Below are positions 1 through 64,000 of a stretch of 64,000 bases of DNA, in pieces. The DNA comes from Savitreella phatthalungensis (taxonomy: Eukaryota): positions 124,001 through 188,000 of the forward strand of contig AP039703.1 of NCBI GenBank assembly GCA_051599415.1. Reading direction: 5' to 3'. Numbering within the stretch: the first letter of the stretch is position 1; each line of letters begins with the position of its first letter. A model generated the notes under the pieces. It saw nothing but the letters and a program-made list of their open reading frames with translations. It had not been told where the DNA came from and did not search any database. Made by a program: the position numbers and the translations under genes.

Positions 1-280
1 GCAGGCTGAAGAATATCGTGTGCATCCAGCGCGTGGACAGTGGCCATGTATGTGGGTTATTAGGATCGTATTGAATTTGCTTGAGCTTCTCGTCGATGAC
101 GGTGTCAGTGCTTGCAAGGCGCTGCGTCATTCGAATTTTGACATTGTCGTCATCTTCGTTCGCGGGACGCGCACCTGCAGTACGATCAGAGATCGAAGGT
201 GATGGATCACGGATACTGCCAACGATGTCACCCACGGTGGAATCCCGTGAGGCAGTTGGTGGTTCTAGAGGTCTACTCAT
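1..280 (-). CDS. MFS transporter, DHA1 (drug:H+ antiporter) family, N-terminal part; runs off the left edge
   Basis: Not in the ORF track because it has no stop in the window. Manual translation from ATG at 280 gives MSRPLEPPTAS...QIQYDPNNPHTWPLSTRWMHTIFFSL. DPxNPxxWxxxxRW before TM1 is the characteristic DHA1 N-terminal motif. Confidence 0.7.
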   Translation of the reverse strand, partial: MSRPLEPPTASRDSTVGDIVGSIRDPSPSISDRTAGARPANEDDDNVKIRMTQRLASTDTVIDEKLKQIQYDPNNPHTWPLSTRWMHTIFFSL

Positions 281-1258
281 GCGCCTTGAGACCGTTGAGG
301 AACGCTGCAGCGCAGCGTAGTGATGTATACAAGCGTCCAGTAGGAAGAAATTCGGCCTCTTGATGGTGTGTGCCTCATGCGATGCTGGTGTCCTCACTGA
401 CAATTGATGACTACAGCATATGCGTGAAGCACAGCTCTCCACAATTATTAACCATAAATCTCATCGGTCAAACCGACCGCGACTTAATTCCGTAGGCGGC
501 GCGCTCGCTCGGCTTTTCTTGAAAATTTTAGCATCGGGATCAGGTCAGGTTGCTCTCTTACTCGATCCAGCTATCTCAGTTCTGTCGTGTTCGGGAACGA
601 GGAAGTGAAGGATGTGCACCACACGGCGCATTCGTGGAGAAGGGGCGGGAGGGCGAAGGAAATTCCGAGCTAAGCTGAAGGAGCTCATTTGAGCAGGTAG
701 AAATACGCACGCCCGCGGGATGCAATGCAGGACAATGACAAAACTATGAAGCGAGCGGAACGACAAATCATCTTGCTTCGCCGACGGTGGATGCATTGTG
801 CAGAGAAAATCGTCAGCGACAGCCAGACGCGTGATGATAGTGACGATTGATATCCTCGTCAGAAGCCATGTAGCCGTTGCACTCCTGCTTCAAACAAGCA
901 ATCTACATGATACGGTGGCAACACTATATTTGAAACATCATGAAAATCTACCTGAAATAGTTCCGCAATAGCCGAATCACGTGCTCGAAGAGAAATCAGA
1001 CATCTGTGGCTGAAGATTTTGTAACTGCTGTGGCGCCATGCACCGGATTCATGGATGGATGCACAGCTGATGCACACTGGTGGAAGTCAGCACGTGAATG
1101 ACGAAGACTGTCAAGAGACGTCACTCGACACTCTTATGCACGGAGATGTGTAAGGACGAGCCTGAGATTGAGTAGCAAAGGCGCGTCTCTACCTTTCCCT
1201 GCCCCTTGAAGCATCTTCAATAAACCATCGTACGTCATGGATCACTAGAGTCTGATCG

Positions 1259-3703
1259 ATGATGTCGCCGAAGCGCACCCTGGACGATGCAACGGGCGAG
1301 CACGCCATTGGAACGCCCGTTCCCCTGGCCAAGCGGCAACGCTCTAGCTTCACGCCCCGAACTGCCGGAGCCGTGTACAAGCCACTGTATAGCACTCCTT
1401 CACAGCTGCTGGCGTCGTCGCGTGGCCCACCGTCTTCCGTTACGTCGACCGCAAGCAGAAGGAGCGCCTTCGAAGCGCTTCCATCAGCGGAATTTACAAG
1501 CTGGGTGGACGATGTAAAGCGACGCGCTTCACAGGCACTCGCCGAGAATGAGCTCGCAGACGAGGAATTTGCGCGGTCGCGATCGATAGCCCAAATGCTT
1601 GAGCAGCGGGAACTTGCCCGGAGCGAGAAACTATTTGCTGAAGCTGAGCGGCACCTTGAGCTGGAGCGAGAGCGTCGGAAGCGTATACAGGAAGATCTCG
1701 ACAAGCAGGTTCAAGAGCAGGAAGACGCTCAGCTCGAAGCTCAACAGCAGATCAGAGCATTCCGTCTCGAGCAGCAACGATTACAAGAAGCGGCAGACAA
1801 GGCTGAGCGCGAAAAGCAGAGACTCTTGTTGGAAGTCGAGCAGGCCGAGCAGGAGAGATTACGTCTTTCTACAATCGCGCAGCAGGAGCAGCAGCGTCTA
1901 GCGGAGGAAAAGCGCCGGCTCGATGAGGAGCGTAAAAGGCTGGAGGCGGAGCGTGTCAAGCTTCAAGCTCGCCGACACGAAACGCTCGCGGTCCTGGACA
2001 CAGTTTCGAAGGCCAAGCAAGGTGGCGCAGAATCGACGCAAGTAGACCATGACACGCAGAACGCACCTTTCTCGCAGCAGGACAGTTCCTTTACCCATCC
2101 CATCGCTCACCACGGTCATCCTCACGACCATGTCGGCAGCACACGTGAGACCAACGTCGAGCCTGCCGGTCATCCAGATGCGTCCACGGCGCTCGACGCG
2201 AAGAGTATCATGCATGGGACAGATGCAGCTTTCAATGTACGTCGGGATATTGACACTGGCGAGATAGTGGCACTGGAAGGCCGAAATGAGGAGATGTCAC
2301 CTGTGAGCAGTGGTGAAGAAGATGTTTTGGCTGAGGAGGCGGCTTATCTCGAAGACGTCGCTTCGCGTCCCCCGGCGACCGATTCGCTTCCCCCGGCGAT
2401 CGACTCAGGGAGTGCCGAAAGATCTGCAGGCTCTCCCTCAACCGGCGGGGTCGACAGTATCGGCCTCGATCAGGAGCGCGACGACTCGTCTGCCGAGATG
2501 TTTGTTGAAGATTTTGACGACGAGGGAGGCGTCTCAAGCGGCCCCACGCGTGATCCAGCTCACAACGTCTTCCTGCAACCAGGCAATAACGATCTCTTCT
2601 CTGAGCGCATGCAACTTGACGCAGGCGAAGACGGTGGCGAAATCGACGAGGCCTTTGACGAACGAGAACATTCTGGCTCGGAAGAGGAAACCGATCCAGC
2701 GCTCAGTGTACAGCAGTTCCATGTATTCGAAGATGAGCCGAGCAAGAGCGAGTCGTCAGAATCATTCGACAATGGTCACGCGGACGAGGACGAGGACCAT
2801 GGTGAAGCAGACGAACAAGCTTCTCTTGCCTTGTGGCGACTGCAACGTGCGCAAGAAGACAGCGCACGACGTAGCATGTCGGCTCGAGAGGCCAGCGACG
2901 AAGAAGGGCAATCTGGAAGTCTGTCGGAAGCTGGCAGTGAAGGCAAGGACGACGACGACGACGACGACGACGACGAAGAGGACAACAGCGACTCTGATGG
3001 ACAATCTGCCAGCGAGAGCGACACCCTTGCTGCAGAGATACGACGTCGTTATGCAGCCCACAGGGCTGAGCTTGCTAGAATCGCACAGACCCAGGATCAC
3101 TACGGCAGCGGAGATGAATCTTCCTACGACGAAGATGATGACGATGATGAGCAGGCAGAATACAGTGATGAAGACGACGATTCTCAACCAAGAGCTACTC
3201 CCCTACGTGGATTACCGGAGACCACCGAAGACACGCCTATCGAAATCGATAGCGAATCTGAAGGCTCTGGAGACGACGAAAACGAGGAGGACGACCTGGA
3301 GGAGGAAGATGAGGATGAGGAGTCGGATGAAGAAGAGCAGCAGGATGACGCAGAGGAAGAAGCAAAGGGGCTTCAGAGTGAAGACAGTAGGCGCGAAGAC
3401 AACAATGACGCTGATGCCGATTCGTCCAGCCACGACGAAGAGGCCATTGAGAATGTCGACTATCTTGATGAAGCGCGTGATATGGTCCCAGCGTTGACCC
3501 CCGCGAAGCATACCAGCACCCCTCCACCATCGCAAAGGCCCAGAGGCAGATCGACCGGCTCTCAAACGAGCGCGACAAATAGTCCCGCTCGCCGGCAAAC
3601 GAGATCTGTGTCGCGAGAAGAGAGGGCATCCTCCACCCACGTGCTTCGCGATGGCAAAGCCTGGGTTGACAGTGCTTTGCCGACAGTAGACGAGCGATCC
3701 TGA
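1259..3703 (+). CDS. Hypothetical 814-aa protein: N-terminal NLS-like segment, coiled coil, long acidic disordered region
   Basis: Long ATG-initiated ORF; E/Q/R-rich heptad region (about aa 85-240) and D/E-rich tracts; no family recognised. Confidence 0.75.
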   Translation: MMSPKRTLDDATGEHAIGTPVPLAKRQRSSFTPRTAGAVYKPLYSTPSQLLASSRGPPSSVTSTASRRSAFEALPSAEFTSWVDDVKRRASQALAENELADEEFARSRSIAQMLEQRELARSEKLFAEAERHLELERERRKRIQEDLDKQVQEQEDAQLEAQQQIRAFRLEQQRLQEAADKAEREKQRLLLEVEQAEQERLRLSTIAQQEQQRLAEEKRRLDEERKRLEAERVKLQARRHETLAVLDTVSKAKQGGAESTQVDHDTQNAPFSQQDSSFTHPIAHHGHPHDHVGSTRETNVEPAGHPDASTALDAKSIMHGTDAAFNVRRDIDTGEIVALEGRNEEMSPVSSGEEDVLAEEAAYLEDVASRPPATDSLPPAIDSGSAERSAGSPSTGGVDSIGLDQERDDSSAEMFVEDFDDEGGVSSGPTRDPAHNVFLQPGNNDLFSERMQLDAGEDGGEIDEAFDEREHSGSEEETDPALSVQQFHVFEDEPSKSESSESFDNGHADEDEDHGEADEQASLALWRLQRAQEDSARRSMSAREASDEEGQSGSLSEAGSEGKDDDDDDDDDEEDNSDSDGQSASESDTLAAEIRRRYAAHRAELARIAQTQDHYGSGDESSYDEDDDDDEQAEYSDEDDDSQPRATPLRGLPETTEDTPIEIDSESEGSGDDENEEDDLEEEDEDEESDEEEQQDDAEEEAKGLQSEDSRREDNNDADADSSSHDEEAIENVDYLDEARDMVPALTPAKHTSTPPPSQRPRGRSTGSQTSATNSPARRQTRSVSREERASSTHVLRDGKAWVDSALPTVDERS

Positions 3704-3728
3704 AACACTTCCTTCGCAACGGCTGTCC

Positions 3729-4382
3729 TCAGATCAGACCGGCACGAAGCGACCACACAAACGACGAGAACAATGTCGATAGTGCATCGAGCTCTTCCGA
3801 AGGTCGCCAAGTCGGCGGCTCAAATGTCGCAGCTGCAGGAAGCGACGCATTTCCTTCCCACAGCGCCTCTCCGGTAACCGAGTCTGACGCCCTACGCGAG
3901 TCGATTTCTGAGCGCGACCCGGACGCCATTATAACTCTATCGGCTGGCCTGATGAATGGCAGCTGAGGCGGGCCAGGTAACGAAGGATTTGTCGGGGGAC
4001 TGGCTCTCTTGAAGATCCGCACTGGTGGTAATTTCTTCTGTATCGCTTGTCGATCCCCGGCGTCGCCAACACTTGCAATGGCCGTGTCGCCCCCCAAACC
4101 CCTGCTGCCGCTGTGTCCAAGCGCCTCGATCGCCGCTCGCTCATGCAGCTTCTCCACCTCAGCGCGCGCCCGCTGCGCCTCCGCCAAGATACATCGCCTC
4201 TCTCGATCATCAGTCACGCTGACCAATCGTCGAGCCGTCGTCGACGAGATCCTACTCAACTGCTTCTCCAGCACACGCCTGTTCAGGAGCGCCCGTTCAG
4301 CATGGTCCACCCCGCTGTCAAGCAGCGGCATGTAATTCGACCGATACCGCACAAAAGCTTGCTCCTGTTGCTGCTGCTGCAT
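3729..4382 (-). CDS. Hypothetical 217-aa protein with an N-terminal helical region
   Basis: ATG-initiated ORF ending 25 bp from the stop of the convergent neighbour; protein-like composition; no family recognised. Confidence 0.5.
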   Translation of the reverse strand: MQQQQQEQAFVRYRSNYMPLLDSGVDHAERALLNRRVLEKQLSRISSTTARRLVSVTDDRERRCILAEAQRARAEVEKLHERAAIEALGHSGSRGLGGDTAIASVGDAGDRQAIQKKLPPVRIFKRASPPTNPSLPGPPQLPFIRPADRVIMASGSRSEIDSRRASDSVTGEALWEGNASLPAAATFEPPTWRPSEELDALSTLFSSFVWSLRAGLI

Positions 4383-5645
4383 GACACCGTGATGCTATGA
4401 CCGTAGCACGGTATGCATGCCTTCTAGTCGCCGACGCTGCGCTGTGCAGGACCATCACAACTATCATAAGACCCGCCTGTGCTGCGAAGAGAGGTATACA
4501 CTCGATATATCTGGAGCACGCGGCTTCGCGTGTGGCAAACAGAATTGCTACCGGCTCGTCTCCAAATTGCAGTCAAAAGCATCCATCACCCAGAATAACA
4601 ATCGCATGTATCAATACATATACTCATTCCTATCTGTGCAACTGTCGTCTCCCGCCTTGTAGACTCGCCGCGGAATTAGGTTGTCTTGAGTGATTCCTCG
4701 ACTCGTGACAGAAGCGGCGAGCTCCGTTAGGGAGACCTGTCTTGCTCCTCTGCTTGCTCATCGCTTTGCTAGCCACTTGCGTCCATGCACGCCTATACGT
4801 GCCTACCCCACAACCTCCGATCCCACGCTCAAGGGTAACTCCCTTACCTCCAAAGGAGGCCGGGGCTCTGCAACGAAGGGGGAATACAAGCCATGAAAGC
4901 AAACGAAACCAAGTAAAACAACAAAACGCTCAATCTTGCGCTGGTGCCGAAATCCTCTATACTCGAGGCCTCCATCACTCTGCACCGAGCCATCATCAAA
5001 AGCAGCTCCTAGAAGCGTCTTAGGCACAGGCGGAGATGGTGTAACCTTGCGCTTGCCACTACTTTACACGACAGTCTTGCGCCAGACATCACCGCTCCCC
5101 TGTCCCGACCGCGAAACCAGCCGATACGGGAGCTGCGGTCATGTCAGGCGAGACCCCGTGCACAATCAAGCAGTAGATGTCCTGAAGATGTGATGACGAG
5201 TCTAATGATGTGCAGACATAACACAGGATACCAGAACGTGCATGTCGGTGTGTGAGTAAGAGCACAGTACAGAATTACTGTGGCTGACGCCACAAATTCA
5301 TCACTGTCTGTCCTTCACTGGCTGAGAGGTACACATTCACACATATTCAGGTCGACGCGCCATCAACATAGCAGTGCACACCGCACAGACATTACTATCA
5401 ACAATTGACCTCTTAGAGCTCTTTGCTCCAGGACCGCACGAAGAGTAGCTCGGAAGTGCTGATTGTATCAGTCAAGTAGCACAAAGCACGCAGGCAGAAC
5501 GCTGCGCCGACGGAGAACGTTCACACGTGAGATCACGCCTAAAGGAACGGACACAGGGTTACCGCCAATCTTAAAGGCACACTACAGTTTTCCAAATACA
5601 AAAGCGATCGGAGGAGACCCGAAAGCATCTATACAGCCGAAGAAA

Positions 5646-6278
5646 ATGAGTCGACAGCTAGACAACGACGAGCCTGTCTCTGCATTCGGTGTCACGCCTG
5701 GATCTGGAGCTAACGGGACGACGCAGGCTGACGAGATGATGGGGACTGGTGATGGGAGTGAGGATGCATCAGGCCAGGCTGAGATTGAGCGGATGAAGGC
5801 TCACGTTGCGGAGATGGAGGCTGAGGCGGAGAAGCTTCGCGCGATGCACAAGGAGCTGGAAGAGGAAAGTGCTGCGCTTGTGGAGTCGAAAGAGGACGTG
5901 GACGCACGATCGGTGTACGTTGGCAACGTCGACTACTCCTCAACCCCAGAGGAACTTCAAGCACACTTCGCAACCTGCGGACAGATCAACAGAATCACAA
6001 TCCTCTGCGACAAATTCACAGGACATCCAAAGGGATTCGCATACGTCGAATTCGCTGAACCACAAGCAGTCCCAAACGCCCTAGTCCTCAACCAGTCCAT
6101 GTTCAAGGACAGGGAACTCAAGGTCACGCCAAAGCGAACAAATCTGCCCTTCATGAACGCAAGGGGTAGAGGCAGGGGCAGAGGCAGAGGTCGTGGTGGA
6201 TTCCGTGGACGAGGTGGGTATAGAGGAGGATTCAGAGGTCGTGGTGGAGGTGGCGCTGGTGCAGGTCAGCCGTACTAG
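5646..6278 (+). CDS. pab2: Nuclear poly(A)-binding protein (Pab2/PABPN1)
   Basis: Coiled coil ([20 protein letters not shown]), single RRM ([17 protein letters not shown]), KRTN and an RGG tail. Start taken at ATG 5646. Confidence 0.93.
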
Positions 6279-8559
6279 GTAGCGGGCTCCAGACCGGCAA
6301 GTCTCCTGGCATGCGGGTTATTGGCATGCGGTGGGGGCAATATCGGTTCATAGGACTGCATGTATGATAGAAAGCTTCTATTCGATGTATGGAGAGGACG
6401 TCTATTGCCACTACTATATTGACTCGGTGGAGCGCTGACTCCAACTACAGCGGCTATCTATCACCACAGATCAAGCTTTGCGATGTACAGCCTGTAGGTC
6501 AATTCGATTCAGATCGCAGCTGGTGATGGCTATCCAATCACGCAGATGCACAGATGATGTCGAGCTTGAGAGAAAATGGAGGGAGAGGCGACTGATGGAT
6601 GCCGTGCTGCGCAAGAGCCTTGGTGGCTTCATCCAGGGCCAGCTCGCGCACGGAACGCTAACAAGATCTGACCTACTCACATGGGGCCAGCAGCCCGTGC
6701 ACGAGTTTCGTGGGTACCACAAAGACATAACAAATTCGGAAAACTCGATTGGAGGTGTCTACATGTACCTGGCAAAGGTCGCACACAAGGTATTATTCCA
6801 ATCTAAGAGATCTGTGCTTGCGTTGCTCGTATGCTTGGATGCTCAATTTGGTGAGAAGCTTTTGGACATACAACAAGGACGGGATAACACTGCCTGATCC
6901 CGATCAAGAATAGCATCACCTGCCATGTTTTCACATCTGTCAAGAGATAGAACAGATTGCCTGTGATGTGGAAACCGCGGGAGTAGCTCACAGGGAAACT
7001 TTGGGCTCTACTTGGGGGATGGAAGATGCTATATAGCACGCTGATTCGGAAGCCATACGGGAGTGGCAAGGACACCCAAATGAGTTTCCGGGTCATTGAA
7101 TGAATGAATGAATGAACGAATGAACGAATGCAATAGGAGTCTCTAGAATGATATCATTCAGGAGAGAATGCACCATCAGAGACAAAAAACGAACAGTGGA
7201 ACCCATTCAACTGGCAAGAGCAAGCGAGATGGGAAGCTAAGAATAGAACCCCCTCCCTAATACAGCCGGAAATTTCTGCAACAGCTACAATACATTGGAT
7301 ATAAATTTTATATGTTGTAAAATCAGCCAGGTATGGTATCAAATATATCATACAACGATCTAAATTCACAAGACTGAGTCACCAAGCTCTCATTCTAGTC
7401 GTTCTCCGTCATCCACCATGCATCCACCGTACGCCGTGCATCAATCTCAAAATGTGCATTCGAAATGAATTCACCTGAAAATACCTGACAGAACACAATT
7501 CATACAACAGTACCAGTATTGATATTTGGGCTCCTCTGCTGTCTTTAGCTCTCGAAAGAAGCTTTAGAATACTCTACTAATTCACTCTACTCCGCTTCTA
7601 ACGAAATCACCGATCTGCCTTAATCCTAGACCACACGAATCGGATGACGCTTCTGGCAGGCAGGAGCATCATTCACCATGCATCCGTCCGTTCATCCATT
7701 CATCCATGCCCATATGTAAGTTTACACATATTACAATGAGAGCCGCAGCCAAGTTTAATGATTCATCACCATTGAACTAGCTGCTCTTGCTCATAATACT
7801 CTCTCACTATACCCAATATAATTAATGAATTCTGGTAGAAACACCTACTGTACTTACACACCCCCATATCCATCTGTCATCACCTCTCTCCCTTTCTCTC
7901 TGTCTCTCTCTCTTTCTCTCTCATTCATCTCATCTGTCACTACTCATACATTCACCTAGATCATACCTACCTCATACTATACACACCACACACTTACACA
8001 CTTACACACTCAATCACTCACTCACTCATCCATCACCTCTGCGCATACCATCTCAATCTTCCATCTCCCTCTCTATCCTCCACACAGCCAGTCAATCTCC
8101 ACAAAAAACCGAGACCTAGATCTTTCAAACGCGTCTGGTCAATTCCTCTGCTCTTCTCTACTCTATTCCTCACCTTTCGTCCAGCTGCAAAGACTTCTTC
8201 CTTGAGAGAAAGGAGATCACACAGAAAGCGAGAGTGATCAAGTGCGTGACAGACCCTTCAACAATTGCCTAGCTTGCAGGTGACGTGACCTGACTTGCGT
8301 CAACGACACACGCGCCCATCACACATCCCGCTGAGAATCGATACAGCTGCGCAACACTTCACGTCATCCATACCTCGATTCGCATCTTGCTCACGCCTCG
8401 CTCTCGGCATAGCTCATTTTGGTTCTAGGCTCAATCTGTATCGCTTCTTTCAGGACTAGACCTTCACATAAGTTGACCAGGCTGCAATCACGGCTCACGC
8501 GACTTCCTGAGCTTTGAGCAAGACAGCTCATCTACAGAACCTCTGCTTCCTCTTTCAAA

Positions 8560-11022
8560 ATGGCGACAGACACACGCAAGATCCGTCTCACAGTCATCGC
8601 TGCTGATGGACTTTACAAGCGTGATCTCCTTAGATTCCCAGATCCATTCGCCGTTGTCACCGTCGACGGAGAGCAGACACACACCACTTCCGTCATCAAA
8701 AAGACAGTCAATCCTTACTGGAACGAATCCTTCGAGATCAACGTCAAGGAGTCCTCCATCATCGCAGTCCAGATCTTTGACCAGAAAAAGTTCAAGAAGA
8801 AAGATCAAGGATTTCTTGGCGTCATCAATCTCAGAGTCGGGGATGCTCTAGATCTCTCGCTCGGCGGCGATGAGATGCTCACAAGAGATCTTAAGCGCTC
8901 AGCAGACAACATCGTCGTCCATGGAAAGCTCATTGTCAATCTCTCGACCTCAATTCACACACCAGCGCGCAATGGCGCAGCAAATGGCACGAACTCGAAC
9001 AGCCAGTCCGCTGTAGGCCTCAGTAGTATGGGCTCCATCGGCGGCGCGCTTCCCAATGGCAGTGATCGTCGTGACTCTGCGGTACCACCTGCTGCAGGTG
9101 CTCCGGCAGGCAACGGCGGTCCGCCTGCTCCGTCAGCGGCGAACACTGGTGCTGGCGCTGGCGCTGGGGCCGGCGCAAGCGGCACTGGTGGTGGTCAGGG
9201 ATACAGCTCATTTGAGGACCATCTCGGAAGACTGCCGACCGGTTGGGAACGTCGGACGGACAACCTCGGCCGTACTTATTACGTTGATCACAATACACGC
9301 ACCACCACCTGGACGCGTCCTTCCAGCAATGTCGCCGAATCAGAGCGTACTGCACAGGCCAACAACGTCACAGATATCGAGCGACAACGGCTCAACTCTC
9401 GCACACTACCAGAGGAGCGCGTAACAGGCTCCCCTGCACCAGGCACTGACGCAGCAGCAGCAGTGGCAGCAGCAAATACAGGCGCATCTGCAGGTGGCAC
9501 AGCAGCAGCCGCACCAGGATCCAACAACGCCAACAACATGGCTTCCATGGGCAACGTCACAACAGCCGGGTCCGGAGAAATGCCAGCAGGTTGGGAGCAA
9601 CGCTACACGCCCGAAGGGCGTGTCTACTTCGTGGACCACAATACACGCACGACCACGTGGGTGGACCCGCGCAGGCAGCAGTACATTCGCATGTACGGTC
9701 AAAATGCGGGATCGAACGGCACTGTCCAGCAGCAGCCCGTCTCGCAGCTCGGACCACTTCCGAGTGGTTGGGAAATGCGCTTGACCAACACTGCTCGCGT
9801 CTACTTCGTCGACCACAATACGAAGACAACAACCTGGGACGACCCGAGACTACCGTCGTCACTCGACCAGAACGTGCCGCAGTACAAGCGCGACTTCCGC
9901 CGAAAGCTCATCTATTTCCGTTCGCAGCCGGCACTCCGACCCCTGCCCGGTCAGTGTCACATCAAGATCCGCCGTGATCACATCTTCGAGGACTCGTATG
10001 CAGAGATCATGCGTCAGAGCTCGAGCGATCTGAAGAAGCGGTTGATGATCAAATTCGAAGGTGAAGATGGTCTTGACTACGGAGGTCTTTCTCGTGAGTT
10101 CTTTTTCCTCCTCTCGCACGAAATGTTCAACCCTTTCTACTGTCTGTTCGAGTACTCGGCCGTCGACAATTACACACTTCAAATGAACCCACATTCGGGC
10201 ATCAATCCAGAACATCTGAACTATTTCAAGTTCATCGGCCGCGTTATCGGACTCGCCATCTTCCACCGCAGGTTCGTCGATGCCTTCTTCGTTGTCTCGT
10301 TCTACAAGATGGTGCTGGCGAAGAAATGCACCACGGCCGACATGGAGTCAATCGATGCAGAATTCTACCGGTCGCTCGTCTGGATTTTGGAAAACCCGAT
10401 CGACGGCGTCCTCGATCTCACCTTCTCGACAGAAGACGATCGCTTTGGAGAGGTTGTCTCACTCGACCTGAAGCCTGGAGGCAGCGAGATCGAGGTAACA
10501 GACGAGAACAAAAAGGAGTACGTGGAGCTTGTGACAGAATGGCGTATCCAGAAGCGAATCGAGGAACAGTTCAACGCGTTCAAGTCCGGTTTCAACGAGC
10601 TCATCCCTCAGGAGCTCGTGACTGTTTTTGACGAGCGCGAGCTCGAACTCCTGATTGGCGGTATTGCAGATATGGATGTGGATGACTGGAAGAAGCACAC
10701 CGACTACCGTGGCTACACAGAGTCCGACGAAGTCGTCCAGATGTTCTTCAAGCTCATCTCCTCGTGGGACAACGAGAAGCGTGCTCGACTTCTGCAATTT
10801 GCCACTGGCACTTCACGTATTCCTATCGGAGGTTTCAAAGACCTTCAAGGATCGGACGGTCCTCGTCGATTCACGATCGAGCGCGCAGGAGAAATCACTC
10901 AGCTACCAAAGGCTCACACCTGTTTCAATCGAATCGACCTGCCACCATACACGTCGTACGAAGAGCTCGAAAAGAAGCTCACGTACTCAGTTGACGAGAC
11001 GATGGGTTTCGGTCAGGAGTAA
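8560..11022 (+). CDS. RSP5: NEDD4-family HECT E3 ubiquitin ligase (Rsp5/Pub1)
   Basis: C2 domain, three WW domains ([24 protein letters not shown]) and a HECT domain with catalytic [11 protein letters not shown], ending GFGQE; intronless. Confidence 0.98.
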
Positions 11023-11535
11023 GTCTGGGCATCAAAAGATCACCCACCATTGAACCCAATTCAAAATCCAGTTCTTGTAACTTGCACAGCACAAAGCCGA
11101 AGTCGAAGCAGTCATCCTCGTTTTCTATTCCACGACCCCGTAGCACAGCACTCTTTCCCTTCACTCACGCACACACGCACGCACACGCACGCACGCACAA
11201 ATACGCATCTGAATCGCTTCTACCACACATTCGTACCTGACCGTTCGATGATCTTTGATTGGCATAGCAGGCTAAGCAAGCAGAGCAGCCCTGGCAATGT
11301 TCATTGTCTTGTCCGAAAGCATGTGCGATCCTGTTCAGAAGCGTGCCTGATAGATCCATGTATTGTAACTCGTGGCAACCTGAAGATGACAAAAATAAAG
11401 CGGATGAACTGTGGAGCCGCCGAAAGATGTGCTCATCCAGAGATTACCACGACCTCGACAGCGTATGGCGGCAGCAGAAGAGCGTCAACGTCCGGAATCA
11501 TCCGCTGCAGAGACCAATCTAGACAAAATGTAGAG

Positions 11536-13098
11536 ATGGTTGAATTTACGAGTCTCTCGTACTTGGCCCTGTACGCGCCATCACTCGGCCCAACTGAAGA
11601 AACAGTAGCCCGACAGTTGCTCTTCTACACCACGCAACCTGCCACTCCAACCGACAGTGTAGATCAGCACACTGTCGGCGTCGCGTCACCTCTCGATACT
11701 CAACTCAGGAATGTAGGTCTCGTCCAAGGCATCATCGAACTAGGCTCCTCCTTCTCTCGCTCTACCTCCCTCCTCACCCCGAACGCACGCAATCAGGGTG
11801 TCACGATGATCGACTCGGCATCCACCAGATCATACATCTCAATCCTCGAGCCAGGCGTCTTCGCACTCCTCTGTCTGAACAGGTCCCCACACACGCAACT
11901 CCCACACCCAGAGCCAGTCATTGCTGATCTGCAAGCTGCCCACGCCGAGTTCACCCTCCTGAACGGCTCCTTGTCAAGTCTGATTCCTGGGCTGGTGGGG
12001 ACGGTGGGTGAAAGGGTAGGTGGGAAGATCGATCGATTCTGGATGAGATATGCGCATACGTGGTCTGCGTCATCTGTGAGGTTGCGCAGCGTCGACAGCG
12101 GGAGTCTGCTTGCCTCCAAGGCAGTCCGACTCTCAGACAAAAGCGCAGAGATCCCCCAGGATCTGGTGGCAGGAGAAGAGATCAAGCATATGATTGTTAC
12201 CGATACCGACAATCACGTCATCTACGCTACCTACAACACCGCAAATCCGCACATCCTAGCACATGTAGCTCGGCAAGCAGCAAAAAGGCAAGCATCCAAT
12301 ACTCTCACCACCACAGAAACCCAAGCACAGCAGCAGCCAGCACAGCCACCCTGGTATCATCCAGCGACCTGGGTCGAGCGCACAGGTCGCGTGTTCTCCG
12401 GCACATCTGCATCATCGACGACAACTGCGGTGGCGACAGCGAGCGCTGCGGGCGAGTCGGTAAAGAGGGTGACTGGTGCGGTGGCTTGGTGGGACGGCGA
12501 GCGCGATGTGTACGTTGGTGAGGAAGGGTGGAGCAAGTTGTGGGTTGGGGAAAGTGAGCACGTGCGAGCGATCGTCGTCTTACCCAAACCACTGTCGCAA
12601 CCAACAATCGAGGAGGTCGAGCATCTCATCACCCAGATCACCCGTCAAATCCAGCACACTCCTACCACACCTGTCTCCCCTTGGTACACGCTCGCGTACC
12701 ACCACCATCGACAAGTATACTCTTCCTCACTCCCACCCTACAACAACCACAACCACAATCCCACAGACAGCAAACATGCAGCAACGGTAGCAGCAAACAC
12801 AGCACATCTTCACGCGCTCATTGTCGATCTCATACACGGCCGTAAGGATCGAGCGACAGAGAGGTTTGAGGTTGTCAGATCGAGTAGGAATGCATGGGTG
12901 GTTGTGTCGATCGATCTGGATCTAACGATCGTCCTAGCAAGACCTGTCAACCATTCCCTACAACCAGAACCAAGTTCTGGGGAAACACTGGAGGGAGTGA
13001 CGATCGAAGCTAGAAAGAGCGTCAAGAAAGCTAAAGAGGAGCTACTAAAGAAAATGTCAAGCTCGCTGTCGAGGGCGGAGGATACACCAAAGAGTTGA
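11536..13098 (+). CDS. CCZ1: Vacuolar fusion protein Ccz1 (longin-domain Mon1-Ccz1 GEF subunit)
   Basis: N-terminus LSYLALYAPSLGPTEETVARQLLFY, then QLRNVGLVQGIIE and LEPG; these match the fungal Ccz1 first longin domain as I recall it. Start placed at ATG 11536. Confidence 0.75.
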   Translation: MVEFTSLSYLALYAPSLGPTEETVARQLLFYTTQPATPTDSVDQHTVGVASPLDTQLRNVGLVQGIIELGSSFSRSTSLLTPNARNQGVTMIDSASTRSYISILEPGVFALLCLNRSPHTQLPHPEPVIADLQAAHAEFTLLNGSLSSLIPGLVGTVGERVGGKIDRFWMRYAHTWSASSVRLRSVDSGSLLASKAVRLSDKSAEIPQDLVAGEEIKHMIVTDTDNHVIYATYNTANPHILAHVARQAAKRQASNTLTTTETQAQQQPAQPPWYHPATWVERTGRVFSGTSASSTTTAVATASAAGESVKRVTGAVAWWDGERDVYVGEEGWSKLWVGESEHVRAIVVLPKPLSQPTIEEVEHLITQITRQIQHTPTTPVSPWYTLAYHHHRQVYSSSLPPYNNHNHNPTDSKHAATVAANTAHLHALIVDLIHGRKDRATERFEVVRSSRNAWVVVSIDLDLTIVLARPVNHSLQPEPSSGETLEGVTIEARKSVKKAKEELLKKMSSSLSRAEDTPKS

Positions 13099-14506
13099 TC
13101 TGTGGTGAAGGTGGCAAGAGAGAGTGTGCCATAGACAGAAATAGAAATAGATGGTGGGTAAACGTGGTCGAGAGAGGGAGAGTAAGCTAATGGGCAAGCC
13201 AGCCAGCCAGCCGACCAGCCATCTGGATTCTGAAGTTCAGAAGTTTCAGCCCTGTGTAGAGAATAGATTGTCCTTTGTATCTGGAGAAGGTATAAGTGGC
13301 CAAACCGTGCCTAATCTACTTGAAACTCAGAAAAGCCAATGGGTCAATCTATTTGTGACTCTTTGGACCAGAGAAAGGATACAATCGAATCTATTTTAGT
13401 ACAGTAAAAAGAGTATACTCAATCTCTCTTCCACCTCCACCTTTCCCATATCCACATGCTTTCAAGTTCATCAAAGAGAATTTGAAAATATCGATTATCA
13501 AAGACTGCATGTGCATGTGCATCCAAACCCAAAATAAATATTCAATCGACCGAGTAAGAGTGATTAAAGGTATAGAGTATAGAGTGGGGGATTCTCATGC
13601 ATGGAGTATGTGAGGAGCTTAGATTGAACGTATGTACAGATTCGGTTAACTGCACGTCCAAACCAAATTTAAAGTAAATGATTAGATTCACTCCAACTTT
13701 GATAGTAAAAACCTTAATTCACCGGACCCCTCCTCTTCTTCCACCAGTCAGCCAGCCCAGCCCAGCCAGCCATCAACCACTCAAACTCAGAACTCATCCA
13801 TCTGATCACAACACAATCACTCGAGATCTCATATACATATATGTATATACATGCACAAATAATATCAACTATACCTCAATCTATATTTTATTTACATGTA
13901 CACCCAATTTAAATATGTTCATGCTGTCCTATACAGTGTAAATCTAGTCTGGTCTGTCAAAGTTTAGTGGATGGTATATAGTATTACCCACTACCAGCAG
14001 GGAAGGATATCCTTCCACCCATACATCCATCCCATACAAACATACATACATACATCCCATATACACACATATCCACCCTTTATCACTACAGGGGAACAGC
14101 AGATCAAACAACAAGAGCAGCAACACCAGCAACATCCTCATTTGCTGTCTTCCTCTATACATCTCATCCTCCTTCATCCCTGCTCCATCGACAGGCGCGC
14201 CCATCTACTTCTTAGCTCTTTGTCCGGGGGCGGCGCGTCAAAGGTCAAACGGTCAAGTCCACATACGCATCAGCAACGGCACCAGCAACACCAACAGCAG
14301 CATCTCTCCTTCTCTCTCTCTCTTTCTCTTACACACACACACTCTACCCGTTCTCCCACTCCAAGAATCCCCTCTTTGATACATCGGACATAGACAACCC
14401 CTCTCTCCCTCACACCCAAAACTCATCCTCATTCAAACAACAATAGTAGCAGCAGAACCAAGGACGATACTCCTCATCCTAGTCAAACCCACACGCTCAT
14501 CATTGG

Positions 14507-14839
14507 GTAAGTTCAAAACACCTCCACTACCACCACAAGTGACCCATTCAAGTGCATGGGAGTCGAAGTCAGAAGGGGAAGGGGAAGAGAAAGGCGGTCG
14601 ATCCAAGTCTACCACAGATTTAGTATCGAGTTGGGCTCAGGAGTCACCCTTCACCCACTCCGTTTCACCAACCGAGCAAATAACTCGAATCTCATACCTC
14701 GCATCTCGACACACCACATCCAATCCTCTCTTTCTCTCTCTCTCTCTTCTTTTTCCAAAGACTTTGCTCTCATCACTCGAATCCCCTCACCCTCGTATCC
14801 TCCCTTCCCCGACACATTACTAACCATCTTTTCCAATAG
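14507..14839 (+). other. Putative 5'-UTR intron of the casein kinase I gene
   Basis: GTAAGT donor at 14507, perfect TACTAAC branch point at 14818-14824, TAG acceptor ending 14839; the start ATG is at 14925. Confidence 0.6.
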
Positions 14840-14924
14840 TCCCCACGAAAGGCTCAAAGACACAAAGCCCGGCTTCCTGTCGAGTCTGCTCCATCTCTCA
14901 TCGCATCCCTATAGACGACTCAAG

Positions 14925-16406
14925 ATGAGCTCAAACTCCTCTTCAAATGTCGTCGGTGTTCACTACCGACTAGGCCGCAAGATTGGCGAAGGCTCTTTCG
15001 GCGTCATCTTCGAAGGCACAAATCTACTCAACAATCAGCTCGTCGCGATCAAGTTCGAGCCGAGAAAGAGCGACGCACCACAGCTCCGCGACGAATATCG
15101 CACGTACAAGCTCCTCGTCGGTTGCGTCGGCATCCCGAATGTCTACTACTTTGGACAGGAAGGTCTACACAACATCCTCGTCATCGACCTCCTCGGTCCC
15201 TCCCTAGAAGACCTCTTTGACCTGTGCGGCAGGCGGTTCAGCATCAAGACAGTCGTCATGGTCGCCAAACAGATGCTCTCACGCGTCCAGACCATCCACG
15301 AGAAGAACCTCATCTACCGCGACATCAAGCCAGACAACTTCCTCATCGGCCGGCCCGGCACGAAGAATGCAAATCTCGTGTGCGTCGTCGACTTTGGCAT
15401 GGCAAAGCAGTACCGTGATCCAAAGACAAAGCAGCACATCCCATACAGGGAGCGCAAGTCCCTAAGTGGTACAGCCAGATACATGTCCATCAACACACAT
15501 CTCGGCAGGGAGCAGTCCCGAAGAGACGACCTGGAGGCACTCGGACACGTCTTCATGTACTTCCTCCGCGGTGGGCTTCCCTGGCAGGGACTCAAGGCAG
15601 CCACCAACAAGCAGAAGTACGAGAAGATTGGTGAGAAGAAGCAGACGACACCGATCAAGGACCTCTGTGAGAACTTCCCAGACGAGTTTGCACAGTACCT
15701 GTCGTACGTGCGTGGACTCGGATTCGAGGACACTCCGGACTACGACTACCTTCGCGACCTCTTCACTCAGGCACTCGCCAAGGTCGGCGAGGTCGAGGAC
15801 GGCATCTACGACTGGATGCTTCTCAACAACGGCAAGGGATGGGAGGCAAACGCGAAGCAGGCTCAACTCCACGGCGCCAACAACAACAACTACGTCGCCC
15901 CTTCCGCAGCAGAACTGCGGCAGGGCGCACCGGCTGGAAGGCACGCGGCCCAGGTAAGCGGCGGTCGCGCAGCCGGAGGCACCAACACGCCAGGCGCAGG
16001 CGGATCGAGCGGACTCCCTGCACAGCCGTCTGCAGCCATGACGCGGCAGTCGAGTAAGCAAGGTCAGCGCAGGCAGGCAGGTACGTCCAGTCCCGCAGGT
16101 GGCGCACCACGGCGCTCCTCACAGCATGGCGAGTCAGCTCTCGCCAACAACGCAGCAGCCTCTGGACCCGGCTACAACTCCCCCACAGGCGCATCCCGCG
16201 CAGCAGGCGCCCACGGTCGCCAACTAAACACCGTCACATCACCATCACAATCGCAAGCTCACCACAGCCAGCAACAGCGTCTACAGGACCAGCAGAACGC
16301 CTACAACACATCCTCACAGCAAGCGGCAGCAGCCCAACAGCAGCAGCAGCAATCATCACGCAAGCAGACAGGCTTCTGGGCAAAGATCGCCTCATGCTGT
16401 GGTTAG
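14925..16406 (+). CDS. Casein kinase I, membrane-anchored Yck/Cki type
   Basis: [32 protein letters not shown] and SRRDDLE motifs; Q/G-rich tail ending [11 protein letters not shown] (di-Cys palmitoylation site as in Yck1/2 and Cki1-3). Confidence 0.97.
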
Positions 16407-16608
16407 AGACCTCCTCTCGCCTCAAGCGTCTCCAACACCGACATTCTTTCCACACTACTTTCAAAGCCTCAACCTTTCTCTTCCCTTTCCTTCTCGAATA
16501 ATACATACACACTCGATACTGTTCTGTCTTCGTTCCGAGGTGTGTCATCAAATTTTTTGTACATGCGTAGGCGATCCGCTCTCATCTCATCACCGGTAAG
16601 CGACATCC

Positions 16609-17172
16609 TCAACGAGCGACTCGCTTCCGGACCGGCGATCTATCTGCTTGTCTGGGTGCCGATGCCGAAGCTGCTGCCCCGGTAGCCACACCGCGTATCG
16701 GTGAGCCTGTAGTCATACCTTTCCGCTTCAATCCTCCGGCAGCGCCGAGCGCATCTGTTCCTCCCCCAGATATCAACGCGTCAAACGGCCGAGAACCGTC
16801 GCTCCGTAGACCTTTAATGGGAGACGTCTTGCCTGCCTTGATCGGTGACAATCGGCCTGCAATCCCCTGCCTCAGCGGAAACAACGGCGTCCTACCGCCG
16901 ACTCCACCGCTTGCCTGTGTCGTGGCGCCCGCCGGTCTCGCAGCGTACCTCCCAGCGAGCTCCCTGATTGTCAATCTTCTCAGTGGCCGTGGCACACGAG
17001 ACACGCGCATCTCACCGCGTGTCGCCAAGCTCCCGCACAACCCAGCATACTGCGCCCTCAACCGCTCAATCCTGCTACCCAACTCCAGATCAAGGTTCCT
17101 CACAAGCAGATCCTTATGCGCTCTACCCCTAGCATCCCCTCGAGCTCCAGATACCGCAGACTCTTCCACCAT
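16609..17172 (-). CDS. Nbl1/Borealin N-terminal domain protein (chromosomal passenger complex subunit)
   Basis: LLVRNLDLELGSRIERLRAQY...LATRGEMRVSRVPRPLRRLTIRELAGRY matches the fungal Borealin-N helix pattern (NL.LE...R...LRAQY...R.E.R..R.P..LR); SP-rich tail. Start taken at ATG 17172. Confidence 0.78.
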   Translation of the reverse strand: MVEESAVSGARGDARGRAHKDLLVRNLDLELGSRIERLRAQYAGLCGSLATRGEMRVSRVPRPLRRLTIRELAGRYAARPAGATTQASGGVGGRTPLFPLRQGIAGRLSPIKAGKTSPIKGLRSDGSRPFDALISGGGTDALGAAGGLKRKGMTTGSPIRGVATGAAASASAPRQADRSPVRKRVAR

Positions 17173-17239
17173 TCGAGTACTTTTCAATGGAGATGGTCGT
17201 CGGTTACGTTCACCACAGAACAGCAACCGTACTCCCAAA

Positions 17240-17294
17240 ATAAACAATGAAAAAAACATGGCAGCGTCAAATGCAGTCCAACACGGATACGCGT
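17240..17294. promoter_or_regulatory. Candidate cell-cycle elements in the bidirectional promoter: forkhead-like ATAAACAA (17240-17247) and MCB ACGCGT (17289-17294)
   Basis: Exact motif matches lying between two divergent mitotic genes; short motifs can arise by chance. Confidence 0.4.
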
Positions 17295-17405
17295 ACAAGC
17301 ACAGACGCACACATACTCGCACAAGAACAATAGCACATCCAACACCGATCCTTCTTCATTCTTTCCTTCTTGTAGGCGGACTGTCGCCTTCGGCTGTGTC
17401 GGAGG

Positions 17406-19127
17406 ATGGCAGACAGCGACTTGTCGTTTGACGCGCGCGAGCGCCATCTCAAGCAGAATAGGGAGATCATCAGAATCAACGGGCTACAGGCATCGCGAAT
17501 CGCAGCGCTCGAAGGAGAAGTCACCCGTCTTCTCTCAGAAAACATCCAGCTGCGTACACAGACCATCCAGCTCCGTGCAGCTGCCAAGAACCACACGGCA
17601 GCACTCGCTTCAGAAGCCGATCTCAAAGACAAGCGGATTCTCCTAGAACGCGGTCTACGCGACCTCCACCGAATCGTCAGATCACTCGGTCAATCATCCT
17701 CCACTGCCACATCAGCAACAGCAGCGTCCGAGACGCTCCCCACAGCATGCTCAGCGAGCATGGCAGACCTAGCAGGTGCAGGTGCAGGTGTAGTCAACAA
17801 CAGCGAACACCAGATTCCGCTCACCACGACCATGAAGAAATCACCAAAGAAGTCAAATCTCCTGGTCGTCTCGCCAGACAAGTCGCCAGAACACACCCCT
17901 AACGCATCAACGCCAGACGTCGTAGACATGGATCTCGACGAGGACGCTGAAGAGGACTCAATGACCAGCACCGCCACGAACAACAACCAGCGTACGACGG
18001 CGTCAGTCGCGGCACGCCGGCGTACACATATGAACGCAGGTCCAGCAGCTCGTGTCTCGCCAGAGGATATACGCCACCGCAGCAGTACCGGTGGTCTCTC
18101 AGAATCAACTGACAACGCCCAAGTTCTGTCACCATTAGCGCCAAGCCGCACGACGGCGAGCGAGCGTCGAAGATCTTCCGGTGCCTGCAGCGATGCCAGC
18201 GTCTCCTCATCCACATCCTCTTCCCGCAGAAGGTCGTCCGTCACGGCAGACGCGATCGCAGCAGCCATGCGAGCTGGACCGAACGGCAGTCCCGAAGCTG
18301 TCCGACGCCACTCGTCCACTTCCACCTCCGCCAACGCCAACGCCAACGCCATCCAGATCATCCTCGACGACGATGACGATGCCGCTGTCACAAATCACAG
18401 CGTCACGGTCACCTCCGCACGGAGATCGAACGAGGAGATCCTCAGGCAGCAGCTCGCAGATGCGATGCAGGCTGCACGAATCGATGGCGCCGACACCATT
18501 GCTCGCAGATCCTCCTCATCATCCATCACTACCAGTACACGCCGCCCGCCACATCCCATCTCCGACGACAAAGAGAACGACCGCTCGCTACCACCACCCA
18601 CGGCCACCGACCGGAACAGGTCACCAACGAGAAAGGCACTCGGTCCCGTCAAAGACACTCTCCGATCAAGACGTAACGTTCAGCCACCTACAGCACCTCT
18701 ATCACCAGTCAAAAAGCCTGCACCTTCCACAGCTACTGAACCGGCACCGGCACCCGCAGTTATCAAGCCGGAGCCCATCTCGCCAGCATCGACAGTCTCT
18801 CGAGCTGCTTTCCACTTTGGCGACGACCTGGCTGAAGCCGATGTTGAGGGTGACGTTGACGGAAGCGCGGCCGGCAGCAGATCGCGACGGGCAGCGCGAT
18901 CAGGCGTGCTCTCATATGCCGAGCCGTCCCTGCGGACAAAAATGCGCAGGACAGAATCCCTGCCAGGCGACAGCCGACGTCGCAAATCAGTCTACCGCAA
19001 ACCCCAAACCCAAACCCAACCACCCGATGACCACCACCACAACCAAGACCTCGACCAGATCGCAGCTCAACGACCAGCCACAGCCACAGGCGCATCACGG
19101 CGTACGCCAATCGCCCTCGATGACTAG
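17406..19127 (+). CDS. Shugoshin
   Basis: N-terminal coiled coil HLKQNREIIRINGLQASRIAALEGEVTRLLSENIQLR and C-terminal SGO motif RSRR...SYAEPSLRTKMRR; KEN box (DKEND). Confidence 0.92.
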   Translation: MADSDLSFDARERHLKQNREIIRINGLQASRIAALEGEVTRLLSENIQLRTQTIQLRAAAKNHTAALASEADLKDKRILLERGLRDLHRIVRSLGQSSSTATSATAASETLPTACSASMADLAGAGAGVVNNSEHQIPLTTTMKKSPKKSNLLVVSPDKSPEHTPNASTPDVVDMDLDEDAEEDSMTSTATNNNQRTTASVAARRRTHMNAGPAARVSPEDIRHRSSTGGLSESTDNAQVLSPLAPSRTTASERRRSSGACSDASVSSSTSSSRRRSSVTADAIAAAMRAGPNGSPEAVRRHSSTSTSANANANAIQIILDDDDDAAVTNHSVTVTSARRSNEEILRQQLADAMQAARIDGADTIARRSSSSSITTSTRRPPHPISDDKENDRSLPPPTATDRNRSPTRKALGPVKDTLRSRRNVQPPTAPLSPVKKPAPSTATEPAPAPAVIKPEPISPASTVSRAAFHFGDDLAEADVEGDVDGSAAGSRSRRAARSGVLSYAEPSLRTKMRRTESLPGDSRRRKSVYRKPQTQTQPPDDHHHNQDLDQIAAQRPATATGASRRTPIALDD

Positions 19128-19247
19128 ACTCGATCAAGATCACGATCCACAGACTTTGGTGACAGGTGTATAGGTATGTACAACAGCTAGGCTCCCCCCT
19201 TTTTTTTATTCTCAATCGGTGAGCTTACTCGTCCTGTCACGTTCACG

Positions 19248-19805
19248 TCATGCCGTCAGCGCAGGTTCCTCGACGAGTGTAAGTCCCATCGTCCTAGCAG
19301 CCAACTGATTTTCGTCTATTGTGAACGGTGCACTCTTGAGCTTATCGAGATCCATCTTCATCGCATAAGCATCCTCTCCGTCCTGGTAGTACTTTGTCTC
19401 GACCCCCTGAACAGCGAACTTGAGCCCGTCCCTGTACAGCCCCAGGGCAGCACGATTCGACTTGCGGACGTGCAAGGACACGGCCGTCGCATCATACCCT
19501 TCGACCATTGCCCTCTGCGCCTGCCTCATCAACCTCTCTGCCAACCCGAGCCTCCGATACGTCCTCATCACCGAAAGACTCGTGATGTGCCCTGTCCTCT
19601 CACCCCCTTCCTTCCCATCATCCTCCATCTTCCCGAGCACATACCCAACCACCCGCCCCCGACCATCCACACCCACAAACGACAGCGACGGCCACGTCAG
19701 CGCATGATACAGGTAGTACTTCATCACATAGTTCTCTGGCAGGTTCGATAGATTCGCATGCTGCATCCCAGAGAGGTCATCCACCTTTGCTCTCCTGATA
19801 TCCAT
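19248..19805 (-). CDS. ARD1: NatA catalytic subunit Naa10/Ard1
   Basis: MDIRRA...[47 protein letters not shown] and [10 protein letters not shown]. Start at ATG 19805. Confidence 0.96.
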
Positions 19806-19856
19806 CTCTTTTGTCTTCGGACTTTTCTTCTCGTGTCTGTTGTTTTTTAATACTAC

Positions 19857-20615
19857 ATGTGGTGGACTCCAGCTTGGCATACCAAGCACTACACCACGCT
19901 CACAATACCCTTTACCCGTGCCGGTGTGACGGTGACCCAGGACGACCAGGAAGGCTTTACAGGTGGGACCGTCTGGGGATCAGCACAGGTCCTCGCAGCG
20001 TACGTGGTCGAGGTTCAAACTGCCGGGAAGAGGAAAAAGAGGACGGCGATCGAGTTGGGTGCAGGTACTGGCGTGGTGTCGATCGTCGCTGGCGGGGGCG
20101 GGTGGAAGGTGTGGGCGACGGATGTGGAGGAGGTTTGTGAGATGGTGCTGAGGAGGAATGTGGCTGCCGCAAGGGCAGGGACGGAGGAGGAGATGGATGT
20201 TCAGGTGGTCGCGGTCGATTGGCAGAGCTTGCCACAGGTCGGGGAACGGATGGGAGAGCTAGGGGATAGGTTCGATTACGTGCTTGCTAGTGATGTCATC
20301 TACGCGCCTACCATCATACCGCCCTTCATCGACGCACTCGTCAGGTTCGGCAGTGGTCACAGGACAACGACCTGCTACATCGCTCAGGAAGTCAGGGATC
20401 CGGACCTGATGGACACGTTTGTGGAAGGTGCTACAGAGGCAGGGTTTAAGGTGTCGCGGATCCCTGGGGGAGAAGTGAAGAAAGCGCTCATGACGCATCT
20501 GCCACCACCTGCTGCCGGCGATGGTGATGACTCGGATGGTGGCGATGCATTTGCAGCTTTCGACGACGTGGTCATCTTCAAGTTAAAGCCGACGACGGAG
20601 CTGGTTGCCCGGTGA
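19857..20615 (+). CDS. SAM-dependent protein methyltransferase, family 16 (METTL21-like)
   Basis: TGGTVW.SAQVL, motif [15 protein letters not shown] and [11 protein letters not shown] (DxxY). Confidence 0.88.
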
Positions 20616-20629
20616 CTGAGAGGGGGATA

Positions 20630-23600
20630 CTAGGCCATGTCGACGTCTTGAGATGCGGTGGCATCGTCACCGTTGACGTGCACGTAGTCTTCCTCCTCTT
20701 CATCATCTTCGGGATTCTGCACGCCAGATTCAACTTCTTTTCGGTCGAGCTCACCCTGCTCAGCAGCGAGCGAGTCCTGTGCACTACGAACCGTCGCATC
20801 GAACCACCTCTGAAGGTTGTGAGCACCTTCGAGGTTGTCCAGTCGCTCGTTCTCTGTGATAGCTCGATGGTGGAAGCGCTTGACGTCATCGTTCGAGAGA
20901 TGCGCGGTGGCTTGTGGCAGATCTGCATGGTAAGCTTGCCGTGGCGGGAGTACTTCGACTGTGAGCTGGAGTTCGGTCGCTGATGGCGATGCATTGTGGA
21001 GCAAACAGGCACGGACGGTGGCAAAGAGGACTGTGCCGGTCAGCCGGGCCCGCATCTGTGCGTCTGTAGCTGCACGCGTGTCGGCAATGCGGACCCAGTC
21101 GTCTGCGAGAATTGCACGCCGCCAGACGACCTTGCGCCAGAATTCAGCTTGTGGGGCAAGCAGCTGCCGCTGCGAGGTACATGCGAGGATGAGGAGTGCA
21201 TCGAAGTAGGGCGCGTCGGTGGCTTCGCTCTGTACAAAGTGACTTAGCAGATCGGCGGCCTCGATAGCCGACGGCGCCTCGTTTTGAAGCAGTCTCGCTA
21301 GGGCTGGCGCCAGCGCACCGGCGTACTCGTCACGAGATTGACCTGGCGCGCCGAGCTCATCAAGGGCAAGCTCAACGGCTGCATCAGCGTCGATCGCGTC
21401 AGCCGAAGCAGCGCGTACAATGCCCGACCACTTCTTCAGCTTGTCGAGACGCGCTATTCTGCGGGCGAGCTCGACAGGCGCATCCTCGTTTTCCACAAGC
21501 GCGCAGAGCTTTGCGATACTGAGCTGGACACGGCTTTTGTCGAGTCGGGATTCCTCGACTTGCTGGAGAGCTAGAGCTGCGGATTCGTAGTTGTCGTTCG
21601 CGACGTCGTTCATCCAGCTGACAGTCGGATGCGCGTGTTCCTTGAAGAATCGTGTGAGGTGATGTCGCCATGAAGGGAATTCGTGCAAGAGGTTGTAGTA
21701 CTGCCGCTTGTCGAGATAATATTGCCAGAGGACTGCCGCAAAGTCGTAGTCGAATGTATGGAGGTACCACTCGAGTCTCCGGATAACGGCATTGACAACG
21801 TCTTCGTCCGAGGCAGATTCACCTTGATCATGACAGATCTCCACGAGCGATCTGAAGTCTCGATACCGCTCACCAACTTCTAAAGCCGATGCCGTCCGCG
21901 AGCTCTCTACAAGACCGCGCAGCCACTTCGAACGCGACTCGATATATTTGCCCTCGGACGACTTGTCACGCTGTACCTTGTCCTGCATGATGCGGCAGTT
22001 GGCGTTCGCCAGCCCAACAAGCTGGTCACGCAGAGCTTCGCCGTCCTTGCTGCCGTCTTTCCAGGAACCTGCAAAGCGGAGCGTTGCGTCGTACTGGACA
22101 GACGTTGCGAGTAAGACCTCGTTCGAAGAAGTCCACAGTGGCAAAGTCAATTCGCTCAAGCGATACTCAGGGTGAGCGTCACGGAACTCGATCGCACTCA
22201 GCAGTATAGTCAAGATGACCTCGTTTGCCTCGAGCACTGTATCAGCAGCCTGTTGCTGCTGAACACTAGATGCCAACGCATCGATCGATGCCTTGTGTGC
22301 GGCTGTAACGAGCTGGGCAATGCTGTCGGTGCGCGTAGCAAAGAATGCGCGGACAGGGTCTGCATCGGCCGTGTTCTGCGCTGTGACGGCTGTGCTGCCC
22401 GGCACGAGACGGCTCATGATGTTGGTGGTGGAGACACGCCGATTGACAGACTTCCAGAGCGCGTCAGCTGCGAACGCCTGCTCTGCATCTCTGCTTAGTC
22501 GAGCAAGTGTAGCTGACGAGAGCTCCGAGCCAGCGAACTCAGCCAAGCTCTCGAGTGCTTTTACCCGGGCTTCGAGTGCTTCGCTAAGCGAAGCAGAGGA
22601 AGGCAAGAAAGGCGACTGACCGCGCAAGATTTCTCCTGAGAGCTCGAGCGCAGCATCATCGGCCTTCTTCGGTGGCGGTGTGTACGACAGAGGAGAGCCA
22701 TCGAGTGGACCGAAGAAGACGGCCTGCTCGAGATGTGACTTGATGGAAGCTGCTGCGCTCGGTAGCAGACGTCCATCGAATACTTCGAAACGGAGGACGC
22801 CAGCACCACGAGTCAGCAGGACAACACCGGCGTTCCGCTTGCCACGCAACTGATCCTCGATGCCGACGCCGACAATCCCGGCATCATTTGCCAGCTTCAC
22901 GTACTGGCATGGCAAATCCTGTTGACCTGGTGAGCAGAGGACGACGTCGCGCTCACCGACAATGAACACAGTCTGTCCTGGGTTAGGCAAGTAGAGTTGT
23001 GCGTTCTCAACGTGACCGATCGCCTTGCGGACGAATACGGTGGGGACCGCTTGATCGTCGAACCGGACGCCGAGCAATTTGACCTGATCTTGGCCTGCCT
23101 GAACGAGGATGAGGACTGCGCTTTCGACGAGCGGGTAGGCTGCGAGGTCGAGAACCGCTGTCATGCCTTCTGCCGCCAGGAGACCGGCGAGGTCTACTTC
23201 GAGGAGATTACGGTTTGATGAGACGCCGCCACGGGCGACTTCCCAGATGGACAAGGTGCCTCTGCGAGTGATGGCGAGCACTTGCCGCTGCTCCCGCGTT
23301 ACTGCTTGTCCTGCCCGCAGACTGACGATGTCGCGGCGCGAGGCCGCAGACAGGATCACACCAAGCCAGCCTCCCGTCGACGCAAGGCTGCCGACCTTGA
23401 CGTGCGCTTTGCCAGCACCGTCACGCAGCGACACGTGCAGCAGCCTGCCGGACGACGTTGCCAGCACAACCCCTGCAGCACCAGCGTTACACAGCCGAGT
23501 GATCGTCTCGCCCGAGCTCAGCGAAACCCGTCCCTCGATGCCTGTTCGCGGAGCAAGCGCAGAGTTCAGCGAAGGCCAGTATCCGACCTGCCCTGAGGAC

Positions 23601-24076
23601 GGCAGGGCTACAAAGAGACCTGGCTCCTGTTGGAGGGATGCGTTCGGGATGAGCGCGCCCAGGAGGAAGTCCTCTCCACGGGGCAATGGGAATGTCAAGA
23701 TTGCTGGTGACGTCGATGTGGACGCGTATGGGAAGATGTAGGCGGAATCTGAGGATAGCAGTAGACCGTGACCTTCGGAAGCATTGCCTGTGAAGTTATT
23801 ACCGCGAGCGAACACCTGACTCAGAGAAGAGACCAGTCGCGAGACAGCGTAGCTGGATGTTTTGCTCCATTCAACAACGCCTGGCAGAGGTGTTGTTATC
23901 GTACCGTGATCCCTCTTCGCATTACGGCTGCTTTGAAAGCCTCCGTCAGGCTGCACACTCATCGTTGAAGGCGTCGGTGAGCCTGGAGCGGCAAATAGAG
24001 CCGGTGTTGCTCTGGTTGTGGCATCTGCAGCAACGGATCGCCCGCTTGGGCGTGAGCCTGCACCTCTGTGGAGCAT
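20630..24076 (-). CDS. NUP133: Nucleoporin Nup133/Nup132
   Basis: 1148 aa; N-terminal beta-propeller-like half (VVLATSSGRLLHVSLRD..GK) and helical C-terminal half (LEQAVFFG, ALEVGERYRDFRSLVEIC, SWMND, LSIAKL). Confidence 0.85.
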   Translation of the reverse strand: MLHRGAGSRPSGRSVAADATTRATPALFAAPGSPTPSTMSVQPDGGFQSSRNAKRDHGTITTPLPGVVEWSKTSSYAVSRLVSSLSQVFARGNNFTGNASEGHGLLLSSDSAYIFPYASTSTSPAILTFPLPRGEDFLLGALIPNASLQQEPGLFVALPSSGQVGYWPSLNSALAPRTGIEGRVSLSSGETITRLCNAGAAGVVLATSSGRLLHVSLRDGAGKAHVKVGSLASTGGWLGVILSAASRRDIVSLRAGQAVTREQRQVLAITRRGTLSIWEVARGGVSSNRNLLEVDLAGLLAAEGMTAVLDLAAYPLVESAVLILVQAGQDQVKLLGVRFDDQAVPTVFVRKAIGHVENAQLYLPNPGQTVFIVGERDVVLCSPGQQDLPCQYVKLANDAGIVGVGIEDQLRGKRNAGVVLLTRGAGVLRFEVFDGRLLPSAAASIKSHLEQAVFFGPLDGSPLSYTPPPKKADDAALELSGEILRGQSPFLPSSASLSEALEARVKALESLAEFAGSELSSATLARLSRDAEQAFAADALWKSVNRRVSTTNIMSRLVPGSTAVTAQNTADADPVRAFFATRTDSIAQLVTAAHKASIDALASSVQQQQAADTVLEANEVILTILLSAIEFRDAHPEYRLSELTLPLWTSSNEVLLATSVQYDATLRFAGSWKDGSKDGEALRDQLVGLANANCRIMQDKVQRDKSSEGKYIESRSKWLRGLVESSRTASALEVGERYRDFRSLVEICHDQGESASDEDVVNAVIRRLEWYLHTFDYDFAAVLWQYYLDKRQYYNLLHEFPSWRHHLTRFFKEHAHPTVSWMNDVANDNYESAALALQQVEESRLDKSRVQLSIAKLCALVENEDAPVELARRIARLDKLKKWSGIVRAASADAIDADAAVELALDELGAPGQSRDEYAGALAPALARLLQNEAPSAIEAADLLSHFVQSEATDAPYFDALLILACTSQRQLLAPQAEFWRKVVWRRAILADDWVRIADTRAATDAQMRARLTGTVLFATVRACLLHNASPSATELQLTVEVLPPRQAYHADLPQATAHLSNDDVKRFHHRAITENERLDNLEGAHNLQRWFDATVRSAQDSLAAEQGELDRKEVESGVQNPEDDEEEEDYVHVNGDDATASQDVDMA

Positions 24077-24370
24077 CGTTCGCGTCAGATAAGCCCTATC
24101 ATGCCCTTCACACGGTACTCAGGTGACTCAGAAGCCTGTAGACAACGTCAAGGTCAAGGAAGAGGACGTGTAGGTAGTGTTGCTGCTGCTGATGTTCTTG
24201 GTCTGTTGTACTGCTGAGTTTATGCATCCTCGTGCTACCTGTGTAGACCTGCATCAGGTTCTGTGCAAGATTTGTGTGCCAATGAAAAGTCATGCACAAA
24301 ATACGCGCTTGAGAAATGCTCATTCACAACAGGTGGTCTCGGTAGACGCTGCAGGCCAGCATCTAGTGCT

Positions 24371-25516
24371 ATGGCTATGCTGCTAGCTATAAAGAGAGCG
24401 TCGTGCTGCTCAGGCAGGGGATTACAGGCTCGGTCTTTGTGTCAGAGCATTAGATATCAGCGACTTGGATTACGTACGCTACAGACAACCAGACCGGAGA
24501 TCCCAGCAGAGGACGGTCGAACATCACTCGCGCAATCTTCAACGGTGGGTCTCACGACAGCTTCCTTGGATGCTACACAACCGATCGCTGTACCGCCTCG
24601 GATACAGAGGTCGAAGCTGCAAGCGTATGCTGCCTTGATCCGTGTCCATGCGCCAATCGGTACAACACTCCTGTACATCCCCTGCGCTCAATCGATTCTG
24701 CTAGCCGGGAATGTCGCCGGAGTGCCTGTTGGAACGACAGCGCAGATGTTGGCACTGTTCGGAACTGGCGCTTTCTTGATGCGCTCTGCTGGTTGCGTTA
24801 TTAACGACTTGTGGGATCGGGACTTGGACATCAAAGTGTCCCGAACGGCGACGAGGCCAATTGCGTCGGGAGAGATTGCGCCGCGCGAGGCAATTGTCTT
24901 TCTCGGTGGGTTGCTGACTGGAGGACTCGCTGTCCTGCTGCAGCTAAACACCTACTCGATTGCTCTTGGCGCAGCATCACTCGGACTTGTCGTCGTCTAT
25001 CCGCTGATGAAGCGTATCACATATCTGCCACAGCTTTTCCTCGGTGTCGCTTTCAATTGGGGCGCTCTACTCGGATACCCAGCTGCGACAGGTGTCCAGG
25101 ACTGGTCTGTTGTCCTGCCGCTATATGCATCCGGCGTGGCGTGGTGTGTTCTGTATGATACGATTTACGCGCATCAGGATGCGAAGGATGATGTAGCGGC
25201 AGGAATCAAGAGCTCGGCTCTATGGTTCGGTGACAAGACCAAGCCGGTGCTCTGCGGCTTGGCTGCAACACAATTTGCAGCGCTGGGTTATCTTGGGATC
25301 ACAGCTGACCTTGGAGCAGGATATGCGGCAGGATCTGTCTTGGCAGCCGTATATACCGCGTACATGATCCGGTCTTTGAACATCCGGGATCCAGCGGACT
25401 GCGGTGCCTGGTTCAGAAAGAGCCAGTGGATCGGTTGGCTCGTCGCAGGTGGACTTCTGGTCGACTATGCAGCGATGCAGCTGAAGGACGATGAGGAGAG
25501 TGATGTGGTAAGCTAG
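24371..25516 (+). CDS. COQ2: 4-hydroxybenzoate polyprenyltransferase, mitochondrial
   Basis: UbiA motifs MRSAGCVINDLWDRDLD, RPIASG and YDTIYAHQD..DD; R-rich presequence; multiple TM helices. Start at ATG 24371. Confidence 0.96.
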   Translation: MAMLLAIKRASCCSGRGLQARSLCQSIRYQRLGLRTLQTTRPEIPAEDGRTSLAQSSTVGLTTASLDATQPIAVPPRIQRSKLQAYAALIRVHAPIGTTLLYIPCAQSILLAGNVAGVPVGTTAQMLALFGTGAFLMRSAGCVINDLWDRDLDIKVSRTATRPIASGEIAPREAIVFLGGLLTGGLAVLLQLNTYSIALGAASLGLVVVYPLMKRITYLPQLFLGVAFNWGALLGYPAATGVQDWSVVLPLYASGVAWCVLYDTIYAHQDAKDDVAAGIKSSALWFGDKTKPVLCGLAATQFAALGYLGITADLGAGYAAGSVLAAVYTAYMIRSLNIRDPADCGAWFRKSQWIGWLVAGGLLVDYAAMQLKDDEESDVVS

Positions 25517-26253
25517 ACGGTCGATCTACTGGCATCTTCGGCAAACGCTTTGTGGTCCTTTGGATTCGCAAAGGCTTCATATGAGATGGCGACGAGTGCG
25601 TCCTTCAGCTCTGTATATTCACCGCGAAGTCCGAGGTACAAGATTGCTGTTGCTTCTTCGTCGTCGGACCAGTTGTCCGCAAAGAAAAGCGTCAACGTGC
25701 GAACCTGGACAGGTCAGTAAGTGTCTCTCAAGATTGGAGGTCGGGTCAATTTTACGTTGCTGTATAAACGAGTCTTGACAGGATACTCGATCAGATCTGA
25801 TGCACTCTCGTAGTACACGCATTCGAAGGTCTCTGTAGGAGTAGCTTCTTCGATATTGCTAAAGTCGAGCTCCGGCTTGTTGATGTACACTTTGAGATCT
25901 TTTGGTGCAGCCCGAGTCGGGGGAGATCTGATAAGAATGCTCTTCAGCTTGATACTCCCGTCTGCTATCGGTATGTGTACGATGATCTGCTCGTCTGCGT
26001 CGCTGTTAAGTTCGGGAGTTGTGGCAAAGCGTTCTTTCCATTCTCGGACTGTGAGCTTTGCAGAACCTGTCACAGCTTCGTTGAGCGCTCTGACGTTGTC
26101 AACGTCGATGTACTTGCGTAGTGATTGAGCAGCATTTGTTTCTTCCGGTGGAGCATCGTGGTCGTGATCATGATCGTGGTCGTGGTCGTGATTGTGCTGG
26201 TAGTCTCGATGATCCGCTTCACGCTCGCAGACGTGTCCGTGCGAGTGTGGCAT
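25513..26253 (-). CDS. PITH-domain protein (PITHD1-like); 2 exons: 26253-25756 and 25704-25513
   Basis: SL..YID, LNE, SDADEQIIVHIP and LDFS. A 51-nt intron (GTAAAA...TACTGAC...CAG, 25755-25705) joins YSN|VRTLTLFF..NW...LYLGLRG...YEA.ANPKDH. Confidence 0.9.
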
Positions 26254-26579
26254 CCTGGGCGACAATTGTTCAGCAACAGCACAGAAGGTCTAATCACTGT
26301 AGATGCCGGCTTGCTTTACTGAACGAGAGACAGTCTTCCATGGGCAGGATGGTTGCAGCTTGTAAGGACGAGTGTGCTGTATGTTGGCGTGGGTAAGAGT
26401 GAGTGCATTGTTTGATCAGTCACGTGCACATGACGTCTGTTCGAATCACGTGGACAATCATTGGATATTCTTACTGCCACCCGCACAAGCATCACATCCT
26501 AACACCAGGTCAAATTGAAGCAAGCAAGCAGGCAGGTCGGCGACCGAGCTCCTTGGACGCTTGCTGTACTAGACAGAGA

Positions 26580-27959
26580 ATGGTGACGATATCTAATCAC
26601 ACGCCAGCGCGCCGAATTGCTGCACTTGACTCTGACACGCTCGGCTGGAGTCAGCGGAGGCGTGTTGTGAAACGAACTTACGGCAAGCGTCACCTTGTTC
26701 CACTTTTGGTCGGCAGGAAGTGGACGTCGTTCAAGCGAGCTGCGCTAGAACAACGCAAGCGCAAATCTTCTGGACGTCTCAGCAGTCGGCCACTCACTCA
26801 GGAATACCACGGCAGAAGAGTGACAAGAGCGTCGGTCTTGGCCAGGGCCGCTGCTGGCGAAGATGAAGAACTCGTTGATCGGCGGTCAATAGATGCTCAA
26901 GTACAGAGCCCTGATGTGACTGATTCAGCAGCATCGCCTGCAATTCAAGAGGTACTGAGGTGGCCCGTGTCGCTGCGATCGCCACAGTCGGCCCAGGGGA
27001 CGCACACATCAGGCTCTCAAGGATATTTGTTGCCCTCGAGTATCACGCGACCTGTGGCACCCACACAATCAACACCATTCAGGGCGATTCCGCTTGTGCT
27101 TAGCCCTCTGCGTGTGTCTACGACACCAAGTACCAGCTTGAACGCTGCTTACGGGCTGCACGTCACATCACCTGGAGGGCTGCCTTCGAGCGGGGACACG
27201 TTACTTCGCAGCTCTCCTCTGGTGTCAAGCCGTGCTCGCAGGATTCCCACACAGCACGCGCCCGCCCTGCAACAGCGCAAGCCACGTGCAAGGCAATTCA
27301 CTGCGACGATTGACTCCGCGGTCAGCTCGCCGCTAAGTATGTCTGATCTGTTGGGCAAAAGCCACGTGCGGAAATACGGTAGCCTGCCTGCACAAAAGCT
27401 AGTCAGGATAAAGAGACAGTGGGAGGCAGACCGACCCAGTTCTCCATCGAGCTTTTCTGACCTGCTGCCTGATCGTCGTCGCTCTGGCAGTCTAAGACTG
27501 AGCACACTTGATTGCGGAAACACGCTGCCACACCGGCGTCATCGACACACCGGTCACTCGCCAGGTGACTTTGCAAGCCTGCTACCTGTACGACCGCGAC
27601 AGATCTCGATCGTTCCCTCCAGAATCACTGGCCCAAGGAGATCGTCTCTGGGAAGCTCTCCGACGAGCATGTCAGACATGCTATCTCACCGGCAATCGAG
27701 TGTGCGTGGGAATTCCCGTGTCCTCCACAACCAGCCAAGGAAGACGAGGACTTCGTCGTTGCATCGGCAGGTACTCAAATCACTCGTTGCTCGACGCGCC
27801 TCCACCACAAAACTCCCTCACAAGCCACGACTTCAACTACGTCGATCCGAAGGACAATCACACGTGCCCGGACTATCCCGAGGCAGCATCGGCAGGAAAA
27901 GCATCAACAACAATGTCCACGAACCGGTAGAAGACGGTAGTCTAGAACTGGATTTCTGA
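26580..27959 (+). CDS. Hypothetical basic Ser/Arg/Pro-rich disordered protein
   Basis: About 459-aa ATG-initiated ORF; RTYGKR motif; internally repeated S(M/F)SD(L/M)L segments; no family recognised. Confidence 0.55.
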   Translation: MVTISNHTPARRIAALDSDTLGWSQRRRVVKRTYGKRHLVPLLVGRKWTSFKRAALEQRKRKSSGRLSSRPLTQEYHGRRVTRASVLARAAAGEDEELVDRRSIDAQVQSPDVTDSAASPAIQEVLRWPVSLRSPQSAQGTHTSGSQGYLLPSSITRPVAPTQSTPFRAIPLVLSPLRVSTTPSTSLNAAYGLHVTSPGGLPSSGDTLLRSSPLVSSRARRIPTQHAPALQQRKPRARQFTATIDSAVSSPLSMSDLLGKSHVRKYGSLPAQKLVRIKRQWEADRPSSPSSFSDLLPDRRRSGSLRLSTLDCGNTLPHRRHRHTGHSPGDFASLLPVRPRQISIVPSRITGPRRSSLGSSPTSMSDMLSHRQSSVRGNSRVLHNQPRKTRTSSLHRQVLKSLVARRASTTKLPHKPRLQLRRSEGQSHVPGLSRGSIGRKSINNNVHEPVEDGSLELDF

Positions 27960-29205
27960 CAGTCGGAGACGCTGAAGAATTCCGACTACTTCCGCGCGGT
28001 CTCTCGCGTTCCGCGTATAGGAGCTGATGCCAGGAGTTGTCACATCATGTATATGTCTTCCGAGAATGACGTCCTCTGTAGTTTTTGAGGTAGGTATTCC
28101 CAATTAGGCAGTCTCCTGTCGGGTTGTCAAGATCTGAAGTTATTTCCCCTACTCGTGCTCGATCGATTGGATCGCCGACTGAATCAATTCTCATAAAAAT
28201 AAATTTCTCCCCAATTGGCTAGCTAAGATGACGTCAATATGCCAGCCAAGCCCTGCCAAGCCAGCCAGCCAGCCTGCCGAGTCGAATTTCCCAGCCTGAC
28301 ACATACCCACACACAGTCTGTCGGTAAATTAGGGGACGCATCAATCACTCTCAATCACTCACACATTCATGACTAACGGAAACACTACCACGTGTCCGCA
28401 TTCACTGGTATACAAGGATATTTACCACTTGCAGGCCCCTCGCAGGCGAGCACAGTAGGGTGTTGTCCCAAGAAGTGCTTCTAGGCGAGTGTCGTGTCAT
28501 GTGCGGGTGGGTTTCAAATTTTGAGTGATGTCGGTAAAGAAAGAGGTAGGAAAGGCGATGTCTCACGTCGCTTCCTTCGCCTGGTATTCCGATCCGCGGG
28601 TCCATGGAAACGAGAATCGAGCGATGACGAATTTACTTGGTACAGAATAAGGAGCCGAGCTCATGTGATACATTTGTCACGTTCATACGTAAGCTCGGAA
28701 CGGACACTGCCTTGCTTCAGGAGAAATGCACGCACAGTATGTGACATCAACTCGACTTTGTGTACCGCGAGATAATGGGTATTGAATGCTATAAGAAGAG
28801 TTCCGAATACTAGGCGGCCTAGCAGAGCCTCCTGATGGTAAATCAGGAGCCGGCTAGTTCGCTTTCGCTTCGTCTTCTGTCTGTAGTGATTGTCTAAACT
28901 GGGACGAAACCGTCTCGTCTCACCTCTTCCGAAGGAGCAGGCTACAGAGGTCGTCTTGATTGTGACGTGAGTAGGGGTTGGATAGGATGCTGTTTGAAAT
29001 GATAATGATGTGATGATGAAGGAGGAGTTTATTTTTTTTTCGTCACGGTGCCCGATGGGACTGGCTCCGGCTTGTGGTCATTGTCGATGTTATTTTCTGA
29101 TGCGGTCGTGCGTGAGTAGTGGTGGTGTCCAGCGTGTTCGTTGGGTCGTCGTCATTGAAGTGTTTTCGTCTTAATGCTGCGCATGTGCTCATCGTCCTCT
29201 CAAGG

Positions 29206-29640
29206 TTAGAAGGCGTAGCGGAGCGGACGGCGGTTGCGCCAGATCGAAGTGTTCTCCCCTGATGCAGGGCTGTTCGTGCTCGTGCCAAGGGCATACGAGA
29301 TCGACGTCGCTGGCAGGGAGGTGAGCTTCTCAAGTGCACTGATGAGCGGTAGGCTTGGCAGGGTAGATGACCTGGCAGGTGCGAATTGAGGTGACGAGTG
29401 AGGTGTGGTCGTGGTCGACGAAGCTGGCGAGGCTGCCGCGTACACATGGCTGCCATGGTGATTGTGAGCTTGGGGGAACGCTGATGCTTGATACTCCACA
29501 ACAGAAGACTTGCGCTCCGTGAGAGAGACGTCGCTAGACCTGCGTGCTTCATGCTCGAGATCACTCATGCGGCAGGTCTGTGAGCAGTAGACACCACCAA
29601 GGGTGTGCTTGCTGCAGATGAGGCAGTAGTCAGAGTCCAT
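29206..29640 (-). CDS. Ecl1-family protein (extender of chronological lifespan)
   Basis: MDSDYCLICSK...YCSQTCRMSDL is the Ecl1 four-Cys motif (C..C...YCS..CR..D), followed by a Ser/Pro-rich tail. Confidence 0.85.
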   Translation of the reverse strand: MDSDYCLICSKHTLGGVYCSQTCRMSDLEHEARRSSDVSLTERKSSVVEYQASAFPQAHNHHGSHVYAAASPASSTTTTPHSSPQFAPARSSTLPSLPLISALEKLTSLPATSISYALGTSTNSPASGENTSIWRNRRPLRYAF

Positions 29641-32600
29641 TTCTGTCTGTGCGTACGAATGTGTCTGTGTGCGTGTGTCTGTGTGAGATTGTGAAGACAA
29701 AGTGATGCTTCTTTACTGGAGTGTGTTGCTTGTCTGGGTGTAGAAGTCTTGTGGACAGACTACTACTTTATAGACTGTGTGGATGATTGATGTGTTGGAG
29801 GTTATGACTCTTTTGAATGAGTAACCTTATCGGTTGGTGGTGCAATGTGGTGCAATCTGATGAGGTGCAAGGCAGATTTAGTAAGATTTGTGACAGTGAT
29901 GGGGAATGTCGCGCAATCTGATGATCTCCTCTCCAGTTGTGAGCGAGTGTGATGGAAGGTGGGGAGTTGGATCGATGGGACTGATAAGCAGATGTCGTGA
30001 TGTGTCGACAAAGGTGCGTGAAATGGTGGAAGGAATGGTCTGGTTCTGTGTGTATGGTTGATTCGTGGCAGATCCTTCACTTTAGTACTCCAGTAGCGGT
30101 AATGGTAAGAGGGTGTAAGCGTCTGTGTGTGTAGGTATTTCTGACCCTGCTGTCTACGCGGACAGTACCACTGTGGCCTCCTTAGACTTTCTCCAACCTC
30201 GTTTCGTCCTTAGGCCGGAGGAAGCGAAGAGATGAGATGGATTCTTTGTGGAAGGGTGTTTCTGTCTAGAGATGGAAGGTAAGATTTTGTGAGTGACTAA
30301 AACGGGAAGGTCAAATAAATGAGTGTAGTGAGTGTAGTGAATGAGTGAGTGAGTGAGTGCGTGAGTATGTAAGTGCAGTAAGTAGGTCATTGGCCAAGTC
30401 ATCTCCCTCAGAAACGAGAAAATAATATGATGACCGCCAAGGCATGTAAAACCACACGGGTAACAAATCGCAGACCGAGAGCAGAAGCAGCAGTACGAGG
30501 AGTAGCAGGAGCGGCAGTGGCAGTGGGAACGGCAGTGGCAGTGTGCCAGGCGCAGTAGCACCAATGAAATTTCTTCAAGGACAAAAGAACGAGATGATGA
30601 ATGAATGAGATGACTGATGAATATGATGAATGATGAATAAATCATCAACTGAGAACATTGACCGTCATTAGCTATCTAGGAGTCAGACTTCAGGTCTGTG
30701 TGCGGCTGCAGCCTTGTTCCACCTGGATTCATCTTCGTAGAAGTCAACAGGGTCATTTTAGTAAGTGAAGCAAGAAGAGGTCGGGTGGAAAATAACGAGG
30801 GAAGAAAACTTCATTACTCATAGATTCGCTGTTGACCGAGCAAAGGGAACGTGACCACTTGACCTAGCCCAGATTCTCTCGCAACACCTCCAGTATCGAT
30901 TGTGCAATTCACTCACTCCTTCGACAGGATGAAAAAGGTCACTCACCAATTCGACCTTGTGAATCTATGTAAGCTGGACAGATCCCGTATAGAGTCATGT
31001 TGTAATTTCTGATTCATATTAGGAAAGAATCAGTCAGATGAATGGGTCAAACCTTCGTCAAAACGTCAAGCCATTGCGCCATTTGTTTTGTACTTTTTGC
31101 ATCGAATCTGATATAGGTCTGGACTTGTTTGCCAGCCAAGCCACTACGGGAGCGTCAAAATGCCTGCACGGCATGACGCATCATCTGATTCGTTCAACCT
31201 TCTTCATTTCTCTCCACTTTCGAATTACCCCTTAAGCAAACCAATTCATATATCAATTGTTCCAAGCGCCAGTTCAAATATCTCACCCAGATCTCTCTCT
31301 TACACTCCTCCAGTCACATCTCGATCCGGAGTACAAGCTCAAACGAAGAATCTCGATTCACGCTTGCCCATGCATGTTCTATTGATAGGTGGCATGTAAT
31401 CTGATGAGTGTATACTTGAACAATTCTTTCATCTTTGACTAATCCTTCTACTCTCTTCTTCGAGCACTTCATACCTGTACCGTAACCAGGAGTGGTCACC
31501 TGTCAAGAACGTGTTCGTTCCCGCTGCACGAGCGGCGTCTGGGGTTCAAAATCAAATAAAATCAATTCCCCTACAGCCTCCTATCGCCAGTCTGACTTCA
31601 AACTTGAATTGGCCTAGCTTGGCTACTGCTTATGCTTTCCTTGGCCTCCTTCGGTACTTTGCCGTTACCAAAGACTCCAGTTTGAACCAATAGAAGAATA
31701 GCATGCAAAGCACGCCTTTACACCACCAATGCACGCACGCACGCACACCACTACCACCACACCACCATCATCATTCACACGCAAGCACGCACAGACATAT
31801 CCTTTCCCTCCCCACCCACCAAGCCAAGAAGAATGAGACAAAGAAAGTAATGTTTATAATGATCACTACTGTGAATGGCTTCTTTGAGGTCTGCATAGAT
31901 TGTTGAGACCATGTTGCATTACATTTGGATCTATTACTCCTCACACCTGCGCGCATCCTTGTCGGAGATTATCTGAGCAGCAGCGCCCGTGTCGATTGAC
32001 CAAACAGGAGTCGTGAAAGCTTCCACCTGGCTCACTGGTATGTAGATCGGCCTGTTCAAGCGAGCAAGACAAAAAAAATACTCGACCCTCGTGGCACTAT
32101 TTACGGGCTTTCTGCAAACAGTAATGGGAAAAGTCAACCAGGACAAGAGTATCACAGAGATAGACCCGTCAGAGAATGTGTAATTAGGAGAATCGCGAGC
32201 GCGATGGTCGCCCAATCAGCCATCTCCGTCCGTGCTCGGGGAGTGTTAATTCGATGGACAAGTGAGCTCATGATGTATGGATCATGCGACGAGAAGCCTG
32301 ATCATCATTGACCTCATCTGATCAGAACTGAAAGGCGAGAGCAAGCTCTGCATACTGTCATCAATTAACACCTCGTTGCCGTAGCCGTACTCGTATTCAT
32401 GCTTTTTACTCTGTGCTAGGAACGTGGTCAGGGGGGAAGTGTGGTAATTTAGGAGGTCGCGTGATCTAGAGGACTTCCCTATTCCGTTCGCTCACCTGAT
32501 CAGTGTTGTGTAAAGGAGGTCTACTACGCTCGTAAGAGGCAAAATCAATCAAGTCAGCCCGTTCGTACCGACCCCATGACCGAAATGTACCCGTCATCCA

Positions 32601-33418
32601 AAACCTCGGATCACTCGGACACTGTCAAAATCACAAAAACGAAAGTTGGGGTAATTACTCCGATCGGTCCGGGGAATATTTCATGCCGATCACCGAATCT
32701 CTCTCTCTCTCTCTCTATTTCAGGTTGTAAGCGAGTCTAGAGTTTGATTGACCTACAACTATCGTATCAATCAATTCACCAATTTGTTGACGGTGCATTG
32801 ATTGATTACTTTCAATTTCAGAATTCCTGTTTTGCGGCAATAGATTGACAGTCTATGCGTACGCTAACCGAAGGCCAGAGTCCACACTGACCTGCCTGCA
32901 TCCCTGTACCCGCGCTCATGCATACATTCATGCATACGCCAGGCGTCTAGCCAATGTCTCACCTCTGCGAGTATCCCACCCCACTGTTCACTGACGCCCA
33001 GACTATCTGCGATGCACGGACTACACTGCACGGACTCCCGTCTGCGCGGACGCACACGCGCTCGCTCCCATGCTCCATCAGGTGCGTCAGTGACGCGCGG
33101 GGCTGGGAAGCGATCGGTCCGTGCGTGTGTGGGGAGTGCAGCGGCGTCATCGGCACGGAACTCGGGTATGACGGTGCGGAGTTTGTGTTGGCGTTTTGCG
33201 GATGCCGGAGCGGATGGATAGGTGGTGAGTGGTTGTGTGCACAGCCTCGCCGAGCCCACCTGAAAGTCAAGCACTCTTGCATGACCCCGGATTTTCCTCC
33301 CGAAGTCCCACGGTCTCGAAACACGGGGTAATACAATTTGTAGAAATTCGAGCTGTCACGATATACACCACATCCACCTCAATTCCAAGATGCACGATGG
33401 ATTCATTTTTGATCGCCA

Positions 33419-35653
33419 CTAGTCGACCCATGCGTGCTTGCTCGCCTTGTTAGGATTACTGGCTGCTGCTGCTTGCCAGGCAGAGATTGCTGCTAGACCA
33501 TTGAGTTTAGCTGATTGTCGATTGGCCTGGTTGATTTCTCTCTTTTGTGCGAGTGCTTCTTCTTGCTGCTTTCTGCGACGGCGCTCTTGGCGCGCACGCT
33601 CGTTCGCGATCGCGTCGAACGCGCGTCGATCGGCCAGGCGTGACTCGACAGCGCGTTCTGGCGATTGAGCGACAGTCGCAGTGTGCGTAGAAGGTCGTGG
33701 GACGAATGGCGCTGCAGATAGCACGGCTACCTTGACCTCGCGTTTGACAGTCGCAGTGCGCACGGGCTCGGCCACCGGCGAGTCGGACTGCAATTGGGCT
33801 GCACGACGATCAGCTCGCGACTGCGTTGCAAAGTTGAACGGTGCGGGCTGCGTGGGTGTGGGTGGTGCTGGTCCGTGTGAGGGCTGGTGATCTGGCAGTT
33901 TTGCAGGTGAGTAGAGTGTCCTCGGAACGTGACCTAGGGTGGTAGGCAGCCGACGACGAGCGGTTTCGGCTGCCATCGTTCTAGCGAGCTTGTCCTCGCG
34001 CTTGGCCGCGCGCTCCTGGAACTGCGCGTCCGACGTGAATGTGAACGCTGCGTGTGTGGTTTGGCGCTTGACGATCTCGGGCTTCGTGGGCATCGTCGGT
34101 CCTGCAGGCGGGACCACACTCGCCTGGAACAATGGCAGACTTGCATTCACACTCGTGCTTCGCCGAGCAGGCATACCGAGCGATGACTTTCTACCACCAG
34201 ATCGCTTGCGGGTCTGGGATGGCTCGTGAACGTCCGCAGCAAAGGTCACACCAGCCGCTCCGCTGGATCGCCGGGTAGGTAGCGGAAGCTTGACTCGCTT
34301 CGCCGGGGACATCAACCCTGCCTGCACAACATCTGTTGGCGAGTCTGGTGTCATGTCGGTTGCCTTGCGTTTGCGTGAGCCGTTGACTGCCTCTCGCGTG
34401 GCCGGTGGAGAGGGCTGAGTATCTGGCGAGGTCAATGAGCGGGCGAGGAGCTTGACGCTGCTTCTGCGGAGTGCACGCTTCAGACCAGCTGAGATAAATG
34501 CGCGCCCTGGCACTGCAGCTGGAGGTTGTGATGGCTGTGACATAGGTGCTGGTGGCGGGATGCCGACGCCATCGTCGCCGTCAAGGTTCGCAATTATCTC
34601 GTTCTGGATCGGTCGTGAAGTCGGGTTTGCCTCGGACACCTTGCGAGAGATACCCAGTCTCGGAGAGACGGCTTGCGTAGGCTTGTGGCGATGTGCGCTC
34701 GCCTTCCGACTTGCTTTCCGACGTAGCCGAGCTTCCCGGTCTGCTGCAAGACGAGCCTCTTCGTGCCGGCTTCGCAGCAACTCAGCAGGGACCTCCAGCA
34801 TCTCGAGCGTTTCCGTTGAGCGTACACCGGGATGCGCCCGCGTCATCTTCGGCATCGGTGAGGCGCTTGAACTTGCGGCGGAAGTCACCCTTGCGGGGAC
34901 CACGGCAGACAGACCTTGCAGGCGACGAGACTGCCGTGTCGGCGGCATCCGTGGTGACATTTGCAGCGGCTGCATATGCAGGAGTGGAGAGTCGGCGCGC
35001 TCGGGCGAGACGTTCTTGACGACTTCCGCGGTCGGCAGCTGTTGTCTTTTCCGAGGCGAGGCCGACCGGACTGTCCTCTTATTGGTCGGTTTTACTTTCG
35101 ATGGTGTGGATTCCATAGCACCGCTCGGAGCATCACTTGAGCTTGCTGGCTTCATGGGCGAGAAGGTGAATGGCTGGTCATCGGAATCATAGTCGACGAT
35201 GACTTCGTAGGCGGGACCTTTGATAATTTTGCTGTTGAGGGCTGACGGCGTGGATGTAGCTAGTGCTTTACGTGCATGTACCACTTCGACCACGGCAGCA
35301 GGCGCGACCTTGATGGGCGAGAAGTTGAGGCTTCTGACAAAGTCATCGTCGTCCGCGAGGTTGAGGATGCGCGGAGATGCGGAAGCTGATGCTGATTCTT
35401 TATGGATGTGCAGATCGTGAGAAGACGCGCCATGCTCAAAATCAATCGATTGCGGCGTGCTTGTATGTGTCTTGAGTACCTGCCGGCGGAGATCACCCTT
35501 CTTCACACTCCCCGCCCGTGCCGACTTTTGCTGCTTGATTGACGATACAGCCCGTGACGGCGTACTTTGTGGCTGGATCGGCGACATCTCGTACGCGCTT
35601 GTGGACGTACCGCCCGACATTCGCGTCGTCCCTGTCCGCCTCTTGGCGCTCAT
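33419..35653 (-). CDS. TPX2-like microtubule-associated protein (putative)
   Basis: Basic, SP/TP-rich disordered N-terminal region. The C-terminus has repeated F-rich motifs (AFTFTSD..F.ER, TQPAPFNFATQSRA, PFVPRPS) followed by a coiled coil (RLADRRAFD...RARQERRRRKQQEE), resembling the TPX2 C-terminal architecture. Confidence 0.6.
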   Translation of the reverse strand: MSAKRRTGTTRMSGGTSTSAYEMSPIQPQSTPSRAVSSIKQQKSARAGSVKKGDLRRQVLKTHTSTPQSIDFEHGASSHDLHIHKESASASASPRILNLADDDDFVRSLNFSPIKVAPAAVVEVVHARKALATSTPSALNSKIIKGPAYEVIVDYDSDDQPFTFSPMKPASSSDAPSGAMESTPSKVKPTNKRTVRSASPRKRQQLPTAEVVKNVSPERADSPLLHMQPLQMSPRMPPTRQSRRLQGLSAVVPARVTSAASSSASPMPKMTRAHPGVRSTETLEMLEVPAELLRSRHEEARLAADREARLRRKASRKASAHRHKPTQAVSPRLGISRKVSEANPTSRPIQNEIIANLDGDDGVGIPPPAPMSQPSQPPAAVPGRAFISAGLKRALRRSSVKLLARSLTSPDTQPSPPATREAVNGSRKRKATDMTPDSPTDVVQAGLMSPAKRVKLPLPTRRSSGAAGVTFAADVHEPSQTRKRSGGRKSSLGMPARRSTSVNASLPLFQASVVPPAGPTMPTKPEIVKRQTTHAAFTFTSDAQFQERAAKREDKLARTMAAETARRRLPTTLGHVPRTLYSPAKLPDHQPSHGPAPPTPTQPAPFNFATQSRADRRAAQLQSDSPVAEPVRTATVKREVKVAVLSAAPFVPRPSTHTATVAQSPERAVESRLADRRAFDAIANERARQERRRRKQQEEALAQKREINQANRQSAKLNGLAAISAWQAAAASNPNKASKHAWVD

Positions 35654-35886
35654 CCTGACGCGAGCACAAGAAAGTGACTCGTGTAGCTATTATGTGACTT
35701 CTGTGCGTTTATGTGCATTTTGCGTGTTTTTGTGTTTTCGTCAACAACACGCGCGTAACCTTTTACGGGATTGGCACGTGACCTCACAGGATATCATTGA
35801 GATTATCAACCCAGGCCGTCTTCGCGGCACAATAAGGACACGGTCAGCAGGGAGGACCATCACACACAGAGAGTTGTTCCAGAAGG

Positions 35887-36594
35887 ATGTCGATCCCCGC
35901 GATAGCTGTCAACGGGCATGCTCCAACATCGGACGATCTCGGCCCACCCACAACCGCATCAACCGTCGCAGCATCTGCTATGCCAACAGTCAGTCCACCT
36001 CGGCTGTACAAGCTGCCTGGAGCAACGTTGGACCAGATCACTGCTGCGAACGAGCGATTAGGCAAAGTTCTGCTACTGAAATCTCTCCCCCGTGTGATCG
36101 GTGTGTACAAGCTGTACTTGGGTGGCGGTGGACTCCGACTTGCTACGTGGACGGACACGTCTCGGCCTGGTGTGCTAACTGCCGTTGGAGGCGAGAAGGC
36201 GTCTGCGATGATCGAGACGACTGAGACTTTCGAGGCGGTCATTCAGCGTAGCGGTAGCTGGACCGTCCGCCAGCAGATGAAGCTCGAGGCGTCTGCGTAC
36301 GAGATCGAAGGTTTCGAGATGGACCATCCACTGGATCAACCTGGAGCCGATCCGTTCGAGCAGCGGACTAGTGTCGTTCGTCTCGGAATTTTGACGCAGG
36401 GACCATCACTCCGTGGGCTAGTCATCCAAGTCGATGAACACTTCGCACCGACGCAAGACCTGGCGACAGCCAGGCTCGCGCAGCTCTTCGGTACGACAAT
36501 CAATCTTGCAGATGCGATACCGATTGGCGGAGCAGCGACAGCAACGTCGACTCTCGCTCAGGCGTATATCGAGGCTGTCACTGCAAAGGCATGA
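35887..36594 (+). CDS. MED20: Mediator subunit Med20 (putative); may start at ATG 35980
   Basis: WTVRQQMKLEASAYEI...VVRLGILTQGPSLRGLVIQVD matches the Med20 pattern W..RQ...IEG..YE...VR.G......G...E.EY. Confidence 0.65.
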   Translation: MSIPAIAVNGHAPTSDDLGPPTTASTVAASAMPTVSPPRLYKLPGATLDQITAANERLGKVLLLKSLPRVIGVYKLYLGGGGLRLATWTDTSRPGVLTAVGGEKASAMIETTETFEAVIQRSGSWTVRQQMKLEASAYEIEGFEMDHPLDQPGADPFEQRTSVVRLGILTQGPSLRGLVIQVDEHFAPTQDLATARLAQLFGTTINLADAIPIGGAATATSTLAQAYIEAVTAKA

Positions 36595-36770
36595 TTGCCT
36601 GCGAAGCCGTAATTTTGGAAACCACAATGACGAGATGAGACGAGACGAGATGAGACGACATGAATAGAGGACAACAACACTAGGATAATGGTAAATGATA
36701 AAGTCGTATTCACTAGCTAATGAAGGATCGTGAGATGGGCAAGTTTTGATGAGGTAACCGAACTCTTTGC

Positions 36771-37427
36771 CTACTTACGGTACCAGAGTCTGGTGGTGCG
36801 TTGAGCTGCCTGCTTCTTTTGGAGAAGGAAGACGCCGTACATGAGTGCTTCTGCTGTTGGTGGGCATCCTGGTACGTAGATGTCTACTGGAACGATTCTG
36901 TCGCATCCTCTGACGACTGAGTAGGAGTAGTGGTAGTAGCCTCCACCGTTTGCGCAGGATCCCATGGAGATGACCCACCTCGGTTCTGGCATCTGGTCGT
37001 ACACCTGCCTGAGTGCAGGCGCCATCTTGTTTGTGAGTGTGCCTGCGACAATCATCACGTCCGACTGGCGCGGAGACGCCCGGAAGATGATACCCAGACG
37101 ATCCTGGTCGTACCGGGGCGCAGACACGTGCATCATCTCTACCGCGCAGCACGCCAGGCCGAACGTCATCGGCCAGATCGAGCCCTGGCGCGCCCAGTTC
37201 ACGACAGCGTCCGCACTCGTCAGCACGTAGTCCACGGCGTTCTTCGGCGTCGATTGTGACGGCAGCGGCATGTCATCCGGCAGAGGCTTCGATGGCAGCG
37301 AAGCCGTCCGTGTCGAGACTGCCTGCGATGCCAGCGCGCGCACGCCGAGTGCAGATGGCGTTGGTGTACCACATGCAGGCCGTGCGCCTCTGGCCAGCAA
37401 GGTCGCCCGTGTAGTCGATCGAAGCAT
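36771..37427 (-). CDS. NDUFS7: NADH:ubiquinone oxidoreductase PSST/20-kDa subunit
   Basis: [33 protein letters not shown] and YVPGCPP; mitochondrial presequence MLRSTTR. Confidence 0.97.
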
Positions 37428-37956
37428 CAGGTGTCTTTGACCCTTGGCCTGTATTGATCTTGTTAAGAGACTCTGGTTCTTTTGTGGATAAGATGTGAGG
37501 TTAACTCGGTACCCTATCCTACGATCGATCGATCGATCGATAGAATTGCGCTGAGGCAAGCAAAATTTAGATGCAGGTGATTGGTTGGAGGGTGAACACC
37601 CGGGTGTGAAGTGGCCAATGATTTCCGATGCACAAATTCAGAAGCAACACGATACATTCATCCACTCGCAGCTCTCACTCTCCTTCAGAGTGCTAGCCAA
37701 GCACGATCCGCGGCGGTCAGGATTCTAAATATTGTGATAATGCTTCGTGGTTTCAAGACATGTCATGTTTAGGTTGTAGAACTTTTGGGTTGTTTTGGGT
37801 AGGGAGAGCGCTGCTTAAGGACAGGCTACAGAGCCTTGGTTCGTCGGCCGATCTTTGGAATCGGTGATAGCCCTAGCCTGTCACGCGTCAAAGACTAGTT
37901 GCAGCAGCATCATTCGTACATTGGCTTGCTCGCTACAGCTTTGACGCGGCCGCGAT

Positions 37957-39132
37957 TCATGAGGACTGCTCGGCAGGCTTGTAACCGACCTGGACGAGAG
38001 CGTTGCGGAGTGCATCGAGTGCCTTGTCGAGGTCACCGCGTGCGAGGTCGGTGGCGGAAACGCCCATGTGGCCGATGCGGAAGTACTTGGTGGCGATCTG
38101 CTTGTGTAGGCCACCTGCGAAGATGACGCCCTGTGCGCCAATCTTTGGCAATAGCTCGCCCACTGGCATCTCGTTCGGAGTCATCACCGCCGTCATGCCA
38201 TGCGCTGCGAACTCCGGCTTCACAGCGACCTGCTTCAGACCGAGCTTGGTGATGGCATTCTTGACGTAGTCGGAAGCCTTGATGTGGTCGTCGAATCGTG
38301 CGGACATCGGCCTCTCGAGAATCTCCTTGAGAGAGGCATTGAGGGCGTAGATGAGCTGGACGGCGGGCGTGGCAAAGTACTTTGGCTCGTTATTCTCGTA
38401 CGCCTTCATGATCGGCACCCACTTGTTGAAGCTGGCAAAGTAGCTCTGTGGCGGGTGCTTGCGGTTGGCGAACGCCTGCATGCCGCGGCCGGACACCATC
38501 AGGATCGCAAGGCCGGCGGGACAGCCGATAGCCTTTTGAGACGCCGTCAATGCCACATCCACACCCCACTCGTCGAACTGGATCTCCTCGCAGGCGACGG
38601 AGCAGACACCGTCAACGCAGATGAGCGTGTCTGGGCTGACGCGCTTGACTGTGGCGCAGATGGACTTGACGTCCTGGAGAACACCTGTGGAGGTGTCTGT
38701 GTGGGTGATGGTGATCATCTTGTACTTCTTCTCCTTAAGCGCCTGCTCGATCTCCTCCTGCGACTGTCTTGCACCGACCTGGGCCTTCAGCTGGGTTGCC
38801 TTGACGCCGTAGGATTCGAAGCAGTCTGCGAAGGAGTCACCGAAGTATCCCGTGTGGAGGACGAGGACGTCGTCGCCCTGTTCTACAAGGTTGACGGCGA
38901 CCATGTCCCATCCGAGAGAGCCTGAGCCGCTAATGACGAAGGGCTGTGATGCGGGGTCCTTTGTGAGGAAGATCTGCCTGAGCAGACGGAGGTTCTCACC
39001 AAAGACTGCGACGAAGGGAGGTCCGACGTGTGACATGGAAGGGTGTGCCATGGCCTCGAGCACGCGATCGCTGAACTCGATCGGGCCGGGAATCATGAGG
39101 AGCGGGTGAGCTGCCTGGTTTGACTTTGACAT
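37957..39132 (-). CDS. AGX1: Alanine--glyoxylate aminotransferase (class V PLP enzyme)
   Basis: LLMIPGP, SGSGSLGWD, THTDTSTG, VDGVCS, TASQKAIG (PLP lysine), YFATP and FRIGHMG. Start at ATG 39132. Confidence 0.95.
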   Translation of the reverse strand: MSKSNQAAHPLLMIPGPIEFSDRVLEAMAHPSMSHVGPPFVAVFGENLRLLRQIFLTKDPASQPFVISGSGSLGWDMVAVNLVEQGDDVLVLHTGYFGDSFADCFESYGVKATQLKAQVGARQSQEEIEQALKEKKYKMITITHTDTSTGVLQDVKSICATVKRVSPDTLICVDGVCSVACEEIQFDEWGVDVALTASQKAIGCPAGLAILMVSGRGMQAFANRKHPPQSYFASFNKWVPIMKAYENNEPKYFATPAVQLIYALNASLKEILERPMSARFDDHIKASDYVKNAITKLGLKQVAVKPEFAAHGMTAVMTPNEMPVGELLPKIGAQGVIFAGGLHKQIATKYFRIGHMGVSATDLARGDLDKALDALRNALVQVGYKPAEQSS

Positions 39133-39381
39133 GACGGTGGAGAGAAGTGAACAGTGAGAAGTGTGGATGATACTGATGGAGGAGCGTGGGTGAGGATGTA
39201 TGGGATTGAGAAGACGATGAAGTGGATGTTTTACACAGAGCTCAATCAATAGATCGGAGAGGTTGATGCTGCAGACGAGAGAAACGGGAGACTGTGTGAG
39301 CCAGACAGTGGGTAGTGTAAGAGGATGTCCCTGAGTGGGATAGGTGAGTTAGTGAGACTGAATGGTGGTCTGCAGGAGGGT

Positions 39382-39480
39382 GTGAGTGAGTAGGCGAGTG
39401 AGTAGGTGAGTGAGTAGGTGAGTGAGTAGGTGAGTGAGTAGGTGAGTGAGTAGGTGAGTGAGTAGGTGAGTGAGTAGGTG
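39382..39480. repeat. 12-bp minisatellite (GTGAGTGAGTAG) x8
   Basis: Eight tandem units, one with a single T>C change, upstream of AGX1. Confidence 0.95.
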
Positions 39481-39666
39481 TATGAGTGAGTGAGTGAGTT
39501 GCTGTGGTAGTGCGGGCTATGGGTGGACTGTGAATGGATGATGACCTGGGGAAAGAGCACAGTACAGTACAGTGTTTGGAAGCGATGCGTAGGTATTGAT
39601 CTGTGGAGGAGTTTTAATTCTCCAGTAGCGATCTATAGTATTTGACGTCGATCAGAACCAATTTAA

Positions 39667-39742
39667 TTCTGTTCTGTTCTGTTCTGTTCTGTTCTGTTCT
39701 GTTCTGTTCTGTTCTGTTCTGTTCTGTTCTGTTTCTGTTCTG
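39667..39742. repeat. (TTCTG)n pentanucleotide microsatellite
   Basis: 13 perfect units, one inserted T, then 2 more units. Confidence 0.95.
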
Positions 39743-41020
39743 ACCTGATAGAGCACAGCACTGAAGCTCAACACGGCCACAATTTCAAAACTTTGTTCAC
39801 CGTATGCATTCAGCTCCAATTCAATCCACACACACAAATTGAGCGGATTTCACGGATTTCACGGAATCTGCAATGCTTGACTTTCTTGACTGACGGCATT
39901 TACCCTTTCACTTCTGCACGTGATCGGCAACATTACTCTACGACTTAACAGTCGAACTTTCTTCTCTCATCTCTCATATATCAAGATGTCTCCTGTCGAA
40001 AAGTCCAGCCTCGATTCACCTTGTAAGCTCAATTGGCATCGACTATCGTGAAGCTCTCTATGATCTGCTACTTCGGCCGCATAGTCTATAGCCCTTCGAT
40101 GCGCTTGTTTATGACCCGTCGAATTTACAGCTCTTCATTGAGTATCACGCATAGTTACTGCAGAGAGCAACATCTCATAGACAGACTCGACAAGACAGTT
40201 ACAGATAATGTTCCGAATTGCGCAGGGTCGTCTAGCTGACCCTGCATTCAGACTGTACAGACATGTATAGACAGGCGTGCCATGACCAGCGACTTCGACA
40301 TGGATATTTTTCTTGTGCTCTGACGTTCAGCCTATACTCAATTGAGTGGCTTCTGAAGCACTGACTGGCCAGCTTCCCGTCCGTCCCGCCTGTTTGCGAA
40401 TCCTATTCGGACGTTTGGGTGTACGACTGATCTGAGTCGAGCCTGGGCGTAACCATTTCCAGACTTTGTTAACCTGGGGAACAATTTCCAATTCGAATTT
40501 CAGATGTGCATCTCACCCCATTCGGTTCCAGCTGCCACATCGATTCAACCTCGAATAAATCAAACTCAATCACAGGAGACAAAAAATGAGGATAGCCATA
40601 TACAGCCAGTCGACCTCCTCGCATGCACAAATCTCCTCTCATCTCCTAGTCCTCATCAGCAACATCATCCTCACCATCATCATATGCATTGGGATCAGCT
40701 CCATGCACCGGTCGTACCTGATGACTGTACTGAGTGGATTAGATTCATGTCATTGAGCTTTCACTGCTTCATTTGGACTCTTCACTTCTAAAGATTTGAA
40801 TGGAGAGTCCTCTCGTTCACGCCTCCCTTGATTCACGGCGGCGCAGCTAATCTGCCGAACCGAATGAGGCATCAATCATCTTGAGCTCCATCTCCACTGT
40901 CATCTCTCCCATCAATAAGTGTTCAATCCCTTCCTCGATGCCGATATATAGTCAGACCCGTGCCCACAAGACGCGTGACCTGTCCATAGTCTCCGATCCT
41001 CTTGCTAACCCACAGATCCG

Positions 41021-41938
41021 ATGCGCTTGCTGGCTTCCGTGCTCGCTGGTCTGACAGCAGCGACGTCTGGCGCCTCAGCTGCTGCGTCGTCTGATCATTA
41101 CCGCAGAGCTGAGGATGAACGCCTTTTCAAGCGCGACCTCATCGTCGTGACCACGACTGAAGTCGTCTGGGAGACAGTCACATCGACCTACTATGGCGAT
41201 TTGCCTACATTGCAAGCTGTCCCAGATGTGCCAGTAACCTCGCCAGCGACTGCTCCTGTCAACACTCCTGCAGCAGATGCTGTGGTCGTCGCTGCTCCTA
41301 CCGCCTCCACATTGACGGCACTAGCGAATGCCGACTCTCCTGCTGCCGCTATCCCAGCCCCGACCACATTGGCCAGTATCACGACGCCTGCTGCAGTTGC
41401 CGTTGCGCCGGCAGCGATAATCCCAGCAGATACACCGATCTCTGTGTCGCCTGCTGCATCTGATCCTCTACCGACGACGACCACGCCTATCGCTGTGGCC
41501 AACCCGACCACGGTGGCGACTCTTCCTGTTTCGTCAGCAGGGGATGTATCGGCTGGGACGTACGCAGGTGACGGTACATTCTACGAGCTCGGTCTCACGG
41601 CGTGCGGTCAGACGTACCTGGACAGCGACGCCGTTGCAGCCATCTCCTACAAGCTGTTTGACCAGAACGGCACACCGAACCCGAACAGTGAGTGCCGACT
41701 CATTCAATCCACGATTGCCCAGATCACGTGACTGACAAGATTCTTCTACAAAACAGACAACCCACACTGCGGTGCAAAGATCCGAGTATTCAGAGGCGGC
41801 AAGCACGTTGACGTCACCGTTGTCGACAGATGTGCAGGATGTGAAGGTGCATACGACGTCGACCTCTCCCCTTCAGCATTCGATCAAATCGCCAGTGAGA
41901 TTGAGGGTCGTGTGCCGGTGACGTGGTCATACCTCTGA
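41021..41938 (+). CDS. Secreted expansin/loosenin-like DPBB (RlpA/barwin-like) protein; exons 41021-41687 and 41757-41938
   Basis: Signal peptide, KR site and a T/P/A-rich stalk, then GDGTFYELGLTACG. A 69-nt intron (GTGAGT...ACTGAC...CAG) gives NPNNNPHCG...VTVVDRCAGC...DLSPSAF...GRVPVTW*. Confidence 0.92.
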
Positions 41939-42692
41939 GGGTCGCTCCTGGGAAGCTGACCTTTGCTTTGCTTTGCTGCCACGGTGGAAACTACGAATGC
42001 AGATGGGCTCTGCAGCATATCCTGCACGCTTCCTTTGCCACCAGTCGCAGGGCAACCCTGCATTTGTGGATGCATGATGTATAGCGGACTAATGAATTGA
42101 TCTAATTTGTCAATCGCGCATGGTAGTGTTCTTCAAATCTGGATCTTATACTAAGCTGATTTGAATTTGCAATTGAACTTGAATTCGATTTGATCAGATG
42201 AGATCTAAATCGAATTATAAATTGAGCTAAATTTATAGCTCAATACAGCTTCATCCGCGTCCCCGAATATAGATCAACACACTGTGAGAGCGTACAGTGA
42301 TGATGAGAGTAGACTATCTATAGTCCGTGCGTGCGTGCATGTGTGGGTGGATGCATGCATGTGTGTACAGTATAGATTTCCAAGATGAGACACGCCCGCG
42401 TGACGTTACACTCATACACAGCTGTCTCGTGCATATTCATTCATTCACATATACCCACCCATACATCCACACCACACACTACCAAACAACTACTACCACA
42501 ATCAGACGACACATTCTCCCAATAACATAATACAACTGCCGCAATCACAAACGCAGGCAAGCGCATCCTCATACAGCTTATCCAAGTATTCGCATCCTAG
42601 GTCGCGCCTAGCTGCTTCTGCTGCGCGCGCGCGCCATCTGAAGTTATCCTTTTGGTGTTGTCAGCCAGTCACACAACATCCCACCTTTAGTC

Positions 42693-44140
42693 ATGTCGCT
42701 CAACACGATCTCGGAATTCTTCCGCAGCACTTCAGAGATGCTTGCACGCGCAAATGACATGATGGAGAGCGAGGATGGTGATAGCATGGCACCATCAACT
42801 GCCACTCGAGACGACAACAACAGCGATTTCGAGCTTGACCTTGAGCTTGACCAGAACAGGAGCAGTCAGTCGCCAGACGAATCGTCTCTATTACAACCAG
42901 CATCTGTCCCGGCTAGGGACGTACCCACACCAGATCCAGCCGAGATCCTCTTGTCACGCAGTCCACCGCCGCGAGAAGTCATACTCGAGGCTGCAGAGCT
43001 AGATCAGGATGGACTTCGGCGGCGACTGCTGGCGATCCAGGGAGACACAAGTCTTAGTGAGTCGGACAAAGCTCGGAAAATGCAGCAGCTCCTGAGCATG
43101 CGCTACCTGTCCTCTCGGCGATCCGGCACGCCCGACACCCAAGCAGGGAAAGGCCAATTATCAGCTGCAGACCTGGAGAAGACCTACGCAGATCGGGACC
43201 TTGGCATTCTGGGATGCAGCCACTACAGGCGGAATTGTAAACTGCAGTGCTCCAAATGCGATCGATGGGCCACCTGCAGATTCTGCCACAATGAAGCGGA
43301 GGATGTCGACCACGAGCTCGTTCGCCAGGAAACGAAAAATATGCTGTGCATGTACTGCTCGACTGTTCAGCCAGCCGCACAACACTGCCGATCCTGCACG
43401 CGCAAGATGGCCTCATACTTCTGCGCAAAGTGCAAGCTGTGGGACAATGATCCGGACAAGTCCATCTATCACTGTAATTCCTGCGGCATCTGTCGCGTCG
43501 GTCTCGGTCTAGGCAAGGACTTCTTTCACTGCGACAGATGCAATGTCTGTATGGCCATGGTAAGATCACAACTCTCCCACAAGCCAAGAATTCCGTTCGG
43601 CATACTGACCTTCCTCCTCAACCCAGGCGCTACAGGATCACCACAAATGTATCGAGAGATCTACAGATTGTGACTGCCCCATCTGCGGCGAGTATATGTT
43701 CTCATCGACGCAGACGGTGGTATTCATGCTCTGTGGTCACTCTATCCACCAACGATGTTATTACGACCACGTGAAAACGTAAGCTCTCCCCATCCAAAAG
43801 TTACCGCGTGATACGTGCTGACCTTTTCCTTTCCTACAGCAACTATAAATGTCCTACCTGCTCAAAGTCACTTCGGAATATGGAGGGTACATTCAGGATG
43901 CTGGATCAGCAGATTGCGCTCCAGAGGATGCCCCCGAACTACGCGGAGACAACAGCCAAGATCTCCTGCAACGACTGCGGCTCTAAGTCCACAGTGCCAT
44001 ACCACTTTGTTGGACACAAGTGTACCAACTGCCTTTCCTACAATACAGCAGTTCTCGAAACAAGAGGTTTACCGGGAGCCGATCCGCAACCTGACACCAA
44101 CACTACCGCCACAGGCACCGGATCCTCGACCGCGCAGTAG
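42693..44140 (+). CDS. RING and CHY zinc-finger E3 ligase (Pirh2/RCHY1-like); exons 42693-43559, 43627-43778, 43840-44140
   Basis: GCSHYRRNCKLQC, CRFCH and YHCNSCGICRVG. Introns 43560-43626 and 43779-43839 restore HKCIE...CPIC...CGHSIH..C...YKCPTC and the C-terminal CNDC...YHFVGHKC..C.SYNT. Confidence 0.93.
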
Positions 44141-44298
44141 CAAGGCGTTCAACTCAACCCCCCACGAGTTCACTATTCTCTCCCCGGACTTTTTTGATCT
44201 CGTACCTATCATGATATGCATTACGTTGTATGTGGTTGGGCATGTGACTTTATGAGTGCGTGAGTTGAGACCTTCACATTTTCAACCCTGTCTGCCTG

Positions 44299-44832
44299 TC
44301 ACTTGGCGGCATCGTGGCCTACAGTGGCGCTGCGAATATCGTTGTAGATGGCGCTCATGGCATGAAGCGATTCCGTCGCGAGCTTCACAAGCGGATCTTT
44401 TCTCAACGCCTTGATCCCTTCACTCGCTAACTCGATCGTTGACCCAGCACCTAATCCTCCACCACCACCACCACCACCACCCACAATATCCATCACAGCA
44501 CCACGCCGGCGTCCACGCCGTCTCAACCCAGCCCGACACTTCTCCAAATCCATCTCGGCCACTCTCAGCAACTCCCGCAACTCTCCAACAACACGCTCCT
44601 TGTGAGCTAATTCCAGCAGCGCAGCATGCTCACCCTCGCCATCCACGTCACTCCCACGGTCGATGTGCGTCTGTGTCTGTGTCGTCAGAGGCCGAGACCG
44701 TGATGGAGACGGTCCCAACCGTACACCTACCCTCGCACCGACCGATAACGACGACCGCTTGCCATCGCGAGAGCGCAGCGTGGGCGATGCTAAGGTGTTT
44801 GGCGATCGTAAGAAGAGCGCTCGATCGCCCAT
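44299..44832 (-). CDS. Hypothetical protein with a short coiled coil (resembles fungal DUF4048-associated helix)
   Basis: ATG-initiated 177-aa ORF containing LLELAHKERVVGELRELLRVAEMDLEK. Confidence 0.5.
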   Translation of the reverse strand: MGDRALFLRSPNTLASPTLRSRDGKRSSLSVGARVGVRLGPSPSRSRPLTTQTQTHIDRGSDVDGEGEHAALLELAHKERVVGELRELLRVAEMDLEKCRAGLRRRGRRRGAVMDIVGGGGGGGGGLGAGSTIELASEGIKALRKDPLVKLATESLHAMSAIYNDIRSATVGHDAAK

Positions 44833-45089
44833 TGATTTGTGTATGTGTGTGAGGGAGAGAGCTTGGTTTGTATGTGTGATCTAACTTTTGATGCCTAAAC
44901 AAATCCTCAAAACACGGCAGACCGAAGCGAGAAGGTAATTGACAACGAGAATTAACCGTGGATGCATACTCACACATCACATCACAAAATTTAATTAACG
45001 TTTACGCTTGGCAACGCAGCACAATGAGATATCATGGTACATGGAGCCCAGCAGGCAAAGAGATTCACGGTGGCCGTGCGGGGTGCAGT

Positions 45090-45941
45090 CTACCACCGCA
45101 TGCCACCGCGGACAAGTGGTCTGAGAACCTTGCCGGCGATGATGGTGTGGTCAACGAGGAGTGGTACGTGTTTTGGCATGACCCTGCCGCACCAGACGCT
45201 CTCCCGTGATGGGTTTGGCGGGTGGTCGGTACGTGTGCGGTAGATGAGGACGTTGCCAGCAAATTTGTGGCCACCAATGTGGGAACACATCTCCACCCGC
45301 ACCTTGCCTTCTTCGCCGCCCTCGTCAGCATCGTAGTACAGCTCCCGGTCACGCAAAACCTCCTCGAAAGCGTCCCGCAGCAGAGGCGCAGTCTTCCCAC
45401 ACCGAGCATCACGCCGAGAGTGTGAACAGATCAACACCACCGCACTGTAAGGCAGTCTCTCGATCTCGAGGTCACCGACGGCAGTCGGATCGATGATGTA
45501 GGAAGCGAGTGCGTCAGCCTGGGACGGGAGACATCGAATGCGTGCCCAGTGTGAGGAGAGGATGGTGATGTGCATGTGGGATGTGTCTGGTGGTGTGGCT
45601 GAGGTGTTTGAGAGGACGATGCGGTCGAGTGGTTCGAGATCCGTCTTTCGTGTATCCAGCGCCCCGGCAATCACCTTCGCCGGCGTCCTCGCAACATCCT
45701 CGATCGTGTGTGCCCAATCGTCAACCCCAGTGGCAATGCACACGTGCGCGTGAAACGGCTGGATCCCACCGTACATCTCGGTCTCCAAATCGAGCGACTT
45801 GACTAGAGCATCGTCGTAGCCGTCAAACACGTACGCGTGTCCGTCAGGAGAAAGCACACATCCATCGCAATCCTCACAGTCAACACCAGAAACCTCAGGA
45901 AATGAAGGCACCGGTGCAGGCCAAGTTGGCTCCTTCGCCAT
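45090..45941 (-). CDS. APD1: Apd1/Aim32-family thioredoxin-like [2Fe-2S] ferredoxin (sucrase/ferredoxin-like)
   Basis: C-X8-C (CSHSRRDARC) plus HIGGHKFAGN; no mitochondrial presequence; C-terminal Trp. Confidence 0.85.
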   Translation of the reverse strand: MAKEPTWPAPVPSFPEVSGVDCEDCDGCVLSPDGHAYVFDGYDDALVKSLDLETEMYGGIQPFHAHVCIATGVDDWAHTIEDVARTPAKVIAGALDTRKTDLEPLDRIVLSNTSATPPDTSHMHITILSSHWARIRCLPSQADALASYIIDPTAVGDLEIERLPYSAVVLICSHSRRDARCGKTAPLLRDAFEEVLRDRELYYDADEGGEEGKVRVEMCSHIGGHKFAGNVLIYRTRTDHPPNPSRESVWCGRVMPKHVPLLVDHTIIAGKVLRPLVRGGMRW

Positions 45942-46366
45942 CGTCTACGTGAGCCGAGCTGGTGGAAGTGTCGTGAACGGCCGTCGACTGCTTAATAGAG
46001 CATCGTAGATATGTCTTGGCACGGGTAGAAAGATAGAAGATGGTATATACGACTGGGTTCGATGATGACGTGCAGCATTGATTTATCTAACTAGCGCTGT
46101 CACTTGCCAATCTGGGTTGATCAGATAAATATATTTGTCAGATGCATGAGTCTTCCACTTCACGCTTTTTTAGAGTCAAGTGTGACCGTCTTTGGGAGCA
46201 ACATAGGTCAGCAAAGCATAGACAAGCAGATCGTTCACTTGCACTCAAGTACACAGACAGCCAGCCGGCCGGCCGGCCGAGTCAACAGCTCACGAGTACC
46301 CTTCTAGAACATACACATGAATGGGATCTGACTCCCAAGCTACAAGAACCCACCTACACCGTAAAT

Positions 46367-47314
46367 TTAGCCACCAGTTCGTAGGGATAACACCGATCTC
46401 ACATCATCCACATATCGCAGACTTTGTAACAAGGGAACCAAGTACATCAGGTCCGTGTCTGTCGGGTCATTGATCCAGCCCTCGATTGGCACGGCGTTGT
46501 GCTCGTTCAGCTTGTAGCTGAGAGGTGAGTTGTCAATGATGATGGCGTTGCGGAGATCCTGTTGGCAGACGGTAAGATCCTTCATGTAAGCACCTGCCTG
46601 GTAAGTACAGTGCTGTCTGTAGTACCGTGCACTGAAATACCTGCACTCCTGCTCGAGCCAGTCGATCACAGGGTCAGCGTACTCCTGGATACTCGCCGTG
46701 AAAACCACCACATCGTACCACTGCTGCACCCTGCGAAGAAAGTAGTCGCAATGCGGGCGTTTGTGTACATAGTACAGTACAGCGTGCTGGCCGAGCTTCA
46801 CCTCAACCATGTGCCCTGGTGACATGACATTGCCCTTCGACAGGGAATGGATCAATGTTTCGTCGAGATCGAGGATCAGCGTCTTTCTTCCGGCCGGCAA
46901 CGGCCACAGCGTCTGTCGGAGCAATCCAGCACTCTCCGCAGCCCAACCCTCCAGCATCACGCCTGCGCGAGAGACGCCTGCCTGGATGAGCTGCGTGGCG
47001 CGAATCCGTGTATCCGAGCGTAATTCCACCAGATCACCTCGATCGTCATCATGTTTCTCCCCAGCCCCAGCCATCGGCAGTGGCACTTCCGCCCGCGTCA
47101 CCATCGCATCAGCAATCGCCTGCAACTGCGCATCCTCTGCAGCCTGAGCGCGTTCCGACAGCCCAGAGCGTCGATCCACGCCCGCCCGTGTCACAGAATC
47201 CATCCGGCCAAGACCGAGCGAGAGCATCACCGATCGCACACACCGCTGCAACCAGAGCAGCGGCAGCAGCAGGATGGACAACAACGTCGTACGTTGAGCG
47301 CCAGCGATGTCCAT
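46367..47314 (-). CDS. NEM1: Nem1/CTDNEP1 nuclear-envelope phosphatase (NIF/FCP1-like HAD)
   Basis: KTLILDLDETLIHS, YYVHKRP, FTASIQEYADPVIDWL, IIIDNSP and DVRSVL; hydrophobic N-terminus. Confidence 0.9.
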   Translation of the reverse strand: MDIAGAQRTTLLSILLLPLLWLQRCVRSVMLSLGLGRMDSVTRAGVDRRSGLSERAQAAEDAQLQAIADAMVTRAEVPLPMAGAGEKHDDDRGDLVELRSDTRIRATQLIQAGVSRAGVMLEGWAAESAGLLRQTLWPLPAGRKTLILDLDETLIHSLSKGNVMSPGHMVEVKLGQHAVLYYVHKRPHCDYFLRRVQQWYDVVVFTASIQEYADPVIDWLEQECRYFSARYYRQHCTYQAGAYMKDLTVCQQDLRNAIIIDNSPLSYKLNEHNAVPIEGWINDPTDTDLMYLVPLLQSLRYVDDVRSVLSLRTGG

Positions 47315-47815
47315 GGCTAACTATCACGTAGAGTCTCGTCACCTGATCCTCAACGTGAGTCTGTCACAGAGTAAAATGTCATCGGTGAGAAAAGCTTGAC
47401 TATATCAGAAGTAGTCCGATCAAAGGTGAAGTCAATATGCAATTGAGAAGCTCGAATGAAGATCAGATCAGGCGATGTCGAATAGACGAGCTAGTGATTT
47501 GTGAAGGATGATGAGCGAGTGAACAGTATGTAGAGTACAATGTGGTGTAGTGCTGATGAGGTGATGTTAAAGATTGGTAGGTGATCCCCGCAAATCAATC
47601 AATCGATCACTGGGATTCGATCAAATTACAGTACACACATGATTCACGTGAAAACAAATCATCATCATCATCATCATCATCCAAGAAGACACTCAAGATC
47701 AAGTCTAAGACACTTCCCGCCTCATCCTTCTCTCCAGCAACTGTATACCTCTAGAGGAGAGTGTATCCATCGGCCTGCCAGTCTGTCATCAGGTCAAAGC
47801 TTAGGTCACCCTGCC

Positions 47816-49624
47816 ATGGCCGAACCTGCAGCTGTTGTGCAGTCCTCAGTGGCTGACAAGGATGCCCCTGTAGAGGTCATTGTACCAGGCAAGGAGCCAT
47901 TACAGTGGCTCCGGAAGATCACGGTCATCTCACTCGTCATTGTCTGTTACATATACTTCAGATGGCTACCATCTGCACATCTCCCACGGATCATCACTGC
48001 ACTCGGCCTCATCTGGCTGTCCGTGAGCTATAGACTCTACCTACCTTGGTTCGGCAGCAGTCCCGAAGACCCCATCATCACCTCCCTGCGAGCTTCCGAG
48101 ATGTGGGTTGTCCCTTTCCTCCTGATGCTCACATTCGATGCGACCATGGTGCCGTGGGTGTTTGATGACTTCAGAGATCTCGTCATCTGCAAGCTGGGTC
48201 ACGTCGGTGAGGATCATGCCCGCCTAACACTACGCGCTCCAGGCATGACCGTTGCCGAGCTCTGCTATGGAAATGTCAAGGACCTCCCTGAAAGCATGGT
48301 CTGCAAGAATTTGACACTCCCAGGGCTCGATGCAACCGACACCGACTTCGTCTTCCAGACAAGCATTTCTGATCTCGAACCAGACAATTCCTACCTGTAT
48401 TCCGTCAGGGGCTGGGAAAATGTCGAGGAGCAGAGCACAGCCTCCAACGAGACCATTGCAAGCATTCTCGGTCTGCAGGTTTTCAAGACCGCTCCAAAGC
48501 GTGGCGAGTCAAGCCAGTACACCTTCCTCGCGAGCTCCTGCATCCTCCCTGGATTCCCTTACAATCCAATCAAGCGCAATCGTATCAATGGCTTTGAGTC
48601 TCTCTACAATGTCCACCTGGATAATCGAGAGGCTCCATCTTTCATGCTGTTCTTGGGAGAGTAAGTTATCAACGTTGAAGCCGCGAAACCCCTTTCATGA
48701 GCACCCTTTACTGACCAGCAAGTTTTATCTACTACGATCTACCACACTTCCCAGAACTTTCCCTTGACAACTACTACCAGAAGTACCGCACCATCTACGC
48801 ATCAGAGTCCTTCAGGCAAGTCTATTGGCACTTGCCCATCGTGCACACGTACGACGACCACGATGGTACGCTCCACCCGATCAGATCTACCGAATCCCAT
48901 GCTAATCTTTCAAGTGGTCAACAATTATGACAGTGGCGAAGATACAGAGCGATACCAGGTCGCTCACTCGGCATTCGAGGCATACCATGGTGGAAGCAAT
49001 CCGCCGGCTGTTCGTCCGGGCGCCACTTACTATACCTTCAGCCGGGGCGCTGTCGACTACTTCCTTCTCGACACCCGGCGGTATCGGTCACCAAACACAG
49101 CCGTAGATGATGCCCATAAGACGATGCTCGGCCGACAGCAGCTTTCCGACCTGCTCTCTTGGCTGGGCGATTACGACGGAGGAAACACGAAATTCAAGGT
49201 GATTGTGTCAAGCGTGCCGTTCACGCGCAACTGGGGCGGCGTCGATGGACATCTCGATACCTGGGGAGGCTTCCTCACAGAGCGCGCCATCATCCTTGAG
49301 GCCGTGCGGAAGGCTGGTCGAGACGTGATCTGTATCTCTGGCGACCGACACGAATTCGCAGCTACCCTGGTCGGCGAGCCAGGCACGCCAAATGTACTCG
49401 ACCTCGCCATCGGCCCCCTCAACCAATTCTACCTCCCCTTCGCAACCTACAGCGGCGACAAGTACCCAGAGACAGACCGCAAGCTGAGCTACATTCCATC
49501 AGGCAATGAGAAATGGGGTTTCTTCTCAGTCGACACTGCAGCTTCACCACCCACCATCGACTTCCAGCTCAAAGTGTACGGCGAGTCTGTCTGGAACTAC
49601 ACCATCGTGGGTCAAGACGCATAG
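47816..49624 (+). CDS. Membrane-anchored PhoD-like alkaline phosphatase; exons 47816-48660, 48723-48865, 48915-49624
   Basis: N-terminal TM helices and SSC. Splicing gives FMLFLGD|FIYYD and YDDHD|VVNNYD, followed by FLLDTRRYR, TMLG..Q, SSVPF, DTW.GF..ER and SGDRH. Confidence 0.9.
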
Positions 49625-49680
49625 GTCACCAGCATACATGTCTTGCATAGTCATTAAAATTACCATGTAATGTAGAGAGC

Positions 49681-50472
49681 TCAGGACATGGTCGTTGACG
49701 ACTTCGCTGACTTCTTTGTACTTTCTCGCTCGCGCTCGCGCCTGTCGGAGACTGCTTCGTACGCCCACAATGCAGCCTGTTCAGCCAGACCGCCTGGCAG
49801 GAAGCGTAAGTTCTGCTGAGCATTCCTCGTCTGTCGTTTGGAAGGCGACCAATCGACAGGAATCAGTCCAGCAGATCCAGAACCAGGTCTTCCTGCAGAA
49901 CCAGGTCTCATGGCAGCATCCCCGCCATCCACCCGGCGGATCTTGCGCAACAACGAACTAGGTGTCATAAGATCCGATGGCGAAGTCTGCCTCCGCAAGG
50001 GCGAATCTGTAGCAGCCCGTAGCAAGCGCAAACCCAGTGACGTTTCGCCTGTACTATGATCCTCCTTCACACTCTCCGGCTCGTCCACATCTTCGGAGAC
50101 ATCGAATGGGTTATGCTCGATCCCAGCAGCGACTTTCAAAGTTTGGAGGTCATCATCATCGTCGTCATCGACAGCGTCGATGTCTCTGAAATCGGGCGTG
50201 GCGTGGGAGGTGCGTGCAGACCCAGGTACCACGAAACGCGGTGGCTTTCTGATACTATGAGACCTGCCGGTGACTGCTGCGGGCGCTGTGCTTGGCGCCT
50301 TGGGAGGAATAATGAAGCGCGGCGTCAGCATGCTAGGCCGTCCGCCACTCCCACCATTGTCCCTCACACCTGACCGCCTTGGCGTACCAGCAGACACTCC
50401 ATCGTCATCCACAATGGCCTCATCCACACGACGTTTCTTCGGTGGAGGAATCACAAATCGAGGTGGTACCAT
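49681..50472 (-). CDS. Hypothetical disordered protein with repeated PRF(V/I)(I/V)P motifs and an NLS (PKKRR)
   Basis: 263-aa ATG-initiated ORF; C-terminal DWSP...RFLPGGLA motif; family not securely recognised. Confidence 0.6.
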   Translation of the reverse strand: MVPPRFVIPPPKKRRVDEAIVDDDGVSAGTPRRSGVRDNGGSGGRPSMLTPRFIIPPKAPSTAPAAVTGRSHSIRKPPRFVVPGSARTSHATPDFRDIDAVDDDDDDDLQTLKVAAGIEHNPFDVSEDVDEPESVKEDHSTGETSLGLRLLRAATDSPLRRQTSPSDLMTPSSLLRKIRRVDGGDAAMRPGSAGRPGSGSAGLIPVDWSPSKRQTRNAQQNLRFLPGGLAEQAALWAYEAVSDRRERERESTKKSAKSSTTMS

Positions 50473-50903
50473 CACCGCTCATACCACATCACAACGCAGC
50501 GCATGAGATACCCACACGCCGTCGAGGTAGCCTGTCCAGGAAGATGTGTGCGTGTGAGAATGAGCATGCAATGTGGAGTTGATCAATGACAAGTGTCTGC
50601 TAGACTTTACCCAATTTGATCGGTTGATCGTATCAGGGCAAAAACATGCACACAGCACATCCTTTTACAAAAAGTCATAAAAGCTACTACACTCAAAGTC
50701 ACCATCTACCACGTCACTTACTGCTCAGGACGTCAAAAATTCTGGCTCACAAAGTGCTAAGGATGCGCTAGTAGCTAGTGGTTGCTGACTGTTGACCGCT
50801 GACTCCAGCTTTGGACAGTCTACAGCCAAGTAAGGATACCCCTGGCTGAGCTTCATCTCCTTGATCTGCCGGTGGAGGCTTCGTAACTTCAGATCTGCCC
50901 ATC

Positions 50904-53900
50904 ATGGGCAAGCAGATGGTCATTGACCATGTGCCAAAGCGCATCAAGGCGCTCAAGTTTGGTATCATGTCCCCACAGGAACTTGTTCGACAGGGTGTGA
51001 CTGAAGTCACAACGAGGGAGCTATATGAGCTCGGGGGGCCTGAGCGTAAGCCTGTCGCTCATGGTGCACTCGACCGCAGAATGGGCACGTCGAGTAAAGA
51101 TGCGTTGTGCGAGACTTGCGGAGAACGTGTGACAGATTGTGTAGGCCACTTTGGCCATGTCAAGCTCGCTTTGCCTGCCTTTCACATCGGGTACTTCAAG
51201 CACATCCTCAACACGCTCTCGCAGATATGCAAGGAGTGCTCTCGCGTCCTCCTTGACGAGGAGATGCGCAGATCGATGCTCAGAGAACTACGGAAACCCA
51301 TCGACAACCTCAAGCGACAATCCCTCCACAAGCGCATCCTCGACCACTGCAAGAAGATGCGGCACTGTCCCTTCTGCCACGCACCTCAAGGCGTCGTCAA
51401 GAAAGCAGGACCACTCAAAATCATCCACGACAAGTACAGGTACGCAGGTCGGAAAGGCGAAGACGCCAAGCGCGAATTCGATAACAGTTTCGTCAAGGCC
51501 GTCCAGGCATCACAGGACATGCGCAGCCATCTGAACAAAGCAATGGATGATCTTAACCCACTTCGAGTCCTTAACCTCTTCCAGCGAATCAGCATGTCAG
51601 ACTGCGAATTGCTCGGCATCGATCCTGAAGAAGGCCGTCCGGAGATGCTGCTCTGGCAGTACATCCCAGCTCCACCGGTCTGTATCCGGCCCACAGTGAC
51701 ACAGGACGGAGGTGTGACAGAGGACGATATCACGGCGAAGCTGACCGAGATCGTCTTCAACAACGCCCTCATCAAGGCCGCACTCGACAAAGGTACACCA
51801 ATCGCCACCCTCATGGAGCAATGGGACTACCTTCAGCTTTCTATCGCCATGTACATCAACAGCGATATGCCAGGCGTGCCCATCAGTCAGGCGCAGAAAC
51901 CCATGCGAGGTTTCTGTCAACGTCTTAAAGGCAAGCAAGGCCGCTTTCGTGGAAATCTATCTGGCAAGCGTGTCGACTTCTCAGGACGTACAGTCATCGG
52001 ACCTGATCCGAACTTGGCCATCAACCAGGTCGGCGTGCCTGAGCGCGTAGCCAAGACCTTGACGTTTCCAGAGAAGGTGACAGCTCACAATATGGCAGAG
52101 CTTCGTGAGCGTATCCTCAACGGCCCAGATAAGCATCCAGGTGCAAATTTCGTTCGCAGCAGTAACGGCTTCTCACGCTACCTCAAATTTGCAGACCGTC
52201 AGCGCGTCGCTGACACCCTCAAGATCGGCGACATCGTCGACCGTCACATCCGCGATGGCGACTGCATCCTCTTCAATCGTCAGCCCTCTCTCCACAAGCT
52301 CAGCATCATGTGCCATTTTGCCAAGATCAGACCCTGGCGGACCTTGCGGCTGAACGAGTGCGCCTGCGGTCCATATGGTGCCGATTTTGACGGCGACGAA
52401 ATGAATCTGCACGTTCCGCAGACCGAGGAAGCTCGAACAGAGGCTCAAGTGCTGATGGGGGTGAAAGACAACCTTGTTACTCCCAAGAACGGCGAGCCTG
52501 TGATCGCTGCTATCCAGGACTTCATCACTGCCAGTTTCCTGCTCTCGCAGAAGGACGCATTCTTCGACCGCAAGACATTCGTCCAGACTGTCAGCATGAT
52601 GGCAGATGCCGACCTCAAATTCGATTTGCCTCCGCCAGTCATCGTCAAACCTGTAGCGTTGTGGACAGGCAAGCAGATCTTCTCTCTCCTGATGAAGCCA
52701 AATCGGGATTCCAATGTCCTCGTCAACCTCGAAGCTAAGTGTAGATCGTTCTCCGGCGGAAAGTATGCGGCGGAGCCCGACATGTGCCCAAACGACGGGT
52801 ACCTCGTCATCCAGGGATCTCAGGTCATGTGCGGTGTGATGGACAAGTCGACCGTCGGGGACGGCAAGAAGAACTCTCTGTTCTATGTAATCCTGCGTGA
52901 CTACGGCTCAAAGGAAGCGATCGCAGCCATGAGCAGACTAGCAAAGCTGTGTGCTCGTCATCTCGGCAACCAGGGTTTCAGTCTTGGTATCAGCGATGTC
53001 CAAGCGTCCGCGCCCCTGCGCGCTCAGAAGGATCGCCTCGTCGACGAGGCAGAAGCGCAGTGTGAGGAGCTGATCCGGCAGTATCGCAAAGGCCGATTGC
53101 CCCTCCAGCCGGGCTGCAACGCCGAACAGACACTCGAAGCCAAGATCTCCGGCGTCCTGTCTCGTGTCCGCGACGGCTGTGGCGAAATCTGTATGGACGA
53201 CCTGCCGAAGACAAACGCACCAATCATCATGGCCACCTGCGGTTCCAAGGGATCCAAAATCAACGTCTCCCAAATGGTCTCGTGCGTCGGCCAGCAAATC
53301 ATCTCTGGATTTCGCGTCCCTGACGGCTTCCAAGACCGCTCACTCCCGCACTTTGCGAAAAATTCAAAAGAGCCAGGCGCCAAGGGCTTCGTCAGGAACT
53401 CCTTCTATACAGGTCTCTCACCACCAGAATTCCTCTTCCACGCAATCTCAGGACGCGAAGGTCTCGTCGACACAGCCGTCAAGACGGCAGAGACCGGATA
53501 CATGTCTCGTCGTTTGATGAAATCTCTGGAGGATCTGTCAGTCAAGTACGACGCAACTGTTCGGAATGCATCGTCGGGAATTGTTCAATTTGTGTATGGA
53601 GACGACGGGCTCGATCCTACCTTCCTCGAAGGTGATGGCGTGCCCGTCGAATTTGTCAGGACCTGGTCACATTGCCGGAATGTGTCTGGACTCGCCGGTC
53701 GTATCCTGACGCCAGAAGAAATGATGGACAGAGCACGAGAAGCCATGTCTCAAGCGAAGTGGGTAAGAGGTTGCACGGAAGACTTCCGTGAAACAGTCGC
53801 CTCCTTCCTTCAACGTCTCGCGACCCGGCGCGCAGAACTCCTCGCAAGGTTCCCAGAAGGCGACGAAGCAGGTCGCACGAACGCGGACAACATCCTCGCC

Positions 53901-55088
53901 ATCACCAACGCCCAGCTGGACGTCTTCCTGCAGACCTGCCTACACAAGTACATCACGGCGAAAGTAGAGCCAGGGACAGCAGTGGGCGCTGTTGGTGCCC
54001 AGTCCATCGGTGAACCAGGTACACAGATGACCCTGAAGACCTTCCACTTTGCAGGCGTGGCGTCGATGAACATCACGCTCGGCGTCCCACGCATCAAGGA
54101 GATCATCAACGCGGCAAAATCAATCTCTACACCCATCATCACCTGCAAGCTCGTCAATGAAGTGGACGAGATCTCAGCTCGGGTGGTGAAAGGTCGTGTG
54201 GAAGTGACAAGATTGGAGGACATCTGCTCGTACATCTCGGAGATCTGGTCTGCGCAATCGGTCAGTGTCGAAGTCAGAGTCGACTGGGACAACGTCAGGA
54301 AGCTCCAGCTCGACCTGAAGATGAGTGACATCCAGGAAGCGATCATGCGAGACTCTCGACTGAAACTAGCGCCAGGGACGAGCTTTGTCGACCGTGGGGA
54401 GACAATCCGAATTCGTGTCCGGATGGCAACAGAGAAGGACACCAAAGAACATATTGAGATGCTGTACAAGGTCCAGTGGTTGAAGCGTGCTCTCCCAAAA
54501 GTGGTCGTCGCAGGTGTCACCACCACGTCGCGTGCCGTCATCAATAAGACAGACACGAATGCAAACACGCTCCTGGTCGAAGGCTATGGTCTGAAGGAAG
54601 TCATGGCGATCGATGGTGTCGTCGGCACAGACACGTACACGAACCACATCATCGAGATGCGTCAAGTACTCGGTATCGAAGCCGCCCGAGCGTCCATCAT
54701 CAAGGAAGTATCAACCGTGATGCGATCTCACGGCATGAACGTCGATCCTCGCCACATCCTCCTCCTCGGAGACGTCATGACGTACAAGGGTGAAATCCTC
54801 GGCATCACCAGGTTCGGCATCGCCAAGATGAAAGACTCAGTCCTCATGCTCGCATCGTTCGAGAAGACAACAGATCACCTGTTCGACGCAGCTGCAAGGC
54901 TAGCCCAAGATGCAATCGAGGGGGTCTCAGAGTGTATCATCCTAGGCGTTCCAGCACCGATCGGCACAGGCGCTTTCAAGGTCATCAGGCTATCCGAGCA
55001 ATTCCTGGACAAACCAAGGAAGAAGCCAGTGTTTGATGACCCAGAGTTACATGTACCGCTGGCAAGTATCGCCGTAGGAGCAGCATAG
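50904..55088 (+). CDS. RPC1: RNA polymerase III largest subunit Rpc1 (C160)
   Basis: C.GHFGH, GFCQRLKGKQGRFRGNLSGKRVDFS, NRQPSLH, DFDGD, bridge helix TAVKTAETGYMSRRLMK, trigger loop EPGTQMTLKTFHFAG and the Pol III-type SVLMLASFEKTTDHLF; no CTD. Confidence 0.98.
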   Translation: MGKQMVIDHVPKRIKALKFGIMSPQELVRQGVTEVTTRELYELGGPERKPVAHGALDRRMGTSSKDALCETCGERVTDCVGHFGHVKLALPAFHIGYFKHILNTLSQICKECSRVLLDEEMRRSMLRELRKPIDNLKRQSLHKRILDHCKKMRHCPFCHAPQGVVKKAGPLKIIHDKYRYAGRKGEDAKREFDNSFVKAVQASQDMRSHLNKAMDDLNPLRVLNLFQRISMSDCELLGIDPEEGRPEMLLWQYIPAPPVCIRPTVTQDGGVTEDDITAKLTEIVFNNALIKAALDKGTPIATLMEQWDYLQLSIAMYINSDMPGVPISQAQKPMRGFCQRLKGKQGRFRGNLSGKRVDFSGRTVIGPDPNLAINQVGVPERVAKTLTFPEKVTAHNMAELRERILNGPDKHPGANFVRSSNGFSRYLKFADRQRVADTLKIGDIVDRHIRDGDCILFNRQPSLHKLSIMCHFAKIRPWRTLRLNECACGPYGADFDGDEMNLHVPQTEEARTEAQVLMGVKDNLVTPKNGEPVIAAIQDFITASFLLSQKDAFFDRKTFVQTVSMMADADLKFDLPPPVIVKPVALWTGKQIFSLLMKPNRDSNVLVNLEAKCRSFSGGKYAAEPDMCPNDGYLVIQGSQVMCGVMDKSTVGDGKKNSLFYVILRDYGSKEAIAAMSRLAKLCARHLGNQGFSLGISDVQASAPLRAQKDRLVDEAEAQCEELIRQYRKGRLPLQPGCNAEQTLEAKISGVLSRVRDGCGEICMDDLPKTNAPIIMATCGSKGSKINVSQMVSCVGQQIISGFRVPDGFQDRSLPHFAKNSKEPGAKGFVRNSFYTGLSPPEFLFHAISGREGLVDTAVKTAETGYMSRRLMKSLEDLSVKYDATVRNASSGIVQFVYGDDGLDPTFLEGDGVPVEFVRTWSHCRNVSGLAGRILTPEEMMDRAREAMSQAKWVRGCTEDFRETVASFLQRLATRRAELLARFPEGDEAGRTNADNILAITNAQLDVFLQTCLHKYITAKVEPGTAVGAVGAQSIGEPGTQMTLKTFHFAGVASMNITLGVPRIKEIINAAKSISTPIITCKLVNEVDEISARVVKGRVEVTRLEDICSYISEIWSAQSVSVEVRVDWDNVRKLQLDLKMSDIQEAIMRDSRLKLAPGTSFVDRGETIRIRVRMATEKDTKEHIEMLYKVQWLKRALPKVVVAGVTTTSRAVINKTDTNANTLLVEGYGLKEVMAIDGVVGTDTYTNHIIEMRQVLGIEAARASIIKEVSTVMRSHGMNVDPRHILLLGDVMTYKGEILGITRFGIAKMKDSVLMLASFEKTTDHLFDAAARLAQDAIEGVSECIILGVPAPIGTGAFKVIRLSEQFLDKPRKKPVFDDPELHVPLASIAVGAA

Positions 55089-55124
55089 ACCTGTAGATGA
55101 GAATGTCCAGGCAAGTGTACACCG

Positions 55125-55165
55125 ACCAAGATGTTCACCACCAACCAAGATGTTCACCACCAACC
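55125..55165. repeat. 19-bp direct tandem duplication (ACCAAGATGTTCACCACCA x2) downstream of RPC1
   Basis: Exact repeat at 55125-55143 and 55144-55162, plus a partial third copy. Confidence 0.9.
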
Positions 55166-55721
55166 TAATGACTATAGAAGCTATTGCCACCACTCTGGAA
55201 GAATGTTTTCACGTGCACTAGCATCAACATATAATTGATATAACAATTGGGACAGAAAGATATAATACTTTTAGTAAAGATTCTATAGAATTCGAGGAGC
55301 AGAACAATGAATTTCTAATGAAAATGGGAAGTCGACCAAGTAGATACATATAAAAATTAAATTATATACAGCACTGCCGAAGAGATCAATCACGTGTGTG
55401 TGCATCCGCGTACGTAGCTACTCTCATATTCTCAATCATCCTCAATCACTCACTCGTTCACTCACTCACTCATACTCTCATCCTCATCCTCATCCTCATC
55501 CTCCCTATCCTCCTACTCTCTCAAGCTATCCCTTATCCTCGACCTACAACGTCTTCTCATCGTCAATTCTCCTCAGAGTTCCCAACACCCACGAGCAATC
55601 ATCACATTCTCAAAGACTCTGCAACGCTTTACTTAACCAAGCCTTCTAAAGCTAATCCACCTACAACATCCTCCCTCATCTCCACTACACTCTCATCAGC
55701 ACTCACGACCAAACAGCAAAC

Positions 55722-56937
55722 ATGACAGACGCATCTTCATCCATCCAAAACGCTCACCAGCAGCAAGCATCCACCACGCTCGCTTCAGCCTCAGGTAACG
55801 ACTCATCTGCACCTGCACCAACCCAACCATCCCCAATCGATGACTCTCATCGTGTCTATATCGCCGGACTGGCCCCAGACACGACCGAGGAGCAGCTCAA
55901 GACCACCTTCTCCTCTGTCGGTACTGTGTAAGTTTCACCTACCATTCCGCTTATCACCCTTGTGCCATGTACCTGACGCTGACTTTCCCTCTAGCATCTC
56001 CGTGTCCGTCCCGAAGAGACGCAACTTTAGGAACCGCCGTAATGCAGGCAAGGCAGAGGGTCAACAGCAGCAGCAGCAGCAAACGCCACAGACTGTCATT
56101 GCCTTTGTTGGTTATGCTACCGAATCGGAGGCCAACAACGCCGTCTCTTCCCTCAACGGTACTGAGGTTGCCGGCCACGAGATTACTGTAGCTATGGCCA
56201 AACCCTTGTCCGAGCGCAAGCCTCGGCCTCTTCGCCAAAAGAAGGTCCGTCAATCCTCCCTCGAATCATCCCTCACTGTGCATCGAAGACTGACACACTA
56301 TACACAGACTGCTCACGAGACACAGGCTGCCGGCGAAGGCCAGGAGACTGCCCGTGACGTGAATCTACCAGGTCAAGCTGACGGTGTCGAAGGTGGAGCT
56401 GCCACGAAGAAATCGTCGAAGCGTGGCCCGCGTGGCAAGAAGACGAACGGCGTGACCAGTGGTGAGAATGTCACGCCAGCAGGGACAGTACCAGACGCAG
56501 GCACAGAAGCAGCAGCTGCAGGATCAGAGACGGCATCGACAAACACGCGTCGTCAACCTCGCGAGCCAAAGCAGCGTGGTCCGCCGGCAGATGGAAAACC
56601 TTCTGAGAAGACGCTGTTCGTGGCAGGCCTGTCGTACGACACCACAGACGAAGAGCTCAAATCCCTGTTTGCAGACTACAACCCACAGACAGCCCATGTC
56701 GCTCTCCGTCCCATCCCAATCTCCATGGTCAAGCGTCTCCAGGCAAAGGGTGAGCGTCGCAAGGGTCGTGGTTTTGGATTCGTGACTTTCCAGGACGTTG
56801 AATCTCAGCAAGCCGCACTCAACGCTCTCAACGGCAAGAAGCTAGACAACGGCAACCGTGAACTCGTCGTCAAGGTTGCCATCGATGCTCCGAAGCCCGC
56901 GTCGACTGAGTCGCCAGCTACCGCCGAGGCTGCCTAG
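55722..56937 (+). CDS. Two-RRM RNA/ssDNA-binding protein (S. pombe Tcg1-like); exons 55722-55927, 55995-56244, 56308-56937
   Basis: RRM1 (RVYIAGL...IAFVGY) is joined across a 67-nt intron (GTAAGT...GCTGAC...TAG). RRM2 reads TLFVAGLSY...ALRPIP...RKGRGFGFVTF...VKVAID. A second, 63-nt intron is at 56245-56307. Confidence 0.85.
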
Positions 56938-57119
56938 ACCTGATCCGACACGAGCTCTATCAGATTCACAAGAATCCGCCTACATCCTCTTCAACCGCTG
57001 GAAAATCTCATCGACTTTGGCATGTGTCGCTCTCAAAGTCGTGGAGTGAGGGAATGGGTCATGATAATGTGTATTTCGTCATACGTGCAAAGGTCGGTCG
57101 GTCAAACGGTCTCAAGTCA

Positions 57120-58271
57120 TCATGAGAACACAGAGTCGCTTGCGTCATCGTCCATATCGTTGCGATCAAACCGTTGACCACGACCATCTCCTAAACCTCG
57201 TCTGTTGACCCTGCCTCGGCCACTGCCCCCGAATCCTGAGATGTCCGGCATCCGTGAACCTCGATCTCCTCCGGAAGGTCCAGCCGCAGTAGCGAGCTTG
57301 CCGTTTGCCTCGAGCACGCCCGCAAATGCCTGTGTCGTGCCTACCATAGCAACAACCCGATCTAGTTCCTTCACGAGCGTGGCGTCTCCGTTTGCCGTTT
57401 CGATGATGGAATCCTTACCACCTGCGGCACCACTGGCGGCAATATCTGCCTGCAGCGATGATAGCAAGGTCACAATGTGCTGAGCTCTTGCAACTACGGA
57501 TGCGTCATACGCGATTGAGCCGTCCTGAATGCCCCGCAGGTACGATGTGATTGTACCGAGGCGTTCCCCTAGACTGCGGACAGCTCCACGTTGAATGGAC
57601 AATGTGTCAACAGCCGAAGCAGCCAGAGCATCAAGTGAGTCCGTTGTAGTCTCATTACCGTCTGTCATCACAGCATCCCCACCAGCCAGCGCTCGAGACA
57701 CAAACGACGACACAGACCCGCTTCCACCACGAGATACGTCCTCTACCGCGATCCGTTCACCCTCGCCAGCACCAACCACCACTTTCAACTCATGCGCATC
57801 TCCAGCGATGTTAGCGAGCTCGTACATCTTCAGCGGCAGGTCGTCCCCTGCATCTTTCAGACTCTCCGGCTCGAATAGCGCCAACACGAGTGGTGTTCGT
57901 CTTCCTGAATTCAGACCATCCGAGAAAAGCGTTTCCAGTACAACTCGCTGGATCTCGACATGATGCTGGCTGGGCATCTGCCCAATAGCGTACAACCCGA
58001 CGACATCGACGTGCTCCAGGACCTCCTTGTACTGCAGCACCCGTTCCTTCATAAACCGCGCATCAGGCAAGCCGTCCGAAGTGACCAACATCTCAATCGT
58101 CGTCTCCACAACCACATCTCCACCAGTCACCGAACCCAGCAGCAACCCAACCACACGAGATACACCCGTCCCACGAGCACTCGCACGAGTGTAGTAGTCA
58201 CTCATGTTCAACAGCGCCAGCGGGTGCAGTGTCACCTCCGACATCCTTGTATCTTCTACAGCGTCGACCAT
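57120..58271 (-). CDS. CSN6: COP9 signalosome subunit 6 (MPN- domain)
   Basis: VTLHPLALLNMSDYYTR, VVGLLLG, QYKEV, GEGERIAV and AVRSL..RL..I..YL; no JAMM motif. Confidence 0.8.
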   Translation of the reverse strand: MVDAVEDTRMSEVTLHPLALLNMSDYYTRASARGTGVSRVVGLLLGSVTGGDVVVETTIEMLVTSDGLPDARFMKERVLQYKEVLEHVDVVGLYAIGQMPSQHHVEIQRVVLETLFSDGLNSGRRTPLVLALFEPESLKDAGDDLPLKMYELANIAGDAHELKVVVGAGEGERIAVEDVSRGGSGSVSSFVSRALAGGDAVMTDGNETTTDSLDALAASAVDTLSIQRGAVRSLGERLGTITSYLRGIQDGSIAYDASVVARAQHIVTLLSSLQADIAASGAAGGKDSIIETANGDATLVKELDRVVAMVGTTQAFAGVLEANGKLATAAGPSGGDRGSRMPDISGFGGSGRGRVNRRGLGDGRGQRFDRNDMDDDASDSVFS

Positions 58272-58594
58272 GAGTCCAGCTAGAAAGAACTACTACAATA
58301 TCAGTGACCTGCTCCCAACTCTCGGCCTTGACCTTGTCTTTGTACTCTGTTGTCCTATACCGTGCTGTCGCGTACACTGAGAAGAAGCCTCAGGTGTGCA
58401 TCATTGACGTAAATCCGTACGGCTCCACCAAAATGACAAAAGTCAGAAGACACACTTCATCAGTCACGCCTGCAACGAGCACATCGACTACAACACACAT
58501 TCGTCCTTTCAAGGTGCCTGGAATAGCTATTGACGTGTGTGTGGGGAGAGAGTGGGAGGGTCTCTTCTGATAGGCGCGCGTGCGCGCTCCGACC

Positions 58595-61500
58595 ATGTCG
58601 TCGATTGACAAGCTAGCCATCAAGGGTATCCGTTCGTTCGACAACAACCAGACAGAGACTATTCAATTCTTCTCGCCTCTCACCCTCATTGTCGGTCACA
58701 ACGGCAGCGGCAAGACAACCATCATCGAATGTCTCAAGTATGTGACCACAGGTCAACTTCCACCAAACTCAAAAGGTGGCGCATTCGTCCATGACCCCAA
58801 AATGTCAGGCGTCAAGGACGTCCAAGCACAGGTCAAGCTCGCATTCGTCAACGTCAATGGCCACAGGATGGTGTGTACGCGGTCGATGCAGGTGACAGTG
58901 AAGAAAAAGGCTGCACCTAGTATGAAGACTCTGGATGGAACATTGACTGTGGTGAAGCACGGTGAGCGGTCGACAATCTCAACGAGAGTTGCGGAGATGG
59001 ATGCGCAGATGCCGCTAAGCCTGGGTGTGTCTCCGGCGATCCTCGAGTACGTCATCTTCTGCCACCAAGAGGACAGTGCTTGGCCGCTGTCGGAACCGTC
59101 TGTGCTCAAGAAGCGGTTCGATGAGATCTTCGAGGCGCTCAAGTACACCAAGGCTCTCGACCAGATCAAGACTGTCCGCAAAGAACAGCTCGCACAAGTC
59201 AAGATCGATACCGTCCAGCTCAGAGCCGACGAGAAGAACAAAGAACGTGCAGAGCGGATCAGGTGCAAGAGTGATGAACTCCTCGAACGCATCAGTACTC
59301 TTAGAACCCGGATCACCTCCCTCGACCAGCAGATGACAGAGGCTACTGCCGAGCAAGACAGGTTGTTTCGCTCAGGACAAGAATTTGAGCGGACAATGGC
59401 AGAGCTCGACAAGTTCCACCACGAACGTAAGGTTCTGCAGGATAACTTGCGAGAGACTGCACGAGATGTGGAGGAGTACGATGAGGACGAGGAAGCGCTG
59501 GTGGCCATGCAGGCGGACTACGTCAGGAACGTCGCTCGATACGCCGGCAGAATCGAAGCTGCAAAAGTCAACAGGCAGGAGCTCCAGCAAACACTCGTCA
59601 CCCAACGCCGTCTGCTCGAAGCAGCCATGACAGACGAGGGCAAGCTCCGTGCTGAGGCCGATCAATACGATCGTCAGGTCAATAGACGCATCGAGCTCAT
59701 CAACACTATTGCCAGGCAGCACAACATTCGTGGGTTCGATGTTCCGCAGCTCGACGAGGAACAAGTCCAGGATTTCGATCGCCGGCTAACTACGCTTGTG
59801 CGGAATGCTGCAGGTCGACTTGATACCCTCCGTCGCGACGGTCGAGCCCGAGAAGGTGATCTCAATAATGACCTTCAAGCGCTCCTCACCAAAAAGACCG
59901 AGATCGAGCAGCGCAGGCTCGCCACTCGCCAGCAGGTACGCGATGCGCAATCGAAGCTGGACGAGTTGCAGGTTAACCTGTCCCGCGATGTCGTCGACGC
60001 TGCAGGCATCGCCACTATGGAGGCCGAGATAAAAAGTCTCGACGACCAGATCAACCGCGGCCGCGAAGCCCTGGTCATCCCGAGCAGCGTTCACGGCAGC
60101 ACAATCGCCGACACGCAGACACGCGATCAGCGGACTCGTTTAGTCGAGATCGACTCGCGCGTCGACGAAGTCAATGCCGAGATCCGGAGAGGCCAAGCAC
60201 AGGCTGACACGCGCGCCAAGCTAGGTCTTCTCCAATCAGACCTCAAGCAGCGGACCGATCAGCTGACCTCCCAGCTCTCCCACCATCGAGCCGCCTTCGT
60301 CGAGGCCACCTCCACTGAGCTCAACCTCGACACACTCGATCGCGACATCCGCCAAGCCCAGCATGCTCACAATCTCGCACTTGATGACGCCACGTCAGAG
60401 CACGACACCGTCGCTAAAGAAGTATCTCGTCTCGAGGCCCAGCTCGCCATCACGCGTGACTCTTTCAAGCAGCGACAGGCAGAGCGCTGCGATCTTGAGC
60501 TCAAGGTCCTTGAAGTGTTTGACGCTCTTGACGATGTCGAAGAGCAGTCTCGCCAGCTCGAAGTCGATCTGGAAACGTCGAGGAAGCAGGTCCGCGGCCT
60601 CGAATTTGCTGACGCTTTCTACGCTGCAGCTGGTGACTACGCCCGCAAACAGGGATGCTGTCAGCTCTGCAAGCAGAAATTCCACAAGGACTTCACAGTT
60701 GAAGACTTCCAGCACGAGCTCGAGCGCAACCGCGAGCGTCTCCCAGCCCGGATCAAAGCTGGTCAGGAAAAGATTGGTGACTTCGAGGCAGATATGGCAA
60801 CAGCCAAAGAAGTGTTCCCTCACTATCAGCGCCTGCGTCAGATCGAGGCCGAGATGCCGGCATTACAGACCAGGGTCGTCGCAGATCAGGCAGCGTTGGA
60901 CGAAGCAGCCAAGCGCGAAGAACTCGCCACCAACCATCTGGACAACACAAAGGCCAAGACTCGTGCGCTCCAAAACCTCGATCGCGTAGCATCAGACATG
61001 ATCAGGCTCAAGCGCGAGCAGCTCGATCTTCAGAACAATATCGACAAGCTGCAGGAGCAACTGCGCGCGACAGGCTCGACTCGGTCACTCGACGACATGC
61101 AGACGGAGTTGACAACTCTCCAAACCCAGGCAAAGGACATCAAAAAGATGCTTGACCAATCTGCGGCAGTTCGTGAGCAGGCTCGGCAGGATCTCCAGAT
61201 CCTCGAAGCCAAGCGCCGTGACCTTCAAGTCTCCCAGGCCGAGCTGCAGTCACGCGTTCGCGAACACGCGTCTCTCGAGGCGCGCATCGCAGAGTACAGG
61301 GAGACGATCACCCAAGGAAACGCAACGATGACAGCTGCAGAGTCGGAAGTTGCCTCGCTTGAGCCTGGTCTTCAGTCGAAGCGCGCGGAACTCGATGCCG
61401 CCCGCGATCTACACAACGAGCAGGAAGCGACCGCTCAGCGTGATGCCAACCGTCTTCAGGCCTCACAAAACGCTCTCAATACCGCCACCCAAGACATCAA

Positions 61501-62533
61501 CGCGTACCTGTCAAGTGGCGGTGCTGACGCCTTAGCTCGCTCCCGCACCCACGCACAAACCCTCCGGGATCAATGCACATCCACAGAGAAGCGGATCGAG
61601 GCGATCGCCGAAGACATCGCGGCCGACGAGCGCCGCACAGCAGACGTTCAGAAAACCGAGCGCAACATCAACGACAACCTGCGCCTGCGCAGAATGCGGC
61701 GTGACATCACCATCCTCACTCAAAAAATCGACGCGCTCGACGGACGGAACGCAGAACGGGACCGCGATCGATACCTGTTGGAAACACGGCGGCTAAAAGA
61801 CCGATACTCTCGGCTGACGACTGAGCGGGCTGGTCTGCTGGGTGAGATTACTCAGATGGACCAGCAGCTGCGGGGTCACCAGCAAGAGCTCCAGACTGAG
61901 TTCAAGGACGCGGACGAGATCCACCGTCGGCAGTTCATCAAGGTGAGGACGATGGAGAAGGCGAACGAGGACCTGGAAACTTATGGGAAAGCACTCGACG
62001 CCGCCATCATGAAATACCACGCCCTCAAAATGGACGAGATCAACAAACTGGTAGACGAGCTTTGGAAAGCCACCTACTGCGGCACAGACGTCGACACCAT
62101 CCTCATCCGATCCGAAGGCGATACCCCACCGACCGCGGCAAACAGGTCGTACAACTACCGTGTGTGCATGGTGAAAGGTGACGCTGAGCTGGACATGCGT
62201 GGTCGGTGCAGTGCAGGCCAGAAGGTGCTTGCATCGATCATCATCCGGCTAGCGCTCGCTGAGTGTTTTGGTGGAAGTTGTGGCATCCTAGCGCTCGATG
62301 AACCCACAACCAACCTCGATCGCGATAACGTTCTCTCCCTAGCTCGCTCGTTATCCCACATCATCACCGCCAGGCGCCTTCAACCAAACTTCCAACTCGT
62401 CGTCATCACCCACGACGAGGAATTCCTCAGAATGATGGGCTGCTCAGACTACACAGACTACTACTTCAGAGTCTCCAGAAACGAGTACCAGAAATCAATC
62501 ATCGAGAGACAGCGCGTCTCTACAGTCCTTTAG
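58595..62533 (+). CDS. RAD50: DNA repair ATPase Rad50
   Basis: MSSIDKL.I.GIRSF, Walker A GHNGSGKTT, VIFCHQE, zinc hook CQLC, signature CSAGQK, LDEPTTNLD and VITHD. Confidence 0.98.
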   Translation: MSSIDKLAIKGIRSFDNNQTETIQFFSPLTLIVGHNGSGKTTIIECLKYVTTGQLPPNSKGGAFVHDPKMSGVKDVQAQVKLAFVNVNGHRMVCTRSMQVTVKKKAAPSMKTLDGTLTVVKHGERSTISTRVAEMDAQMPLSLGVSPAILEYVIFCHQEDSAWPLSEPSVLKKRFDEIFEALKYTKALDQIKTVRKEQLAQVKIDTVQLRADEKNKERAERIRCKSDELLERISTLRTRITSLDQQMTEATAEQDRLFRSGQEFERTMAELDKFHHERKVLQDNLRETARDVEEYDEDEEALVAMQADYVRNVARYAGRIEAAKVNRQELQQTLVTQRRLLEAAMTDEGKLRAEADQYDRQVNRRIELINTIARQHNIRGFDVPQLDEEQVQDFDRRLTTLVRNAAGRLDTLRRDGRAREGDLNNDLQALLTKKTEIEQRRLATRQQVRDAQSKLDELQVNLSRDVVDAAGIATMEAEIKSLDDQINRGREALVIPSSVHGSTIADTQTRDQRTRLVEIDSRVDEVNAEIRRGQAQADTRAKLGLLQSDLKQRTDQLTSQLSHHRAAFVEATSTELNLDTLDRDIRQAQHAHNLALDDATSEHDTVAKEVSRLEAQLAITRDSFKQRQAERCDLELKVLEVFDALDDVEEQSRQLEVDLETSRKQVRGLEFADAFYAAAGDYARKQGCCQLCKQKFHKDFTVEDFQHELERNRERLPARIKAGQEKIGDFEADMATAKEVFPHYQRLRQIEAEMPALQTRVVADQAALDEAAKREELATNHLDNTKAKTRALQNLDRVASDMIRLKREQLDLQNNIDKLQEQLRATGSTRSLDDMQTELTTLQTQAKDIKKMLDQSAAVREQARQDLQILEAKRRDLQVSQAELQSRVREHASLEARIAEYRETITQGNATMTAAESEVASLEPGLQSKRAELDAARDLHNEQEATAQRDANRLQASQNALNTATQDINAYLSSGGADALARSRTHAQTLRDQCTSTEKRIEAIAEDIAADERRTADVQKTERNINDNLRLRRMRRDITILTQKIDALDGRNAERDRDRYLLETRRLKDRYSRLTTERAGLLGEITQMDQQLRGHQQELQTEFKDADEIHRRQFIKVRTMEKANEDLETYGKALDAAIMKYHALKMDEINKLVDELWKATYCGTDVDTILIRSEGDTPPTAANRSYNYRVCMVKGDAELDMRGRCSAGQKVLASIIIRLALAECFGGSCGILALDEPTTNLDRDNVLSLARSLSHIITARRLQPNFQLVVITHDEEFLRMMGCSDYTDYYFRVSRNEYQKSIIERQRVSTVL

Positions 62534-62590
62534 CCCCTCCTTATGTATAAACGAACTTAATGACATGATGCATGCTTATCATTACAAAGG

Positions 62591-64000
62591 CTAGGCGAAT
62601 AGTTGGAGTACTTGGTGACGTCGCTTTGTGTTGTTGGTTGAGGTGGGTTGGTCGTCGTTGTCGTTGTTGGTTGGTTTTTTAGGTTTCTTGGAGGTGGTGG
62701 ATCGGTGTCTGAGTCTTGCCTGATTGGCGTGGTAGTTGACTGCTGACGATGCCATTCTCGATGCTAGATGTTTAGCTCCTCGCTGAACGACCACCTCCCC
62801 AACAGTGTTGGTCGCCAGCAGTTGTCGAGCTCGGCCGAGTTGCCCGTACAGCGAGTCTCGGGAGAAACTAGACTCACGTGATAACCCTAAAGAATCCTGC
62901 GAACCAGCAGTCGACGAGGCACGACGAACCAGTGAAGGCACGGTCGGTATAGATCGATCGTCGATCGCCAGTGTCGATCGCCTTCGTAGAGGTGGTGGAG
63001 CGACGTCGAGGTCGTTGTCGTCAAGGGGGTCGTCGTCCTGGGAGTCAGGAATGATGGAGCGAGAGGAAGAGAGTTCGTCGTTGTCGTTGAGGAATGAGAG
63101 GGCTTTGCGGATCTGTTCGCGAGAGTCGAGCTTGTTGGGTTTGGAGGTTGCCGGGAGGCGAGGACGCTTGAATGAGGCGTCGATCGTGGTGGCCGTTCCG
63201 GAGGAGTCCTGATGGTGGAGCAGGGGAAGTGAGGATGGTACTTGGACGTCCTCGTCGTCCACCTGGGTGTCCTCTCGAGGTAGTGTTGGCTCGAGGTCAG
63301 GGAATTCGAGATTGAGGGTGTCATCATCCTGCTGCGTGTCTTCCATAGATGCTTCGGGCTGATTTGGCTGCTGCAGCTGCTGGTCGTCTTCGTCATCGTC
63401 AATGTCGATAAAGGCAATAGGTTTGTCTTGGACGTCGTCCATGGCTGCAACAAAGGCTGCTGTTCGCGGGTTGTCTGCCAGGAGTGTTAGGTTTTGTGAC
63501 TCGAGCATGCGGGCACGCATCTGCTGCTTGCGGATCGCGTATCGACGTCGCTCGTCTTCTTCGTCGTCCGAGTTGTCGTCGTCTAGGAGACCTGCTGCTG
63601 CGGCTGTGCCACGTCGCCGCCGGAGTCCTCCGGACTCGAGGTCTTTCAGTAGTTCGGCAACCAGCTTTTCGTCCTTGTCGAGCTCTGCGCGAGCGATGAG
63701 TGCGCGGACGCGCTCACGCGTCGCGTCGTCGTCTCCATCGACTTCGTCCGCCTCGTCAATCATCGCTCTCAGCTCGGCGAGCTGGGTCGCGTCAGCCCCA
63801 GCATCGTCCTCCGAGTCAGAAGCCCCACCGAGACCAGCATACTCGTCGTCAGATTCCACTGCGCGATCATCGACAAGGGCCTCCCTGGCACGAGCGATCT
63901 CAGCCGCATCTCGCTCGTCTCGCTCCTGTCGCCACTTGCGTGACTGAGGTTTTGGAGGTTCTAGCGCAGAGGCAGCGGTGATTGCCGCGGTTGCTGCCGT
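62591..64000 (-). CDS. MRC1: Mrc1/Claspin replication checkpoint mediator, C-terminal part; runs off the right edge
   Basis: The frame stays open to 64000. DDRAVESDDEYAGLGGASD, DEKLVAELLKDL..GGLRRRR and LADNPRTAAF match the MRC1 domain. Confidence 0.85.
   Translation of the reverse strand, partial: TAATAAITAASALEPPKPQSRKWRQERDERDAAEIARAREALVDDRAVESDDEYAGLGGASDSEDDAGADATQLAELRAMIDEADEVDGDDDATRERVRALIARAELDKDEKLVAELLKDLESGGLRRRRGTAAAAGLLDDDNSDDEEDERRRYAIRKQQMRARMLESQNLTLLADNPRTAAFVAAMDDVQDKPIAFIDIDDDEDDQQLQQPNQPEASMEDTQQDDDTLNLEFPDLEPTLPREDTQVDDEDVQVPSSLPLLHHQDSSGTATTIDASFKRPRLPATSKPNKLDSREQIRKALSFLNDNDELSSSRSIIPDSQDDDPLDDNDLDVAPPPLRRRSTLAIDDRSIPTVPSLVRRASSTAGSQDSLGLSRESSFSRDSLYGQLGRARQLLATNTVGEVVVQRGAKHLASRMASSAVNYHANQARLRHRSTTSKKPKKPTNNDNDDQPTSTNNTKRRHQVLQLFA

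Follow-up and report, generated by a model that had tools for sequence, protein, structure and literature searches.

Can a peroxisomal targeting signal that lies behind the stop codon of a gene be put to use? The question is raised by a gene for an alanine-glyoxylate aminotransferase (AGT) of the AGX1 type, found in a stretch of fungal DNA of 64,000 nucleotides (the window, in what follows). Its coding sequence (CDS) closes with TGA, and the codons that follow in the same frame spell a short peptide ending in Ser-Lys-Leu before a second stop is reached. A first-pass annotation of the window had drawn attention to this arrangement on the minus strand, and its coordinates and its reading of the frame both proved right.

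The aminotransferase and the codons behind its stop

The AGX1 reading frame is uninterrupted over 391 codons, from the ATG at 39132 to a last codon at 37962-37960 on the minus strand. Its product matches the class-V aminotransferase family Aminotran_5 (PF00266) with an E-value of 1.1e-22 and a score of 81 bits, against a gathering cut-off of 21.5. The best solved relative is alanine-glyoxylate aminotransferase 1 of yeast, S. cerevisiae Agx1 (2bkw; E 1.3e-93 over residues 11-376), and the likeness extends to the PLP-lysine motif, where the region altasqkaig aligns with 2bkw and is identical save for one residue; we take the lysine of its SQKA to be the PLP lysine itself. Human AGT chains, 3r9a among them, match at E-values of about 1e-34. 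Relative to its homologues, the window protein has no N-terminal presequence.

The nearest database clusters are 73-81% identical to the window protein and mostly unnamed, but include sequences from Taphrina deformans (CCG83974.1) and Protomyces lactucae-debilis (ORY87904.1); named relatives from the Pezizomycotina stand at 60-65% identity. Since the closest named relatives are those of Taphrina and Protomyces, the source of the DNA can be described as a Taphrinomycete-like ascomycete, and the product of the gene is the alanine-glyoxylate aminotransferase of this Taphrina/Protomyces-like fungus, its activity being predicted. Immediately downstream of AGX1, and on its strand, comes the gene for the 20-kDa subunit of NADH:ubiquinone oxidoreductase (PF01058), and a tRNA scan found no tRNA genes in the window.

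Read on the minus strand, the end of the coding sequence and its continuation are GAG CAG TCC TCA TGA ATC GCG GCC GCG TCA AAG CTG TAG, that is, a protein ending in EQSS, then TGA, then IAAASKL and a stop (Table 1). This can be set against the Freitag/Stiebler type of cryptic type-1 peroxisomal targeting signal (PTS1). The window has UGA as its first stop and a short in-frame extension which ends in a PTS1 tripeptide with an immediate stop (IAAASKL-TAG). The CU at positions +4 and +5 that also belongs to the type is absent both here (TGA ATC) and in the relative L001 discussed below (TGA TGC).

Table 1. Features of the AGX1 locus, in window coordinates
Feature	Position	Strand	Basis
CDS, AGX1-type alanine-glyoxylate aminotransferase, 391 aa	37960..39132	-	Translation, Pfam PF00266, 2bkw
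First stop TGA, next base A (TGA ATC); proposed leaky stop	37957..37959	-	Sequence; unchanged in X6 contig
Tail codons, seven (IAAASKL)	37936..37956	-	Sequence
Tail linker ATC GCG GCC GCG (IAAA), containing the palindrome	37945..37956	-	5/12 bases common to L001
10-base palindrome CGCGGCCGCG in the linker	37945..37954	-	Sequence
PTS1 codons TCA AAG CTG (Ser-Lys-Leu)	37936..37944	-	Same codons and same distance from TGA in L001
Second in-frame stop TAG, closing the seven-codon tail	37933..37935	-	TAG in L001 too; similarity of window and L001 ends here

The rate at which such tails arise by luck was gauged within the window itself, using all stop-to-stop segments of 3-15 codons in the six frames (n=1448). 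An SKL end is seen just once among them, and that one is the AGX1 tail; the looser pattern [SAC][KRH][LM] is found at the end of seven (about 0.5%). Likewise, the window has 44 ATG-to-stop ORFs that reach 150 aa or more, and AGX1 is the only one of them with a tail of this kind. At these rates a single tail could be luck, many windows having been read, and it is conservation that provides the test.

Conservation of the tail among relatives

DNA of relatives was drawn from a scan of metagenome contigs which yielded 80 loci, each of which was followed in frame beyond its first stop until another was reached. One of them, L001, is a relative within the Taphrina/Protomyces-like clade, its protein sharing 307 of 385 aligned residues with that of the window (80%) at a CDS nucleotide identity of 0.73. 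It ends GYSPN TGA TGC CAG GCG AGG TCA AAG CTG TAG: again seven codons, SKL and TAG, here with the linker CQAR. Aligned pairwise, window and L001 agree in all 13 bases of G-TCA-AAG-CTG-TAG, their linkers have 5 of 12 bases in common and nothing convincing aligns past the TAG. In this alignment, then, the PTS1 is fixed, with linker and UTR free on either side of it.

The sample for conservation inside the clade consists of this one relative and one near-identical strain. In a maximum-likelihood tree of 57 rows the Taphrinomycetes form a clade of 13 rows (100/100), whose basal split sets the window and P0002 (100/97) against the other 11 rows (92/89). L001 is one of these 11, as are Taphrina and Protomyces, and hence lies on the opposite side of the basal split from the window.

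Of the 80 loci taken together, 13 combine a TGA first stop with a tail that is no longer than 15 codons and closes in [SAC][KRH][LM]. Two more tailed loci, L036 and L039, end in GRL and LKL respectively, endings which were added to the pattern post hoc, after these two had been seen. TGA is the first stop wherever a PTS1-like tail is present (15 loci), and none of the 47 loci that close with TAA or TAG and extend as far as a second stop carries one. A further 13 loci have TGA and no such tail, the eukaryote-like L004, L005 and L012 among them, and five of the 80 run off the contig ahead of a second stop.

The tails outside the window's own clade belong to a soil-fungal clade of 11 tree rows (100/100) which in the tree branches apart from every named member of the Ascomycota and whose best named relatives show only 57-63% identity. 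Its 14 loci carry introns, as judged from split matches. The stop context is TGA CTA at 13 of the 14 and TGA CTG at the remaining one (L039), so that the UGA-CU core is present in every case. Tails are 7, 8, 10 or 12 codons long and end in ARL, SRL, GRL or LKL, the peptides being LYGSARL, LHGGARL, LYGRARL, LYGRASRL, LDGRTSRL, LYGGAP[VI]SRARL, LYGREERGRL and LHGRLKL. With L001 included there are ten distinct tail peptides, some loci being near-duplicates. Differences between the soil-clade tails consist of whole codons and of synonymous changes (GGC/GGT, GCG/GCT/GCC, CTA/TTA/CTC, AGA/CGG). Among the six members with 7-codon tails, mean pairwise identity rises from 0.68 in the final 27 nt of the CDS to 0.80 over the stretch that runs from one stop to the other, and falls to 0.24 in the 27 nt beyond. 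Taken together, these features are typical of an extension that is translated by readthrough. In P0143, a protein of the soil clade, a Gly stands at the position of the stop and the C-terminus reads GLYARAGRL GYDKYGLYARAGRL; as aligned, this protein is a natural read-through form.

The first-pass annotation had suggested looking among orthologues for a conserved PTS1 behind the stop, and one is indeed kept, as SKL-TAG in L001 and in the forms just listed at 14 soil-clade loci. As in the Freitag/Stiebler type, the extension is conserved and conservation ends at the second stop, a statement for which L001 is the only witness in the window's clade and which in the soil clade refers to the drop from 0.80 to 0.24. 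On these comparisons, the AGX1 tail is more than chance.

Readthrough and competing explanations

The reading that we favour, and regard as rather likely, is of a cryptic PTS1 that becomes available through readthrough of the TGA, which we infer from the comparative data, and that would give an AGT both cytosolic and peroxisomal. This dual targeting had been proposed in the first-pass annotation, and the retention of the tail in L001 and in the soil clade lends it support. The majority of ribosomes would terminate at the TGA, with a minor share decoding it by means of a near-cognate tRNA and thereby adding X-IAAASKL to the protein. The C-terminal SKL, a type-1 peroxisomal targeting signal, would be recognised by Pex5 and the extended subunit would pass into peroxisomes, probably with normal subunits dimerised to it and carried along piggy-back. 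A single gene would in this way supply both cytosol and peroxisome, a small share of the AGX1 enzyme probably being sent to the latter. We likewise infer that the TGA-A of the window allows a useful rate of readthrough, that import would depend on Pex5 and that dimers would enter by the piggy-back route.

The alternative which survives best, although we consider it unlikely, is that the tail is untranslated 3' UTR in which SKL stands by accident or as a relic in decay. In the relic version, an ancestor would have had efficient TGA-CTA readthrough, the context would have been lost in the lineage and the tail would now be idle. This accords with the lack of the UGA-CU core (PMC4207609) in both the TGA-ATC of the window and the TGA-TGC of L001, with the existence of TGA loci, eukaryote-like ones included, that have no tail and with the background of loose PTS1 ends among short segments when very many windows are read. 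A neutral relic should decay, yet SKL-TAG has stayed intact, seven codons from the TGA in each case, across 73% CDS identity, in two sequences that straddle the basal split of their clade and whose linkers and downstream regions have diverged. Were the two matches independent and due to chance, the rate of 7/1448 would put their joint occurrence at about 2 in 100,000.

The exactness of the match between window and L001 invites a different explanation, namely that the 13-base block is an element of the 3' UTR acting at the RNA level, in protein binding or 3'-end formation, and that SKL is incidental to it. A run of 13 identical bases is not in itself extreme, since the CDS alignment of the two sequences contains six exact runs of at least 13 bases. 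The same codons are, however, used at all four positions of Ser, Lys, Leu and stop, as against 157 of the 307 identical residues in the CDS; taken by residue, the CDS shares its codon at 6 of 18 identical serines, 15 of 18 lysines and 13 of 30 leucines. At these rates of codon sharing four identical codons are somewhat unexpected and would fit RNA-level selection too. Against this, the block lies in frame exactly 7 codons past the TGA in both sequences and ends in a stop, and the region shows no fold beyond that of shuffled sequences. The PTS1-like ends of the soil clade, moreover, are written in other codons (AGA CTA, AGA TTA, AGA CTC), which points to selection on the peptide. We judge an RNA element very unlikely.

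A PTS1 tail might also be reached by alternative splicing or by a programmed frameshift in place of readthrough. There are precedents for both: the PTS1 isoforms of fungal GAPDH and PGK arise by splicing (PMC3798809), and translational frameshifting has been cited as a route to cryptic PTS1 signals (PMC9513677). At the present locus, splicing to the tail can be rejected because there is no AG acceptor, the sequence behind the TGA containing no AG dinucleotide until the Ser codon TCA is reached, just as the first-pass annotation had stated; the only AG in the tail, that within AAG, would leave Leu and a stop. The X6 contig described below, evidence at the contig level, shows no joint over the site. 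A frameshift is unneeded since the tail lies in frame 0, and we regard both routes as highly improbable.

Finally, the TGA itself might be questioned. Sequences from four further runs (X3-X6) were aligned to the window at 80% likeness, and X6 alone covers the stop. The runs listed for the whole stretch include none of RNA, and X6 is at most a putative RNA run. The X6 contig, 249 bases long and from a run belonging to another study, spans 37835-38083 with four differences, of which the only one listed is at 38059; no difference is listed in 37933-37959, and the contig has no joint. The difference at 38059 recurs in X4 and X5, both of which end short of the stop site, and the X3 pieces are distant homologues whose alignment ends at 38046 and 38060. 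With no change listed at the site in X6, it follows that the TGA is no assembly slip of this record. Protein ends in the family agree. The nine nearest clusters (P0002-P0010) all end 1-6 residues past a GY motif, eight cluster mates, named or unnamed, end 1-5 residues past it, and a canonical PTS1 ([SAC][KRH][LM]) forms the C-terminus of only one of 217 fetched relatives (P0215, ARL) and of none of the nearest 120. Since only one of the 217 relatives ends in PTS1, a normal-frame signal is unusual for the family and the TGA stands at the family's usual end. The window is a single assembly, and the two runs that best match all of it may be those from which it derives. Even so, it is scarcely credible that the TGA is an error of sequencing or assembly, or a nonsense change private to this strain in a gene that would normally end in SKL (the recent nonsense change that the first-pass annotation had offered as its alternative), in view of the X6 contig, of these protein ends and of the TGA at the homologous position in L001.

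Stop codon context, known systems and meaning

Readthrough-derived cryptic PTS1 signals were reportedly found in Ustilago maydis by Freitag et al. in 2012. The cases there (Tpi1, Pgk1, Rpe1 and Art1; PMC4207609, PMC3798809) resemble the present one in their TGA, short in-frame extension, C-terminal PTS1 and second stop, and in concerning a cytosolic metabolic enzyme with a minor peroxisomal isoform. According to Stiebler et al. (PMC4207609), UGA-CU(A) is all that U. maydis needs for readthrough to be efficient, with the UGA-CU core being the main determinant of this efficiency. What the first-pass annotation had said of readthrough in a TGA-CTA context and of human AGT agrees with these two sources. 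The AGX1 homologues of the soil clade share the TGA CTA context with the U. maydis cases (PMC4207609). The differences are in the client enzymes and, for the window and L001, in having TGA-A and TGA-T instead of TGA-CU.

In yeast, UGA is described as the "termination leakiest" stop codon, its readthrough ranks by the following base as UGA-C > UGA-A > UGA-G > UGA-U and UGA-A favours Trp-tRNA (PMC4748822). It speaks against readthrough in the window's clade that the TGA-ATC of the window lacks UGA-CU and that the UGA-U of L001 is the tightest of the yeast tetranucleotides (PMC4748822). A comparison of window and L001 reveals no readthrough context common to the two.

Aid from RNA structure was also considered. 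The first-pass annotation had suggested that the palindrome just 3' of the stop promotes readthrough, an idea that did not hold up: the 96-nt fold of the window has z = -0.16, 85 of 200 shuffled sequences folding as well or better, and the tract is absent from L001. Across the 96-nt folds of the window, L001, L019 and L022, z ranged from -0.16 to -0.92 and none went beyond the shuffles.

A few percent of readthrough can be enough in other systems. The figures for human LDHB and MDH1 are 1.8% and 4%, which suffice for peroxisomal isoforms (PMC9513677), and the likeness to the present case is that an oligomeric enzyme gains a PTS1 isoform when a small fraction of ribosomes read through. Both genes are from animals and have the context UGA CUA. 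The LDHB and MDH1 readthrough isoforms are said to have been described by Schueren et al. in 2014 (PMC4359377) and Hofhuis et al. in 2016.

Within the aminotransferase family itself, human AGT (AGXT) and Magnaporthe oryzae AGT1 are likewise peroxisomal by way of their C-termini: human AGT is a cargo of Pex5 (PMC3798809; structure 3r9a), and the C-terminal 46 residues of AGT1 carry eGFP to peroxisomes (PMC3338719). The signals themselves are of a different kind, the human one a non-canonical PTS1 and that of M. oryzae a putative QKA, both in the normal frame, whereas the window has an optimal SKL behind a stop. AGT localisation varies among species, and mistargeting of the human enzyme leads to primary hyperoxaluria type 1.

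A literature search covering titles and the starts of abstracts found no earlier report of readthrough in fungal AGX1/AGT. The terms 'aminotransferase', 'glyoxylate' and 'transaminase' do not occur in the main text or four supplement files of PMC4207609. AGT thus appears to be a new client enzyme of a known mechanism for readthrough-derived PTS1, here without the canonical UGA-CU context.

We propose more tentatively that AGX1-type AGT has been kept as a client of readthrough in two fungal lineages or more, the Taphrina/Protomyces tail having been selected despite the lack of a known context (UGA-A, UGA-U). If so, basal leakage well under a few percent, given SKL as the strongest PTS1 and the co-import of dimers, would be enough for selection to act on; or else the Taphrina/Protomyces lineage would possess a readthrough determinant not yet described. 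That one clade pairs an efficient context with the weaker [AS]RL, and the other a poor context with the optimal SKL, would then represent a trade-off by which the peroxisomal share is tuned.

Should readthrough indeed place fungal AGT in peroxisomes, a new enzyme would join the short list of proven or likely clients of readthrough-derived PTS1 signals, and glyoxylate detoxification would thereby be tied to that list. The tail of the window's clade, in having no UGA-CU, would serve as a natural test: either it indicates the least readthrough that selection can see, or other contexts work. Genome-wide filters for TGA-CT, as applied in PMC4207609, would miss the tail in the window. For annotation, the consequence is that fungal AGX1 proteins scored as free of PTS1 may nevertheless be partly peroxisomal.

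A soil-fungal clade with a probable leaky stop codon

Among the homologues of AGX1, the alanine-glyoxylate aminotransferase (AGT) gene of the window, is a soil-fungal clade of metagenome loci, in which the 3' ends of the matches (L003, L006, L017, L019-L023, L025, L027, L029, L036, L039 and L041) carry as their first stop the canonical readthrough context TGA CTA, with CTG following in one locus. Beyond this stop the frame runs on for 7-12 codons, and the last three residues of the tail are ARL, SRL, GRL or LKL. Split matches indicate that these genes contain introns, and their identity to the best named relatives is only 57-63%. The clade also includes a protein, P0143, with a Gly sense codon where the other members have the proposed leaky stop. 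Its C-terminus is ...GLYARAGRL, which makes it a natural fixed read-through form.

Elsewhere in the tree, P0076, annotated as an AGT of the amoeba Acrasis kona, pairs with metagenome locus L002 (100/99), and the two adjoin Saitoella within the ascomycete part. Their position could reflect horizontal transfer or contamination.

The AGX1 locus and its flanks

Directly 3' of AGX1, on the same strand, lies the gene for a respiratory-chain subunit, separated from the AGX1 tail by a gap of some 370-500 bases. On the other side, the AGX1 reading frame remains open for 39 codons 5' of the ATG, from a TTG start, and no further ATG is present in this stretch. Two microsatellite-like arrays also lie 5' of the start, one with about 9.8 copies of the 12-base unit GTGAGTGAGTAG (+ strand) and the other with 15 copies of the pentanucleotide TTCTG.

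Features of the window around AGX1
Feature	Position	Strand	Detail
NADH:ubiquinone oxidoreductase 20-kDa subunit gene	36771-37427	-	PF01058, E 1.8e-27
Difference from window in run contigs	38059		A>G
Microsatellite-like array	39382-39512		
Microsatellite-like array	39667-39742		

The single-base difference listed is common to contigs from three sequencing runs of three studies (X4, X5 and X6). This marks the contigs as belonging to another strain, slightly unlike that of the window but of its species or one very close to it.

PTS1-like ends in the normal frame

In further eukaryote-like relatives, tripeptides resembling the peroxisomal targeting signal PTS1 occur at the C-terminus in the normal reading frame, namely SKF (L007), SRF (L013) and NKL (L052). 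The C-terminus of L012, likewise in the normal frame, has ASKL and then QHL. The in-frame ends of these four loci suggest that AGT came to be peroxisomal by several routes.

Follow-up and report, generated by a model that had tools for sequence, protein, structure and literature searches.

The window analysed here, a 64,000-nucleotide stretch of the Savitreella phatthalungensis genome, carries on its + strand an intronless RPC1 gene for the largest subunit of RNA polymerase III (Pol III) at 50904..55088 (1394 codons plus stop). The open frame extends from stop to stop over 50865-55088 with an ATG at 50904, and this ORF reading matches gene call P0002 exactly. The five Rpb1 Pfam domains 1-5 follow each other in canonical order (PF04997, PF00623, PF04983, PF05000 and PF04998) over residues 25-1325 of P0001, with E values of 5.6e-92 to 2.3e-30 and all five scores far above the cut-offs. 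Among solved relatives, yeast C160 ranked first (5fj8_A, 1723.9 bits) and human RPC1 reached 1510.9 bits, with lower scores for Pol II and Pol I subunits (S. pombe Rpb1, 854.8; S. cerevisiae Rpb1, 789.6; Rpa190, 498.5 bits). In a tree of 240 Rpc1 sequences, the window protein was placed within fungal Rpc1, beside Taphrina in Taphrinomycotina, which bears out the host assignment made in the original prediction. Across the 302 alignment columns that reach at least 93% conservation outside Taphrinales, the window Rpc1 departs at 3 and keeps the other 299, which indicates strong purifying selection. Judged by these comparisons of sequence, the gene is a genuine, orthologous Rpc1 and an otherwise orthodox enzyme.

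We also examined the locus in Logan contigs. In run X1, one contig spans 51800-53000 with 0 differences at a word depth of 42.7, and no other X1 contig spans the region at a likeness of at least 80%; X1 is possibly the window's own source sample, and its agreement is thus not independent. Runs X3, X4 and X6 gave short, mostly diverged pieces that belong to different organisms or to different polymerase genes. Those pieces that start at the Gly codon described below or just after it (from 52379) are short and diverged, and are uninformative on the Gly.

At the catalytic motif, a GGT codon at 52377..52379 (+) encodes Gly492 at the position of a near-invariant Asn. The + strand reads tgc ggt cca tat GGT gcc gat ttt gac ggc gac gaa atg, translated as C-G-P-Y-G-A-D-F-D-G-D-E-M, and a 50-residue ungapped alignment equates Gly492 with N509 of yeast C160, N497 of human POLR3A and N479 of S. 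cerevisiae Rpb1. The resulting GADFDGD metal-A motif (52377..52397, +) keeps its catalytic residues D494, D496 and D498 intact. The window protein therefore lacks the Rpc1 hallmark Asn before ADFDGD (the 'invariant YNADFDGD'), but retains the metal-A triad DFDGD. The Asn-to-Gly replacement claimed in the original prediction is confirmed as in frame, within one open frame and aligned without gaps, and by the genetic code AAY to GGT does amount to two base changes. The same Gly occurs in 10 further Taphrinales proteins from separate assemblies, which excludes for the window Gly the sequencing error that had been considered unlikely from the outset.

The remaining active-site residues, which had been described as intact, were found as expected. 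The NRQPSLH motif lies at 52275..52295 (+), and its Arg459 aligns with Rpb1 R446, the main reader of the ribose 2'-OH (ungapped, query 1-50 versus Rpb1 440-489). This Arg is retained in all 25 Gly-type and all 215 Asn-type Rpc1 sequences. The nucleotide-interacting stretch of the trigger loop, TQMTLKTFHFAG, is encoded at 54021..54056 (+) and is identical in the window and yeast C160; its Q, L, K and H correspond to Rpb1 positions 1078, 1081, 1082 and 1085 (query 2-59 aligned with Rpb1 1058-1115 and C160 1083-1141). Gln, Leu and His, equivalent to Rpb1 Q1078, L1081 and H1085, are retained in 25/25 Gly-type sequences. The Pol III-type Lys at the Pol II N1082 position is present in the same 25 sequences and in 199 of the 215 Asn-type Rpc1, and K. 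phaffii Pol II has Asn there.

The Gly is fixed throughout Taphrinales. All 11 Taphrinales sequences (the window and 10 others, including Taphrina deformans CCG83690.1) read CGPYGADFDGD, and the residue is constant even though Rpc1 identity within the order is only 80-82% over residues 380-700. No Asn-type sequence falls within the Taphrinales clade of the 240-sequence tree. Reconstructed from this tree, N -> G arose in the common ancestor of Taphrinales and has been kept since. The gene occupies its species-tree position within this all-Gly clade, so the suggestion of a specialised paralogue was not supported. A paralogue of the Pol IV/V type is likewise unsupported, given this placement and the small number of changed conserved columns (3/302).

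Over the whole 240-sequence tree, the N/G column changes at least seven times, and it contains 215 N, 25 G and nothing else, in a sample that is Gly-enriched by retrieval design and whose frequencies are not population estimates. The Gly clades comprise Taphrinales, Starmerella, Hymenochaetaceae, Ceratobasidium, Dacryopinax and two protist lineages; each of the five multi-sequence clades has a support of 1.0, and the remaining two are single sequences. Holders of a Gly-type Rpc1 include Starmerella bombicola, S. magnoliae, Sanghuangporus, Phellopilus, Coniferiporia, Ceratobasidium and Dacryopinax. The idea that Gly might prove common among fungal Rpc1 proteins is thus half right: it recurs, with at least five independent fungal origins, but remains a minority state. 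With 25 of 240 Rpc1 departing from it in this Gly-enriched alignment, the Asn before ADFDGD is not strictly defining for Rpc1.

The same motif is also found outside eukaryotes. Among prokaryotes, a scan that covered Gly only located Y-G-ADFDGD in 83 species genomes (65 with an archaeal-type and 18 with a bacterial-type polymerase), each time in frame within an open RNA polymerase gene, in groups including DPANN archaea and CPR bacteria. Giant viruses have it too: the polymerase gene contains the motif in frame on 31 contigs, a count of Gly-type contigs rather than a share of all. Scanned residue by residue, the viral contigs had as non-Asn residues in the motif context 31 G, 5 A, 2 D and 1 M, with no Ser, Thr, Ile, His, Tyr, Lys or any other. 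The residue three positions upstream varies among Gly-type polymerases (Gly, Thr, Ala and others). Taken across these alignments, the Gly is a recurrent natural variant, not a one-off. A full-text literature search found no paper using the string 'GADFDGD'.

We then looked for compensating changes. RTVIGPD, with Gly366 for the more usual Ser, is indeed present at 51987..52007 (+), as originally noted, but the proposal that it compensates for Gly492 fails. Gly366 is ancestral in Taphrinomycotina and unlinked to the Gly motif: it also occurs in the Asn-type Saitoella, Neolecta and Pneumocystis and in 35 Asn-type sequences overall, and is missing from 6 of the 7 Gly clades. A second candidate, the GGT codon for Gly489 at 52368..52370 (+), lies three residues upstream of Gly492 at the position of yeast C160 T506, a common polymorphic site. 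Among 357 proteins, Gly at this position accompanies the Asn motif in 85 motif instances and Thr accompanies the Gly motif in 7, so the Gly motif does not depend on Gly489, and Gly489 is not confined to it. No Rpc1 column co-varied with N/G; besides the N/G column itself, the maximum was 4 of 7 Gly clades, at a variable site. The two residues of the S. cerevisiae mutant rpc160-112, which we take to be T506 and N509, are presumably both of the window's Gly positions. This laboratory mutant, said to come from Dieci et al. in 1995, reportedly carries bulky replacements, unlike Gly. Our literature search returned nothing relevant on N509Y or T506I in Pol III.

We consider it probable that the window encodes an ordinary, orthologous and working Pol III subunit of Taphrinales (the Taphrina/Protomyces group), in which the Gly would be tolerated, near-neutral or mildly compensated, rather than a source of new activity. 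The N -> G change removes one carboxamide from the Pol III active site. In other polymerases this carboxamide forms hydrogen bonds with ribose hydroxyls, both on the incoming NTP and on the pre-translocated RNA 3' nucleotide; in the pre-translocated state, beta' Asn458 binds the 3' nucleotide of the RNA through its two hydroxyls (PMC3424550). With the three Asp, the 2'-OH-reading Arg and the Gln, Leu and His of the trigger loop retained, catalysis and rNTP choice would be largely preserved. The expected consequences are a small drop in rNTP/dNTP selectivity and a less stable pre-translocated state, and elongation and termination kinetics may be altered. Gly, which has no side chain, appears to be the replacement that multisubunit polymerases have repeatedly tolerated at the Asn site, and this repeated tolerance argues for reading N -> G as a tolerated variant. 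A positive backbone phi angle at the site, a geometry that suits Asn and Gly, may be what makes Gly the recurrent substitute. Tolerated need not mean neutral, since charged or bulky substitutions at the site are clearly harmful (N491D, N458D).

An adaptive alternative is that loss of the Asn was selected, convergently, for an effect on how Pol III translocates, pauses or terminates, such as a change in the number of T residues that termination requires. At least seven independent origins, all leading to Gly despite the two base changes and with one-step residues not seen, fit such kinetic tuning, as does S. pombe Rpc1 N491D, in which a change of the same residue is described as raising termination at 4T (PMC4982682). 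Convergence on Gly without one-step intermediates could equally reflect positive selection. However, the Gly lineages have no evident common trait, spanning leaf parasites, flower yeasts, wood rotters, DPANN, CPR and giant viruses. Many of them have fast-evolving, reduced genomes, for which relaxed constraint is the simpler explanation, and the lack of a co-varying Rpc1 column also speaks against tuning. On balance we regard this alternative as unlikely. The 64-kb window contained no tRNA gene and no Rfam family at gathering score.

A broader version joins this tuning to the leaf habitat. Here N -> G would be no neutral drift but a convergently selected retuning of the Pol III active centre that combines altered pausing or termination with insensitivity to tagetitoxin-type inhibitors made by bacteria living on the same leaves as Taphrinales, and Gly and the rarer Ala would be the sole viable alternatives to Asn at this site in all multisubunit RNA polymerases. 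Without the Asn contact to the RNA 3' ribose, which stabilises its pre-translocated position, pausing and termination would be altered and Pol III would become insensitive to such inhibitors. We find this combined reading improbable. Its inhibitor component can also stand by itself, as the proposal that Gly lowers the sensitivity of Pol III to active-centre inhibitors such as tagetitoxin. Taphrinales are leaf parasites, which counts in favour of that proposal. A contact between tagetitoxin and this Asn has reportedly been described, and is given no weight here. The premise is that tagetitoxin comes from the leaf-dwelling Pseudomonas syringae pv. tagetis and stabilises pre-translocated Pol III. 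This plant-pathogen product is an inhibitor of polymerases from chloroplasts and bacteria and also of eukaryotic Pol III (PMC3814378), which favours the proposal. So does one partial match to the stretch, labelled phyllosphere metagenome, although its share is 0.14 and it consists of short, mostly diverged pieces. The support is entirely indirect, however: the N458D result concerns a charged residue and not Gly, and leaf ecology is inapplicable to the wood-decay basidiomycetes, groundwater archaea and giant viruses that have the same Gly. Inhibitor resistance by itself seems very unlikely. Some kinetic or inhibitor-resistance role for the Gly is possible. A second, Asn-type RPC1 elsewhere in the genome is conceivable, and the single copy is putative. 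Even so, an artefact such as an assembly or sequencing error, a pseudogene, or a specialised paralogue that has diverged alongside a canonical RPC1 is hardly credible and largely refuted: the best-matching X1 contig, possibly from the source sample, is the only one of that run to span the region at 80% likeness or above, the Gly recurs in the 10 other Taphrinales sequences from separate assemblies, a GenBank protein included, the 1394-codon frame is uninterrupted with 299/302 conserved columns kept, and the gene branches as the organism should in a clade free of Asn-type sequences.

For the window alone, the tolerated-variant reading makes this a modest result: a housekeeping gene, normal in other respects, carries a trait of its lineage. 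Its wider value lies in the Gly-type polymerases of fungi, DPANN archaea, CPR bacteria and giant viruses, which would serve as natural experiments on the share of the Asn in rNTP/dNTP choice and, likewise, in translocation and Pol III termination. The role of the Asn in ribose recognition has so far been tested only by engineered Ser or Asp mutants, and wild-type Gly enzymes are at hand in culturable fungi (Taphrina deformans, Starmerella bombicola and Sanghuangporus). Should the retuning reading be true, the Asn side chain would be dispensable for ribose selection. For annotators and modellers, NADFDGD is not an absolute signature and calls for caution; mechanism papers term the Asn 'universally conserved' or 'invariant' (PMC7862312, PMC4982682, PMC2605557).

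Among known systems, S. pombe Rpc1 N491D (Rijal and Maraia 2016, PMC4982682) concerns the same residue in the same enzyme, also in Taphrinomycotina. Among the published work consulted, no other study provides direct Pol III data on this residue, and it indicates that the Asn is replaceable in a living cell; the mutant is described there as a gain-of-function isolate with more termination at a 4T tract and slow growth. It is, however, a laboratory mutant with a charged Asp, whereas the window's Gly is the fixed wild-type state across an entire order, in a protein that shows no sign of general decay. Rpb1 N479S and E. coli beta' N458S/D affect the homologous Asn, for which published work gives a ribose 2'/3'-OH contact, a modest effect on selectivity and a strong effect on rate: N479S is viable and slow (PMC3325174), N458D is 'very slow' (PMC2034486), and N458S lowers sugar selectivity 4-fold at binding with no drop at incorporation, Ser substitutions at the Asn site changing selectivity less than 5-fold and R425 being the main determinant in E. 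coli beta' (PMC7862312). All of these are engineered Ser or Asp changes in Pol II or bacterial enzymes, none of them Gly and none natural. Plant Pol IV (NRPD1) and Pol V (NRPE1) are, like the window Rpc1, natural nuclear polymerases without the Asn, and they incorporate dNTPs more readily (PMC5737373, PMC2605557, PMC11343019). Both, however, are dispensable paralogues that derive from Pol II and differ at many other active-site positions, NRPD1 carrying Arg in place of the Asn, whereas the window's Gly sits in a presumably essential, otherwise canonical Pol III. The other Gly-type polymerases share the identical Y-G-ADFDGD and represent independent origins, except for Taphrina deformans, whose Gly goes back to the Taphrinales origin that it has in common with the window.

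The stop-to-stop open frame at 50865-55088 holds the GGT codon without interruption, and translation from its earliest ATG, at 50904, yields 1394 residues that match gene call P0002 exactly. The forward strand around 52360-52400 reads tgc ggt cca tat GGT gcc gat ttt gac ggc gac gaa atg, with GGT at 52377-52379. All five Rpb1 domains of Pfam are present in canonical order, and the best solved relatives are yeast C160 (1723.9 bits), human RPC1 (1510.9 bits), S. pombe Rpb1 (854.8 bits), S. cerevisiae Rpb1 (789.6 bits) and Rpa190 (498.5 bits). Within an ungapped match of 50 residues, Gly492 aligns to C160 N509, human N497 and Rpb1 N479, and the Arg of NRQPSLH corresponds to Rpb1 R446; an ungapped match of 58 residues aligns Q, L, K and H of the trigger loop with Rpb1 1078, 1081, 1082 and 1085. 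RTVIGPD is found at 51987-52007. Since the alignments, the codon and RTVIGPD all agree, the observation of Gly for Asn in NADFDGD is confirmed, and the original prediction described the gene correctly in every sequence detail. Judged from its sequence, the window gene is a working-looking, orthologous Rpc1.

The genes flanking RPC1 look like ordinary housekeeping genes unconnected to the Gly finding. They encode a PhoD-like phosphatase domain (48701-49624, plus strand), an RRM protein with its RRM domains (55726-56937, plus strand) and an MPN/JAB domain with MitMem_reg (57120-58289, minus strand), all assigned by Pfam, which gave no assignment to two further frames (47585-48664, plus strand; 49681-50478, minus strand). 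ARAGORN found no tRNA gene in the 64 kb window of this compact fungal genome, and no Rfam family reached the gathering score within it.

With residues 380-700 as query, we retrieved the protein itself, then seven proteins at 80-82% identity, and then diverse fungi at 70% or less. All seven close relatives carry CGPYGADFDGD, as does Taphrina deformans CCG83690.1, which falls into the same 90% cluster as one of the seven. FastTree, applied to 240 Rpc1 sequences, recovered ten Taphrina-type sequences as the sister group of the window protein within Taphrinomycotina, and the resulting Taphrinales clade has support 1.0 with Gly in 11 of 11. Gly is thus lineage-wide, a point that the original prediction had proposed to check. 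Given a sister clade of Taphrina type that is entirely Gly, the source organism belongs to Taphrinales, and Gly is older than its split from Taphrina. A Logan contig from sequencing run X1 matches 51800-53000 exactly at a depth of 42.7, and no second X1 contig was found across this interval at 80% likeness or more; we give this support little weight because X1 may be the source sample. The window Rpc1 departs at only 3 of the 302 columns that are at least 93% conserved outside Taphrinales, namely E446D, confined to the window protein, and N492G and P701A, both shared by the whole order; by this measure it is otherwise strikingly orthodox. Ala701 is encoded at 53004-53006; all 11 Taphrinales sequences have Ala here, and 215 of the 229 sequences from outside the order have Pro.

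The Gly variant extends well beyond this order. The 121 proteins from the first search (P0001 and P0002 both being the window's own) gave 14 GADFDGD and 107 NADFDGD motif instances, and basidiomycetes supplied five of the 14 (Phellopilus, Sanghuangporus, Coniferiporia and two Ceratobasidium). The best 150 representatives at 50% identity gave counts of 144 N, 3 G, 1 NSDFDGD and 1 unrelated second site, together with 4 fragments lacking the motif. The Rpc1-like proteins P0015 and P0250 read NSDFDGD, in which Ser replaces the Ala after Asn, a rare departure in the same loop. Searching with 40 residues around the motif brought in Dacryopinax, Starmerella magnoliae and four further relatives, one of which clusters with Starmerella bombicola ALK02057.1. 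For the tree we kept 240 of 376 proteins, those of 1200-1800 residues that contain DFDGDE once and have the Cys-type Rpc1 motif; proteins outside this length range and those of Pol II type were left out, and both motif columns were stripped before tree building. The motif column holds N in 215 and G in 25 with no other residue, counts that are not natural frequencies because the 40-residue search was designed to pull Gly variants. Parsimony requires at least seven N/G changes on this tree. The Gly clades are Taphrinales (11 sequences), Starmerella (5), Hymenochaetaceae (3, with the Asn-type Schizopora as sister), Ceratobasidium (2), Dacryopinax (1), a non-fungal pair (2) and a non-fungal single sequence (1), and every multi-sequence clade has support 1.0. 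The tree shows that Gly was fixed over an order and arose repeatedly and independently.

We compared each of the seven Gly-clade consensuses with the conserved consensus of its Asn-type neighbours across the Rpc1 columns. N-to-G was the sole column changed in 7 of 7 clades; the runner-up, a variable site, changed in 4 of 7, and 22 columns were altered in three clades. This comparison indicates that there is no intragenic compensation in Rpc1. RTVIGPD, originally suggested as a possible compensator, is not supported in that role: it occurs in 35 Asn-type sequences, among them Saitoella, Neolecta and Pneumocystis proteins, and is missing from 6 of 7 Gly clades. The S. cerevisiae allele rpc160-112, attributed to Dieci et al. 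(1995), reportedly alters T506 and N509. Gly at the T506 position, three residues upstream, was ruled out as a requirement for the motif Gly, since it accompanies Asn in 85 motif instances and Thr accompanies the motif Gly in 7. The equivalents of R446, Q1078, L1081 and H1085 are retained in 25 of 25 Gly-type Rpc1, and by this alignment the other NTP contacts are all kept.

A degenerate DNA pattern of 30 letters that encodes Y-G-A-D-F-D-G-D-(E/Q)-M was found in 83 prokaryote species genomes, with archaeal-type flanks in 65 and bacterial-type in 18, mostly DPANN archaea and Patescibacteria/CPR going by record titles, and in 31 giant-virus contigs representing 15 distinct contexts. All 114 matches are in frame, with the frame open over the fetched locus and in RNA-polymerase context. 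Seven loci titled Gammaproteobacteria or Nanoarchaeia (L012, L022, L037, L049, L051, L052 and L069) lie in a beta' context of bacterial type that hardly differs from that of Woykebacteria/Patescibacteria loci, an apparent mismatch of title and sequence type that may be binning or labelling noise. Four extra viral scans covered every remaining codon at the Asn position; the residues other than Asn and Gly were Ala (5), Asp (2) and Met (1), and none of the one-step neighbours Ser, Thr, Ile, His, Tyr or Lys was found in viral contigs. Asp is rare there, and the two-step Gly predominates among non-Asn residues. These Ala, Asp and Met genes are giant-virus RNA polymerase loci (L115 and L116-L122), and in the Met locus and both Asp loci the triad is followed by Gln-Met and the flanks are strongly diverged.

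Replacement of Asn by Gly would remove one hydrogen-bonding side chain with activity retained, and probably makes sugar selectivity modestly weaker and shifts translocation or termination kinetics to some extent. As to why the replacement is Gly and neither Ser nor Asp, a water molecule may occupy the space; we also hypothesize that the backbone needs a conformation readily adopted by Asn and Gly only. Two rival readings, adaptive kinetic tuning of Pol III and resistance to tagetitoxin-like inhibitors, would fit the convergence on Gly, but the wide range of habitats among the Gly lineages, many with reduced, fast-evolving genomes, weakens both. The strong reading, in which this would be a one-of-a-kind Pol III of novel specificity or a specialised paralogue, is unsupported.

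No paper came up in a full-text literature search for GADFDGD, which would miss alignments that are shown as figures. Work on the bacterial enzyme names beta' Arg425, Asn458 and Gln929 as the universally conserved trio of side chains close to the 2'-OH, with Arg425 the main selectivity determinant, and reports that N458S lowers selectivity 4-fold at binding with no reduction at incorporation (PMC7862312). N458D is described as 'very slow' (PMC2034486), and its complex resists the shift to the pre-translocated state that tagetitoxin induces (PMC3424550). Rpb1 N479S is reported as viable, with the worst in vitro rate defect of the tested set and genetic interdependence with Q1078 and N1082 (PMC3325174). 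In Pol III of S. pombe, N491D, which lies within 'the invariant YNADFDGD', acts as a gain-of-function mutation: cells grow slowly and termination at 4T rises (PMC4982682). In plants, the Asn is missing from Pol IV and Pol V, and NRPD1 carries Arg in its place (PMC5737373, PMC2605557, PMC11343019). The Gly variant is real and recurrent, and it breaks a motif described as invariant in the literature.
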